Below are positions 1 through 64,000 of a stretch of 64,000 nt of DNA, piece after piece. The stretch covers positions 91,078,001 through 91,142,000 of the forward strand of contig NW_027361728.1 in the NCBI RefSeq assembly GCF_039654945.1, read 5' to 3'. Made by a program: the position numbers and the translations under genes. The DNA comes from Dendrobates tinctorius (taxonomy: Eukaryota). A model generated the notes under the pieces. That model saw nothing but the letters and a program-made list of their open reading frames with translations. It did no database searches and was not told where the DNA came from. Each line of letters begins with the position of its first letter. Position 1 is the first letter of the stretch.

Positions 1-141
1 TTTTTTCACAGGATCCGCTAGTTAGATCCATTGAAAAACCGGATCCATCGCATCAGTTTTTCACAATCTGTGATGGATCCATCAATCCGTCGAGCCAATG
101 GATTGTGACTGATGGCAAAAAACTGATGTGTGAAAGGCGCC
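1..141. mobile_element. Right end of a palindromic MITE (Harbinger/Tourist-like), cut by the window edge
   Basis: Repeated GGATCC motifs; ends ...GTGTGAAAGGCGCC+TTA, like the termini of other MITEs in the window. Confidence 0.4.
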
Positions 142-597
142 TTAGTCTTTCACAAATGAGTGCTTTTTGCTTTTGTCATGGATAAACCACATACCCATTA
201 TAGTCTATGTAGATTTTCACATGTCTGTGAGGTCCTTGTGTCCAGCAAAAAAAAAGAGACATATCTGTTCAACCATTCATATTTACAGACCCTTGAAAAC
301 CTCGGACATCAATGCCATCCTAGCTGCATCTTAGTGCTGTCCATTTTTTATAATTCTTTGTTAATAGAACCTTGAGGAATCCCCATCAATTTTTGTGGCA
401 TATGAAAAAAATAGACTAAACACTGATATAAAAACTAGCACTGCCCAAACACTAATGAATATCTGATTAAAAAGAGTAACAAAAATTTGTTCTTTTATTT
501 GCATAGAAGAAAAATCACTAACGCCTGAATGAGGCGTTAGATTGTGAGTCCCGCTAGGAACATGGACTGATCTGAGTGATTACAAGCTGTGTAATTT

Positions 598-823
598 TAT
601 AGTTTCATATTTTTAAGGTTGAAAGAAGCCACAAGTCCATTATTTTCAACCTTTAATATAACAGGTTGGTCCAGAGGAAGGCAAGAACACCATGAGGGAA
701 ATGCTAATGGCCCCATAGGAGGGGGAAAAATCCTTCCGATTCCACATACGGCAATCAGACTAGTTCCCCGGGTCAATGTCTCATCACAGAATCTAGTATC
801 CACAACATGTCATATTATATATA
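598..823 (-). mobile_element. CR1 LINE 3' fragment, split by the Gypsy insertion and continuing at about 8691-8725
   Basis: AGGTTGAAAGAAG...GTCCAT...TTCAACCT and CCAGAGGAAGGCAA resemble the reverse complement of the CR1 3'UTR; after the LTR the minus frame reads KKDLDDFLEKY (CR1 ORF2 C-terminus-like). Confidence 0.6.
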
Positions 824-1835
824 TGTGGCGCCCCCAGGGGTATGGTCGCCATACTGGCTTTGCCTTCCTCTAGGGGAGGGTAATTGCCAGGCTTGGAAGC
901 AGTGATGGGTCTCTCCAGCAGTTAACCTAATGCATGCAACACAGTTCCACTCTGGGCCAGCAGGGGGAACTCTGAACCAGGATTCAGGAGAGGAGTGTCC
1001 TCTGAGGGCCAGGAGGAAGAAGGGGCAGATAGTCTGCGGAGGGTGAAGTGTGCAGACGTGTGGAAAGAAGCTGGAGGTGGTTGAGCTAGGAAGGAGAGCT
1101 CCCTCAGCTTGAGAGTGCACAGAACTGGAGCCTGGTCTCCACGGTGGTACGGACACTGACGGTCCTGCCACAGATACCAGAGGAGTAGGAGGCTGTAAAT
1201 GCCTTGCTCCCAGCAAAGACTTGGGACACAGCAGCAATTGAATAGAGAGCCAGGACTGAAGAGAGGAGTCCCCGAGAGAGGCTACAGCTGTCTGTCATAC
1301 AAGTATAGTTCTAGGAACATCTGATGAGAGGCATTTCAGAGTAACTAAGTACTGGAGTGTTTCAAACCACAAGGCGCTAGGAAGGAGTCTGCACAGCCCT
1401 TCTGCTGAGAGAAAATCCTGATCTGCTTCCAGGCTAACCTTCCCCAATACCATCTGTGATCAGGACCCTGGACTGCATATATTAAGTAAAGGTACAGAAA
1501 CTGCAACCGCTGTGTCTTGTCTGTTCCCTACGCCCCCAGCACTGCTACATCCCCGTGCTGGTTGCATCTACACTGCCCTGGGACTACAGCTCCACCTGTG
1601 GGGAGCTTTTACATCTTTGTTGCACCCTACCATCAGTCCCAGGGGATCTGTATGCAGCATTGGCCTAACACCATACTTGCCAAACACCACGGGTGGCGTC
1701 ACAAACTATTCTACCATTAACTACATCTCCCATTGCTTGGGCGCCCAGGGCCACGGACCGGGTCACCGCTGCTGTGACACATTCCCCGACACCGGTCCGG
1801 TACCGAGTACCCCACAGCCCTGGGAGGGCAACCCA
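824..1835 (+). repeat. 5' LTR of Gypsy A
   Basis: TGTGGCGCCCCC...ACCCA; near-identical to 7676-8686. Confidence 0.95.
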
Positions 1836-1838
1836 ATT

Positions 1839-1856
1839 TGGCACCACGAACAGGAT
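1839..1856 (+). promoter_or_regulatory. Primer binding site, tRNA-Ser-like
   Basis: TGGCACCACGAACAGGAT 3 nt after the LTR; 2 mismatches to TGGCGTCACGAACAGGAT, the complement of the recalled vertebrate tRNA-Ser(CGA) 3' end. Confidence 0.75.
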
Positions 1857-2151
1857 TACGGAGCCCGGTATCCCCGGGTCCTGTGTGCCATAGACTGTGA
1901 TTGTGAACTGTGTGAATTTGGCGCCTGAAACCGCCATTGCCGCGCTGCTTGGCGCGCGCGGGAAGAAAGAGGGTCAGCCGTCGTGGGCGGAGCCTGCTGC
2001 AGAGCGCGAAGAGGAGAAGTGCCACACGGGAAGAAGGACAGCGCGCAAGAGGAGCTGAGGCCTACAGCCAGAGCGTCGGGCCTGTGATGCAGCCGCCGGT
2101 GAGCTCCCATAACCCCCGGCCCTAGCCAACGTTAACTAGGGGGGAGAGAGA

Positions 2152-3208
2152 ATGTCCAATCCGAGCGGCAATGTAGCGGCGGCTGCCGACGCCAACCCTG
2201 TCGCACCGCCAGGAGGAGGGCCTGTCGCACCGCCCAGAGGGGCACCCACCGCAGTGGTCCCCATCATGCCGCTGTCTATGCCCTACATACCGGGAGCGGC
2301 CTGGCTACCACAGTACTCGGGTGAGTCACATACCCTGAGTGAATTTAAAGAAAGACTGTGCAGCTTGTTTAAAGTTTACCCTCTGTCTGAAGACCAGAAA
2401 GTGAATATCCTGATTGGACAGCTAATGGGTGCAGCACTGAGAGAGGTGAAAGCCTGGCAGGCTACTGATAAAGAGACTGTTGCAAAGGTCCTGGCCAAGC
2501 TGAAGAGCACCTTTGACACCCGTACTGCAGCTGAGATCAAGATGCGGTTCTTTGGCTGTAAACAGAGGGCACAAGACAGTATCAGGGACTATGCCCTCAA
2601 CCTGCAGGAGGCGCTGCGAGCAGTTAAGCAAGTTGATCCTGATAGTGTAAAAGAAGAAGATAAACTGTTGAAGGAGCAGTTCATTGAAGGACTCCTGTCT
2701 AGTACCCACAGGGGGGCAGCTGCGCATCCTAACCATGCAAACCCCTGATCTGAACTTTGCTGATTTCAAGGATAAAGCTATATGGGTACTGCAGGAACCC
2801 ACTGACAGCCGTCCAGCGCCCCAGAGGCGCCTAGCGATCACCTACCATCAGGAAACCACACCTTGTCCTTCCATCCCTGTGGAGGCTGATGCCCAGACCC
2901 TGGATAAAGATCCAACAGCGGAGCTGTGTCTACAAGTCCAGGAGCTGACCAAGGGAATGGCTGCACTTACCAGAACCGTGCAGTCCCTGCAGGAGTCCTC
3001 CAAAGAAAAAGCACAGCTTGCTTCCAGTCCAGAGGATGTCCCGTGGCTCCGGAGGAGGAGAACCCTGCCACTTCGAGGAAGGAACAACAATTGCTATGAC
3101 CAGGACGGACGTCCCATCTGTCGTCGCTGCTACAAGGCAGGTCATCTTGCAAGGTACTGTCCTTTAAACGAGCAACCCCTGGGGCAGAGGGCCAACCCCC
3201 AGGAGTAG
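2152..3208 (+). pseudogene. gag: Gypsy A gag with a frameshift in the G-run near 2710
   Basis: ORFs 2152-2748 and 2684-3208; capsid-like LKEQFIEGL; zinc knuckle [14 protein letters not shown] (CX2CX4HX4C). Confidence 0.9.
3163..3203 (+). promoter_or_regulatory. -1 ribosomal frameshift signal (slippery heptamer plus hairpin)
   Basis: T TTA AAC in gag frame (3163-3169), followed by a CCTGGGG/CCCCAGG stem (3178-3203); the -1 frame is open through to protease LLDTGS. Confidence 0.8.
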
Positions 3209-3243
3209 GTTCAGCAGGCCCAAGGAACTGGAGAGCCAAGTAT

Positions 3244-6200
3244 GTGGGAGGGAGACCGATCCTTCCTGTGGTGATTGATGGCATCCCTATGAACGCTTTG
3301 TTGGACACTGGCTCCCAGGTGACCACTATGCCGTCCATTCTGTATAAGAGGTACTGGGCTGATTCTGAACTCACCCGTGGCCCAACTGATGAACTAACAC
3401 TAGTTGCTAGTAATGGTCATACCTTGCCGCAGATTGGATGCAAGGAAATTACTGTTAAAGTGGGGCGGGTAGAGTTAAAATCTCAAGGTCTGATAATTGT
3501 TGATATTGATCGACATGAATGCAATCCGATGATGACTCTTGGTACAAATGTAATTGAAAACTGTCTGTCCGAGGTTATTGTCTTGTTGCAACAGGTGGCT
3601 GAGACTGCTGGCTCCGGAGAACAACGAGTCCTGCAGAAGGAGATCCGAGCCCTGATGCAAAGGCAACAGGTAGAACTCTTTGGCGGAGAGATTGGCAGCG
3701 TCAGAGTGAGTGATGCTTTCCCCATTGTAATACCCACCAAGAGTGAAATGATGATATGGTGTCGGGCAGCTATAGGCCTTAGAGGGAGGGATTACCAGGC
3801 ATTGGTGGAACCAGTATACTCCGAAAGCAGGCCCACTGTCCTGACAACCAGAGGGGTGGTTGATGTACAAAAAGGGAGAGTACCTGTACGCCTTTTGAAT
3901 TGTGGGGAGGAGGAAGCCACAATACCTCGGTACGCCACAGTTGCTAAGCTGCTCACTGTTAATAATAACTCCTTGCAGGCAGCAGAGCCTTTGGTCTCAT
4001 CCGATCTGGTGGAGGACAATGGCCCTGTGAAACAGCTAGAAGAGTGGTGCCAGCAACTTCAGGTGAGAACTGACTCTACACCTTCATACCAGAGAAATGG
4101 GGTTTACACAGTGACACAGGAGTATGAGCGGGTATTCAGCAAACACCCACTAGATTTTGGGCAGGCAAAAGGGGTTCAACATCATATCCCCACAGGAGAC
4201 CATCCACCCATAAAGGAGAGGTACAGACCTATACCCCCAAAACAGTACCAGTGTGCTAAGAGTATGTTGAGGGAGATGAAGGAGGCTGGCGTTATCAGAG
4301 ACAGTTGTAGCCCCTGGGCAGCTCCCATAGTTTTTGTAAAGAAAAAGGATGGTACCATGAGAATGTGTGTTGATTACAGGGAAAATTAACAACATTACAC
4401 ATAAAGATGCCTACCCATTACCTAGGATTGAGGAATCCTTAGCTGCACTTAAAACTGCTAATTACTTTTCCACCTTGGATCTCACCAGTGGGTATTGGCA
4501 GGTTCCCGTGGCAGAGGCAGATAAGGAGAAAACCGCATTTACCACTCCAATGGGTCTCTGTGAATTCAATTATATGCCATTTGGGCTCTGCACTGCCCCA
4601 GGAACATTTCAACGGCTGATGGAGTACTGCCTGGGACACATGAACTTTGAAACAGTCCTGTTGTACCTGGATGATGTCATTGTTTTCTCCAAAACCTATG
4701 AAGATCACCTGGAACACCTGGCTGAAGTGTTTGAAGCGTTGTCCAATTTTGGCCTGAAGGTGAAGCCCTCCAAATGTCACCTCCTGAAGCCCAAGGTACA
4801 GTACCTCGGTCATGTGGTCAGTGCAGAAGGTGTGGCACCAGATCATGAAAAGGTAACAGTCATCCGGGACTGGCCGAAGCCCAGCAACCTCCATGAAGTT
4901 CGCCAATTCCTTGGACTGGTAGGTTATTACCGAAGATTCATCAAGGGCTTTACTGAAATAGCCACCCCTATGCAAAACCTTCTGGTGGGGCAGTCCAAGA
5001 AGAACAAGCAGAAAAATTCCACCTTTGAATGGACAGAAGAGTTGGAGAGGTCCTTCACCAGATTGAAGATGGCTCTCACAGGTGACGAAGTTCTGGCCTA
5101 CCCAGATTATGAGAAACCCTTTGTGCTATATACAGATGCCAGCAATGTGGGACTAGGGGCGGTACTGTCGCAGGTACAGAATGGAAAAGAAAGCGTGATC
5201 TCCTACGCCAGCAGGAAGTTGCGTCCCACTGAAAGGAACCCCGATAACTACAGTTTTTTCAAGTTGGAGTTCCTTGCCATAGTCTGAACTGTCACCGAAA
5301 GGTTCAAACATTACCTGGCCTCGGCCAAGTTTAAAATCTTCACGGACAACAATCCGTTGACTCACTTGGACACTGCAAAGCTAGGTGCACTGGAACAGCG
5401 ATGGATGTATCTAACTATGAGTTTACCATCAAGTACCGGGCAGGGCACAAGAATGCCAATGCTGATGCGCTGTCCAGAATGCCGAACCTACCAGATGCAG
5501 GAGAAGACCCTGAGGCTCTTGAAGAGATAGAGCTACCTCCCTTCCACCGGCCACTTGCGGCCCAACGTGCTCAAGGAGTGAGAGACAGACGGTCCGGCTT
5601 GAAGGAGGTCACCCTGAATCCTTTGCCCCATCATGACTGGGCAGAAACGCAAGATAGTGACCCTGCAGTCTGCCTGGTGAAGGAGCTGTTGACACGAGCT
5701 GACTCACGTCCAGAGTGGGATGCTCCTGAAGAAACCCAGCAGCTGTGGAAGGATAAGGGTTGGCTGTTCATTTATGAAGGGAAGCTGTGTCGGAGGACTA
5801 TCAATGCCCGCACTCATGAGCTGGTTTGGCAGGTGATAGTCCCAAAGAGAGAGGCATCAATGGTCCTGGAAGCATACCACAATGGAGCTGGACACTTCGG
5901 GTGGAAGAAGTTGGAAACATTGCTCCGAGAGAGGTTCTACTGGGCTGGTATGAGGAAAGCCATTGAGAGGTGGTGCCGGGAGTGTGGACGGTGTAACCTG
6001 CGCAGAAAGGATCGAGACAGTCAGAGAGCTCCCCTGCAACCAATTATCACCAAACAGCCACTGGAGTTTGTAGCCCTGGACCATGTGAAGCTGGTTCCAA
6101 GCCGGTCGGGCTACATCTATGCTCTTACCATTGTGGATCACTACTCAAGATTCCTGGTAGTTGTACCCATCAAAGATCTAACTGCCAGGACAGCAACCAG

Positions 6201-7321
6201 AGCCTTCCAACAGCACTTCTGTAGGCCACATGGGTATCCTGAAAGAGTACTCACAGATCACGGTCCAGCTTTTGAGGCAGAAGTGTTCCATGAGTTCTGC
6301 AACTTGTATGGTTGTAAGAAGATCCGGACAACACCTTATCACCCACAGACCAATGGCATGTGCAAGAAGATGAACCAGGTAGTGATTGATCTACTGAAGA
6401 CTCTGCCCTTGGAGGAGAGGAATCTGAGGCCAGAAAAGTTGCCGGACCTGATAGATCTCTACAACCATATTGCAGTGAACTCTACCAACTTTACTCCAGC
6501 ATACCTGATGAGAGCAAGATCGGGTAGGCTGCCTGTGGATTTGGACATGGGAGTTCTGATGCCTGAAGTAATGTCGCCAGATGCTGACTGGGACAAGGAG
6601 AGGCAGCAGCAGTACAGAAGAGTACAGGAGTGTGTGGAGAAGAATCTGGCCCAGGCAAGACAAAAGCAGGAGAAGCTATACAATCAGAATGCACCTGCTG
6701 TCCCCTTTTCGCCGGGAGAACAAGTCCTCAAAAGGAAGAGGAGGTTGCACAAGCTAGATGATCAATCGGAGGCTGAACCTTATACCATTCTGCCCTCAAA
6801 CTTTGATAATACCACAGTCTGCCTTGTTAGTAAAGATGGTATCCAGGGACCACTTGAAGTTATGCCCTGACCAGTTGAAAGCAAGAGCAAAAGAGTCAGA
6901 TGACATCCAACCTGTAGAGAAAGAAGAGAAGGTTAGCACAGTGCTTGGGGAGTTCCCTGCGAACTGGACTAGAATTAATGATGCAATAGTGGTGCCAGTG
7001 TTATTATTCCCCCAAGTGGAAGCACAGGAGGACGTGACTCGAGAGGATCAGGAAAATCAGGCAGCAGAAGCCACACCAGCAGTGGAGCCAGAGAACCCTC
7101 GCCCTGCCAGTGGTGAACCTGTTGTGCCTATGGTGAGTCCAAGAGTTCCTAGACAGTCACGTATCCCTGTGCCATGTAGAATTACTAGGAGCGTATCTAG
7201 AGCATTACACACTACACCGGTAGTTAGAACCAGACAAACAGTAAGGCCCACTACAGTACCAGTGTTGCGCAGATCCACTCGAACCACACAGGGTGTACTG
7301 CCAGTTAGGTTCCGCATCTAA
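3244..7321 (+). pseudogene. pol: Gypsy A pol (protease, RT, RNase H, integrase), with frameshifts and a stop
   Basis: LLDTGS; YLDD; YTDASNVGLGAVL; HHCC zinc finger and DDE integrase; LRRSTR tail. Breaks near 4381, 5285 (TGA), 5400 and about 6760-6840. Confidence 0.95.
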
Positions 7322-7666
7322 AGTAACATGTGAATATTGAAATTAAATGTAAATATGTAACTGTTTTCTAAGTTTTGTGCCTACAGGTAACCTGTAAGAG
7401 TTCCCTTTGAAAGTTACCAGTTTTGCTTCATGGACACTGAACCACAGGATTTGTGTGTGGTAAAAAACTTTATTTATAAATAGTTACCATTTGCCAGGAA
7501 TGGACCATGGACATTGATGTTGGACTTGTCATCATAGGACCATTTTTGAACACTTGGTTTTTGTACATTTTTACCTTTTCCAAATCTTGTACAATTATTG
7601 TTGTTTATATGTTATATATGTTGTTTTTCATGTTTCTTGTTCAGCCCAGGAGCGCTGACTTTCACT

Positions 7667-7675
7667 AGGGGGGAA
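7667..7675 (+). promoter_or_regulatory. Polypurine tract
   Basis: AGGGGGGAA immediately before the 3' LTR. Confidence 0.8.
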
Positions 7676-8686
7676 TGTGGTGCCCCCAGGGGTATGGTCA
7701 CCACACTGACTTTGCCTTCCTTCAGGGGAGGGTAAATGCCAGGCTTGGAAGCAGTAATGGGTCTCTCCAGCAGTTAACCTAATGCATGCAACACAGTTCC
7801 ACTCTGGACCAGCAGGGGGAACTCTGAACCAGGATTCAGGAGAGGAGTGTCATCTGAGGGCCAGGAGGAAGAAGGGGCAGATAGTCTGCGGAGGGTGAAG
7901 TGTGCAGACGTGTTGAAAGAAGCTGGAGGTGGATGAGCTAGGAAGGAGAGCTCCCTCAGCTTGAGAGCGCACAGAACTGGAGCCTGGTTTCCACGGTGGT
8001 ACGGACACTGACGGTCCTGCCACAGATACCAGAGGAGTAGGAGGCTGTAAATGCCCTGCTCCCAGCAAAGACTTGGGACACAACAGCAATTGAATAGAGA
8101 GCCAGGACTGAAGAGAGGAGTCCCCGAGAGAGGCTACAGCTGTCTGTAATACAAGTATAGTTCTAGGAACATCTGAAGAGAGGCATTTCAGAGTAACTAA
8201 GTACTGGAGTGTTTCACACCACAAGGCGCTAGGAAGGAGACTGCACAGCCCTTCTGCTGAGAGAGAATCCTGATCTGCTTCCAGGCTAACCTGCCCCAAT
8301 ACCATCTGTGATCAGGACCCTGGACTGCATATACTAAGTAAAGGTACAGAAACTGCAACCGCTGTGTCTTGCCTGTTCCCTACGCCCCCAGCACTGCTAC
8401 ATCCCGTGCTGGTTACATCTACACTGCCCTGGGACTACAGCTCCACCTGTGGGATGCTTTTACATCTTTGCTGCACCCTACCATCAGTCCCAGCGGATCT
8501 GTATGCAGCGTTGGCCTAACACCATACTTGCCAAAAACCACTGGTGGCGTCACGAACTATTCTACAATTAACTACATCTCCCATTGCTTGGGCGCCCAGG
8601 GCCACGGACCGGGTCACCGCTGCTGTGACACATTCCCCGACACTGGCCCGGTACCGAGTACCCCACAACCCTGGGAGGGTGACCCA
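7676..8686 (+). repeat. 3' LTR of Gypsy A
   Basis: Direct repeat of 824-1835, followed by TSD TATA. Confidence 0.95.
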
Positions 8687-9950
8687 TATATTTCTCAAGA
8701 AAGTCATCCAGGTCCTTCTTGGGTTTATCTATGTGAATCAACCATGTGTTGTGAAATGTGATGGTGCTACAAAAACCATAATAACTCAATACACATCTGT
8801 AATGAAGGTGTTCAGTAAGATAACACTATTCCATTATATGTGATTTGTAAAGATCCTTGGCACGTACATTGTCCTGTGTGAGCCATACGCGGGGTAAGCT
8901 TTGAATTCTGCAGCCAGCTGTAGGCTTGTTTTTCCACAACTAAGTTTCAGGTCAGAAATGTTCTTTATTCTTTACATTTCAGTGGTTATGATTCTTCTTC
9001 TCGTGCACCACACACAGCACAATAAAGCTTCTGCTCTTTTTTTGTGGCAGGATACCAGAACCTTCATAAAGGTAACACATTACTGGCAGCACTGAGCTCA
9101 TCATATCGTAATCTCAGCGAAAGGGAATATTTAATGTGTTTTTTAGTAAATCTTCAAAGCTCAAAGCAGCCGTCTTTGCCTCGTAGGCTGCTTTTAGTCT
9201 CAGATTTTCCTCACTATACCTGCAACGCATGCTGACTTCGGTGCCAACAAAAAGAACTTCAGAAACAAAGACCCATGAGATAATTAGATGCAAAACCACA
9301 AGCTAGTGAATAGATACGAACGGCTCAAGAAAAGTCCTGTCTGTAAATGGCAAATGTATAGGAATTTTTAGGTCTATATAAATGGGTGTAAAACGAAGCA
9401 CGATTAGAAATTTGTTTATTTGCTGAAGGTAATGTCATAAGATGTTGGCTTCATAAGTTACAACGTGACAGTGAATGAAAATAATCAGGTGGCTTTTTTG
9501 AAGAAGAAAATGGGTTAATTATGATGCAATATTTCTCTGGTCAATTAAATTACATATCACAAATCTTGAACAAACTTTGTCATCACAGCGTTGTTAGTTG
9601 TCAGGTAACAAGTTAGATGCACAGGGATTGTTCAGAGATGAGACACCTTGTAGCCACTTTTCTTTCAGGCCTATGCCAGTCGGTCAATGTGACAAATTTG
9701 TTAAACTTTATATTTCATTATTCTTGTAACAGTTGTCTCAAGTTTTTAAATGGGCAAAACTGCAAAATCCTTGGGAAAACAAGCAATCAACAAACAACTT
9801 TCCTCTTTTTAGAAATCCTCTCTATTCTCAAGAACAGAAGGATTTTCAATAGTGTATAGCATTTTTCTTAAGTTAGAGGCAATCCTATGGTCTAAGAACT
9901 GCTGGTAACGTAGGTAAGCCGCACGTGCCACTAGCTAGTACTATACTTAA

Positions 9951-10124
9951 GGCTATGACCACACTATCAGTATTTGATCAGTATTTTTTCTCAGCATTTG
10001 TAAGTCAGAACCAAGGTATAATAAAAACAAGTGCACAAATTCGGCATGTTTGACCCACGCTGGGTATTGGCTTACAAATACTGATGTGAAAGACTGATTA
10101 AATACTGATAGTGTGGCCGTAGCC
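9951..10124. mobile_element. Short Harbinger/Tourist-like MITE
   Basis: TIRs GGCTATGACCACACTATCAGTATTT / AAATACTGATAGTGTGGCCGTAGCC; flanks TAA/TGA. Confidence 0.7.
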
Positions 10125-10347
10125 TGAGAGTCTGATCTCTCTTCTCTGATGCTTCAGGCTCCCTTTGTTTTTCCCATGTTATAGAAGCAAATTGAGCAGT
10201 CTGGGAAACATTTCAGACCATGACAATGGTCTTAACTGTAAATCTTCCAAAGCGCACCATTCTAGGCAACCATGAAGCTGGGAGGAAGAATTGAGGAGCA
10301 CGCTTGAAGATAAGAACTTGAGAAACAAGTAATGGTCAATCTGTTCC

Positions 10348-11315
10348 TGTTAGGCGTCGGATTCCTGCAGCGGCTCAGCAGGAGTCCAGAGCCTCACATT
10401 CTGCAGTCTCACATTGTCTATCGACCGCAGAGGAGATTGATCAGCAATGTCAGTGTCCCAGACGCTCTGCCCAGACCTGCTCTGTGGGTCTGACTGTTGC
10501 TGCCACCTTTGGGTCAGCAATAGCAATGCAGGCTGCTTTGCAGCAAAATGCTCCAGAGGCTAAGTCCTCCCGTCATGCTTCTGGGCATGCTCACGAGACG
10601 ATCTCACATTGGAGATCGGGAGTCACATGCTCAGGTCCTTCTCCTGATCTCATTGGTCCATCTCAGAGATCTGGAAGGTCCCGGAAGTGCACGGCTATAA
10701 AAAGTCCGCATGGCTGCTCGTCCATGCGATAGTATAGACTCTAATTGCTACTGTGTGTATGGTGATGGATGTATGGACTGCGAATGACATTAAGATTCCC
10801 CTCCCTTTGATATTACGAGTGCGGTTAGGGATCTAGTTATAGAGTCAGCGCCAGTCAGTGGCAAGTTACTGGCCTCACGGCACTTCCTCCACAGCGCTAG
10901 CGTCCGACAGTGCGCCCCTCCTGGGCACTGTCGCATTGTGGCTGGGTCAGTCGCCGCACTGCTGTAGCAGCACTAGTTGGCGTCCGCGGTAGCGACGCCG
11001 CACGCACGTTAGGTCTAGAGGGACATCGCCCTGAGTCTTGGACTTAGTCCTGTGACCACATACCGTGCGTGCACTTCGCTGAGTCCTGTGAGGTCAACAG
11101 TCTCGGCATTTATGTTCATGCCTTAAGCGACCCTGTGAATCAACAGAGTACGCCCAGCGCACATCAGGTGACGTTATAACCCGCGCGTGCTTTACCGCCA
11201 TATTGCGCATCTGCCAAAGTCTAGCAGCGGTTTTAACACCTACTGCACGGTGGACCCCGTGCGGCGAAAGCACTTTCTATTATTTTATATTTAGTGCGTT
11301 CCGCCATCCCTAACA
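10348..11315 (+). mobile_element. Solo LTR of a different LTR family
   Basis: TGTTAGG...CCTAACA termini, 5-bp TSD GTTCC (10343-10347, 11316-11320), internal TATAAAA near 10696. Confidence 0.88.
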
Positions 11316-12882
11316 GTTCCCCAGCTAGGCTACTGGGAACCCATCATCCAAACTGGGGATCGTAAGTTACCAACTCAAGGTGCAATTGTTACTGAGGCTA
11401 AGGGAGATACAACAGCAGTAGTGCTAGGCATGAATGTTATGCTCATGTGTTTCCTGAATTGCTCGCTGCCTTGCATGCTTCTCTCCCTTCTGCTTCTCCC
11501 CCTTACAGGAAAGCTGTTCAATTGACCATTAAAGTGCTCTGCGCCCAACAGAAGTTTGCCAACTGTAAAGGTGAGATCTGCCGTGTGCGTATCACCGAAG
11601 CACAACCAGTTGCCTTGTCGGCCAACAGCGAGACTTTAGTCTGGTGCCGAACCCGAACAGGAATTAACAACGAAGACTATGAAGCACTTCTTGACTCCAT
11701 CCCAATTGAAGTACAGCCCCTGGTAAAAGCTGCCAGAAGTATCGTCACTGTCTCAAATGCTAGAGTACCAGTACGGCTAATCAACCTGAGTTATGCACCC
11801 ATCGAGCTATACAAGTTTAATTCAGTTGCTCAACTGTACAGCCTTGATCTTGAAGACATCCTAGATGATGAGACACTCGCTCATCAAAAGTTGATGAAAA
11901 ATGCTCCCAAAGGCTCTAATACACCCACTACCTTCTGGTGGAATAACACTCCCATCGCACACATCCAGGGTGTCACCAAAGTTGCTAAATGACACAGCCA
12001 AGCTTTCAGCAAGCACCCACTTGACTTTGGCAGGACATCCCTGATACAACACAGAATACAAACAGGTGATCATCCTCCTATCAAGGAAAGACACCGTCCA
12101 GTACCTCTTGCAAACTATCAGCAAGTAAAGACACTGTTAAAGGAGATGAAAGATTCTAAAGTCATTAGAGAAAGTCAAAGCCCGTGGGCTGCACAAATCG
12201 CCCTGGTGAAGAAGAAGGATGGTAACGTCAGGTTTTGTGTCTACAGAAAACTAAACAGCGTTACGCAGAAAGACGCCTATCCTCTTCCACGGATTGAAGA
12301 ATCCATCACAGCTCTTGGCTCAGCTGCATATTTCTCCATTCTTGACTTGACCAGTGGCTATTGGCAGGTACCCATGGCTCCTGAAGATAGAGAGAAAACA
12401 GCCTTCACCACCCTGATGGGACTCTATGAGTTTGACGGTATGCCATTTGGGTTATGCACTGCCCCTGCTACATTTCAGCGACTCATGGAGAGATGTCTTG
12501 GTCACTTCAACTTCCAATGTGTTCTGTAATATCTCGATGATGTAATCGTGTATTTCTGTACTTATGAAGAACACTTACGCCATCTTGCAGAAGTATGCCA
12601 GGTACTCATTGAACATGGCCTGAAACTAAAACCATCAAAGCGCCATCTGCTCAAGCCAAAGGTCAAATACCTGGGTCATGTTGTAAGTGCCGAAGGTATC
12701 CAGCTTAATCCTGACAAAATATCAGCTGCAGAGGCGTAGCTAGGGTTTCATCTTAGGGGGGCAAAAAATCTGAGTGGGCCCCTAATACTCACATGTGAGA
12801 AATTCGGATGAGTCTCGCACATCAATACCCAGCACTGCCGTCGGCACTCGGGAGCGAAGCGTTCAGCTACATGTATTTCTAT

Positions 12883-13504
12883 TCTTAAAAAGGAGAAAAC
12901 GGAGTAACGGATCCAAAATATATGCAAAAGTATAAATTTTATTAGTACTCACATCAAGTGCTGACAAGTATACAAGTTGACTAAAATAGGGGGGATAAGC
13001 CCCAATGATACAACAATCAGGACAGACAAGGACAGGGTAAATAAAATGATACCAGTGCTCGAAATCTACATGGCACAACGTTCAGTCAGCCCATGGGCAT
13101 TGCACATAACAGACATATGTCTAATGGTAAAAGATAGTCAAATATGGCATACTCAATTGAATGTGTATTGTACATAGTTGTACATGTCTAGAGCGCCAAA
13201 AAAAAAAAAAAAAAAAAAAACCATCCAGAGGGGTCAATGTGCAAGTCCAATGGACACTGAACATAAATGAATCAATGACATGTGAAAGGATTCTTAAATA
13301 GTTAATAACATATGTATCAGCATATCAAAACTGCGCAATTGTGCCAGAGAGAACCCGGGAGACGACCCGCCCAGCGGTCCAAATGACCGAAGTGTGGAAA
13401 CAAGTAAAGGCAGGCTGCTTACCGGGGAGCAGAGGAGGTGAAGGCCCATGCAACGACCCCCGACGTACCTTTCGCGCCCGCCACAGGCGCTTTATCAAGG
13501 GAGT
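12883..13504 (-). mobile_element. Penelope-like element terminal (pseudo-LTR) fragment
   Basis: 13-bp TSD CATGTATTTCTAT (12870-12882, 13505-13517); minimal hammerhead at the 5' end; AATAAA and T-rich 3' end on the minus strand. Confidence 0.75.
13456..13504 (-). ncRNA. Minimal type I hammerhead ribozyme motif (U3-A8 variant)
   Basis: ACUCCC-UUGAUAA-A-GCGCC(UGUGGCG)GGCGC-GAAA-GGUACG-UC^GGGGGU: 6-bp stem I, 5-bp stem II, near-palindromic stem III. Confidence 0.75.
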
Positions 13505-13757
13505 CATGTATTTCTATGCAGCTGAACGCTCCGATCCGAGTGCCGGCGGCAGTGCCGGGTATTGATGTGCGAGACTCATCCGAGTTTCTCGCATGTGAGT
13601 ATGAGCCCTAACCAGGTAATCCTGACTACAGCTACGTGGCGCACTCTAATTGTGAATATACGGAACATCAGCAGATGACCGCACTGTGATTGAAGATAAA
13701 TCTATATATAAAAACAAACACTGATATTAATATATGGATACCATATAGTGGTAGATA

Positions 13758-15396
13758 CAGTTAAGTCCATATATATTTGGACAGAGACAACATTTTTCTA
13801 ATTTTGGTTCTAGACATTACGACAATGAATTTTAAGCAAAACAATTCAGATGCAGTTGAAGTTCAGACTTTCAGCTTTCATTTGAGCGTATCCACATTAA
13901 AATTGGATGAAGGGTTTAGGAGTTTCAGCTCCTTAACATGTGCCACCCTGTTTTTAAAGGGACCAAAAGTAATTGGACAATTGACTCCAAGGCTATTTCA
14001 TGGGCAGGTGTCTGGGCAATCCCTTTATTATGTCATTCTCAATTAAGCAGATAAAAGGCCTGGAGTTGATTTGAGGTGTGGTGCTTGCATTTGGAAGGTT
14101 TTGCTGTGAAGGAAACAAGCAGTCAAAGGAGCTCTCCATGCAGGTGAAACAATCCATCCTTAAGCTGCAAAAATAGAAAAAAAACCATTGCTACATTAGG
14201 AGTGGCAAAATCTACAGTTTGGTACATTCTTAGAAAGAAAGAAAGCACTGGTGAACTCATCAATGCAAAAAGACCTGGGCGCCCACGGAAGACAACAGTG
14301 GTGGATGATCGCAGAATAATCTCCATGGTGAAGAGAAACCCCTTCGCAACAGTCAACCAAGTGAACAACACTCTCCAGGAGGTAGGTGTATCAATATCCA
14401 AATCTACCATAAAGAGAAGACTGCATGAAAGTAAATACAGAGGGTTAACTGCATGGTGCAAGGCACTCATAAGCATCAAGAATCAAAAGGCTAGACTGGA
14501 CTTTGCTAAAAAACATCTAAAAAAGCCAGCACAGTTCTGGAAGAACATTCTTTGGACAGATGAAACCAAGATTAACCTCTACCAGAATGATGGAAAGAGA
14601 AAAGTATGGCCAAGGCGTGGTACAGCTCATGATCCAAAGCATACCACATCATCTGTAAAACACAGCAGAAGCAGTGTGATGGCTTGGGCATGCATGGCTG
14701 CCAGTGACACTGGGTCACTAGTGTTTATTGATGATGCGACACAGGACAGAAGCAGCCGAATGAATTCTGAAGTATTCAGAGCCATACTGTGTGCTCAGAT
14801 CCAGCCAATTGCAGCCAAACTGATTGGTCGTCGTTTCATACTACAGAAGGACAATGACCCAAAACATAAAGCCAAAGCAACCCAGGAGTTTATTAAAGCA
14901 AAGAAGTGGAATATTCTTGAATGGCCAAGTCAGTCACCTGATCTCAACCCAATTGAGCATGCATTTCACTTGTTAAAGACTAAACTTCTGACAGAAAGGC
15001 CCACAAACAAACAGCAACTGAAAACCACCACAGTGAAGGCCTGGCAGAGCATCAAAAAGGAGGAAACACAGCGTCTTGTGATGTCCATGAGTTCAAGACT
15101 TCAGGCAGTCATTGTCAACAAAGGGTTTTCAATCAAGCACTAGAAATGAACATTTTATTTACAATTATTTAATCTGTCCAATTACCTTTGGTCCCTTTAA
15201 AAACAGGGTGGCACATGTTAAGGAGCTGAAACTCCTAAACCCTTCATCCAATTTTAATGTGGATACCCTCAATTGAAAGCTGAAAGTCTGAACTTCAACT
15301 GCATCTGAATTGTTTTGTTTAAAATTCATTGTGGTAATGTCTAGAACCAAAATTAGAAAAATGTTGTCTCTGTCCAAATATATATGGACCTAACTG
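13758..15396 (+). mobile_element. Tc1-family transposon, full length
   Basis: ~220-bp TIRs CAGTTAAGTCC.../...GGACCTAACTG; TA target duplication. Confidence 0.95.
14202..15143 (+). pseudogene. Tc1 DD34E transposase, N-terminus damaged
   Basis: [28 protein letters not shown]; upstream start lost and a stop near 14174. Confidence 0.9.
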
Positions 15397-15944
15397 TATC
15401 AGTCCTGCAGACCATATAAGAGATCACAGTACAGTTATAGATAGAGACTTACAGAGGACGTTCTTTCTGATGGAATCGCTCACTTTTCTCATCTTTTCCA
15501 TCTGGCCCAGACCGACATGACAACTTTTCCAGCCAGGACTCGTCTGCAGAAATTACAAGGACACATCTGACTTCTCACATCTCCAGCACCGTCCCCATCT
15601 ATCCCCAACCTGTACAAACTCCTCATTCTACTGATACCCTAATACTGAGCAGCTGCTGCCATGTGTCCTGCAGCACCTGCTGTGTGCTACAATAATGGTA
15701 CTGCCCCACATAGTAATGCCACCACTGTGCCCCTTATGTAGCAATAATGACTCCTTTGTGCTCTCTAGATAATAAAATTCACCCTTAGCAAACATTAATG
15801 CCCTGTGCTAGTGTCCTGCACATTTTGTTCCTAGAAAGTAATACCACATATGTAATTTTGATGGTCACAGTACTGTGAGTGCCCCTATAGCAATAATATT
15901 TAAATGCCCACATAACATTTAATAATGTCCCCTAAGTAGCCCCC

Positions 15945-16430
15945 ATGTACAGCTCGACTATACACAGTATGGTGGGCAAGCAGCTTCCCTATACACAGTA
16001 TAATGCCCCCACAGCTCCCCTATACACTCTATGATGATCCCACAGATCCCATATGCACAGTATGATGTCCCCACTGCTCCCCTATACACAGTATGATGAG
16101 CCCACAACTCCCATACTTATGCTGACAGAGCTCCACTATAGAAAGTATAATGCCCCCCAGAGTTCTCCTATATACAGTATAATGGGCCAACAGCTCCCCT
16201 ATGCACGGTATAATGCCTTCATAGCTTCCATATACACAGTATGGTGGTCCCGCAGCTCCTGTATACACAGTATGATGTTCTCCACAATTCCCCTGTACAC
16301 AGAATACAGGGCTAACCGCTCCATTATACACAGTATAATGCCCCCACAGCTCCCCTATACACAGAATGGGAGGTCCACAACTCCCTTATACACAGTATGA
16401 TGGGCCCACAGCTCCCGTACATACAGTATG
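15945..16430. repeat. Degenerate ~31-bp minisatellite inside the hAT element
   Basis: Recurring TATACACAGTAT(A/G)ATG...CACAGCTCCCC. Confidence 0.8.
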
Positions 16431-19400
16431 CCCCAGTGCCCTGTCGACCCTAACCACCTTAGCCCCATAATACCCCCATCCTCTCACATTCACCCTCCAG
16501 TGCCCTGTCTCCCTCCCCCACAACACCCCCATGATTTCATATTCAGCCCCCAGTGCCCTGTCCCCTTTCCCACCTCAGCCACCACAATACCCCCATCCTC
16601 TCACATTTACCCCCCAGGGAACATGACATGCCTATCAATCTAATACATTTTATCCCCACTTACCAATGAAGTTTGAAGCAGGACCAGGAAGTATCTGAGT
16701 GAAATGGAGGTGAGCACTAGGACTAAGCGTGTGCCAATCCCAGCTTGCACTGAAGTGAAGAAAACTGCAGCCTGGGAGAAGCTCCTGAGGTCAGTCAGCA
16801 CTGTACAGTGCAGGAGGGAGATTCTGCAACTGGCCACTGTGCTACCAGTGTGCAGAATCTCTGTCATACAGGGGAGCAGGCAATGTGACGTCATGTGACG
16901 GGGCCCGGGGCAAAAGCCCCCCTGCCCCCCCAGTAGCTATGCTACTGATCAGCTGTGAATGACTGGGATACTCCAAGAACTGTGAAAGAAGTCAAGAGTT
17001 TCCTAGGGTTTTCAGGCTACTACCGCCCCTTCATCACTCATTTTGCACAAATAGCAGAACCCCTTACAGAACTGCTACAAGGTTGCCCTAGAGAACACTA
17101 AGACAGAAGACTTCCAATTGATTGGTCTGAATGACAAGAAACTGCCTTTCAGATGCTGAAAAGCTTACTAACTTCCCCTCCAATTGTGGCGTATCCTGAC
17201 TACTGCCACCCTTTCCTTCTCTACACGGATGCCAGCTATCAAGGCCTCGGGGCGGTACTATCACAAGTCCAGAATGGCAAAGAGAGAGTCATTGCTTATG
17301 CCAGCCGAAGCTTGAGAGGCGCTGAGAAGAACGATAACAATTATAGATCATTCAAGTTAGAGCTGCTAGCTTTTGTGTGGGCCGTCACCGAGAGGTTCAA
17401 AGATTATCTCGCGGCTACCCCCTTCACCGTTTACACAGACAATAATCCTCTTGCTCACCTTAATACTGCACAGCTAGGTGATCTGGAGAAGGGATGGGCT
17501 TCAAGATTGGCGAGTTTCTGCTTTGACATTAAGTATCGCAGTGGCAAGATCAACATCAATGCAGATGTGTTACCTCATTTGCCCATATTAGAAGATCATC
17601 CTGAGGAAGATCTGTGGGAAGATGTTGAGATGCCTCCCTTCTATCAAAGATTTGCTACACAGAATGCCACTGCTGCTACACAAACTAATGAAGTCTCTCA
17701 ACCGAAACCGGATTTTTCCCAAGATCCATTGAGATGGCAAACCCTTCAAACGGAGTCTCGTGTCTTAGGAGAGATCTACGAATACCTGACTACTGGGAGA
17801 ATACCTGTCCGACGATGCAGACGATGTCCTGATGTTGAGCTTAATCGTCTATGGAGACAGCACAAAAGACTCTTCATTCAAAAGAGCTTGATCTTGCACA
17901 ATTCCCTGGACCCTGTTTCAGGTGAAAGATTACATTAGATTCTAATCCCACGGCGAGATGCCAGAATTGTTCTCGATGCCTACCACGACCAGTCTGGGCA
18001 CTTTGGCGTACACAAAACTGAAGCTACCATACGCCAACGCTTTTACTGGATTGGGATGCGTTCAGATATAGAGAATTGGTGTAGCGCATGTTCAGTGTGC
18101 AACCTCACTAAAGGTGGTAAGAAAGATGCCAGAGCTCCTCTTCATCCAATCCATTCTCAGAAACCGAACAAACTAGTTGCTCTTGATCACATGAAGCTAG
18201 CTCCAACTCGTTCGGGCTGCATGTATGCCCTTACCATGGTGGATCACTGTACTAAGTGGGTTGTCGTTATACCGGTGAAAGACCTTACAGCTCGGACTAC
18301 AGCTATCACCTTTTACCACGAATATGTGAGACATTACGGTTGCCCTGAAGCAGTCCTCACAGACCGTGGACCTGCCTTTGAGTCCCAACTATTTCAAGAA
18401 CTCTGCCAATTCCATGGGTGCAAGAAGCTAAGAACCACTGCCTATTATCCAAAAGGGAATGGCCTTTGTGAGAAAGTCAACCAGACCTTCATCAATATGC
18501 TGCGAACAGCATCTGTTACCAAACAAGCTGAATGGCCTCAACTACTTGATGAGTTAGTGGAAACCTACAACTATACCTTCCATTGTTCTACCGGATACTC
18601 GCCATATTACTTGATGTTTGGAAAACAAGCTCAACTCCCAAAATATCGTGCTTTGGGAATCCAGGTTCCTGATGTGATCAATCCCCGGCTCTGCACCTAG
18701 ATAATACCATGCACTTTGCGTATTGTTTGCATTATTTTCCAATGCAGCCGTGGACTTATTATAGACTGGTGGTTGCCACTAATTGCCTTTCCAGAGCCTT
18801 TTATATGGATGATAGTATATTGCGGAAAGAGACTCTATTTCATGTTTTGCAGTGGTTTATTGCATATTGTTCTCCCATATATCTGAGCATGCTTGCCTAA
18901 GTGTTGCTTTACATTACCTGTATATTTCCTTCTTTAGTAGTCCTCCACTTTTGCAGTCGCCGAGGACGGCTTATCTTCAGAAGGGAAGTATGTAGTGACC
19001 CAATCCAGAGTGTGTCCGTCCCTTTAAGTAATACTGAATTGTGAGTAGCATCAGTACAGTACTGCTCACTCTCTAACTGGTCCTCTACATTATTTGTGAG
19101 CTGTAATTTTCCCTTTCTAGTCACTTCCATTTTAGATGCAATGCATTTCTCATTTCCTGTGTTCTGTCGCCATCTAATGGTGAAAGTGTACAATGACTCA
19201 GTTATTGTTTTGTAAGGATCTGAGATGTGAATTTGGTCTCCTATTGGCCAGCTCCTAGTCACATGGTCAATAGGAGGAGCTGTTTTCCAGGCAAGTCTAG
19301 AATGTTCTTTAGTCTGAGGGATGCCTTCAGGGAGAGCAGAACATATGTGGAGGATGTTTTACCTCAAGATCTCCTGCAGGCCTAAAAGCCTGAGTTCCCT

Positions 19401-19855
19401 CTAACCTGTACAGAAATCATTCTAAAGACTTTCTGACAGGATTCACTGCAACTAAAGTATTTTTGACAGGATTTACCACTACTAAAGTATTTTGACTGGA
19501 TTCACCACAGTTCCTACATTCACCTATAAGTACTTGTACACGTGCCGTGACACCATGACACACTATGGAGCTAACCCTGAGTACAGGTCTGTAACCTCTA
19601 ATTGCTGCATCTACCTCCTTCTGTAAACTACCAAAAGACACTGTCCAGTGCTCTTAAATTTCCAGACCCCAATCACATCTCAGCATCTAAGTATAAACTG
19701 TAATTGCCGTGGACTACCCATGAGAGACTGTTCCTTATTTGTTCCAAGTTATAATTCCCATTGCTGCTGAAGTAAAAGCAACTGTTATCCCCGAGACCGG
19801 TGTGTGTCATAATTCCTTTGGCTGCGGACATCGTGTGGGGGTAGATAGCAGGGAA

Positions 19856-20307
19856 TAGAGTTGAGCGAAACAGGTCGGCCAGATTCATAAGTCGCCTACT
19901 TATGGCAAAGTCGGGTTTCGCCGACCGAAACCCGACCACAGCGTGAAGTCAGCCATGCGGTCAGCAAAACGAGCACCAAAGTCGGATTTCCCAGAATGCT
20001 TGCACGTCACTTTTTTCAGCCACTGAGCAAGGATGTACACTGTGGGCAACGAGATGACATGTGCAGCGTCGGGAGAGAGAGAGAGATTTTGCTCACTTTA
20101 AAAAAGTGGTCCGACATGTAGGAGTGTTTACTGTCCTCCACTCTCTGCCGACTTTGCTTTCCCATTGACTTGCATTGGGTTTCGTCTTTCAGTCGGACCT
20201 TCGACTTTTCCCGATAGTCAGCCGATTTCGTTCGACTCGACTTTTGAGAAAGTCGGGTTTCATGAAACCCGACTCGACCCTAGAAAAGGCAAAGTCGCTC
20301 ATCTCTA
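19856..20307. mobile_element. hAT MITE related to the large hAT at 37919-46574
   Basis: TIRs TAGAGTTGAGCGA / TCGCTCATCTCTA; 8-bp TSD GCAGGGAA; shared AAGTCGGGTTTC...GAAACCCGAC subterminal motifs. Confidence 0.9.
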
Positions 20308-20693
20308 GCAGGGAACATTCGGCCTGGTCATTACACCAATCCCAAAGTTTCTGATTTACGTGTTTTACACTGGGGTGACAGAAGAAATTGAAGAAATTTA
20401 CCTAACCAATATGTCAAAAGTAAGGTATTAAATAAACTATATGAGTATCGGATGTAAATCTGGTGAAGAGATCTTCTGGGAACCCCTTGCGATGGCACAC
20501 TGAATACAAACTTATCAAAGCCGACAATATGGGATGGAGGATAATCATTATTATTTGTTATAACTAACTACAGTTAGTTACTATGCCCAGGCAATGCCAG
20601 GCTCTTCAGCTAGTGCAGATATAAATATAGCAGTTGTTCTTATATACTTGATCTAGGGTTACCCATGTATCTATCTTTACAGTACCGTTAACC

Positions 20694-23600
20694 TGTGGTA
20701 GATCCCCACACAGGCCAACGATTTGTGTTGACTGCAGCCAGTCCCAAAAATCTTCGGCACCAAAACAACTTCAGCAAAAACAAGGCTCTGCGTCTTGTCG
20801 GCCGATGCCGAGCCCACACACCGGGGACTTACAGTTCTGTAGACTCAGGGTAAAGTACGGGGAGAACACTTCACAGGGCTTGTCAAAATCCCCTTAATAT
20901 GGATAGTACAAGATCCGTTTCTCCTCTGACAGTCACTCACAATTTCCCTGGGAGCAGACCACCTGAATCTGCACAGGAAAGATGTCTTAAGTCGCTTCCA
21001 GCCCAGCACAGCAGGGACTCCACAGAGCTCCAAAGTCACACAGCCATCATAATGCACTGCATTTGTTCCACAGTAGAGCCACAGGTTCACCAGAGGAAGG
21101 GATTAGCAACTCTCACAAAAATGCTGGCAGAGAGATCTTTTCAGAGTCCAATGTCCTCACCTCTCACCAGCTGCCCCTCCCTGCATCTCTCCCACAGCAA
21201 TCTCTCTTCTGCCCCTCACTTCACCTTCCTTCAGCTTCTCCGCCCTCAGTTTCCTGAGCTTCTGCTCTCAGCTGAGACATGCAAAAGCAGCAGGGTCCTA
21301 ATGCTCTCCTCATGCTATTACAGTTCACACTTTTACATGCCACCCCACTAGATGTTGGAGTCCCCGACATACCTCCCCACTCAAAATCATCCTGGGCATA
21401 GCGCTGAGGTGGTATACCTGCTGTAGATTGAGTAGTTCTCCTGACTCCAACAGGCTCAGTCCCAGAGGGAGTAGGAGCCTCTTCTGTGGTATCATCAAAA
21501 GGAGCAAATGAAGCTGTTTCCTCCTGAGGTGTGGCGCCCTTTGACACAGCACCCAGGTTAAGTATGTGACCTGATTCTCCCTCCTCAGCAGGACTTATTA
21601 TGTTCTCAACACTCTCTCCACACAGGGACAGATTGTTCACAGGGGGTAAGTAAGCAGATGCGGGAGGAGCCACACCCTCAAATTCAATAACACTAGGAGG
21701 ACCCACCCCTTGAGACACGGTCTTTGGCTCCATGGAATTGGGGGTTGAATCTTTAAACCAGCACAATTGTAGCATGTTACTATGAAGTTTACGGGTTTGC
21801 TCCCCTGTCTCCACCGGCTCGATCTCATAGACTGGAATCTCAGGGTCTACCTGTTTTTTATATCAAGTGCAGAGTCACCTCCCACCGGTCACTCAGCTTT
21901 CCTGACCGTGTTTTGGCTCTCTCCAACACTCTATCCCCCGGAGAAAATGGCTCTTCTTGTACGAATCGCGTGTCCCTATGTGTCACCTGGCGAAGGCGAT
22001 CACCCACCACCTGATGCAAGACCCTTAATCGCCACCTGTGCTCTTGTACCCATTCAGATGCAGTCCAAGGAGGATTGAAGGAGGGATCCGGCATGCTCAA
22101 ATCCTCAGTGTCCCTGCCAGGCCTCCCAAACATCAATATGTGTGCTAAATAGCCACTAGTGCTGTGCATTCTGTTATTGTAGGCCCACATCAATTTGTGG
22201 AGATACTCAGGCCAGCATACCTGCTGTTTTCCCTCCAAGGTCCTCATTATCTGTAACAGGGTTCGTTTAAAATGCTCACATGCCCGGTTACCCTGGGGGT
22301 GATAAGGCGCTGTCCTCGACTGTTCGATACCATACAGCTGATACAGCTCCTTCTTCAGCACCTCCTGGAAGCATGCCCCCTTATTCAAGTGTATTCTCCA
22401 CTGACACCTGAACACTTGGAGGAAATATCGACACATGGCCTCAGCCGCCAACTCTGCCGTCTAGTCTCTCGTCGGCACCTCTACAGCATACTAGGTAAAG
22501 TGATCTGTCATTACCAGGCAATAGGAGTACCCAGACATAGAGTACCTGATCAAAACATAGTTAATCATGAGTAGCTCTAACGTAGCGTAAGTCTTAATAG
22601 ACTATGTGAGGGCCCGCTGCTAAGGGCTTTTACTGAGTCCACAGACCTGACACTGCTGACACGCATCTGCTACCATCCCTCCCAACTCAAGGCAATAGAG
22701 GACTCGCTGTAGCCACTTCCAAAGTGAGCCCCCTTCTCATGCACCTCAAGAGCGACCACCGGACCCATCCACACAGGGACTGCTAGTTGGTACTGGTGCT
22801 GCAGCTCAAATGGCAGGTACACCTTACGATACAAAATGCACAATTCCACACACAATTTATCCCACTTTTGCAGTAGTTTAATTCCTTCCATGGACACTTG
22901 AGCTCTGTCCTCTGCATGGAGCCAGACCCCATTTTGAACTCAATGGCGTACAAGTGCAATGCCTGGACACTCGTCCTGGTCTTTTGCCCAATCTGAGGGC
23001 ATTTTACCCAGGTCACACGGTATCCCTGATGCCACCCAACTTAAATGTACCACACTTTGGAAGATAGGTACTTGCCCCAAGGCCGGAGTTTCAGTGTCCT
23101 TGAGTCAATCATCGACATTTTCCCCCGAGATCCCAAGGGGTAACCTTGATAATGCATCTTCATTTCCGTTTTCTCACCCAGAGTGAGACTTAATGCAATA
23201 ATTAAACTTAGCAAGGCGGTCGACCTACCACAGCTCCATTGCTACCAGTTTTGCATTCTCTAAGTGAGCCAGCGGGTTGTTATCCATCATGACTAGCACC
23301 TCAGCTCTTGTTAGGTACTTGGCAAAGCGTTCTGTCATTGCCCACACCAGAGCCAGTAATTCTAGCTGAAATGAGCTTTAGTTAGCCGGATTACGCTCGG
23401 TGTCTCTTAAAGACCTGCTGCTATAGGCAATCACTCACTCCTGACTATCCTGCACCTGTGCTAGTACTGCCCCAACCCAGGAAGACTACCGTCTGTCTAC
23501 AACAGAAAAGGGGCATCAAACCGGGCATACGCCAACAATGGGGAACTCATTAGGGTGGTTTTCACTTCATCAAATGCCTTTTCCTGCCGGGGCACTCATT

Positions 23601-25002
23601 GAATGGGGCAGTTTCGAGGACCCAGCACTGTCCCTCATAAAAGTTCATTCAGTGGACCCACCACTTGTCAAAAATATTGGCACAAATTGCCGATAGTGCC
23701 CCGCTAAGCCCAAAATGGCTCGCACCTCTTGCAAGTCACGGGGAAGCGGCCACTCCTGTACGGCCTTAACCTTACTGGTCGCAGGCAGCACCCTGTCCGG
23801 GGTCACCACGTGGCCTAAATACTCAATCTGACTCTGTAACAGTTGACATTTCTTTGGCTTTATTTTCAGGCTGAAGCGACTGAGCCACAGGAGAACTTGA
23901 TGTAACTTCTCAAGATAGTCTTCAAAGAGGTCCCAAACACCACAATGTCATCTAGATATATCAGGACTGATTCAAAATTCAGATCGCCTAAGCAATGTTC
24001 CATCAGGCGTTGGAAGGTTACCGGGGCGTTAGTGAGCCTGAAGAGCATCCAGTTGAATTCATAGCGCCCCATCGGTAAGACAAATGCTGTCTTGGGCCGA
24101 TCTTTTTCGGCCATTGGTACCTGCCAGTAGCCACTTGCTAAATCCAATGTCGAGAAATATTTGGCCTGACCCAATGCCGACAGGGATTCTTCAATACAAG
24201 GTAAAGGATATGCATCCCGCACCATGTGGGCATTCAATTTTCAATAGTCCACACAAAATCGAAGGTCCTATCTTATTCTGCACCAAGACTACGTGAGCTG
24301 CCCAGGGGCTCTGGCTCTTTCAGATCACTTAATTGTCAAGCACACTGGCCACCATGCCCTTCACCTCTTAATAGAGTGCCGGGGGAATTTGGCGATAACG
24401 TTTACTAAAGGGAGGGGTATGACCGGCCTCCCTCCAGCTGTGCACTGTTCACTGTTTCCTCGGCCGCCAGGGTAGATTCCTCCTCCCTTTCCTCCATGGT
24501 TCGATAGATCTGCCAGAAGGATAATTCCGATGCAGCCCAGGTCATCTCCATCAGTTTGTCTATTGACTAACCCAGTGATGAATTGATCCCGGAGCAAGCG
24601 GTCTACCTCTCGGAATGTCTCCATAGCCCCTGGGTCTAGTCACTATACCGCATTCAATATCTTCTGTAAGATATTAGAGTACTGCATCAGGGACTCAAAT
24701 TCCCTTTGGGGACAATTGAAGAACAGGGACCAAAGCTGGGCCACACAGGCTTGGCCTTCCGAACTCCCCTCTAAGAGTTCCAAAATTTTCTCTAACGTAT
24801 TCCTCTCTGATTCTGGATGTACCATCACCATCCGTCTAGCATCACCCTCTAGTGCATTAAATGCCAGCTCTGCATGTAACGCAGGGGCCAGATTTCACAT
24901 ACGCAGAATACTCCGGACCCTTTCAGCCAAATCCTGCAACCCCATGTTACAAAAGCAGGGTCCTAATGCTCTCCTGATACTATTACAGTTCACACTCTTA
25001 CA
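20694..25002 (-). mobile_element. Degenerate, internally deleted Gypsy element (element C)
   Basis: gag remnant LLRDQFITGL (24361-24950), RT YLDD (23866-24237), RNase H, integrase (21858-22451), PPT-like tract, 3' LTR about 20694-21337; the first ~52 bp of the LTR recur at 24951-25002. No TSD found, so the left boundary is uncertain. Confidence 0.85.
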
Positions 25003-25098
25003 GCATTATAGATTTCTTCAGGCACAAACTGGTGCACGCAAAGAGAAAAAAATATAAAATGCCCCTACAACTATATCTACATGAGATGTGCATATATA

Positions 25099-26687
25099 CA
25101 GTTGTGTGAAAAAGTGTTTGACCCTTCCTGATTTCCTATTCTTTTGCATGTTTGCCACACTTAAATGATTTTAGATCACCAAACACATTGAAATATTAGA
25201 CAAACACAAACAAGCACAAAATGCAGTTTTTAAATGAAGGTCTCCATTATTAAGCGAAAAAGAAATCCAAACCTACTGGGTCCTGTGTGAAAATGATTGC
25301 CACCTAAACCTAATAACTGGTTGGGCCCCCCTTAGCAGCAACAACTGCAATAAAGCGTTTGCGATAACTGGCAAAGAGTCTTTTACAATGCTCTGGAGGA
25401 ATTTTGACCCACTCATCTTTGCAGAATTGTTTTAATTCAGCCACATTAGAGAGTTTCCGAGCATGAACCACCTTTTTAAGGTCATGCCACATCATCTCAA
25501 TTGGCCACTAAAAAGTCTTAATTTTGTCTTTCTTAAGCCATTCAGAGGTAGACTTGCTGGTGTGTTTTGGATCATTATCCTGCTGCATAACCCAAGTGCA
25601 CTTCAGCTTGAGGTCATTGACAGATGGCCGGACATTCTCCTCCATTATTTTTTTGTAGACAGCAGAATTCATGGTTCCATTTACAACAACAATTAATTCA
25701 GCTCCTGAAATAGCAAAACCATGACACTACCACCACCATATTTTTCTGTGGTATAAGGTTCCTCTTCTGAAATGCTGTTACTTCTACGCCAGAAGTAATG
25801 GGACACACACATTCCAAAAAGTCCAATTTTTCTCTTCTCTTGTCAGTCCAGAGAGTATTCTCCCAAAAGTCTTGGGGGATCATCAAGATGTTTTCTAGCA
25901 AAATTGAGATGAGCCTTTGTGTTCTTAATGCTCAGCAGTGGTTTTCGTCTTGGAACTCTGCCATGCAGGCCATTTTTGCCCAGTCTCTTTCTTATAGTGG
26001 TGTCATGAACACTTAACTGAGGCAAGTGAGGCCTGCAGTTCTTTGGATGTTGTTGTGGGGTCTTTTCTAACCTCTTGGAAGAGTCATCGCTGTGCTTTTG
26101 GTGTCATTTTAGGCACCTGGCAATTTCTGGGAAGGTTCATCACTGTTCCATGTTTCTGACATTTGTGCATAATGGCTCTCTCTGTGGTTCACTGGAGTCC
26201 CAAAACTTTAGAAATGTCTTTATAACCTTTTCAAGACTGATAGATCTCAATTACTTTGTTTCTCATTTGTTCCAGAATTTCTTTGGATCCCGGCATGATG
26301 CCTAGCTTTTGAGGATCATTTGGTCTACTTCACTTTTGTCAGGCAGGTCCTAGTTAAGTGATTTCTTGATTGAGAATAGGTGTGGCATTAATTAGGCCTG
26401 GGTGTGGCTAAGGAATTTGAACTCAGCATCCCAAAGGTGTGATAAATCACAGTTAATTTAAGTTTTAAGAGGGGAAGGGCAATCACTTTTTCACACGGGG
26501 CCATGTAGGTTTGGATTTCTTTTTCACTTACTTGTAAAGACCTTCATTTAAAAACTGCATTTTGTGTTTACTTGTGTTATCTTTGTCTTATATTTAAATT
26601 TGTTTGGTGATCTGAAACATTTAACTGTGACTAGCACGCAAAGGAATAGGAAATAAGGAAGGCAGCAAACACTGTTTCACACAACTG
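25099..26687 (-). mobile_element. Frog Prince-like Tc1 transposon, transposase decayed (about 25310-26296)
   Basis: TIR CAGTTGTGTGAAAAAGTGTTTG, TA flanks; MPGSKEILEQMRNKVIEIYQS...AKGGPTSY resembles the recalled Frog Prince transposase; many stops and frameshifts. Confidence 0.88.
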
Positions 26688-27002
26688 TACATCCTATTGA
26701 TGTTTTCATACATTTAAGTATATGAGACAGTACTTCAGCCTGGAGGTGTTTTACAGTCTGTGCACTGCCAGAGAAAAGAAAATAATGGCACAAACTATCA
26801 GTTGCTCAATTAATTTATTATATAAAATACACTTTCTCAACTGATAATTAAAATATAAAATCAGCTAATCATTTTACCAACTCTGATTGCGTACATGTAT
26901 ATAGACATGGTTGGTACTATTTATGCAATCTCTGCTTCTTTACTGCATGTACTGATGGTGATAATATTACTTTTTATTTAATATAAAAAAGATATTTGTA
27001 CT

Positions 27003-27625
27003 AAGGCTATAAAAAGGCCACGTCTGACTTCTTGCTAAGTTTTTTACCTCAGTGTTTATAAGTCAAAACCAGGAGTGGATGAAAAATGCAGAAGTGGTGA
27101 CGTGTTTCTATTATGCCTTTTCTCTGATTGCTCCACTCCAGATTCTTGCTTACAAACACTGACGTAAAAAATTACTAAATACCGACCAAATACTCAACGT
27201 GTTAATGTAACCTCACTGAATCACACTGAAAGTCATCTAAGGCCACACGCACAGGTTGACTAATTAGTGAGGTTTTTTTTTGCCTCAGTATTTGTAAGCC
27301 AAAATCAGGAGGGAAAACAATCAGAGGATAATTTTAAGGCCACATTCACATATTCAGTATTTGTTCATTATTTTATATCAATATATGGAAGCCAAAGTGG
27401 ATGTAAAATGCAGAAGTGGTGATGTATTTCTATTATACTTTTCCTCTGTTTGTTCCACTTCTGATTTTGGCTTACAAATACTGATGTAAAATACTGACCA
27501 AATACTGAGCATGTAAATGAGACCTAATAAAAACACGTCACCACTTCTGCAATCTTCACCCACTCCTGATTTTGACTTACAAATACTGATGTTAAAACTT
27601 ACCAGATACTCAACTTGTGGCCTTA
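27003..27625. repeat. Cluster of degenerate short MITEs (same family as 9951-10124)
   Basis: Repeated GTATTTGTAAGCCAAAA / TTTTGGCTTACAAATACTGA motifs in both orientations. Confidence 0.6.
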
Positions 27626-27658
27626 AGTCACATTCATTCCCATGAAAGTTGCACCTCA

Positions 27659-28091
27659 GGCTACTTTCACACTTGCGTTTTTTTGCGCTGCGCACTGTGC
27701 GCAGTGCAAACGCACATAAAAAAACACATCATGCGTTTGTGTGCGTTTTTTTGCGGGTTTGGGTGCATTTTTTAAAAAAAACGCATTTTTTTGCGTATAC
27801 TTGCACATTACTATGTGCACGTATGTGCACCCATAGGCTATAATGGGTGCTTGGCTGTAACGCATTGCGTGCGCATGCATTTTTTGGGGGCAAGTCGGAC
27901 GCACAAAAAATGCAACAGGATGCATTTTGTGCGCCCGAGCGCACACTACAAAAAAACGCATGCGCATGCAAACGCTTACAAACGCATGTGTATGCGCACC
28001 TATGCGCACCCATGTAAAAGATAGGGAAAAAAACGCATGCCTTTTTTTGCGCTAAAAAACAGCGCAAAGAAACGCAAGTGTGAAACCAGCC
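27659..28091. mobile_element. Palindromic Harbinger/Tourist-like MITE
   Basis: GGCTACTTTCACACTTGCGTTT / AAACGCAAGTGTGAAACCAGCC; flanks TCA/TTA; AAAACGCA motifs. Confidence 0.85.
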
Positions 28092-29331
28092 TTAGTTGCA
28101 CCTTTTGCTTATTTCTTAAAATCTTAATCTCTTTTACTGAAATATACAGCAATATGACTAGTGCACTTTGTATTACCTAAAACTCTTCTTTGAAAGCTCC
28201 AGATCAAAGACTCAGGTTCTAGCAGGGTTTTGTACTGTAAGAAATTATATTAAACTATAATACACGACTTACAGCAACACTTTCCACATACAGAAACACA
28301 CTTGATTTTTAGCACAAACCCAATTCTAAAAAAGGTTGGGACTCTGTAAAGGACACAAGAATGCAAAGATTTGGAAATCCCCTGCAGCCATATTTTATTA
28401 AGAGAACAAAGAACACAGATTAGTAGGCTAACTTTAAACATTTTTACATTTCATTTTTTAAAAAAAATTACTCATTTAGACGTTAATAGAAGAAACACAT
28501 CTTAAAAATTTAGGACAAAAGGCTGGAAAAGTGGTGCCAATGAAAAACAGCTGGAGGGTCAATTTTACACTGTCTATACAAAGGACATGTTAAGAGAGAC
28601 AGAGTCTCTAAGAAGCAAAGATGGTCAGGCGTTCACCACTCTGTGAACAACTTGTGGAATAATTTCAGAAAAATGTTCTTCAGCATAAAATTGCAAATAC
28701 TTTGAATATTCCACCATCTACAGCATATAACATCATCAAAATATTCAGGAATTCTGGAGAGATCCATGTGCTCAAGGATGTGAAAATGACCTTTGAGAAC
28801 TTCTGTTGAAGATCATGTGGTGTGTAGGTTTGGTTCTTCTGATGTACAGTAAACTTGCATTATAGTTTTGCAAAATTGTAAACTTGTGTCATAATATGAT
28901 AGCCAATATTGTTGAATGTCTAGTAGTTTATACAATTTAAATCATACTATAGAATGTTTGTTTTATTTACAAACATGTTTTATTTTATTGTTGTATTTTA
29001 TTTGTTTTAATGATATGGGGCAAGGCCGACGGTCAATATTGGATACTAGTGATCGATGGGTTCTCAGGCAACACTGAATTAAGATCAGGCTCGATCATGC
29101 AAAAAGGATTCCCTATATCAACACAATGGAGAAATTCTGCCGCCTTCTCTGGACAAAAGCTCATTTCAAATGCCAAGAAAGAGAGAATAACACACTGATA
29201 CTCACAAAATGCTGGTATAGTAAAGCTGCCGGTAGTAGGGCAGGCTCTGTGAGTTAGCCCGTCAGCAAAGTGTCATCTCATCACCTAATTTGAAATGCAT
29301 CAGGGCAAAAGGAAAAACTGCTCTGTGGACA

Positions 29332-29610
29332 CAGTGTCGGACTAGCGTGCCAAGGGCCCACCAGTAACACTGACTTTGGGGGCCCACTTGCATGCAAATA
29401 TTACACTACCCTCGTTCACAAATTTACCTATATCTCTATATAATAATAAACTGGGTAGTTTGATTAATGAATGATTAGATGTTGCCATTTTCTATAAAGA
29501 ATCAATTGAATTATGCCAAGTACTTCTCATACAGTGGGGTTGGGGGCCCAGATCTGCACAGGGGCCCACTGGGGGATTGCCCTGTTTCCCTATGGGCCAG
29601 TCCAAGCCTG
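29332..29610. mobile_element. hAT MITE
   Basis: 8-bp TSD TGTGGACA; CAGTGTCGGACT / AGTCCAAGCCTG termini. Confidence 0.85.
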
Positions 29611-32600
29611 TGTGGACAGGTGAATAAAAATGTGAAATTCTTTATGGAAACCACAGACACCATGACCTGCGGGTTCAAGAGGAGAGGAATCATAAAGCAT
29701 GATATCACTGCACAATATAAAAGCCTGCATCTCTGATGGTATGGGGTTGTATTAGTGACTATAGCATTGGCAGCTTACACATCTTGTTCGGCACTATCAC
29801 TGCTGAGTATTATAGAGGGGATTTAGAACAACATATGCTCCCATCCAAACAGTGTCCATTTCAGGGAAGGCCTTGAATATTTCAGCAGGACAATGCTAAA
29901 CCACATACTGCATCCATTACAACAGCCTGACCTTAGAGAAGAAGTATTCGGTGATGAACTGGTCACTTGTAATGCCAACCTTCCCCCATGAAAAAACATT
30001 TTGTGTATTATTAAACAAAAGATCCTACATTAGACAAGAATGCTACAAAATTCATCTACCAAAACATCAGCAATTGGTCTCCTCTAAAGATGAGCAGATC
30101 GTTTAAAATTCATATTTTCCGGCTTCTATCAATTTTCCCAAAAATTCATTTTGTGCTAATGTCAATACTGTAAAGTTTGTAATTGCTTGAAAAATACATG
30201 TGGGAGAAAGAAGATAGAGGGAGAACCACTACGGCCATAAGAGCTTACACGCTACAGCCAAGTGAGAGAGAAGACCCTTTTCTGACCATAAGAGCTTGCA
30301 CTCTATAAGAGAAAGAGTGACTCTGGAGATGGAAAATGACTGTCGTATAAACTGTGCTCCACTGGGAACTTGTGCTCTTAGATGTCCAAGGCTGACCATC
30401 ACTGTACAAGGTGTGATGATTATTATTATTATTATTATGCATTTATATAGCGCCATTTATTCCAAGGCACTTTACATGTGAAAAGGGGAAATATAGACAA
30501 GTATAATAAACATGTGTAAGACAAGGGACACACAAGTACATAAGGAGAGGGAACCCTGCCCGCGAGGGCTCACAGTCTACAGGCATGGGTGAGGATACAG
30601 TAGGAGAGGGTAGAGCAGGTCTTGCTGTGGTTCAGTAGACCGAGGATCATTGCAGGCTGTAGGCTTGTCGGAACAGGTGAGTCTTCAGGTTCTTCTTGAA
30701 GGTTTCCGTTGATGGTGAGAGTCTGATGTGTTGCGGCAGGGAGTTCCAGAGTATGGGGGAAGCACGGGAGAAGTCTTGTATGCGGTTGTGGGAAGAAGAG
30801 ATAAGGGGGAGTAGAGAAGGAGATCTTGAGATGATAAAAGGTTGCGTGCGGGTAGGTACCTAGAGACCATGTCACAGATGTATGGAGGAGACAGGTTGTG
30901 GATGGCTTTGTATGTCATGGTTAGGGTTTTGAATTGTAGCCTCTGGGCAATAGGAAGCCAGTGAAGGGCCTGGCATAGGGGGGAGGCTGGGAAATAGCGG
31001 GGAGACAGGTGAACTAGTCAGGCAGCAGAGTGTAGGATGGACCTGAGCGGAGCCAGAATGCTAGCGGGGAGGCCAGAGAGTAGGAGGTTGCAGTAGTCGA
31101 GGTGGGAGATGATAAGAGCATGCACTAGTGTTTTTGTGGTTTCGTGGTTGAGGAATGAGCGGATACGGGAAATATTTTGAGTTTGAGGCGGCAGGAGGAG
31201 GCGAGGGCTTGGATATGTGGTTTGAAAGAGAGCGCAGAGTCGAGGATCACCCCAAGGCACCGAGCGTGCGGGACTGGGGAAAGAGAGCAGCCGTTGACAT
31301 TGATGGATAGGTCTGGTGGAGGGGTAGAGTGAGATGGGGAAAGATGATGAATTCTGTTTTGTCCATGTTCAGTTTGAGAAAGCGAGCAGAGAAGAAGGCT
31401 GAGATAGCAGACAAACATTTTGGGATTTCAGTCAGTAAGGAGGCGAGGTCGGGTCCAGATAGGTAGATCTGCGTGTCATCGGCATAGAGGTGATACTGCA
31501 AACCGTGGGATTCTGTGAGCTGTCCCAAGCCGAAGGTATAGATGGAGAATAGTAGGTGTCCTAGGACAGAGCCTTGGGGAACACCGACAGACAGGGGGTG
31601 AGGTGAGGAGGTGGTGTGTGAGAGGGAGACACTAAATGTTCGGTCTGTTAGGTATGATGAGATCCAGGATAGGGTCAGGTCTGTGATGCCAAGGGATGAG
31701 AGAGTCTGTAGCAGGAGGGAATGGTCTACAGTGTCAAAGGCAGAGGACAGGTCCAGGAGAAGGAGGACAGAGTAGTTTCGCTTGCTCTTGGCGGTTAGTA
31801 AGTCATTAGTGACTTTAGTTAGGGCAGTTTCAGTTGAGTGATGCGGTCAGAAGCCAGATTGTAACCGGTCAAAGAGGGAACAGGAGGAGAGGTGGGAGGA
31901 CAGTTCAAGATATACATGCTGTTCCAGTAGTTTTGAGGCGTAAGGGAGAAGAGATATTGGGCGATAGTTAGACACAGAGGATTGGTCAAGGGAGGGCTTT
32001 TTGAGGATGTGTGTGATTGAGGCATGTTTGAAGGATGAGGGAAAGACACCATTTGTAAGTGAAAGGTTGAAAAGGTGTGTTAGAGATGGGATGAGGACTG
32101 TGGCCAAGTTAGGGATGAGGTGAGACGGGAGTGGGTCGAGGGCACAAGTGGTGAGGTGTGATCTTGACAGAAGGGTGGAGAGCTGATCTTCTGTCATGGT
32201 GGAGAAGCTGGGTTTTGCAGAACAGGGCTGAGCGGCTAAGAGGGGCATTGGGGGCTGCGGGCCAAAGTTTTGTCTGATTGTGTCGATCTTCTGCTTAAAG
32301 AAGGAGGTAAAGTCTTCAGCAGAAATGAGAGGAGGGGGAGGAGGTGTTGTGGGACTGAGTAGAGAATTGAAAGTATTGAAGAGCTGTTTAGGGTTGCGAG
32401 ACAGGGAGGATATGAGAGATGTGAAGTAAGTTTGTTTTGGGGCAGAGAGAGCGTGGACTTAAAGCTGACAAGGGACTGCTTGTATGCATTGACGTGCTCA
32501 GTAGAATGGGTTCTCTTCCATCTCCGCTCAGCAGCCCTGGAAACCAGTCTTAGTTCTTTGGTCAGGCTGGTCAGCCAGGGCTGCCTGTTCATTGTTCGAG

Positions 32601-32904
32601 TTTTGCTCTGCGTGAGGGGGGCAGCCGAATCGAGTGTTGCTGTTATTGTTGTGTTATAAAAAGTGGCAGCAGCATCTGTGTCATGAATAGTGTTGAGCTT
32701 TCCGATACCTCAAGTATCGGGTATCGGCCGATATTTGCCGTATCGGAATTCCGATACCGAGTACCGATACTTTTTTCGTATCGGATACCGGAATCGGAAG
32801 TCCAAAATGCAATGAGCCACTTTTGTGGCTCTGATTGGCTGCCGAAATGACGTCATCATGATGCGCTGTCTGTGCGCATCATGATGCGCCGTCAGTTCGG
32901 GCCT

Positions 32905-33170
32905 TCGGGGGGTCTGTGCCGACTGTCCGGGGGTCTGTACCGGCCTGCCGGGGGGCTGTGCCGACTGTCTGGGGGTCTGTACCGGCCTGCCGGGGGGCTG
33001 TGCCGTCCTGCCGGTGGTCTGTGCCGACTGTCCGGGGGTCTGTGCAGGCTCCGGGGGTCTGTGCCGACTGCCCGGGGGTCTGTGCGGCCTGCCGGGGGTC
33101 TGTACCGGCCTGCTGGGGGGCTGTGCCGGCCTGCCGGTGGTCTGTGCAGGCTCCGGGGGTCTGTGCAGGC
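32905..33170. repeat. GC-rich ~20-22-bp minisatellite (mirror copy 34748-35030)
   Basis: GGGGGTCTGTGCCGACTGCCC-like units. Confidence 0.85.
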
Positions 33171-33301
33171 ATCGTCCGATGGGACTACAAGTCCCATCGG
33201 GCGATGCCTGCTACCATGACAGTGATTGACACATTAGTCAATGATGGGACAGTAGTAGTCCCATCATCCGGCTAATGTGTTGAATGTAAAAAAAAAAAAA
33301 T

Positions 33302-34025
33302 TACATGCTACATACATGCTACATACATGCTACATACATACAACATGCATACTACATATATACTACATGTAACATACATACTACATATATACTACATGCA
33401 ACATACATACTACATACATGCTACATACTACATGCATACTACATACATGCTACATACATGCTACATATTACATACATGCTACATACATACTACATGCTAC
33501 ATACATACTACATACATACTACATACATAATACATATATACTACATGCATGCAACATGCATACTACATATATACTATATATACTACATGCAACATACATA
33601 CTACATATATACTACATGCTACATACATGCAACATACATACTACATACTTGCTACATACATACTACATACATGCTACATACATACTACATACATACAACA
33701 TATATACTACATGCTACATACATGCAACATACACACTACATGCTACATACCTGCAACATACATACTACATACCTGCTACATACTACATGCATACTACATA
33801 CATACTACATACATGCTACATACTACATGCATACTACATACATACTACATACATGCTACATACATACTACATACATACACTACATGCATGCAACATACAT
33901 ACTACATATATACCACATGCATGCAACATGCATACTACATATATACTGCATATATACTACATGCATGCAACATACATATATACTACATACAATACATACA
34001 TATAGACATACAGTACATATAACAT
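33302..34025. repeat. (TACA)/(CATA)-rich low-complexity tract (mirror copy 34258-34616)
   Basis: Directly visible; explains the spurious H/T/Y-rich ORFs. Confidence 0.95.
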
Positions 34026-36519
34026 AGAGTACATACTCACCGTCACTTGTCACTTTGATCCCCGAAGCCATTGTCGCCTGAGGAATAAATATCAAAATAA
34101 AAAAACACCAATATACTTACCCCGATCTGCAGAAGTCCACGAGAGTCCCACGTCGATCTTGCGTGGAGAACAGCAGCATCAGCTGATGCTACCGTTCTCA
34201 ACCAGCTCCAGGAATACAATGACGGAAGGTAGGTATCCTTCCGCACTGTATTCCTCTTAGCATGTATGTAGTATGTATGTAGTATGCATGTAGTATGTAG
34301 CATGTATGTAGTATGTATGTAGTATGTATGTAGCAAGTATGCAGTATGTATGTTGCATGTATGTAGCATGTAGTATATATGTAGTATGTATGTTACATGT
34401 AATATATATGTAGTATATATGTAGTATGCATGTTGCATGCATGTAGTATATATGTTGTATGTATGTTGCATGCATGTAGTATATATGTATTATGTATGTA
34501 GTATGTATGTTGCATGTATGTAGCATGTAGCATGTATGTTGCATGTAGTATATATGTAGTATGTATGTTACATGTAGTATATATGTAGTATGCATGTTGC
34601 ATGTATGTAGCATGTATTTTTTTTTTTTTACATTCAACACATTAGCCGGATGATGGGACTACTACTGTCCCATCATTGGCTAATGTGTCAATCACTGTCA
34701 TGGTAGCAGGCATCGCCCGATGGGACTTGTAGTCCCATCGGACGATGCCTGCACAGACCCCCGGAGCCTGCACAGACCACCGGCAGGCCGGCACAGCCCC
34801 CCAGCAGGCCGGTACAGACCCCCGGCAGGCTGCACAGACCCCCGGGCAGTCGGCACAGACCCCCGGAGCCTGCTCAGACCCCCGGGCAGTCGGCACAGAC
34901 CCCTGGCAGGCCGGTACAGACCCTCGGCAGTCCGCACAGACCCCCGGGCAGTCCGCACAGACCCCCGGGCAGTCAGCACAGACCCCCGGCAGACATGCAC
35001 AGCCCCCCAAAAGGCCCGTACAGACCCCAGAGAGGCTGTACAAGGCAAAAATAGGGTTTTTCTTATTCCGATACCAGAAGTCCCATAGACTTGAATGGGA
35101 CTTCCGGTATCGGAATCGGCGATACCCGATATTTTTTTTAGATCGGCCGATCCATTCCGATCCGATACTTTTAAGTATCGGACGGTATCGCTGAACACTA
35201 GTCATGAAGGGAAGCTATGTCTGTAAGAGGGAGAAGGGACTCAGAGAGTGATTGTAAATTGAGGTGTTTGAGATTCCTGCGTGGGTGAGCGAGTTTATCG
35301 AGCGGGGGTTGCACAGTAGGAGAGGAGAGGGAAGAGAATGTCAGTAGGTTGTGGTCAGACAGGGGGAGGGGTGTGTTATTGAGATTAGTGAGAGAACAGA
35401 GACGAGTGAGGATAAGGTCCAGTGTGTGACCATCTTTGTGAGTGGCCGCAGAGGACCATTGAGTGAGGCCAAGGGAAGCCGTGAGCGATAGAAGTTTAGA
35501 GGCAGCCAGGGTGGAATTGTCAATGGGGATGTTGAAGTCGCCCATGATGATGGTGGGGATGTCAGCAGAAAGGAAATGGTGTAACCAGGTGGTGAAGTGG
35601 TCGAGAAAGGTGGAAATTGCTAGTTCTGGGGGGCGGTAGATCACAGCCAGTTGGAGGGTGGAGGGGGAATAGATGCGGACAGAGTGCACCTCGAACGAGG
35701 GAAGAGTAGCGGAGCGTGGCAGAGGAATTGGGGTAGAGGAGCAGGTATCAGACAGGAGCAAGCCAACTCCTCCACAACATTTGTTGCTGGGGCGAGGGGT
35801 GTGAGAGAGATGGAATCCGCCATAGGAAAGCGCAGCTGGAGAGGCTGTGTCAGAGGGAGTGAGCCAGGTTTCAGTGATGGCGAGGAAGGAGAGTTTCTTG
35901 GTGATAAATAGGTCATGGATAAATGATAGCTTGTTGCATACAGAGCGTTCGTTCCACAGGGCTCCAGGTAAGGGGGTTGAGGGAGTGGGGGCTGGATGAA
36001 TGGGTATGAGGCTATCATGGTTGCAAGGACGTGTAGAGGATTGTGGCAGAGTGGTAGAAGTGAGTGTAGGGATGTGTTGAGGAGGATAATTCGACAAATG
36101 TCATACCTGCAGGGATTTATAGGGAAGCACTGGAAAATGATGTTAGCCATCTATCTGATGCTTCAGTGGTGTGGGAAATGATGGTGGATACGCTTATTTA
36201 ATTTTTTGTCAAATGCAAATTAAATCTCAAAATGTTGAAACTGCAAATTTCAGAAAATTTTACTCAAACTCGATCCTTCACAGATTGATCCAGCATCTCT
36301 AGTCTCCTTACTTCCCAGACATTTACAGACTGTAAAAGGAAGAGTGACTGATACAGAGAAGTAGTCATGCCCCTGAGCTATAGTTTTTGAGATGTGTTGC
36401 TGTCATTAATTTAAATGACTTAATTTTTTTCAAATTATATTGAAAATATCTGACTTTTAGTGTCTGATCTGTGTTCTATATTCTCAATAATTTGTTGTGA
36501 ATAAAATATGGCTATTAGA

Positions 36520-36972
36520 CAATGGTGTCCCACCAAAGGTGGCAGACCACATTATGGGGTCGTGAGTTGAGGACGGTTTGGTGTCAGTACTGGCACCAGC
36601 ACCCCTACGCTCGCCATCTTGCTTTCAACTGTATCGGCATCCTGGTCCTGGATGCCCATACAGTTGAAAACAATTGTGGGATAGGAAGCTGAGGGGAGAA
36701 CAATAGAATCATCATACCGTGTGTGTAGGGTACTGTGGAAGAATTCACTTTGAGGGTATCATACTCTGATTGGGGGGAACAATATTGTTGGCGTCATACT
36801 TTATGGGGGCAATGAAAGGGCAATTTAGGAGCTTCAATAGGTGGAAAATTACTCTGTAAAGACTGCAAAGTTTTGAGTTATGATTTTCTTCGACCCTGTC
36901 GAGCATAATTGTTTTTGTGGAGTGGATTAGATCTTCTGCTATGGGGTCCCATGATTTTTATTTATGCACCTG
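36520..36972. mobile_element. Degenerate hAT-type MITE
   Basis: Imperfect 8-bp TSD CTATTAGA / CTAATAGA; CA...TG termini. Confidence 0.5.
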
Positions 36973-37628
36973 CTAATAGAGATTTCCAAATCATTGCATT
37001 CTTGTTTATTTACATTTTATGTAGCGCACACTTTTTTGCATTTAGAGCTACATATTTCAACTACATATTAATAATTAAATCCAGCAATATGACTTTATTT
37101 AAGTAAAGAGTTAAGATGACCTATAAAGTTCAGGTTTCCTTTTCACAGAAAATGGGAAATGAGTGATTTGTTCTAGGCTGACATCAGGCGCTGAAGGGTT
37201 CAATCCAATTGTATCATACAGCAGAAATGACCTGGACCCATGCTGTTGTTTGTTTTACATTTTACACCTCCATTATTTTTTTCAGACACAATAGTACCGT
37301 GAAACATAAACCAGTTAATACTCTTGGACTCAAATGAAGAAATACAAGGTAATGGGTAAAGTAACATTAATATTCTCACTATGGTGCTTGCAGCCCACAG
37401 AGTATATTCTAATCTGGTCATTGCTCTTTATTGTGGATAATAAAATATATGATTGAATTGGAAGTGGTTATTATCCGAGAATGGTGAAAAGGTTAACTTA
37501 TAGTGACAAAGCTGCAATTATCCCTTTGACACTGCAGTTATCGAAAGGGATGTGTCAGCCTGGTGATATAGCTTTACCATGGAATATATAAAAAATGTTT
37601 TATTGCGAACCCAGAGGACCTGAGCATA

Positions 37629-37845
37629 CGGTTGAAACCAGAAGTTTACATACACTATATAAAAAGACACATGTGCATGTTTTTCTCAATATCTGACATG
37701 AAATCAGAATAAACATTTCCTGTTTTAGGTCAATTAGTATTAACATAATTATTAATATTTGCCAAATGCCAAAATCAGGAGAGAGAGAGAGAGAGAATTT
37801 TTTAATGGATTTTTATTACTTACTGCAAAGTCAAACGTTTACATA
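37629..37845. mobile_element. Sleeping Beauty-like IR/DR terminal fragment
   Basis: TA+CGGTTGAAACCAGAAGTTTACATACACT, with inner direct repeat GTCAAACGTTTACATA. Confidence 0.7.
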
Positions 37846-38629
37846 CAGTGGGGAAAAAGTAATTAGTCAGCCACCAATTGTGCAAGTTCTCCCACGTAAA
37901 AAGATGAGAGACCACAACTAGAGTTGAGCGACTTTTGTTTTTTTAGGGTCGCGTTTCGTTTCGTGAAACCCGACTTTTCCAAAAGTCGGGTCGAGCAAGA
38001 TCGTCCAATTATAGGGAAAAGTCGGGGTCGTCCCGAAACACGAAACCCAATGTAAGTCAATGGGGAATAAAAGTCGGCAGTGAGAGGAGGACAGGAAACA
38101 CACCAACAGTGCCCATTTGAATGCCAAAAGCATCAATTCTTCTTACTTAAGCTTGTCAACCTTAATTAACTTCATAATACAAGTTACGCACTGAAAAATG
38201 GGGGTTATTTGGCTACAGACTGTGGGGGGGAGGGCTGGCTCCAGGTTTTCATGTGCCCTGGGCGAAAGAGCGCCCCTTTAACACATACCACAACTCATCA
38301 TGCTCCGATACGGCAGAGAAATAGCGGTATAGTACAATGAAAAATACCTCACTTTTTACATCTCATGACGAGGCCCATCTATTTCTCCATACAGAATCAT
38401 TGGTCCCATATAATGTTTGAAACAGTATATGATGAGCTCCACATAATGCTACAGTAAATGTTGGTCCCCATGGATGAAGCTCTACTGTCTTATGGGCCCA
38501 AATAATGCTCCAAACATAATGGGCCCCATTTCTAATGCTCTAGTGTATAATGGGCCCTGTAAATGCTGCTCCAGTGTCTGATGTCCACCTTTGGAATGTT
38601 CCAGTGCATGGTGGGCCCCATCTATCATT

Positions 38630-41013
38630 CTCAGACGGTGTTAGGCCCAGAATGGATTGCACGTGATTGCACAAAGGTTAGAAAGGGTACTGTATCCCCA
38701 GATAACATGTATGGATAGCGTACACATTCAAAATATATGTCTCAGGAGGCAGGCTCAGACGGTGTTAGGCCCAGTATGGATTGCACGTGATTGCACAAAG
38801 GTTAGAAAGGGTACCGTATCCCCGGATAACATGTATGGATAGCGTACACATTCAAAATATATGTCTCAGGAGGCAGGCTCAGACGGTGTTAGGCCCAGTA
38901 TGGATTGCACATGATTGCACAAAGGTTAGAAAGGGTACCGTATCCCCGGATAACATGTATGGATAGCGTACACATTCAAAATATATGTCTCAGGAGGCAG
39001 GCTCAGACGGTGTTAGGCCCAGTATGGATTGCACGTGATTGCACAAAGGTTAGAAAGGGTACCGTATCCCCAGATAACATGTATGGATAGCGTACACATT
39101 CAAAATATATGTCTCAGGAGGCAGGCTCAGACGGTGTTAGGCCCAGTATGGATTGCACGTGATTGCACAAAGGTTAGAAAGGGTACCGTTTCCCCGGATA
39201 ACATGTATGGATAGCGTACACATTCAAAATATATGTCTCAGGAGGCAGGCTCAGACGGTGTCAGGCCCAGTATGGATTGCACGTGATTGCACAAAGGTTA
39301 GAAAGGGTACCGTATCCCCAGATAACATGTATGGATAGCGTACACATTCAAAATATATGTCTCAGGAGGCAGGCTCAGACGGTGTTAGGCCCAGTATGGA
39401 TTGCACGTGATTGCACAAAGGTTAGAAAGGGTACCGTATCCCCGGATAACATGTATGGATAGCGTACACATTCAAAATATATGTCTCAGGAGGCAGGCTC
39501 AGACGGTGTTAGGCCCAGTATGGATTGCACGTGATTGCACAAAGGTTAGAAAGGGTACCGTATCCCCGGATAACATGTATGGATAGCGTACACATTCAAA
39601 ATATATGTCTCAGGAGGCAGGCTCAGACGGTGTTAGGCCCAGTATGGATTGCACGTGATTGCACAAAGGTTAGAAAGGGTACCGTATCCCCAGATAACAT
39701 GTATGGATAGTGTACACATTCAAAATATATGTCTCAGGAGGCAGGCTCAGACGGTGTTAGGCCCAGTATGGATTGCACGTGATTGCACAAAGGTTAGAAA
39801 GGGTACCGTTTCCCCGGATAACATGTATGGATAGCGTACACATTCAAAATATATGTCTCAGGAGGCAGGCTCAGATGGTGTCAGGCCCAGTATGGATTGC
39901 ACGTGATTGCACAAAGGTTAGAAAGGGTACCGTATCCCCAGATAACATGTATGGATAGCGTACACATTCAAAATATATGTCTCAGGAGGCAGGCTCAGAC
40001 GGTGTTAGGCCCAGTATGGATTGCACGTGATTGCACAAAGGTTAGAAAGGGTACCATATCCCCGGATAACATGTATGGATAGCGTACACATTCAAAATAT
40101 ATGTCTCAGGAGGCAGGCTCAGATGGTGTTAGGCCCAGTATGGATTGCATGTGATTGCACAAAGGTTAGAAAGGGTACCGTTTCCCCGGATAACATGTAT
40201 GGATAGCGTACACATTCAAAATATATGTCTCAGGAGGCAGGCTCAGACGGTGTTAGGCCCAGTATGGATTGCACGTGATTGCACAAAGGTTAGAAAGGGT
40301 ACCGTATCCCCAGATAACATGTATGGATAGCGTACACATTCAAAATATATGTCTCAGGAGGCAGGCTCAGACTGTGTTAGGCCCAGTATGGATTGCACGT
40401 GATTGCACAAAGGTTAGAAAGGGTACCGTATCCCCAGATAACATGTATGGATAGCGTACAAATTCAAAATATATGTCTCAGGAGGCAGGCTCAGACGGTG
40501 TTAGGCCCAGTATGGATTGCACGTGATTGCACAAAGGTTAGAAAGGGTACCGTATCCCCGGATAACATGTATGGATAGCGTACACATTCAAAATATATGT
40601 CTCAGGAGGCAGGCTCAGATAGTCTTAGGCCCAGTATGGATTGCACGTGATTGCACAAAGGTTAGAAAGGGTACCGTATCCCCGGATAACATGTATGGAT
40701 AGCGTACACATTCAAAATATATGTCTCAGGAGGCAGGCTCAGACGGTGTTAGGCCCAGTATGGATTGCACGTGATTGCACAAAGGTTAGAAAGGGTACCG
40801 TATCCCCAGATAACATGTATGGATAGCGTACACATTCAAAATATATGTCTCAGGAGGCAGGCTCAGACGGTGTTAGGCCCAGTATGGATTGCACGTGATT
40901 GCACAAAGGTTAGAAAGGGTACCGTATCCCCGGATAACATGTATGGATAGCGTACACATTCAAAATATATGTCTCAGGAGGCAGGCTCAGACGGTGTCAG
41001 GCACAGTATGGAT
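38630..41013. repeat. 124-bp tandem array, about 19 copies, inside the hAT
   Basis: Exact 124-bp periodicity of near-identical units. Confidence 0.98.
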
Positions 41014-41432
41014 TTGACGGCCCAGATTACACAGTGGAGGAGCAGGGAGAGGTAAAGATTGCAAATGCTGGGGCCCTGCCCAAGCAAGGGGGGCCCACTC
41101 GTGGGCGTCGTTACTGGCACTGGGCCCCTCATAGTACAGCGGTGTGTCTGACGGCGGGTGTGCACCACCACCGTCAGAGACACTTGATTGCACTATGAGG
41201 GACCCTGTGCCAGTGCCCGCGCCCAAGAGTCGGCCTACCCACCTGTCCAGGGCAACGGCACTCGTACGGTGTCGTGCGCTAGGTGGTGACCCCGGCCATG
41301 GGGGGGAGGCAGCACAGTTAGGGAGTTTTAGAAAGTGGCATATGTTGATGTTGGACATTCAGCTGATGCAAAAGGTGAAATAGGTGAAGTCCCAGGAAGA
41401 GGTGGACCAAAGCAAGCCATTTTTCTGTCACC

Positions 41433-44400
41433 CTATGTGTCATCAGGGGAAGGTGGGACAAAATCCTTGGAAACCCATGCGTGGTTCATTTTAATGAAGG
41501 TTAGATCATCCACATTTTGGGTTGACAGACGGGTCCTTTTTTCTGTCAGGATTGATCCAGCTGCACTGAAGACTCTTTCCGATAGCACACTTGCAGCTGG
41601 GCAAGCGAGCTCCTGTAAGGCATATTGGGCCAATTCAGGCCAGGTGTCCAGTTTAGCGGCCCAATAGTCAAAGGGGAATGACCTGTGTGGGAGAACATCG
41701 ATATGGGAGGAAAAGTAGTTTGTAACCATAGTTGACAACTGCTGTCTCCTGTCACTTTCCATCGATGCAGTATTACCAGTTGTGTGAGCGGTATTTGAAA
41801 AATCAGTCCACAACATTGTCATGAAACCCCTATCTCCAACGCCACTTCTGCTGTGTGCACCACGAACACCTCTGCCAAGCTGCCCCCGGCCCGTACGGCT
41901 CGTGTGAGAACCATCACCGCTGCTGTGTGCTGGGAATGCCTCAAGCAACCGATTTACCAGAGTTGCTTGTTTATTAGCCAATATTAGGTCAAGGTTCTCC
42001 TGTGGCATGATGTTTTGTAATTTGCCTTTATAGCGTGGATCCAGGATGCTGGCCAACCAGTAGTCGTCATCGATCATCATTTTGGCAATGCGGGGGTCCC
42101 TTTTTAGGATCCGCAAGGCATAATCTGACATGTGGGCCAATGTTCCCGGTGTCAATGATGCACTGCGAGTGCTGGGTGGAGGAGCATTTTCTGGCAAATC
42201 CACATCCCTCCACTCACGCACAAACCCTGTACCTGACCTTGCCACGCCAACATTTTCACTTGCCCCACGAGATGCATCCTCCTCCCCTAAGTAATCATCC
42301 CCATCATCATCCTCCTCTTCTTCCTCCACCTCGTCCAGGAGAGGTCCCTGAGCAGACAATGGCTGAATGTCATCAAGGATTCCCTCCTCCTCTTCCTCCT
42401 CATCAACATTGGCTGCAGACGCCTGCTCCTTAAGGTGCGTCAAAGTTTGCATGAGCAGACGCATAAGTGGGATGCTCATGCTTAGGATGGCGTCGTCTGC
42501 GCTTACCAGCCGTGTGCATTCCTCAAAACACTGAAGGACTTTACAGAGGTCTTTCAGCTTCGACCACTGCACACCTGTCAACTCCATGTCTGCTCTCAAA
42601 GTGCCTGGCCGTGTATCCTCCCACAAATGCATTATGGCCTGCCTCTGCTCGCACAGCCGCTCCACCATGTGCAGGGTGGAGTTCCACCTTGTTGCAATGT
42701 CGATAATGAGGCGGTGGTTGGGAAGGTGGAGCAATCGCTGCAGCTTCTGCATACGAACGGAGTGTACAGGCGACCGGCGGATGTGCGCGCACAGTCTTCG
42801 CACCTTCTGGAGCAGGGCTGTTAACTCCAGATAATTTTTGAGGAAGCACTGCACCACCAGGTTCAAAGTGTGAGCCAAGCAAGGTATGTGGCTGAGTTTT
42901 GAAAGGGCTATGGCAGCTACAAAATTACGGCCGTTATCACTAACTACCTTGCCTGCCTCAAGATGTACACTGCCCAGCCATGACTCAGTTTGTCGCTTCA
43001 AGTACTCGGCCAGCACCTCGGCGGTGTGTCTGTCGCCCAAACACATCATCTGCAACACAGCCTGCTGACGCTTTCCACTAGCTGCTCGATAGGGGGACAC
43101 ATCGTGTGCAACAGTGGCAGCTGCAGATGGAGCGCTCGTACGACTGCGCTCTGTGGACGAGCTTTCGCTTCTGGAGGAGGAGGAGGAGGAGGAGGAGGGT
43201 CGAACGCCTACATCCAACTGTTTCCTATACCGTGGGCTAGGCAGCACAGTCCCACCACCGCTGTCCCCTGTGGACCCTGCATCCACCACATTAACCCAGT
43301 GCGCAGTGATGGACACGTAACGGCCCTGGCCATGCCGACTGGACCATGCATCAGTTGTGAGGTGCACCTTTCCGCTCACTGACTGCTTGAGTGCATGGAC
43401 AATGCGGTCTTTCTCATGATGGTGGAGGGCTGGGATGGCTTTGCGAGAGAAGAAGTGGCGACTGGGTAGGTCATAGCGTGGTACTGCATAGGCCATGAGT
43501 TCGCGGAAAGCTGTGCTTTCCACCAACCGAAAGGGCATCATCTCAAACGAGATTAGTTTGGCAATGTGGGCGTTCAAACCCAGTGTACGCGGATGAGAGA
43601 CTGAGTACTTTCTTGACCTACTCATAGTGTCTGGGAGGGTGAGCTGGACTTGAGAGCTGCATATGGTGGAAGTAGCGGTGGACAGGGCGGACTGAGAGAG
43701 GGTTGATGATGGTGATGGAGTTGGTGTTCTTTCTGATGGCCTAGAATCAGTCTTTCGTTGATATAACAGTGGGATTCCCTGACTGCTGTGGCCTTGCAAC
43801 GACACCTCAACATTTGCTGCTGTGCTAACCGGTGGGCTTACAGTGGGGGAAACAATGTAGCGTTGCTGACTACCTTCGTTGTGATCAGTTGCACATGTGG
43901 CACTTGAGGTTTGGTGTTGTGTCCACGCTTGCAAGTGCATGCTGGTTAAATGTCTAAGCATGCAACTGGTATTCAAATTTTTCAGATTTTTCCCTCGGCT
44001 AAAGGTCTTTGCGCACTTCTTACAGATAACCTTGGCCTGATCATGAGGATTTTGGTCAAAAAAGTGCCACACTGCACTCTTCCTACTTTGGCAGACATTT
44101 TGCGGCCTAGCACGCTGTGATCTTTTGACCCTCTGGACAAGCTGTCCAGCAACTCTTTTGATGTTTGGAACCTGTCTTTGGAGTGCTCAGGGCCTGCCAG
44201 ATAACAGCTGTTGCGATGTCGATGTCTGCTGTGGATGCTCCTCATCTGAGCTATTGGAAGCAGCACCCTCTTCCCCCAATGGATGCCAATCTGGGTCAAC
44301 AACTGGGTCATCCATCACCTCCTCTTCTATGTCATGTGCACCTTCCTCTGTGTCACCGTGTATGGTGGTATAGTGTGCGGGAAGGGGCACCTGAGTCTCA

Positions 44401-44972
44401 TCAGGGTCAGAATCTGGCTCTGTACACTGCGAGGACAATGTAGTGCTCTGAGTGAATGTACCAGCAGAATCATCCATCAGCGGCTGTGCATCAGTGCACT
44501 CCATGTCAGATTCATCTTGGCCTGGGTAATTCACCATTTCACTTGATAATCCAGGCATGGTATGTGAAAACAGCTCCATGGAGTAATCAGTAGTATGGCC
44601 TGCGTCATCCTTCAATCTTGGTTGGGGTGAAGGACACAAGGAAAGGTGTGGTTCATGAACATGAGCCTCCAATGACGACTCAGTGCTTTTACTTTTTACA
44701 ACTGAAGAAGAGGAGGCGATAGAGCTGGAGGCTGAGTCAGCAATGTAAGACAAAACTTTTTCCTGATGCTCTGGCTTTAAAAGCGGTTTGCCAACTCCTA
44801 GAAAACTAAGCGTTCGAGGCCTTATGTAGCCAGACGATGACGCAGGCTCAACACCTCCTGCATTCGGTCCTATTTTGCTCTTGCCACTACCATCAGATCC
44901 ACCACCAACACCATCATTACCAGCTGCCAACCCCCGCCCAATTCCACGGCCTCTTCCACCAGCCTTCCTCAT
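41433..44972 (-). pseudogene. hAT transposase (BED finger, DDE core, hATC dimerisation domain), about 1179 codons with one in-frame TGA
   Basis: ORFs 44187-45074 and 41433-44072 share a frame and are separated only by TGA at 44187-44189; VWHFF..CKKC, LTTDAWS, VSDNG, CLAH, TRWNS, SERVFS. Confidence 0.93.
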
Positions 44973-45047
44973 TTTTGGTAGAAATGTAGACAAAATCCAA
45001 CAAACTATATAGTAATGTAAAACAAGGTACAAGGTGTCTATAGGACA

Positions 45048-45790
45048 GGGGAGATTTTGAATTTCTGCAGACACTTGTGGACAGTTTTGGATTGTGTGAG
45101 GCCCACTGATATCTGAGCGCTATGTCACAGGCTCGATGGCACAGCTGTGACAAAAGTGACGAGAGGATAAGGGAGATTTTGAATTTCTGCAGACACTTGT
45201 GGACAGTTTTGTATTGTGTGAGGCCCACTGATATCTGAGCGCTATGTCACAGGCTCGATGGCACAGCTGTGACAAAAGTGACGAGAGGATAAGGGAGATT
45301 TTGAATTTCTGCAGACACTTGTGGACAGTTTTGGATTGTGTGAGGCCCACTGATATCTGAGCGCTATGTCACAGGCTCGATGGCACAGCTGTGACAAAAG
45401 TGACGAGAGGATAAGGGAGATTTTGAATTTCTGCAGACACTTGTGGACAGTTTTGGATTGTGTGAGGCCCACTGATATCTGAGCGCTATGTCACAGGCTC
45501 GATGGCACAGCTGTGACAAAAGTGACGAGAGGATAAGGGAGATTTTGAATTTCTGCAGACACTTTTGGACAGTTTTGGATTGTGTGAGGCCCACTGATAT
45601 CGGAGCGCTATGTCACAGGCTCGATGGCACAGCTGTGACAAAAGTGACGAGAGGATAAGGGAGATTTTGAATTTCTGCAGACACTTGTGGACAGTTTTGG
45701 ATTGTGTGAGGCCCACTGATATCTGAGCGCTATGTCACAGGCTCGATGGCACAGCTGTGACAAAAGGGACTAGAGGATAAGGGAGATTGG
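45048..45790. repeat. 122-bp tandem array, about 6 copies, followed by a ~217-bp duplication (about 45790-46200)
   Basis: 122-bp periodicity; GGATTGCTTTTAAAAAAGCAGTTTG occurs twice. Confidence 0.95.
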
Positions 45791-46267
45791 ATTGCTTTTA
45801 AAAAAGCAGTTTGTGGAGCAGTTGGTAAACAGCAATGCCAGCCTGTCAGGAAGCCTTAAAAGGCAGCCCAACAACCAACACCACTGATACACCACAATAT
45901 AGCCTCCCCTTGCACTGCACACACAGTGACTGGTGTGTTGTGCAGGCCAAATTGCTAGCAGCAGAAGCAGTTTTTTTTTCTTCTCAGGACAAAAAAAAAA
46001 AATTGGGATTGCTTTTAAAAAAGCAGTTTGCGGAGCAGTGGGTAAACAGCAATGCAGGAATGTCAGGAAGCCTTAGAAGGCAGCCCAACAACCAACACCA
46101 CTGATACACCACTATATAGCCTCCCCTTGCACTGCACACACAGTGACTGGTGTGTTGTGCAGGCCAAATCGCTAGCAGCAGAAGCAGTTTTTTTGTCTTC
46201 TTCCCTGCCTAACGCTCTCCCTACAGAATCAGCAGCAACCTCTCCCTATACTGAGATCGGCAGAAGT

Positions 46268-46412
46268 AAGATGGCGGTCGGCGTGCACGCCCTTTTATAC
46301 CCCCTGTGACGCCCACCAAAGCAAGCCAATCACTTGCATGCCCTTCTGAAAGATGGTGGTGACCCCTGCCTATGTCATCACGTTGCCCACAGTGTCCGTG
46401 GATCCTGATTGG
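46268..46412 (-). promoter_or_regulatory. Putative hAT transposase promoter
   Basis: CCAAT boxes (46326-46330, 46408-46412), minus-strand TATAAAA (46293-46299), YY1-type CCGCCATCTT (46268-46277), oriented towards the ORF. Confidence 0.55.
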
Positions 46413-48737
46413 CTGAAAAAGAGCGCAAAACAAACTTTTGAAACGCGACTTTGGCGCGTAAGTCGCCGACCTCGTGGCCTACCTCATCCTAGGGTCGGGT
46501 TTCGTTTCATGAAACCCGACTTTGCAAAAAGTCGGCGACTTTTGAAATTTTTCGACCCGTTTCGCTCAACTCTAACCACAACTATGAGAGTCAAAATGAG
46601 AAAACAAATCCAGAAAATCACCTTGTCTGATTTGGCAAGATTTATTTTGCAAATTACACCAACTACTCATGCCTATACTCATCTCTCCATATTCAGCAGT
46701 AGGTCCCCACTGCTGGCCACAACTCTAAGCAAGTGGTGTATCAGATTGCAAGACATCCAGATTCACCCCTCCTCACTCCTGCAATTCACCCTATGGATGA
46801 TTTTGGACTCTGCTCACTTTCCTTCTGCTGCCAGCTGTGTCAGCTTGCCCAACAATTGGTTCTGCTCAGAAACATTGGTCTAGCAGCCTATTTTCACAAG
46901 GACTCTGGCCTCACCCTCTCACCTGCTATATATGATGCATGATTTTTCTGGCTTTTGTTCCTGATTACTATTATTAACTCTGACCATGTTATTTATCTTG
47001 AATTTTTTACTATTTTGGCTTTGATCCTGCTTCTTGAATTTCTTGTTTGGCACCTGATGTCTGGGCTCTGGCCTACACACTTTCTCAATTTACAGCTTCA
47101 TTCATCTAGATCTCCTTCTATTGATGATCCTGACTGTGTTTTGGTTACTCCTGCACACGTGCTACTATTTTAATATTATTTTGGAGACCCCATCCTCACA
47201 TTTTGACCATGAAAATCCATCTATTCTGGTTGATGTTGGACAGCCATGAAATATACGGTCATGCTGAGTCCATTAAAATGAGAGTTCCTCTTTGCAACAT
47301 ATCTCCACTCTGACTAATGGAGGGGTCCTATGCAAATTACAAATATCTGCTTTAATATGGCCATTGGATTAAGTTTGCTTCTTGAAATGCTTATGCATCA
47401 TTTTCAGATCCATGTTTTCCTTTCTTCACCTCGGTCCACTAAACACTGTTATGCTCCACATCAGGTTTTGAAGATGACCCGGTGTGATCCCATATGAACA
47501 TTTGCCTGGGACTATATAAGGCTCATCAAGACACACATCTGTGTCTTGGTATTAAGACTTTTAGCTTGCCTGTTCACGGTTCCCTGTCTGCAGTCTTCAG
47601 GATATCTCCTGGCTCCCTGTTGCTTCTAGTCTCTTAGCTATCCATCTGTAAGAAAGTGGGCAAGAGAGAAAAAGAGTAGAGTTGAAGTTCTATCCTAGCT
47701 GAGTAATTGCAAGTGAACATCGCCATCTGCTGGTCAAAGGCAAAAGTGAAAGCAAAGGTAGAAATGCAGTAGTAGGAACCTAATAGTGGAAACCTATGTC
47801 CTCAGAGGAGAAGATTAAAGACAACACCAGGTCATGTAACACCTCTGTCCCAGTTGCTATTTATAAAAGGTCTGGCCGGGCCGAGAAGAGGAAATTTGTG
47901 CCAGACCCTGTACCAGAACAGGTCATGTGGCAGCTATTTGGGCTTACAGCCACCATCGTCACAGAATGGTATGAGAGAGATCAGATGCCAGAGAAGGCCT
48001 CTGCTTTGAAAGCGATTCATGCTCTATGCCAGTAGATGATCCGTACCCAGCAACAGTAAAAGATTTGTAAGCAGCGCCAGCAGAAGATCCGCAAACAACG
48101 CCAGTAGACGATTTGTACTCACACCAGTAGAAGTCCATAAGCTGCACCATTAAAAGACAGTTACCAGATCTGAACCAGGCTGGGGAAATGATCTGGCTGT
48201 ATCACAGGACTGTTCCTGTGGGCCGTAACTTCCAGTGCATATGTACAGTACAGGCTGAGGGCTGGGGCCATGCTTCAGGGACCAGAGACAGACAGTGTGT
48301 CGAGCACAATGAAACCCAATGACTCACATATCTAAGACTTGCAGCATAGCGGGAAATACTAATGACCCCCACTAGGGCCAGTATAGTGATCAGAGGTGTT
48401 TATAGAGACTACAACAGGGATTTGCCTCGTACTGAGAATGACGCCTGTGAAGTTGACACATAAATGCATTAACCGTATTTTAACTGCTAGATACAAGAAC
48501 GATGTATCTAATAGAACTTTGCTTAGATATTGTATTTAGTCGTATTGCATTGTCATAATATATTGCATTAACCCTGTTACTGTTACCGGCAATATAGTGT
48601 TTACTGGTATATATAGTTATAAATGGATTATCCTTTTTTGTTAGTCAAATAGTGTTGATTAAGTATCAATGCCTCCTCATTGTCTGTGCTATTGCATCCA
48701 AGTAACCTGCTTACACTTCTGCCTGAGGTTATTAGTG

Positions 48738-49030
48738 CCTCAGCTACCTGTTTGCCTGTGGCCTCCAGTACCTCAGTTATCTGTCTACCTGTGGCTTCCA
48801 GTACCTCAGTTATCGGTCTGCCTGTGGCTTCCAGTATCTCAGTTATCTGTCTGCCTGTGGCTTCCAGTACCTCAGTTATCTGTCTGCCTGTGGCTTCCAG
48901 TACCTCAGTTAGTCATACCTCAATTAACTGCCTGTGGCTTCCAGTACCTCAGTTACCTGTCTGCCTATGGTTTCCAGTACCTCCGTTAACTGTTTGCCCA
49001 CAGCTTCCAGTCTTTCTGTTACCTGTCTGC
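48738..49030. repeat. 33-bp minisatellite, about 8-9 degenerate copies
   Basis: CCTCAGTTATCTGTCTGCCTGTGGCTTCCAGTA. Confidence 0.9.
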
Positions 49031-49289
49031 TACTTCTAGTAGCTCTGCTATTTCCTGTGTGCCACACCTGAAGGCTGCACCAATGCCTGTGGCCGGTGTG
49101 CCCACCTCGACCTTGGGCTTTGAATATCCACCTTACCAATTGAGCCTTACAGAAACAATACTTTTAATAAGAGAAGGTGGGCAGCGTGAGGAGGTGGTGT
49201 GGTAGATCTAAATTGCGAATTTATGTGTACTGATTTCAGTCATTGCAGAGCACTACAGAAAATAAAAATTAAGATTTCATGAATCTTAC

Positions 49290-49451
49290 CTCAAAAATTA
49301 CATCACCTAAGCATCGAAATGTTAAATATGGACCAATAACGTTCAATACATCTTCTTTACTTTCATTCTGAATTGTGAACTTTGGCACAAGAGGATCCCA
49401 TTTCTGGACAATGAAACCAACAGTTGTCCCAGGGGGAGCTTGTACTTCTAG
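49290..49451 (-). CDS. PLSCR5: Internal coding exon of a phospholipid scramblase (PLSCR5-like)
   Basis: Polypyrimidine tract + TAG acceptor, GAG|GTAAG donor, 162 bp phase 0-0; translates LEVQAPPGTTVGFIVQKWDPLVPKFTIQNESKEDVLNVIGPYLTFRCLGDVIFE. QKWDP favours PLSCR5 over PLSCR1 by recalled sequence; family call is strong, paralogue less so. Confidence 0.88.
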
Positions 49452-50509
49452 CTAAAAAGAAAAAAAAACTTCAATTAGTCAAACTGGAAAATGATGTCTA
49501 AATTCATCTACAACAGTAACTTTCAATACCCTTGACATTACCAGGGGGTTGTCACTTAGTGCTGATTGTCAATGCAACTCATTCAGCAATATCTGTCCTG
49601 AGCAATATGTCCATTATAAAACAAAGAAAGCTGTAATTTCCTCACTGTGTGTCAAAAATCATCACAAATGTGGTAAAGTGTTTAATTGTGCACAAAAATG
49701 CATTACTCAAAGCTCTATGCATCTGAATGAAAAGAGCAAAGCAGTTGTGTACGCGCAGATGTGTACAATAAATCTATTACCTTTCGTTCAGGATTTTTTT
49801 CATATTATTCTTCAAACTATAGTATATACAGTATATCTATATGTATAAAATGAGGGCGTATTAGTGAACTCTAGTTAACCCCTTCACCCCCAAGGGTGGT
49901 TTGCACGTTCATGACCAGGCCAATTTTTACAATTCTGACCACTGTACCTTTATGAGGTCATAACTCTGGAACACTTCCATGGATCCTGGTGATTCTGACA
50001 TTGTTTTCTCGTGACATATTGTACTTCATGTTAGTGGTAAAACTTCATTCAAATAACTTGCATTTATTTGTGAGAAAAACGGAAATTTGGCGAAAATTTT
50101 GAAAATTTCGCAATTTTCCAACTTTGAATTTTTATGCCCTTAAATCACAGAGATACGGCACACAAAAAACTTGATAACTAACATTTCCCACATGTTTACT
50201 TTACATCAGCACAATTTTGGAACCAAAATTTTTTTTTGTTAGGAAGTTATAAGGGTTAAAAGTTGACCAGTGATTTCTCATTTTTACAACACCATTTTAT
50301 TTTTAGGACCACATCACATTTGAAGCCACTTTGAGGGGTCTATATGATAGAAAATACCCAAAAGTGACACCATTCTAAAAACTGCACCCCTTAAGGTGCT
50401 CAAAACCACATTCAAGAAGTTTATTAACCCTTTAGGTGCGTCACAGGAATTTTTTTGAATATTTAAAAAAAAATGAACATCTAACTTTTTTTCATTAAAA
50501 AAATACTTC

Positions 50510-53500
50510 AGGTTCAATTTTTTTTATTTTACCAAGGGTAACATGAGAAATTGGACTGCAAAGTTATTGTGCAATTTGTCCTGAGTACGCTGATACCTGA
50601 TATGTGGGGGGGAACGACTGTTTCGGCGCATGGCAGAGCTCAGAATCGAAGGAGCGCGGTTTGACTTTTTCAATGCAAAATTGGCTGGAATTCAGATTGG
50701 ACGCCATGTCACGTTTGGAGAGTCCCTGATGTACATAAACAGTGGAAACCCCCTACAAGTGACCCCATTTTGGAAACTAGACCCCCCAAGGAACTTGTCT
50801 AGATATGTGGTGAGAACTTTGAACCCACAAGGGCTTTACAGAAGTTTATAACGTACAGCGGTACAATTAAAAAATCATATTTTTTCCACAAAAATGATCT
50901 TTTCACCTCAATTTTTATTTTCCCAAGGGTAACAGGACCCTAAAAGTTATTGTGCAATTTGTCCTGAGTACGCTGATACCCCACATGTGGGGGTAAACCA
51001 CTATTTGGGCGCATGGCAGAGCTCGGAAGGGAAGCAGCACCATTTGACGTTTTTGGCTGGAATTGAGATCGGACATCATGTCGCGATTGGAAAACCCCTG
51101 ATGTACCAAAACAGTGGAAACCCCCCACAAATGATGCCATTTTGGAAACTAGACCCCCTAAGGAACTTATCTAGATGTGTGGTGAGAACTTTGAACCCCC
51201 AAGGGCTTCACAGAAGTTTATAACATACAGCCGTACAATTAAAAAATCATATTTTTTCCACAAAAATGATCTTTTCACCCTCAATTCTTATTTTTCCAAG
51301 GGTAACAGGACCCTAAAAGTTATTGTGCAATTTGTCCTGAGTACGCTGATACCCCACATGTGGGGGTAAACCACTATTTGGGCGCATGTCAGAGCTTGGA
51401 AGGGAAGCAGCGCCATTTGACGTTTTTGGCTGGAATTGAGATCAGACACCATGTCGCGATTGGAAAACCCCTGATGTACCTAAACAATGGAACCCCCCCA
51501 CAGATGACACCATTTTGTAAACTAGACCCCCCAAGGAACTTATCTAGATGTGTGGTGAGCACTTTGAACCCCCCAGTGCTTCACAGAAGTTTATAACGCC
51601 CGGGAGTGAAAATAAAAAATTCGTATTTTTTCCACAAACATGATCATTTAGTCACCATTTTTTTATTTTCCCAAGGGTACCAGGAGAAATTGGACCCCAA
51701 AAGTTGTTGTCCAATTTGTCCTGAGTATGCTGATACCCCATATGTGGGAGAAAACTACTGTATGGGCACACGTCGGGGCTCGGAAGGGAAGTAGTGACAT
51801 TTTGGAATGCAGACTTTGATGGAATGGTCTGCGGGTGTCATGTTGCCTTTGGAGAGCCCCTAATGTACCTAAACAGTGGAAACCTCCACAAATGACCCCA
51901 TTTTGGAAACGAGACCCCCCACGGAACTTATCTAGATGTGTGGTAAGCACTTTGAACCCCCAAGGGCTTCACAGAAGTTTATAATGCCCGGGCATAAAAA
52001 TAAAAAAATCGTATTTTTTCCACAAACATGATCAATTAGTCCCCAATTTTTTCATTTTCCCAAGGGTAGCAGGAGAAATTGTCCAATTTGTCCTGAGTAC
52101 GCTGACACCCCATATGTGGGAAAAACTACTGTATGGACACACGTCGGGGCTCGGAAGGGAAGCACTGACGTTTTGGAATTTAGACTTTGATGGAATGGTC
52201 TGCGTTTGGAGATCCCCTGATGTACCTAAACTATTGAAACTCCCCACAAGTGACCCCATTTTTGACACTAGACCCCCCACAGAACTTATCTAGATGTGTG
52301 GTGAGCACTTTGAACCCCCAAGTGCTTCACAGAAGTTTATAACGCTCGGACGTGAAGATAAAAAAATCATTTTTTTCCATAAAAATGATATTTTTGCCCC
52401 CAATTTTTTATTTTCCTAAGGGTAACAGGAGAAATTGGACCCCAAAAATTGTTTTGCAATTTGTCCTGAGTAGGCTGATACCCTACATGTGGGGGTAAAC
52501 CACTATTTGGGCGCATGACAGAGCTCGGAAGGGAAGCAGCGCCATTTGACGTTTTTGGCTGGAATTGAGATCGGACACCATGTCGCGATTGGAAAACCCC
52601 TGATGTACATAAACAGTGGAACCGCCCCACAAATGACACCATTTTGTAAACTAGACCCCCCAAGGAACTTATCTAGATGTGTGGTGAGCACTTTGAACCC
52701 CCCAGTGCTTCACAGAACTTTATAACGCCCGGGAGTGAAAATAAAAAATTTGTATTTTTTCCACAAACATGATCAATTAGTCCCAATTTTTTCATTTTCC
52801 CAAGGGTAACAGGAGAAATTGAACCCCAAAAGTTGTTGTCCAATTTGTCCTGAGTACGCTGGTACCCTATATGTGGGAGAAAACTACTGTATGGACACAC
52901 GTCAGGGCTCGGAAGGGAAGTAGTGACGTTTTGGAATGCAGACTTTGATGGAATGGTCTGCGGGTGTCATGTTGCCTTTGGAGAGCCCCTAATGTACCTA
53001 AACAGTGGAAACCTCCACAAATGACCCCATTTTGGAAACGAGACCCCCCACGGAACTTATCTAGATGTGTGGTGAGCACTTTGAACCCCCAAGGGCTTCA
53101 CAGAAGTTTATAATGCCCGGGCATAAAAATAAAAAAATCGTATTTTTTCCACAAACATGATCAATTAGTCCCCAATTTTTTCATTTTCCCAAGGGTAGCA
53201 GGAGAAATTGTCCAATTTGTCCTGAGTACGCTGACACCCCATATGTGGGAAAAAACTACTGTATGGACACACGTCGGGGCTCGGAAGGGAAGCACTGACG
53301 TTTTGGAATTTAGACTTTGATGGAATGGTCTGCGTTTGGAGATCCCCTGATGTACCTAAACTATTGAAACTCCCCACAAGTGACCCCATTTTGGACACTA
53401 GACCCCCCACGGAACTTATCTAGATGTGTGGTGAGCACTTTGAACCACCAAGTGCTTCACAGAAGTTTATAACGCTCGGACGTGAAGATAAAAAATCATT

Positions 53501-53770
53501 TTTTTCCATAAAAATGATATTTTTGCCCCCAATTTTTTATTTTCCTAAGGGTAACAGGAGAAATTGGACCCCAAAAATTGTTTTGCAATTTGTCCTGAGT
53601 AGGCTGATACCCTACATGTGGGGGTAAAACACTGTTTGGGCGCATGGCAGAGCTTGGAAGGGAAGGAGCACCATTTGACTTTTTCAACTCAGAATTGGCT
53701 GGAATTGAGATCAGACGCCATGTTGCATTTGGAGAGCCCCTGATGTGCCCAAACAGTGGAAACCCCCAAT
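50510..53770. repeat. Internal tandem repeat, about 9 units of 372-384 bp
   Basis: CAATTTGTCCTGAGTA at 50572, 50955, 51328, 51712, 52084, 52457, 52841, 53213, 53586. Confidence 0.92.
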
Positions 53771-53797
53771 TCTAACTCCAACCCGAACCCCAACACA

Positions 53798-53912
53798 CCC
53801 CTAACCCTAATCTCAGCCCTAACCCTAACCCTAGCCCTAACCCTAACCCTAGCCCTAGCCCTAACCCTAACCCTAGCCCTAACCCTAACCCTAGCCCTAA
53901 CCCTAACCCTAA
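53798..53912. repeat. Telomere-like (CCCTAA/CCCTAG)n tract
   Basis: Directly visible. Confidence 0.9.
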
Positions 53913-56900
53913 TGGAAAAGTGGAAATAAATACATTTTTTTATTTTATTATTTTTCCCTAACTAAGGGGGTGATAGCAGGGGGTTTGATTTACTATTTAT
54001 GGCGGTTTTTATATTTGGCAGCTGTCGCACGCTAAAAGACGCTTTTTATTGTAAAAATAGTTTTTGCATCACCACATATTGAGAGCTATAATTTTTCTGT
54101 ATTTTGACACACCGAGTCATATGAGGTCTTATTTTTTGCGGGACGAGTTGATGTTTTTATTGGTACCATTTTCGGGCACGTGACATTTTTTGATCGCTTT
54201 TTATTCCAATTTTTGGGATGCAGAATGAACAAAAACCAGCGTTTCATGAATTTCTTTTGGGGGGGGTGCGTTTACACCGTTCCGCGTGCGGTAAAATTGA
54301 TAAAGCGGTTTTATTCTTCGGGTCAGTACGGTTACAGCGATACCTCATTTAGGTCGTTTTTTTATGTTTTGTCGGTTTTATGCAATGAAAACTATTTTAT
54401 ATAAATAATAATTATTTTTGCATCGCTTTATTCTGCGAGCTATAACTTTTTTATTTTTTTGCTGATGATGCTGTGTGGTGGCTCATTTTTTGCGGGACAA
54501 GATGACGTTTTCAGCGGTACCATGGATATTTATATGCATCTTTTTGGTCGCGCGTTATTACACTTTTTGTTTGGCGGTATGATAATAAATCATTATTTTT
54601 TGCTTCGTTTTTTATTTTTATTTTTTAAGGGGTTCGCTAAAGGGGTTATCTAATGGGACAGTTTTATAGGGCGGGTCGTTATGGACGCGGCGATACCTAA
54701 TATGTGTACTTTTATTGTTTTTTTTTTTTTTATTTCCAAAAAATGGATTTATTCGGGGAATATTTTTTTTTTTTCTAATTTATTTGGCGATTTTTTCAAA
54801 ATTATTTTAACACTTTTTTTTATTTTTTTTTAACTTTATTACATAGTCCCAGGTGGGACATCACTGTCCTGTGACAGATCACTGTGACAGATCAGCGATC
54901 TGTCACAGGCACTGCACTTAGCTTCCTCATACCTGCGCTTTGCAGGCACCGAGGAAGCCAGCTTCCTGCAGGAAAGGAGCCCCCCGCAGCAGCGCTGCAC
55001 ATTGCGCTGCCGTGGGGGGCTCAGGGAAGCACGGAGGGAGCCCCCTCCCTGCCGATGCTTCCCTTTAACCCCCGGTACACCGCGATCATGTTTGATCGCG
55101 GTATGCAAGGGGTTAACGTGTCGGGGGTGGTCCGTGACCGCCCCTGACACATTGTGCCGGGTGTCAGCTGTGATAATCAGCTGACACCCGGCCGCGATCA
55201 GCGGCGCTCACCAAGTGGGCGCCGCTGATCGCAGTAGATGTACTATCCCGTCCATGGGCATAGGGGCCCAGGTCCCATGGACGGGATAGTACGTCGGATG
55301 TCAGGAAGGGGTTAAAGACTAAGGGCTTGCTCACACGACCGTATAAGACCCCTGAGTGCTATTTGATATTTTTATCGGTTAGCACTTGGACCAATATTTT
55401 ACTATGGGGCAGTGCAGATGTGTGATTATTTTCTCATGCCGATTCGGCATGATAAAACAATTGCAGCATGCTGCGGGTGCATCCGATGATTGCATCACGC
55501 TCACCCATCCAAGTCTATGGGTGAGTGTGAAACATTGAACTAGACTTGGTTATCATCTGAGTGCAGTCCAATATACATGCACAAAGACAATGGAAAAGAT
55601 GGAAAGATTAACCCCTTAACTTCCAATGACGGACACATTATACCTTCAATTAAAGTGAAAAAAGTGAAAGTCCCTTAAAGGGACTAGGTAAAAAAGGAAT
55701 AAAAAAATACGTAAAAAAATTACAATTACAAAAAAATAATAATAACAATAATATAATCCACTAATAAATATACATTTTTATGTAAAAAAAAATCTACCCA
55801 TATTTGGTATCACCGCATCCGGAGCAATCCGATCTATAAGTGTAACACTAGTTAACCCTTTCAGTGAATGCCGTTAAAAAAACACAAAAAAATTGGCAAA
55901 TTATACTTTATCACCATACCCCTTGGAAAAAGTGGAATAAAACGCGATCAAAAAGACAAATGGTAATAAAAATAGTATCACTGTAGGCGCCATCTTGTCC
56001 CGCAAAAACAAAGCCGCCATACAGCTCCATAAGCGGAAAAATAAAAAAGTTATAGCTCTCAGAATAAAGCAATGCAAAAATAATTATTTTTTCTGTAAAA
56101 GTGTTTATTGTGTAGAAGCTCCAAAACATAAAAAATATAAATGTGGCATTGCTGTAATCGTACTGACTCAAAGAGAAAACTGACTTATCAATTTTACCAC
56201 ATGCAGAAAAAAAACAAAGCAAAAAAATTCCTGAATTGCTGTTTCTTGTTCATTCTGCCTCCACAAAAATCAGGATACAAAATGATCAAAAAATGTCATG
56301 TGCCCGAAAAAGGTACCAATAAAAAAGTCAGTCTGCCCCGCAAAAACAAGCCCTCACATGACTCTGTCGGCCGAAATATGGAAAAATTATAACTAACAAT
56401 ATGGAGATGCAAAAACTTCTTGCTAAAAGCATTTTTTAGTGTGTGACAGAAGCTAAACATAAAAAAGATACAAATCTGGTATCGCTGTAATCACACTGAC
56501 CCAAAGAATAAAGTCGCCTAATCACTTATATCGCACGAGGAATGGTGTGAAAAATAAATAAAGCCAATTCTTTACCTGCTGTGGATTTGTTCATTCTGCC
56601 TCCCAAAGATCGCAGTAATGCTTGGAGCACATTTATCCTGCGCTCTATGCTGAGCGCTTGCATCAGAGTTTCCATGTAAATCTCTGACTATATGTGATTC
56701 AGACAGAAGAACCAGCAGAAGATTCCCTATAATGAGGCAGATGGAGGCATTGTGAATGCCATAGGACCTGTGATCCGTCAGTGTCCATCTTTATAGTGAA
56801 TGGATCCCTAAGGAGTTTAATCTGTCACGTAGCTTGGAGATTTAGATGGAAACCCCAAAGTATGCGCTCAGTGTAGAGTGCCAGATAAATGTGATCACAA

Positions 56901-57302
56901 ACGTTATGAAAAATGTTCACAATTAAAACTTCAACTCAATCCATTAAAAAAGTCCCCACTCAGGTCTGTCATCTGTTAGCAAAAATACAGGGGGTTTCCA
57001 CTTTACTGGTAGCACAACGGCTCTGGAACAGCCAAAAGAAATTCGGCAAATTTTGCACTCTCAAATCCAAATGTCCCCCTCGCTTCTGAACCCCAGTGTG
57101 CATAAACCACCATTAGCATTCACATTTAGCAGGGGTATAATTTCCAAAATGGGGTCACTTGGGATAAGGGGGATTTTGCTAATTAGCACTTAGGGGGCTC
57201 TGTATCTGGAGCCTGCAAACTATTCTAGGAAAATCTGTGCTCCAGGAGGCAAATAGCGCACTCTCCCTACCAAAACTCTCCATATGGCTAAGCAGTACTG
57301 TA

Positions 57303-58924
<1,622 letters not shown>

Positions 58925-59800
58925 TATACCCACATATGGTGTATTTCTATATCCAGCAGAAATTGTGGACACATTCTGGTGCCAATTTTATCCACTTCTT
59001 GTGTGAAAATGTTAAATCTGGGGCTACAACAACATTTTTGTGGTAAAAATGTAATTTTTTTTCACAGCTCACTGGTATACAATTCTGTGGCACATCCTTT
59101 GTATCAATATGATTATTACATGCTTAGATTAAATCATTGAGAAGTGTAGTTTGTAAAATGCGGTCACTTATGGGGCGTTCTACTGTTCTGGCACCTCAGG
59201 GGCTCTCATAGTGGGTCATTGCACCCTCAAACCATAATAGTAAAATCTGTACTACAATAATCCTTCCCTTTTGAGCTTTGCACTGTGCCTCAAAAGTAGT
59301 TTTCACCCACACTTGGAGTATTGGCACACTCGGCAGAAATTGCACAACAAATTCAGCAGTCCATTTTCTCCAGTTACCCTTGAGAAAATAAAAAATTGGA
59401 GGCTTAAAAGAAAAATTTGTGGGAAAAATGTATTTTCTTTTAAGTTTCTTAGCTCTGTTATAAACTTCTGTAAAGCACCTGGTGGTTCAAGATGCTCATC
59501 ACACATCTAGAAAAGTTCCTTGAGGTGTATAGTTTCCAAAATGGTATCAGTTGTGTGGGGTTTCCACTGTTTAGGCACATCAGGGGCCCTCCAAAGGTGA
59601 CATGGCATCCGCTCTCGATTCCAGTCAATTTTGTGTTCAAAAAGTCAAACCTTTCTCCTTTCCTTCCGGGTCCTGCCGTGTGCCAAAACAGTGGTCTTCC
59701 TCCACACATGGGGTATTGGTGAACTAAGTTGAAATTGCACAACAATTTTTGGGGTCCATTTTCTCCTGCTACCTTTGTTAAAATAAAAAAATGGTGCAAA

Positions 59801-61222
59801 GGCTAGTTTCACACTTGCTTTTTTTTGCAGCACGTTTTTCCCGGAAAAAAACGCATTGAAAAAACGCATACATAAGCATACAACTGCTGCGTTTTTTTCA
59901 AGCATTTTTATGAGCATGCATGAAAAAAACGCAGCGTTTTTATGCGTTTGTATGCGTTTTTAGCGCGTTTTTACCGCGTTTGCGTTTTTTTCCAACATTT
60001 TTAGGTGGCCCCTCACACTACCCAAACCATGACTTTACTAACCCTAACCCTGACCCTAACCCTAACCCTAACCCTGACCCTAACCCTAACCCTAACCCTG
60101 ACCCTAACCCTTAACCAAATCATACTTAACCCTAACCCAAACNNNNNNNNNNNNNNNNNNNNNNNNNNNNNNNNNNNNNNNNNNNNNNNNNNNNNNNNNN
60201 NNNNNNNNNNNNNNNNNNNNNNNNNNNNNNNNNNNNNNNNNNNNNNNNNNNNNNNNNNNNNNNNNNNNNNNNNNNNNNNNNNNNNNNNNNNNNNNNNNNN
60301 NNNNNNNNNNNNNNNNNNNNNNNNTTAACCCTAATCCTGACCCTAACCCTGACCCTAACCCTAACCCTAACCCTAACCCTGACCCTAACCCTTAACAAAA
60401 CCATACTTAACCCTAATCCTGACCCTAACCCTGACCCTAATCCTTAACAAAACCATACTTAACCCTAATCCTGACCCTAACCCTGACCCTAACCCTAACC
60501 CTAACCCTAACCCTGACCCTAACCCTAACCCTAACCCTAACCCTGACCCTAACCCTTAACAAAACCATACTTAACCCTAATCCTGACCCTAACCCTGACC
60601 CTAATCCTTAACAAAACCATACTTAACCCTAATCCTGACCCTAACCCTGACCCTAACCCTAACCCTAACCCTAACCCTGACCCTAACCCTAACCCTAACC
60701 CTAACCCTGACCCTAACCCTTAACAAAACCATACTTAACCCTAATCCTGACCCTAACCATGACCCTAATCCTTAACAAAACCATACTTAACCCTAACCCT
60801 GACCCTAACCCTAACCCTAACCCTGACCCTGACCATAACCCTAACCCTAAACCCCCTTAACTAACCCTAACTCTAACCCAAACCCCTAAATTCCATGGTT
60901 TAAAAAAAAAAACGCATATGCAAAAAAACGCATACATGAGCATGCCAGTGCGCACATATGCGCATCCATAGGCTATAATGGCCATTTTTAGCGCAAAACG
61001 TGCGCATATGTGTGCATGCGCTTTTTTGCAGGGCCAAAAAATGCAACATGCTGCGTCTGGAAAATCCCAACGCACACCCCAAAAAAACGCAGCGCATGAA
61101 AATCGCATACATGCGCTGACCAGTGCGCAGGTATGCGCACCCATGTTAAATATAGGGGAAAAAACGCATGCGCAGGTGTGCGTTTTTTTCCAGCGCTAAA
61201 AAACGCAAATGTGAAACCAGCC
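59801..61222. mobile_element. Harbinger/Tourist-like MITE with an expanded telomere-like interior
   Basis: GGCTAGTTTCACACTTGC / GCAAATGTGAAACCAGCC; related to 27659-28091. Confidence 0.8.
60038..60885. repeat. Interstitial telomere-like array (CCCTAA/CCCTGA) containing an assembly gap (N 60143-60324)
   Basis: Directly visible; spacer CTTAACAAAACCATA recurs at alternating 52/112-bp intervals. Confidence 0.95.
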
Positions 61223-62724
61223 TAAATGATGATTTTTGAGGAAAAAATGTAATTTTTAATTTTCACGGTTAAGTACATTCCTTGATGGGTCTAGTTTCCA
61301 AAATGGAGTTACTTGTGGGGGTTTTGCACTGTTTAGGTACATCAGGGACTTTCCAAAATGTGACATGGTGTCTAAACTCAATTCCAGCCAATTTTGTGTT
61401 GAAAAAGTCAATCGGTACTCCTTTCCTTCCAAGCTCTGTCATGCGCCTAATCAGTGGTTTACCCCATATATGGGATATCAAAATACACAGGACAAATTAC
61501 AGAACAACTTTTGGGGTCCAGTTTCCCCTGTTACCCTCAGGAAAATAAAAAATTGGGGGCAAAAATATCATTTTTGTGGAAAGAATATGATTTTTTATTT
61601 TCACGTCTGTACGTTCTAAACTTCTGTGAAGCACTTGGGGGTTCAAAGTGCTCACCATGTATCTAGGTAAGTTCCTTGGGGGATCTATTTTCCAAAATGG
61701 GGTCACTTGTGGGGGTTTCCACTGTTTAGGTACATCAGGAGCTCTCCAAATGCGACATGGCATCTGCTCTCGATTCCAGCCAATTTTACATTCAAAACCT
61801 CAAATGGTGCTCCTTCCCTTCCGAGCCCTGCCGTGCACCTAAAGAGTGGTCTTCCTCTACCCATGGGGCATCAGTGTACTCAGGAGAAATTGCATAGCCA
61901 ATATTATGGTTCATTTTCTCCTGATACTCTTGACAAAATAAAAAAAATTGTGTCCAAAGTAAAAAATTTTGAAAAAAAGTTAAATGCTCATTTTTTCCTT
62001 CCATATTGCTTCAATTCTTGGGAATCATCTAAAGGGTTAATAAACTTTTTGAATGTGGTTTTGAACACCTTCAGGGGTGCAGTTTTTAGAATGGGGTCAC
62101 TTTTGGATATTCTCTGTCATATAGGCCTACAAAGTGACTTCAAATATATGGTGGTCCCTAAAAAAATGGAAAAATAAGAAATTGTTGGTCAAGTTCTAAC
62201 CCTTAATAACTTCCTAACAAAAAAATGTTTCAAAAACTGTGCTGATGTCAAGTAGACATGTGGGAAATGTTATTTATTAACTATTTTGTGTGACATAATG
62301 CTCTGATTTTGAACATAAAAATTAGAAATTGTGAAATTTTCAAATTGTTTGCCAAATTTAATTTTTTTTCTCAAATAAACACAAGAAATTTTGAAGAAAC
62401 TTTACCACTATAATAACGTATACAATACAGTATGTCAGGAAAAAAAGCATCTCAGAATCAGCGGGATCCATTGAAGTGTTCCAGAGTTATAACCACATAA
62501 AGTGACAGTGGTCAGATTGTCGTTTCAGGTGATTGTTCAATACAAAAAAAAAATAAAAAACAAATCTGAACTGAGAAAAGTAAGTTAATGTGTATGCACA
62601 ATGTAAGTGCATATTTACACATGACCATTAACCAGAGAAAGCAAAAAGCAAAAAACACACAAATATCCTGAACTAAAAGTAAAAAATATACTGCAAATAA
62701 TGCATAAAGGTAATAATAATAATG

Positions 62725-62803
62725 AGGGTATTTAGTAAACATAATTTTGATCAAAATAATGTACAAGCCATCCCGCCACGTCACGGCAACCCTTGTGGGA
62801 CAG
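62725..62803 (-). ncRNA. Candidate HDV-like ribozyme, copy 1
   Basis: P1 CUGUCCC/GGGAUGG, J1/2 ACA, P2 AGGGU(U)/ACCCU, P3 GCC/GGC, L3 GUGACGU, P4 ACAUUAUUUUGAUCAAAAUUAUGU, J4/2 ACUAA. Confidence 0.6.
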
Positions 62804-63141
62804 TCCCTACTCTAGTATTTAAAACCTTTTCACTTGCCAAGTGGCGTGAATGTGAATAAGGGTCGAGCGGCTGAACCACTTGTAACAGCTTAGGCCAGAC
62901 TGGATGGCTTTCCCAGCTCAGAAAGAGGGCGGTCACACCCATATATGCACTGAATGCACAATGAAATGAATAAAAAAAAAATCTGAACTGAGAAAAGTAA
63001 GTTAATGTGTATGCACAATGTAAGTGCATATTAACACATGACCATTAACCAGAGAAAGCAAAAAGCAAAAAACACACAAATATCCTGAACTAAAAGTAAA
63101 AAATATACTGCAAATAATGCATAAAGGTAATAATAATAATG

Positions 63142-63220
63142 AGGGTATTTAGTAAACATAATTTTGATCAAAATAATGTACAAGCCATCCCGCCACGTCA
63201 CGGCAACCCTTGTGGGACAG
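63142..63220 (-). ncRNA. Candidate HDV-like ribozyme, copy 2
   Basis: Same core as copy 1, 417 bp away. Confidence 0.6.
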
Positions 63221-63710
63221 TACCTACTCTAGTATTTAAAACCTTTTCACTTGCCAAGTGGCGTGAATGTGAATAAGGGTCGAGCGGCTGAACCACTTGT
63301 AACAGCTTAGGCCAGACTGGATGTACATTATTGTACATTATTTTGATCAAAATTATGTTTACTAAATACCCTCATTATTATTATTACCTTTATGCATTAT
63401 TTGCAGTATATTTTTTACTTTTAGTTCAGGATATTTGTGTGTTTTTTGCTTTTTGCTTTCTCTGGTTAATGGTCATGTGTTAATATGCACTTACATTGTG
63501 CATACACATTAACTTACTTTTCTCAGTTCAGATTTGTTTTTTATTCATTTCATTGTGCATTCAGTGCATATATGGGTGTGACCGCCCTCTTTCTGAGCTG
63601 GGAAAGCCATCCAGTCTGGCCTAAGCTGTTACAAGTGGTTCAGCCGCTCGACCCTTATTCACATTCACTCCACTTGGCAAGTGAAAAGGTTTTAAATACT
63701 AGAGTAGGGA

Positions 63711-63789
63711 CTGTCCCACAAGGGTTGCCGTGACGTGGCGGGATGGCTTGTACATTATTTTGATCAAAATTATGTTTACTAAATACGCT
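63711..63789 (+). ncRNA. Candidate HDV-like ribozyme, copy 3 (inverted arm; P2 weakened by ACCCU>ACGCU)
   Basis: P1 63711-63717/63740-63746, P3 63727-63729/63737-63739, putative catalytic C 63779. Confidence 0.5.
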
Positions 63790-64000
63790 CATTATTATTA
63801 TTACTACCTTTATGCATTATTTGCAGTATATTTTTTACTTTTAGTTCAGGATATTTGTGTGTTTTTTGCTTTTTGCTTTCTTCGATTGTTCAATACAAGC
63901 AGTCAAGTGTGTGCACTACTTCTGAATATTATGCGATTGTATCCTGTAATTTTTAAGTTTTCTCTATGTCTTCCTACTTTTATCTCTAGCACCTTCTTTT

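Follow-up and report, generated by a model that had tools for sequence, protein, structure and literature searches.

Architecture of the insertion

A 1,338-bp insertion occupied positions 62546-63883 of the window, by which we mean the whole 64,000-nucleotide stretch that was analysed, and was bracketed by two copies of the 15-bp target-site duplication GATTGTTCAATACAA that were identical at 15 of 15 positions, as expected from the original prediction of a 1.34-kb element with a duplication of this length. Within these borders, two arms met head to head across a 7-nt filler (Table 1). Repeat analysis also bore out the predicted 417-bp units, first in tandem and then inverted: direct repeats with a 417-nt period (62547-62846 versus 62964-63263) were 98% identical, and the inverted arms (62710-63183 versus 63331-63804) were 99% identical over 474 nt. 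In the monomer map, each arm had the 3' end of its RNA sense at the flank and its 5' end toward the middle. The final 6-8 nt of the left arm at the flank formed an A-run on the plus strand, unlike the unit, and the TACATTA filler was a partial repeat of the adjoining GTACATTATT. The 5' end of the right arm (U38) lay directly 3' of the P1/P1.1 strand of the HDV-like motif described below. All six differences between units within the insertion were singletons, a sign that the template was uniform and that the insertion is young.

Table 1. Coordinates of the insertion, its arms, and the HDV-like cores within them (w/, paired with)
Feature	Position	Strand	Details	Basis
Left target-site duplication	62531-62545	.	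GATTGTTCAATACAA; 15/15 identity with 63884-63898	
Left arm	62546-63323	-	RNA sense on minus strand	sequence and repeat analysis
Monomer piece L1	63221-63323	-	unit positions 315-417	monomer map
Monomer piece L2	62804-63220	-	unit positions 1-417	monomer map
Monomer piece L3	62546-62803	-	unit positions 1-258	monomer map
Complete HDV-like core, copy 1	62725-62803	-	C1 = 62803	reading and descriptor scans
Copy 1 P1	62797-62803 w/ 62768-62774	-		
Copy 1 J1/2	62794-62796	-		
Copy 1 P2	62789-62793 w/ 62725-62729	-		
Copy 1 P3	62785-62787 w/ 62775-62777	-		
Copy 1 loop L3	62778-62784	-		
Copy 1 P1.1	62782 w/ 62767	-	G22 w/ C37	
Copy 1 P4	about 62736-62765	-		
Copy 1 J4/2	62730-62735	-	candidate catalytic C69 = 62735	
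Copy 1 predicted cut	62804/62803	-	between these positions	
Complete HDV-like core, copy 2	63142-63220	-	identical to copy 1; predicted cut 63221/63220	
Filler	63324-63330	.	TACATTA; head-to-head arm junction	direct reading
Right arm	63331-63883	+	RNA sense on plus strand	sequence and repeat analysis
Monomer piece R1	63331-63710	+	unit positions 38-417	monomer map
5'-truncated core fragment	63331-63372	+	start of right arm; U38-U79 (P4, J4/2, P2 3' strand only)	
Monomer piece R2	63711-63883	+	unit positions 1-173	monomer map
HDV-like core, copy 3	63711-63789	+	P2 broken; P2 3' strand ACCCU to ACGCU (C77G)	
Right target-site duplication	63884-63898	.	GATTGTTCAATACAA	repeat analysis

The predicted lack of a credible open reading frame held as well, as the longest frame in the insertion encoded 90 amino acids from a GTG start and an 82-residue frame had no homologues in two protein libraries. 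A reverse-transcriptase/GIY-YIG frame was absent from the insertion and from the large open reading frames of the window, ARAGORN detected no tRNA-derived SINE, and pattern search, BLAST, and nhmmer found no further copies or relatives of the 417-nt unit in the window. Tandem Repeats Finder returned no repeats, probably because there are fewer than two full head-to-tail units per strand.

The target-site duplication, the tandem-plus-inverted arms whose 3' ends lie at the flanks, the uniform template, and the abundance of the family discussed below together make it well supported that 62546-63883 is a retro-insertion of retrozyme-like or Penelope type, mobile and non-coding, and the prediction of a retrozyme-like mobile element is upheld to this extent. 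The anatomy of the arms agrees with reverse transcription in which both target strands serve as primers, the route by which Penelope-like elements and the non-autonomous retrozymes that they carry enter DNA. A plain satellite or segmental duplication was ruled out by the duplication and the head-to-head arms. We also rejected a snap-back (fold-back) inversion at the P4 palindrome, because the head-to-head junction joins unit position 315 to unit position 38 in the monomer map and the arms therefore are not mirror images there.

An HDV-like fold in the units

By direct reading and descriptor scans, the helices of the core followed the order P1-J1/2-P2-P3-L3-P3'-P1'-P1.1-P4-J4/2-P2' of a nested double pseudoknot. 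Direct reading gave a P1 of seven pairs (CUGUCCC/GGGAUGG, two of them G-U), a J1/2 of ACA, a P2 of AGGGU/ACCCU, a P3 of GCC/GGC, a 7-nt L3 (GUGACGU), a P4 hairpin, and a 6-nt J4/2 (CUAAAU). C69 opens J4/2 directly after P4, is followed by UAA, and is by its position the candidate catalytic cytosine. In a pattern search, the 36-nt stretch from P1 to P1' occurred exactly three times, at 62768-62803(-), 63185-63220(-), and 63711-63746(+), with zero occurrences expected. The complete motif had been predicted for every complete unit; the helices as listed stood in two of the three cores, and the third, with its mutated P2, failed both descriptor scans. The GGGA upstream of the core reads GGUA at copy 2.

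The cut-site pair was C1-G36 in place of the G1.U wobble, and position 20 in L3 was G in place of the signature U20, with G25 present. P1.1 could form one Watson-Crick pair (G22-C37), swapped relative to HDV, together with U21.U38; natural HDV-like ribozymes that cut fast can have U.U as their second P1.1 pair. Replacing U20/G25 by the equivalent G/G combination makes the antigenomic HDV ribozyme 470-fold slower, and a G1A mutation leaves CPEB3 almost inactive. G20 and the shortened P2 of the present lineage lead us to expect a slow cutter at best.

Both odd features, C1-G and a P1.1 of one swapped pair, have counterparts in text accounts of the active L1Tc ribozyme (L1TcRz) of trypanosome L1Tc/NARTc/SIDER elements, an analogy drawn from those accounts and not letter by letter. 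L1TcRz cleaves in vitro and co-transcriptionally, and the text implies that C+1 pairs with G+37 and that a single-pair P1.1 uses C+38, the C after P1. As in the frog unit, the P1 G-C pairs of L1TcRz are described in the orientation opposite to that of HDV, and position +1 pairs with G. On L1TcRz, reverse transcriptase comes to a halt at the P1 3' strand, at G+37/C+38, and the 5' end of the right arm at U38 agrees with a stop of this type. Unlike the frog motif, L1TcRz lies once at the 5' end of a LINE or SINE, doubles as a promoter, and belongs to another host kingdom.

Chance expectation, folding, and model searches

A loose motif descriptor gave about three chance matches per 128 kb, and a strict one gave four matches in 247 shuffles, or ~1e-4 per unit on both strands, with a descriptor that was tuned after the candidate had been seen. 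Neither scan found a second matching family in the window. P1, P3, and P4 together contributed -12.2 kcal/mol, to which P2 as a duplex added about -6.5; the best nested fold was -14.5 kcal/mol, and the AU-rich P4 contributed only -2.2 kcal/mol. When upstream sequence was included, GGGA paired with UCCC of P1 in the best nested fold. Nested-fold z-scores between -1.6 and +0.8 were unremarkable and are uninformative here because pseudoknots lie outside the model.

A comparison with the Rfam HDV and CPEB3 models, suggested with the original prediction, came back empty: Rfam 15 returned no HDV, CPEB3, hammerhead, or other ribozyme at E values up to 10 for 2 kb or for the 101-nt core, and no ribozyme reached the gathering score across the window. 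The only Rfam match, a weak one to COG2908 RNA (E 0.045, three stems), was judged spurious, as a bacterial motif far below the gathering score. Seven metagenome loci matching the P3-L3-P1' core were set aside as chance, being unrelated GC-rich or other contigs without the rest of the motif, and two Ranitomeya variabilis loci (75 kb, with hAT-like proteins) contained neither a unit copy nor a match to the HDV descriptor. The prediction of an HDV/CPEB3-type ribozyme in each unit thus stands for a topology that chance is unlikely to produce, and falls short in the missing Rfam match, U20, and G1.U and in the one mutated core. We consider such a ribozyme plausible from its sequence features, and self-cleavage by the fold about evenly balanced.

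Abundance and variation of the family

The family was very abundant in two frog organisms (A and B), with 7,681 contigs in one DNA run, and tandem junctions were present in other family copies of both. Variation was scored as per-position variants by depth, from contigs of organism-A and organism-B runs. First, the DNA run had about 12 positions with at least 5% variation in the 338 nt outside the 79-nt core and none within it, and the core bins had the highest summed depth along the unit. Second, G20 accounted for about 97% of organism-A DNA-run depth and a U20 variant for about 3%, whereas the U20 variant made up 34-67% of depth in organism-B runs. This organism-B variant carries four substitutions: one in J1/2, one at the internal mismatch of P4, the G-to-U change at position 20 of L3, and one in P2 that turns an A-U pair into G.U. 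Third, a C80-to-U change in the family consensus extends P2 to six pairs. Finally, in these per-position data none of the variants seen breaks a helix and none is a compensatory double change. The pattern appears compatible with a ribozyme.

Relation to known elements

Animal non-LTR retrozymes carry a type I hammerhead in every unit by definition, are abundant in amphibians, and are believed to be carried along by Penelope-like elements (Cervera and de la Pena 2020; bioRxiv 10.64898/2026.07.22.740005); the original prediction, too, had named the hammerhead as their typical ribozyme. The frog insertion resembles them in being non-coding, in having tandem units of a few hundred nucleotides, and in its flanking target-site duplication. 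Unlike them, its 417-nt unit has no hammerhead in Rfam at E values up to 10 and no CUGANGA core by direct reading of both strands. The HDV-like fold would take the same role but cut at its own 5' edge, and self-ligation is not known for it.

The hallmark of Penelope-like elements is a tandem with adjacent inverted, 5'-truncated copies, and the predicted likeness to them agrees with their published insertions. The frog locus shows the same partial tandem and adjacent inverted 5'-truncated copy inside one target-site duplication of more than 10 bp, but unlike Penelope-like elements it contains no reverse-transcriptase/GIY-YIG frame, hammerhead, or 30-40-bp tail. The Naiad and Chlamys clades produce the same tandem and inverted insertions without hammerheads, and a ribozyme is thus not required for such an architecture.

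With CPEB3 and the genomic and antigenomic HDV ribozymes, the core shares the double-pseudoknot order, a 7-pair P1, a 3-pair G-C P3, a 7-nt L3 with G at the G25 position, and C-N-A-A in J4/2. The L3 of CPEB3 also ends in ACGU. The core departs from these ribozymes in having C1-G and not G1.U, G20 and not U20, a swapped P1.1 pair, a longer J4/2, and a weak P4.

Proposed mechanism and alternatives

In the best overall explanation, the locus is a single, young insertion from a very abundant ~417-nt family of a dendrobatid-like frog. Both nicked target strands primed the copying of a uniform multimeric or circular RNA into DNA, with the 5' ends of the arms joining head to head in mid-insertion and a 15-bp target duplication around the whole. 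We give about an even chance to each unit carrying a variant of an HDV-type ribozyme, with C1-G as its cut-site pair and one swapped G-C pair as its P1.1. On this proposal, tandem transcripts would be cut 5' of C1 (GGGA^CUGUCCC), and the resulting unit-length RNAs, bearing 5'-OH and 2',3'-cyclic-phosphate termini, could be circularised by a host RNA ligase. Tandem DNA would then arise as a Penelope-type reverse transcriptase, supplied in trans, copied them round and round or by template jumps. A circular 417-nt RNA and mobilisation in trans may both belong to the cycle. More tentatively, and with somewhat less than even confidence, we propose that poison frogs harbour "delta-retrozymes", a large Penelope-dependent family of tandem non-coding elements whose unit-length RNAs, possibly circular, would be released by an L1Tc-type HDV-like ribozyme and not by a hammerhead.

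The chief alternative, which has a substantial though lesser probability, is an ordinary non-autonomous tandem retroelement, a ribozyme-free passenger copied with a reverse transcriptase of Penelope-like (for example, Naiad) type. Multicopy insertions, both head to tail and inverted, are also made by the Penelope clades that lack hammerheads and by non-autonomous elements related to them. The HDV-like fold would then be a product of chance or a conserved feature serving another role, such as recognition by reverse transcriptase or as a DNA promoter element; L3 with the 3' strand of P3 reads TGACGTGG, which we take to be a CRE/UPRE-like site. Such a passenger would explain why no Rfam ribozyme matches, why the signature U20 and G1.U are missing, and why the majority, abundant subfamily has G20; it also draws on the ordinary nested-fold statistics and on a descriptor tuned after sight of the candidate. 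Against this alternative stand the ~1e-4 per-unit chance frequency of the strict topology and the variants seen, which spare every helix and of which one restores the canonical U20. The core also varies less than any other part of the unit in the DNA run, and C1-G with a single swapped P1.1 pair recurs in L1TcRz, an experimentally active ribozyme.

HDV-like ribozymes of retroelements have so far been found only in LINE-type elements and their SINEs (compare R2, RTE, and L1Tc), and a LINE endonuclease frame occupies 35198-36097 of the window. It is nevertheless improbable that twin priming by a LINE reverse transcriptase inserted a SINE-like, LINE-dependent element with an HDV-like ribozyme at its 5' end, as the arms have no poly(A) or fixed 3' tail and differ in the unit position at which they stop (about 252 and about 168), the tandem units have no spacers, neither arm starts at the predicted +1 nucleotide, and the architecture agrees with published Penelope-type insertions. 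Still less probable is a self-cleaving RNA of another or unknown class in the GC-rich half of the unit, which would make the HDV-like reading wrong: a GC-rich, conserved 160-nt block does lie upstream of the motif and the COG2908 match shows alternative pairings, but CUGANGA is absent from both strands and Rfam gave no twister, pistol, hatchet, or hairpin ribozyme.

Significance

HDV-like ribozymes have been described in LINE-type elements, CPEB3, and deltaviruses, and the ribozyme linked with known Penelope-like elements and animal retrozymes is the hammerhead; our literature search turned up no account of a delta-type ribozyme in either of these two groups. If the fold cuts, it would be a new pairing of ribozyme and retroelement and the first link of delta-type ribozymes to Penelope-type retrotransposition. 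The ribozyme module of retrozymes and Penelope-like elements would then be interchangeable, and active HDV-like sequence space would reach C1-G and a swapped P1.1. Vertebrate genomes would hold a reservoir of delta-type ribozymes on small, possibly circular, self-cleaving RNAs, with a bearing on where deltavirus-like agents acquired their ribozymes. Even if no cleavage occurs, the locus remains a clear-cut case of a passenger RNA inserted by priming from both strands of its target.

Architecture and origin of the insert

Repeat analysis bore out the predicted 15-bp-duplication-flanked insertion of ~1.34 kb, as GATTGTTCAATACAA is present at both ends of a 1,338-bp insert (62546-63883), and reproduced the predicted 417-bp units, tandem then inverted: direct repeats with a 417-nt period are 98% identical, and the left part recurs in reverse-complement orientation as the right third (474-nt inverted arms, 99%). 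Counted from C1, the nucleotide following the proposed cut site (GGGA^CUGUCCC), the unit is present as five pieces, three in the left arm (L1-L3) and two in the right (R1, R2). The predicted lack of a credible ORF also held, as the longest had 90 aa with a GTG start, and an 82-aa ORF in the GC-rich half had no relatives in a word search of 5.8 billion proteins or a HMMER search of 1.8 billion representatives.

In both arms, the motif-sense 3′ end lies at a flank, and the arm 5′ ends stand head-to-head at 63323/63331, separated by a 7-nt filler. This layout, the one expected of cDNA primed on RNA, identifies the motif-bearing strand as the RNA sense. In such a mechanism, each nicked target strand would prime cDNA synthesis on RNA, yielding head-to-head arms with 3′ ends at the flanks. 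Unit positions at the arm ends differ (about 252 vs about 168), and poly(A) is absent from the insert, the left end having an 8-nt A-run only. Just six internal differences separate the five pieces, all singletons, which argues for a uniform template (a circle or homogeneous multimer) and a young insertion. In published work, partial tandems with an adjoining inverted, 5′-truncated copy are the hallmark of Penelope-like elements and of the non-autonomous elements related to them. This match and the target-site duplication support the mobile, retrozyme-like nature originally proposed, and an insert of Penelope type is very likely. In the Naiad and Chlamys clades of Penelope elements, hammerheads are absent yet tandem/inverted insertions occur, including multicopy non-autonomous ones, and thus the architecture alone does not demand a ribozyme.

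Features of the insert, the HDV-like core and the surrounding window
Feature	Position or sequence	Strand or remark
Target-site duplication GATTGTTCAATACAA	62531-62545 and 63884-63898	sequence and repeat analysis
Piece L1	unit 315-417	minus
Piece L2	unit 1-417	minus
Piece L3	unit 1-258	minus
Piece R1	unit 38-417	plus
Piece R2	unit 1-173	plus
Complete cores	62725-62803, 63142-63220	minus
Third core	63711-63789	plus
P1 5′ strand	CUGUCCC after GGGA^	sense
J1/2	ACA, then P2 5′ strand AGGGU, then U	sense
P3	GCC (5′), GGC (3′)	sense
L3 loop	GUGACGU, between P3 strands	sense
P1 3′ strand	GGGAUGG, directly after P3 3′ strand	sense
P1.1	C after P1 3′ strand, pairing with loop G22	sense
P4	AU-rich imperfect hairpin, then J4/2 C69-UAAAU	sense
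P2 3′ strand	ACCCU, closing core	sense
C9U	J1/2	second-organism variant
A11G	P2, A-U to G·U	second-organism variant
G20U	L3 loop; restores canonical HDV nucleotide	second-organism variant
U46C	internal P4 mismatch	second-organism variant
TGACGTGG	62776-62783 and copies	minus; L3 loop plus P3 3′ strand
COG2908 RNA match	62766-62872, 63642-63748	minus, plus
Left-flank repeat	62444-62516	
Gypsy-type LTR retrotransposon interior	2152-7321	plus; protease, RT, RNase H, integrase over several ORFs
Tc1/mariner (Sleeping-Beauty-like) transposase ORFs	14202-15143, 57640-58617	plus
Second RNase H fragment	17153-17938	
LINE ORF, apurinic-type endonuclease domain	35198-36097	minus
hAT-type transposase ORF	41433-44072	minus; uninterrupted, 879 aa; BED zinc finger, hAT dimerisation domain

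An HDV-like motif in the unit

The helices of the 79-nt core follow the HDV order on the sense strand. An HDV/CPEB3-type ribozyme had been predicted in every unit; this order stands for the two complete minus-strand cores, and in the third a C77G change breaks P2. Whether the fold acts, or once acted, as a self-cleaving ribozyme is in our judgment evenly balanced, and the following observations bear on this question.

First, in the shuffled window a loose descriptor matched about 3 times per 128 kb, and such a match by itself is not impressive. A strict descriptor, which demanded a 7-pair P1, a Watson-Crick P3, an L3 of 7-8 nt, a P1.1 pair, at least 5 pairs in P2, C-N-A-A at most 2 nt from P2′, and at least 6 pairs in P4, matched 4 times in 247 shuffles. 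This corresponds to about 1e-4 per 417-nt unit with both strands counted, although the real odds are less extreme because the descriptor was written after the candidate was seen and many such families were examined. Chance is not the natural expectation for the motif. Second, P1, P3, and P4 together have a predicted energy of -12.2 kcal/mol, to which the P2 duplex adds about -6.5, compared to -14.5 for the best nested fold, making the double pseudoknot competitive. P4 by itself contributes only -2.2 kcal/mol, and with upstream sequence included GGGA is predicted to pair with UCCC of P1.

Third, the unit is present in public runs from two frog organisms, some of them putatively RNA runs. We aligned 62300-62990 to four runs at 80% likeness, all as contigs, which carry no information on RNA ends; 7,681 contigs aligned in the DNA run of the first organism, and contigs from both organisms contain tandem junctions of further copies. 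The family is very abundant, and its summed contig depth, highest in the core bins, supports no copy number. In the DNA run, 0 positions of the core and about 12 of the other 338 nt vary at 5% or more (roughly P = 0.06). The second organism commonly carries a variant with four core differences, none of which breaks a helix, an outcome estimated at 0.03-0.06 for four random substitutions. Position 80, U in the family consensus and able to form a sixth P2 pair, is C in this lineage. No double compensatory change was seen in per-position contig counts, which carry no linkage. Several A11G contigs (second organism, runs X17 and X19) end exactly at 62728, 3 nt short of the partner U79, where U79C would be compensatory.

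Conservation of the core may have another cause. We take TGACGTGG to be a CRE/UPRE-like DNA site, and the core may double as a promoter element or be one instead. The bacterial COG2908 RNA model gave a weak match over three stems, taken as spurious (19.8 bits vs a gathering score of 58.7); in it, the GGCU directly following P1 can find a pairing partner in a GC-rich block upstream of the motif.

Comparison with known ribozymes and retrozymes

Comparison with the Rfam HDV and CPEB3 models, suggested alongside the original prediction, went against a ribozyme: no HDV, CPEB3, or other ribozyme of Rfam 15 matched the 101-nt core, even when lax filters and E values up to 10 were allowed. The core has the topology of canonical HDV-like ribozymes but lacks two signature features. 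The cleavage-site pair is C1-G in place of the G1·U wobble, and loss of G1 nearly abolishes CPEB3 cleavage. At L3 position 20, the signature U is replaced by G, the form that predominates in the first organism, and the same G/G combination leaves the antigenomic HDV ribozyme active but 470-fold slower. With G20 and a 5-pair P2, this lineage probably cuts poorly. Fast natural HDV-like ribozymes with a U·U second P1.1 pair are known, and R2 ribozymes are free in sequence except for the catalytic C (here the candidate C69) and four positions.

As described, L1TcRz, the HDV-like ribozyme of trypanosome L1Tc elements, shares with the present motif both the C1-G pair and the C that follows P1. It cleaves co-transcriptionally, and its P1 G-C pairs are oriented opposite to those of HDV and R2. 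A G at -1 can disrupt its single-pair P1.1 by extending P1, which implies that position 38 is C and that +1 pairs with G+37. Reverse transcriptase stops at G+37/C+38 of L1TcRz, and the right-arm cDNA ends at U38, immediately 3′ of the corresponding P1/C block, a coincidence noted post hoc, with a chance of about 1 in 100; three other core passages were read through.

In the literature, what defines animal retrozymes, which are related to Penelope pseudo-LTRs, is that every unit carries a type I hammerhead; the original statement was that they typically use hammerheads. According to a 2019 review, pseudo-LTRs invariably carry hammerheads, and the elements with HDV-like ribozymes are R2, L1Tc, RTE, Baggins, and some SINEs. 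Our literature search found no retrozyme or Penelope-like element reported to carry a delta-type ribozyme. Lacking a hammerhead, the insert is not a retrozyme as defined, and it may work like both retrozymes and HDV-like ribozymes. If the fold cuts, it would be a new variant among known elements and ribozymes.

Surroundings of the insert

The left flank contains a different, extremely abundant repeat, whose summed contig depth in the DNA run reaches about 3e5. Contigs leave the window sequence by the hundreds at 62450/62471 and 62516/62518, so that the insertion lies about 15 bp past the point where another repeat copy ends. No Penelope-like RT/GIY-YIG ORF was found among scanned window ORFs of at least 150 aa. 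The window is rich in transposons, including Gypsy-type pol, hAT, Tc1/mariner, and LINE endonuclease sequences. For the hAT ORF, Ranitomeya variabilis and R. imitator (72-81% over parts) and other dendrobatid frogs have the best relatives, which points to a poison-frog-like anuran as the host; this ORF may belong to a recently active element.

Follow-up and report, generated by a model that had tools for sequence, protein, structure and literature searches.

A candidate HDV-like ribozyme with CPEB3 architecture in a retrozyme-like insertion of the frog Dendrobates tinctorius

Does a 79-nucleotide segment of frog DNA encode a self-cleaving ribozyme of the HDV-like class in spite of several unusual core nucleotides, and, if so, how might the mobile element that carries it make use of self-cleavage? 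The segment lies in a 64,000-nucleotide stretch of the Dendrobates tinctorius genome, which was analyzed at its full length and is called the window below. Our preferred answer, to which we assign a probability of roughly 0.55, is that the segment is a real HDV-like ribozyme with the architecture of the CPEB3 ribozyme, that it serves a retrozyme-like element, and that the copy seen here, which carries G20, is a slow cutter. The fold is probably an overlooked variant of the delta-type ribozymes.

The predicted fold and its core nucleotides

Nucleotides are numbered here in the style of CPEB3, whose L3 loop has 7 nucleotides, so that the number of any position beyond L3 is one less than in the HDV-style count used by the first-pass annotation of this DNA. 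The elements of the predicted fold and its other copies in the window are as follows.

62725-62803, minus strand: candidate HDV-like ribozyme of CPEB3 architecture, copy 1 (C1 is 62803, the last base 62725)
Between A62804 and C62803, minus strand: predicted cut of copy 1
62797-62803 with 62768-62774, minus strand: P1 of copy 1 (positions 1-7 with 30-36)
A8, C9 and A10, minus strand: J1/2 of copy 1
62789-62793 with 62725-62729, minus strand: P2 of copy 1 (positions 11-15 with 75-79), with U16 unpaired
62785-62787 with 62775-62777, minus strand: P3 of copy 1 (G17, C18 and C19 with G27, G28 and C29)
62778-62784, minus strand: L3 of copy 1 (G20, U21, G22, A23, C24, G25 and U26; G20 is 62784 and G22 is 62782)
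62767 (C) and 62766 (U), minus strand: partners of L3 in P1.1 of copy 1 (G22-C37 beside U21·U38)
62736-62765, minus strand: P4 of copy 1 (positions 39-51 with 56-68; 11 pairs, two U·U mismatches and a GAUC loop)
62735, minus strand: putative catalytic C69 of copy 1, directly after the last P4 pair
62730-62734, minus strand: J4/2 of copy 1 (UAAAU after C69)
63142-63220, minus strand: copy 2, the same as copy 1 over all 79 nucleotides, with U rather than G at upstream position -2
63711-63789, plus strand: copy 3, in the inverted arm, with a single C-to-G change at 63787 that breaks the P2 pair G13-C77
63331-63372, plus strand: 5′-truncated copy, innermost in the inverted arm, that retains just P4, C69, J4/2 and P2's 3′ strand

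P1 is formed by seven pairs, two of which are wobbles (C1-G36, U2·G35, G3·U34, U4-A33, C5-G32, C6-G31 and C7-G30). In copies 1 and 2 each of the 27 pairs drawn is a standard one, and shifting the 3′ partners by 1-3 columns as a control leaves just 40-52% of cells paired. The predicted fold exhibits the nested double pseudoknot in which P1/P2 and P3/P1.1 cross. C69 is the first nucleotide after P4 and is followed by adenines, as in the catalytic segment of HDV-like ribozymes, and the conserved L3 nucleotides C24 and G25 of this class are both present. P1.1 is likewise present, in an orientation that is swapped relative to HDV and CPEB3. What the fold lacks is the U20 that takes part in a reverse wobble with G25 in HDV-like ribozymes, which is G20 in 3 of 3 window copies, and the combination of G1 with a G·U wobble at the cleavage site, where the frog pair is C1-G36.

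The first-pass annotation had described this core as C1-G37, G22-C38, U21/U39 and G20, and in that numbering all of these nucleotides are indeed found on the minus strand. Its +1 pair, said to be C-G in place of the usual G-U or G-C, corresponds to C1-G36 in the CPEB3 count. The mismatch that it compared with CPEB3 agrees with the published U21·U38 of that ribozyme, and the G at the start of L3 recurs in all three window copies, each of which has GUGACGU as its L3.

The truncated copy cannot form the ribozyme. With a covariance model that we built from the three copies, it scores 48.7 bits (63320-63372), while copy 1 scores 113 bits. Just upstream of the predicted cut, GGGA at positions -4 to -1 can pair with U4-C7 of P1 to give a hairpin, GGGA-CUG-UCCC (62804-62810 and 63221-63227, minus strand), and in copy 2 GGUA stands in place of this GGGA. 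On the basis of such modeled pairing, the upstream GGGA is a possible attenuator of the predicted fold. An alternative register, with P1 starting from G3·U34, would provide the canonical wobble, but it leaves a P1 of 5 bp and no P1.1, and it was rejected.

The unusual nucleotides at positions 1 and 20 had raised the suspicion of a slow or dead ribozyme. This suspicion holds for G20, whereas C1 has an active precedent. In one review of the HDV-like family, G1 is called invariant and the G·U wobble essential. However, L1TcRz, found at the 5′ end of the Trypanosoma cruzi elements L1Tc/NARTc, is active in vitro: it cuts on the 5′ side of a C1 paired with G37 and leaves a 5′-OH (PMC3185411). The frog C1-G pair is therefore unusual but not new. 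By contrast, G20 is a liability. The U20·G25 pair positions the catalytic metal ion in HDV-like ribozymes, G25 mutants lose activity (PMC13635239), and the antigenomic HDV ribozyme mutated to G23/G28, the equivalent of G20/G25, still cleaves, at a rate that is 470-fold slower (PMC3386971). At the leaving side of the cut, A at position -1 is the best nucleotide, and the frog motif has A(-1).

Chance matches, database searches and folding energy

The reciprocal change in P1.1 had also been offered as an argument against a chance match. What remains of this argument is a compensated difference from CPEB3; a single Watson-Crick pair is weak evidence by itself. A core-only descriptor, which consists of P1, P3, the L3 signature and one P1.1 pair, gives ~2.7 chance matches per shuffled window, and the swap alone thus counts for little. 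The core-only descriptor has one extra match, at 57064 (minus strand), which was rejected for its many P1 wobbles, its lack of a proper P2 and its excessively long J4/2.

The full descriptor demands P1 with 7 of 7 pairs, P3 with three Watson-Crick pairs, an L3 of the form NU[GC]NCGN, the P1.1 pair, a P4 of 8 bp or more that ends at C, a J4/2 of 3-5 nucleotides and a 5-bp P2. In the real sequence its matches are limited to 62803 and 63220, and it has no match in 300 Markov shuffles of the window. The resulting bound on chance, <0.01 per window, is optimistic because the descriptor was written after the motif had been seen. It is this whole-fold descriptor, together with the genomic context, that carries the weight of the case, and not the P1.1 pair. 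An earlier relaxed descriptor was too strict on P4, missed the motif while reporting ~37 other starts in the window, and was discarded as uninformative.

Standard models miss the motif, as the first-pass annotation had anticipated. Rfam gives no HDV, CPEB3 or drz match for the whole window at gathering thresholds, and even at E <= 10 neither these nor any other ribozyme family is matched in 1.7 kb (62300-64000) or in a segment of 131 bases. Matches to COG2908, DUF805b and P9 at E <= 10 concern bacterial motifs and were set aside as chance. Our own covariance model finds no further credible copy in the window; its best other matches, at 51233-51305 and 29353-29429 (~15 bits), have no P3 and no C-G in L3. 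A metagenome scan with a 20-mer pattern that covers P3, L3 and P1's 3′ strand returned 7 bacterial contigs without P1, P2 or P4, which we ascribe to chance, and the same pattern has 0 matches in viral contigs.

The folding energy of the motif gives no support. At z = +0.5, the 79-mer gains nothing over shuffled sequences in nested minimum-free-energy folding, a method that cannot include pseudoknots. P4 is weak (-1.8 kcal/mol), and P1 and P2 both rely on GGG/CCC triplets that are also able to pair locally. A local CCC/GGG hairpin and the upstream GGGA can compete with P1.

The main alternative is that the fold arises by chance. According to this explanation, the 79 nucleotides simply begin a conserved module (C1 to ~+245) of a trans-mobilized tandem retroelement whose RNA is never cut there, and the module is kept, for example, as an internal promoter or enhancer, for recognition by a reverse transcriptase or for compaction of the RNA. 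The missing G1 and U20, the lack of any Rfam match and the frequency with which relaxed descriptors match at random all speak for such an explanation. Nevertheless, we consider it somewhat unlikely, since the full fold is rare in shuffles, and since the segment lengths and L3 agree with CPEB3 and the change at position 22 is compensated at 37. Further evidence on both sides comes from the element itself and is given below.

The insertion and its relatives

The candidate ribozyme lies in an insert of 1338 bp (62546-63883) that is made up of 1.87 head-to-tail units of 417 bp and 1.3 inverted units. Its parts, with the sequences that flank it, are listed here.

62531-62545, no strand: left 15-bp target-site duplication, GATTGTTCAATACAA, identical to the right one
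62546-63323, minus strand: left arm, 1.87 head-to-tail 417-bp units, ribozyme sense minus (from repeat analysis and sequence)
63324-63883, plus strand: right arm, 1.3 inverted units, ribozyme sense plus
63884-63898, no strand: right 15-bp target-site duplication, a perfect match to the left one

The arms are joined head-to-head at 63320-63331 through a GGATG microhomology and a short stutter (TACATTAT / TGTACATTAT), features that are typical of template switching or of the joining of two cDNAs. The insert is very young and non-coding, with no open reading frame of more than 90 amino acids, and neither a hammerhead nor any other Rfam ribozyme is detected on either strand of 62300-64000 at E <= 10. 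Hence, with its non-coding tandem and inverted units, the insert resembles a retrozyme, although one without a hammerhead. The possibility of a tRNA-derived SINE was rejected, as ARAGORN finds no tRNA in the window.

The remainder of the window is also rich in repeats. Transposon open reading frames are located at 3244-6870, 14202-15143, 35198-36097, 41433-44072 and 57640-58617, and encode a Ty3/gypsy-type protease-RT-RNaseH-integrase, two Tc1/mariner transposases, a LINE-type endonuclease and a hAT transposase. Among window open reading frames of at least 180 amino acids, none was seen for a Penelope-type reverse transcriptase. Interstitial telomere-type (CCCTAA)n arrays occupy 60038-60116 and 60326-60889, the second of which has degenerate units and a higher-order period of 164 bp. 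A dispersed repeat with a period of ~390 bp is present at 59074-59794 and 61278-61949 in partly tandem blocks that are 64-83% alike.

The orientation and ends of the arms are informative about the template. In both arms the 3′ side of the ribozyme sense faces outward, that of the left arm toward the left target duplication, and these outward 3′ sides fit two-sided (twin) priming at a staggered break, which suggests that the template was of ribozyme sense. The ends of the arms fall at unit positions 258 and 174, neither of them at -1, and neither arm begins at C1. Reverse transcription crossed two predicted cut sites, and the copying, which stayed in register, went beyond a single unit. Ends that are not fixed, combined with copying across cut sites, fit a circular or multimeric template. 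The insert has no A-tail and no microsatellite tail.

These observations also bear on a second alternative, in which the ribozyme is real but trims 5′ ends in the manner of those in R2, RTE and L1Tc/NARTc, without circles, and the element is a non-autonomous partner of a LINE rather than of a Penelope-like element. All published HDV-like ribozymes of retroelements process the 5′ ends of non-LTR elements, C1-G37 and the CUAA of J4/2 are common to L1TcRz and the frog motif, and the window has an open reading frame for a LINE-type endonuclease and none seen for a Penelope-type reverse transcriptase. In spite of these points we regard LINE-type trimming as quite improbable. Fixed termini would be expected, whereas the arms end at 258 and 174 and none starts at C1; both kinds of tail are absent; the in-register copy is longer than one unit; and the joint between units occurs in four of four runs of related sequences. 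With non-fixed ends, in-register copying and this junction, a circle or concatemer fits better than a trimmed linear monomer. The copying across two predicted cut sites could also be taken as a sign that no cut occurs there, in keeping with a fold that arose by chance.

Because the three window copies derive from one insertion, they are not independent and hold no comparative or covariation information. Relatives were found as contigs of four public runs (four studies and two organisms, A and B) that were aligned to one unit at 80% likeness; their status as RNA is a guess. Across the four runs, 6 sites vary inside the 79 nucleotides (G20>U, A11>G, C9>U, G40>C, U46>C and A47>C), and none of the variants listed for these contigs falls in P1, P3, P1.1, C69 or J4/2. 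The A11>G variant, the sole paired-site change noted among relatives, still pairs with U79. C9>U, in J1/2, would pair with A81 in that variant and lengthen P2, and G40>C, U46>C and A47>C are all in P4. Position 80 is U in nearly all related contigs and adds an A10-U80 pair, so that the family consensus has one more P2 pair than the window copy. The insert has a plus-strand G at 62724 (and at 63141), corresponding to C80 in the RNA, where nearly all related contigs have A (U80).

The family consensus at position 20 had been named as a check on G20. U is the majority nucleotide in organism B contigs, a minority in one organism A run and absent from another. As far as these contigs indicate, G20 is specific to a subfamily and the family letter is U20. 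G20 is thus a property of this copy rather than a core trait of the family, and with G20 in place of the family's U20 the window copy is expected to be a slow or attenuated cutter. That relatives carry the canonical U at this position speaks against a chance fold. Independent variation at positions 22 and 38 of the earlier count had been put forward as grounds for doubting P1.1. In the four runs neither position varies, but covariation is not seen either. With G22 and C37 (in the present count) invariant within the family, the P1.1 swap cannot be used there as covariation evidence.

The pattern of variation around the motif can be read in two ways. Upstream of the predicted cut, ~29 of 172 sites are variable, with variation starting at -4, and a divergent subfamily differs at 24 upstream sites yet has the common sequence from the cut site onward. 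An HDV-type ribozyme requires nothing upstream of its cut. A boundary of the variable region within 4 nucleotides of the predicted cut argues against a chance fold. However, the 165 nucleotides downstream vary even less than the motif in the four runs, so the conserved block exceeds the ribozyme and conservation is not specific to the motif. A downstream stretch that is at least as invariant as the motif, and that holds octamer-like motifs, is what a module conserved for some other function would show. The two octamer-like motifs (CTGCAAAT and AATGCATA; 62691-62712, plus strand) lie ~95-115 nucleotides 3′ of C1 in the ribozyme sense, where the unit varies least, and may represent an snRNA-type enhancer, such as has reportedly been proposed for newt satellite 2.

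Long-range structure gives a similarly mixed picture. The unit folds below shuffled sequences in the ribozyme sense (z = -3.6; z = -1.8 for the complement). When the unit is folded as a whole, the ribozyme segment is paired with sequence far away in it, which would be consistent with the chance explanation. Nevertheless, the distant pairing is lost with the upstream variants of the divergent subfamily while the ribozyme segment is unchanged, and the long-range pairing is therefore not the reason for the segment's conservation. Contigs of the runs extend across the predicted cut site. The joint between units is found in all four runs, and an identical joint would be given by tandem DNA or by a concatemer.

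Taking these lines of evidence together, we favor an HDV-like ribozyme that serves a retrozyme-like element, and we infer self-cleavage, circularization and the identity of the reverse transcriptase along the following path. Ribozyme-sense transcripts of tandem units would fold into the nested double pseudoknot. C69 (62735), 3′ of P4, could then act as the general acid, with Mg2+ held near G25, and the chain would be cut between A(-1) and C1 (62804/62803) to leave a 5′-OH on C1 and a 2′,3′-cyclic phosphate upstream. A host ligase might close the unit-length RNAs into circles. A trans-acting reverse transcriptase, by analogy a Penelope-like one, could copy such circles repeatedly at a staggered chromosomal break, which would produce a tandem-plus-inverted insert with 15-bp target duplications. 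Against this explanation stand the absence of G1 and the G·U wobble and the absence of U20 in this copy, which by analogy with the HDV mutant would predict a 470-fold loss of activity. In addition, the related sequences exhibit no covariation and appear invariant at the paired core positions.

Relation to known ribozymes and retroelements

Published retrozymes, including those of frogs and salamanders and those in a 2026 Xenopus preprint, carry hammerheads. Frogs and salamanders are rich in non-LTR retrozymes, and in animals these are hammerhead-bearing tandem repeats mobilized by Penelope-like elements. The HDV-like ribozymes published for retroelements, on the other hand, are processors of the 5′ ends of LINE/non-LTR elements. 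In the literature on HDV-like ribozymes together with retrozymes, Penelope-like elements or Xenopus, we found no description of a delta-type retrozyme.

If the frog fold does cleave, retrozyme-type elements are not tied to the hammerhead, and delta-type ribozymes gain a second retroelement lifestyle beside the trimming of LINE 5′ ends. Descriptors that fix G1, U20 and C22-G38 would then miss a whole branch of the family, and U20 versus G20 and C1-G versus G·U would provide a natural series for studying the metal-binding pair and the cleavage-site wobble. A broader proposal, which we put forward only tentatively, is that an undescribed frog clade of HDV-like ribozymes, with CPEB3 architecture, C1-G and a swapped G22-C P1.1, drives an abundant and active circular-RNA element of retrozyme type in place of a hammerhead. 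Were this true, the nearly identical layout of L3 and P1.1 would point to a mobile-element origin of the CPEB3-type ribozyme in tetrapods. Even without cleavage, the locus would remain a clean and very young example of a tandem-plus-inverted retro-insertion of a non-coding RNA.

With HDV the frog motif shares the nested double pseudoknot, the C-G of L3, and the placement of the catalytic C (putative in the frog) in J4/2 and of the cut (predicted in the frog) at the 5′ edge of P1, whereas HDV has G1·U37, two C-G pairs in P1.1 and U20·G25. The P3 of HDV is GCC/GGC, as in the frog motif. In surveyed R2 ribozymes, C24 and G25 of L3 are invariant. The identity of the P1.1 mini-helix appears to be flexible, since its letters differ among fast natural ribozymes; U:A + C:U and U:A + U:U occur in those of C. 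briggsae and of an Ackermannviridae phage (PMC13635239).

The CPEB3 ribozyme has a 7-nucleotide L3 (U20, U21, C22, A23, C24, G25 and U26), a P1.1 of C22-G37 plus a weak U21·U38, and no J1.1/4. From position 1 to 38 its segment lengths equal those of the frog motif (P1 of 7, 9 nucleotides to P3, P3 of 3, L3 of 7, 3′ strands of P3 and P1 of 3 and 7, and P1.1 of 2). Both have U21 and A23-C24-G25-U26 in L3 (GUGACGU in the frog, UUCACGU in CPEB3), one Watson-Crick pair beside U·U in P1.1, no J1.1/4, and C immediately after P4 with A at +2 and +3. CPEB3 also has ACA after P1, like J1/2 of the frog. The frog motif differs in having C1-G36 rather than G1·U36 and G22-C37 rather than C22-G37, where the change at 22 is compensated at 37. 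It also has G20 in this copy (U20 in relatives), a long, AU-rich and weak P4, and a J4/2 that is one nucleotide longer. The Rfam CPEB3 model does not match it, and it resides in a repeated mobile element, whereas CPEB3 is a single intronic locus.

L1TcRz shares with the frog motif a P1 that holds three G-C pairs and has C1-G at its base, a location in a retroelement and its non-autonomous derivatives, and a CUAA that starts J4/2 in both, the L1TcRz side being reconstructed from the supplement and primers. Its L3 is UCAACGU (in the relative L1Tco) and its P1.1 consists of one pair, other than G-C; L1Tc was thus dismissed as a precedent for the swapped P1.1, and it supports only C1-G37. Moreover, L1TcRz has a fixed place at the 5′ end of a LINE flanked by target duplications, whereas the frog motif is found in every tandem unit. 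The frog element differs from retrozymes in that its unit has no hammerhead on either strand and its candidate ribozyme is of HDV type. Like them, it consists of non-coding units of a few hundred bases that are inserted as multimers between target duplications and whose structured RNA includes one self-cleaving motif per unit, which in the frog is the candidate described here.
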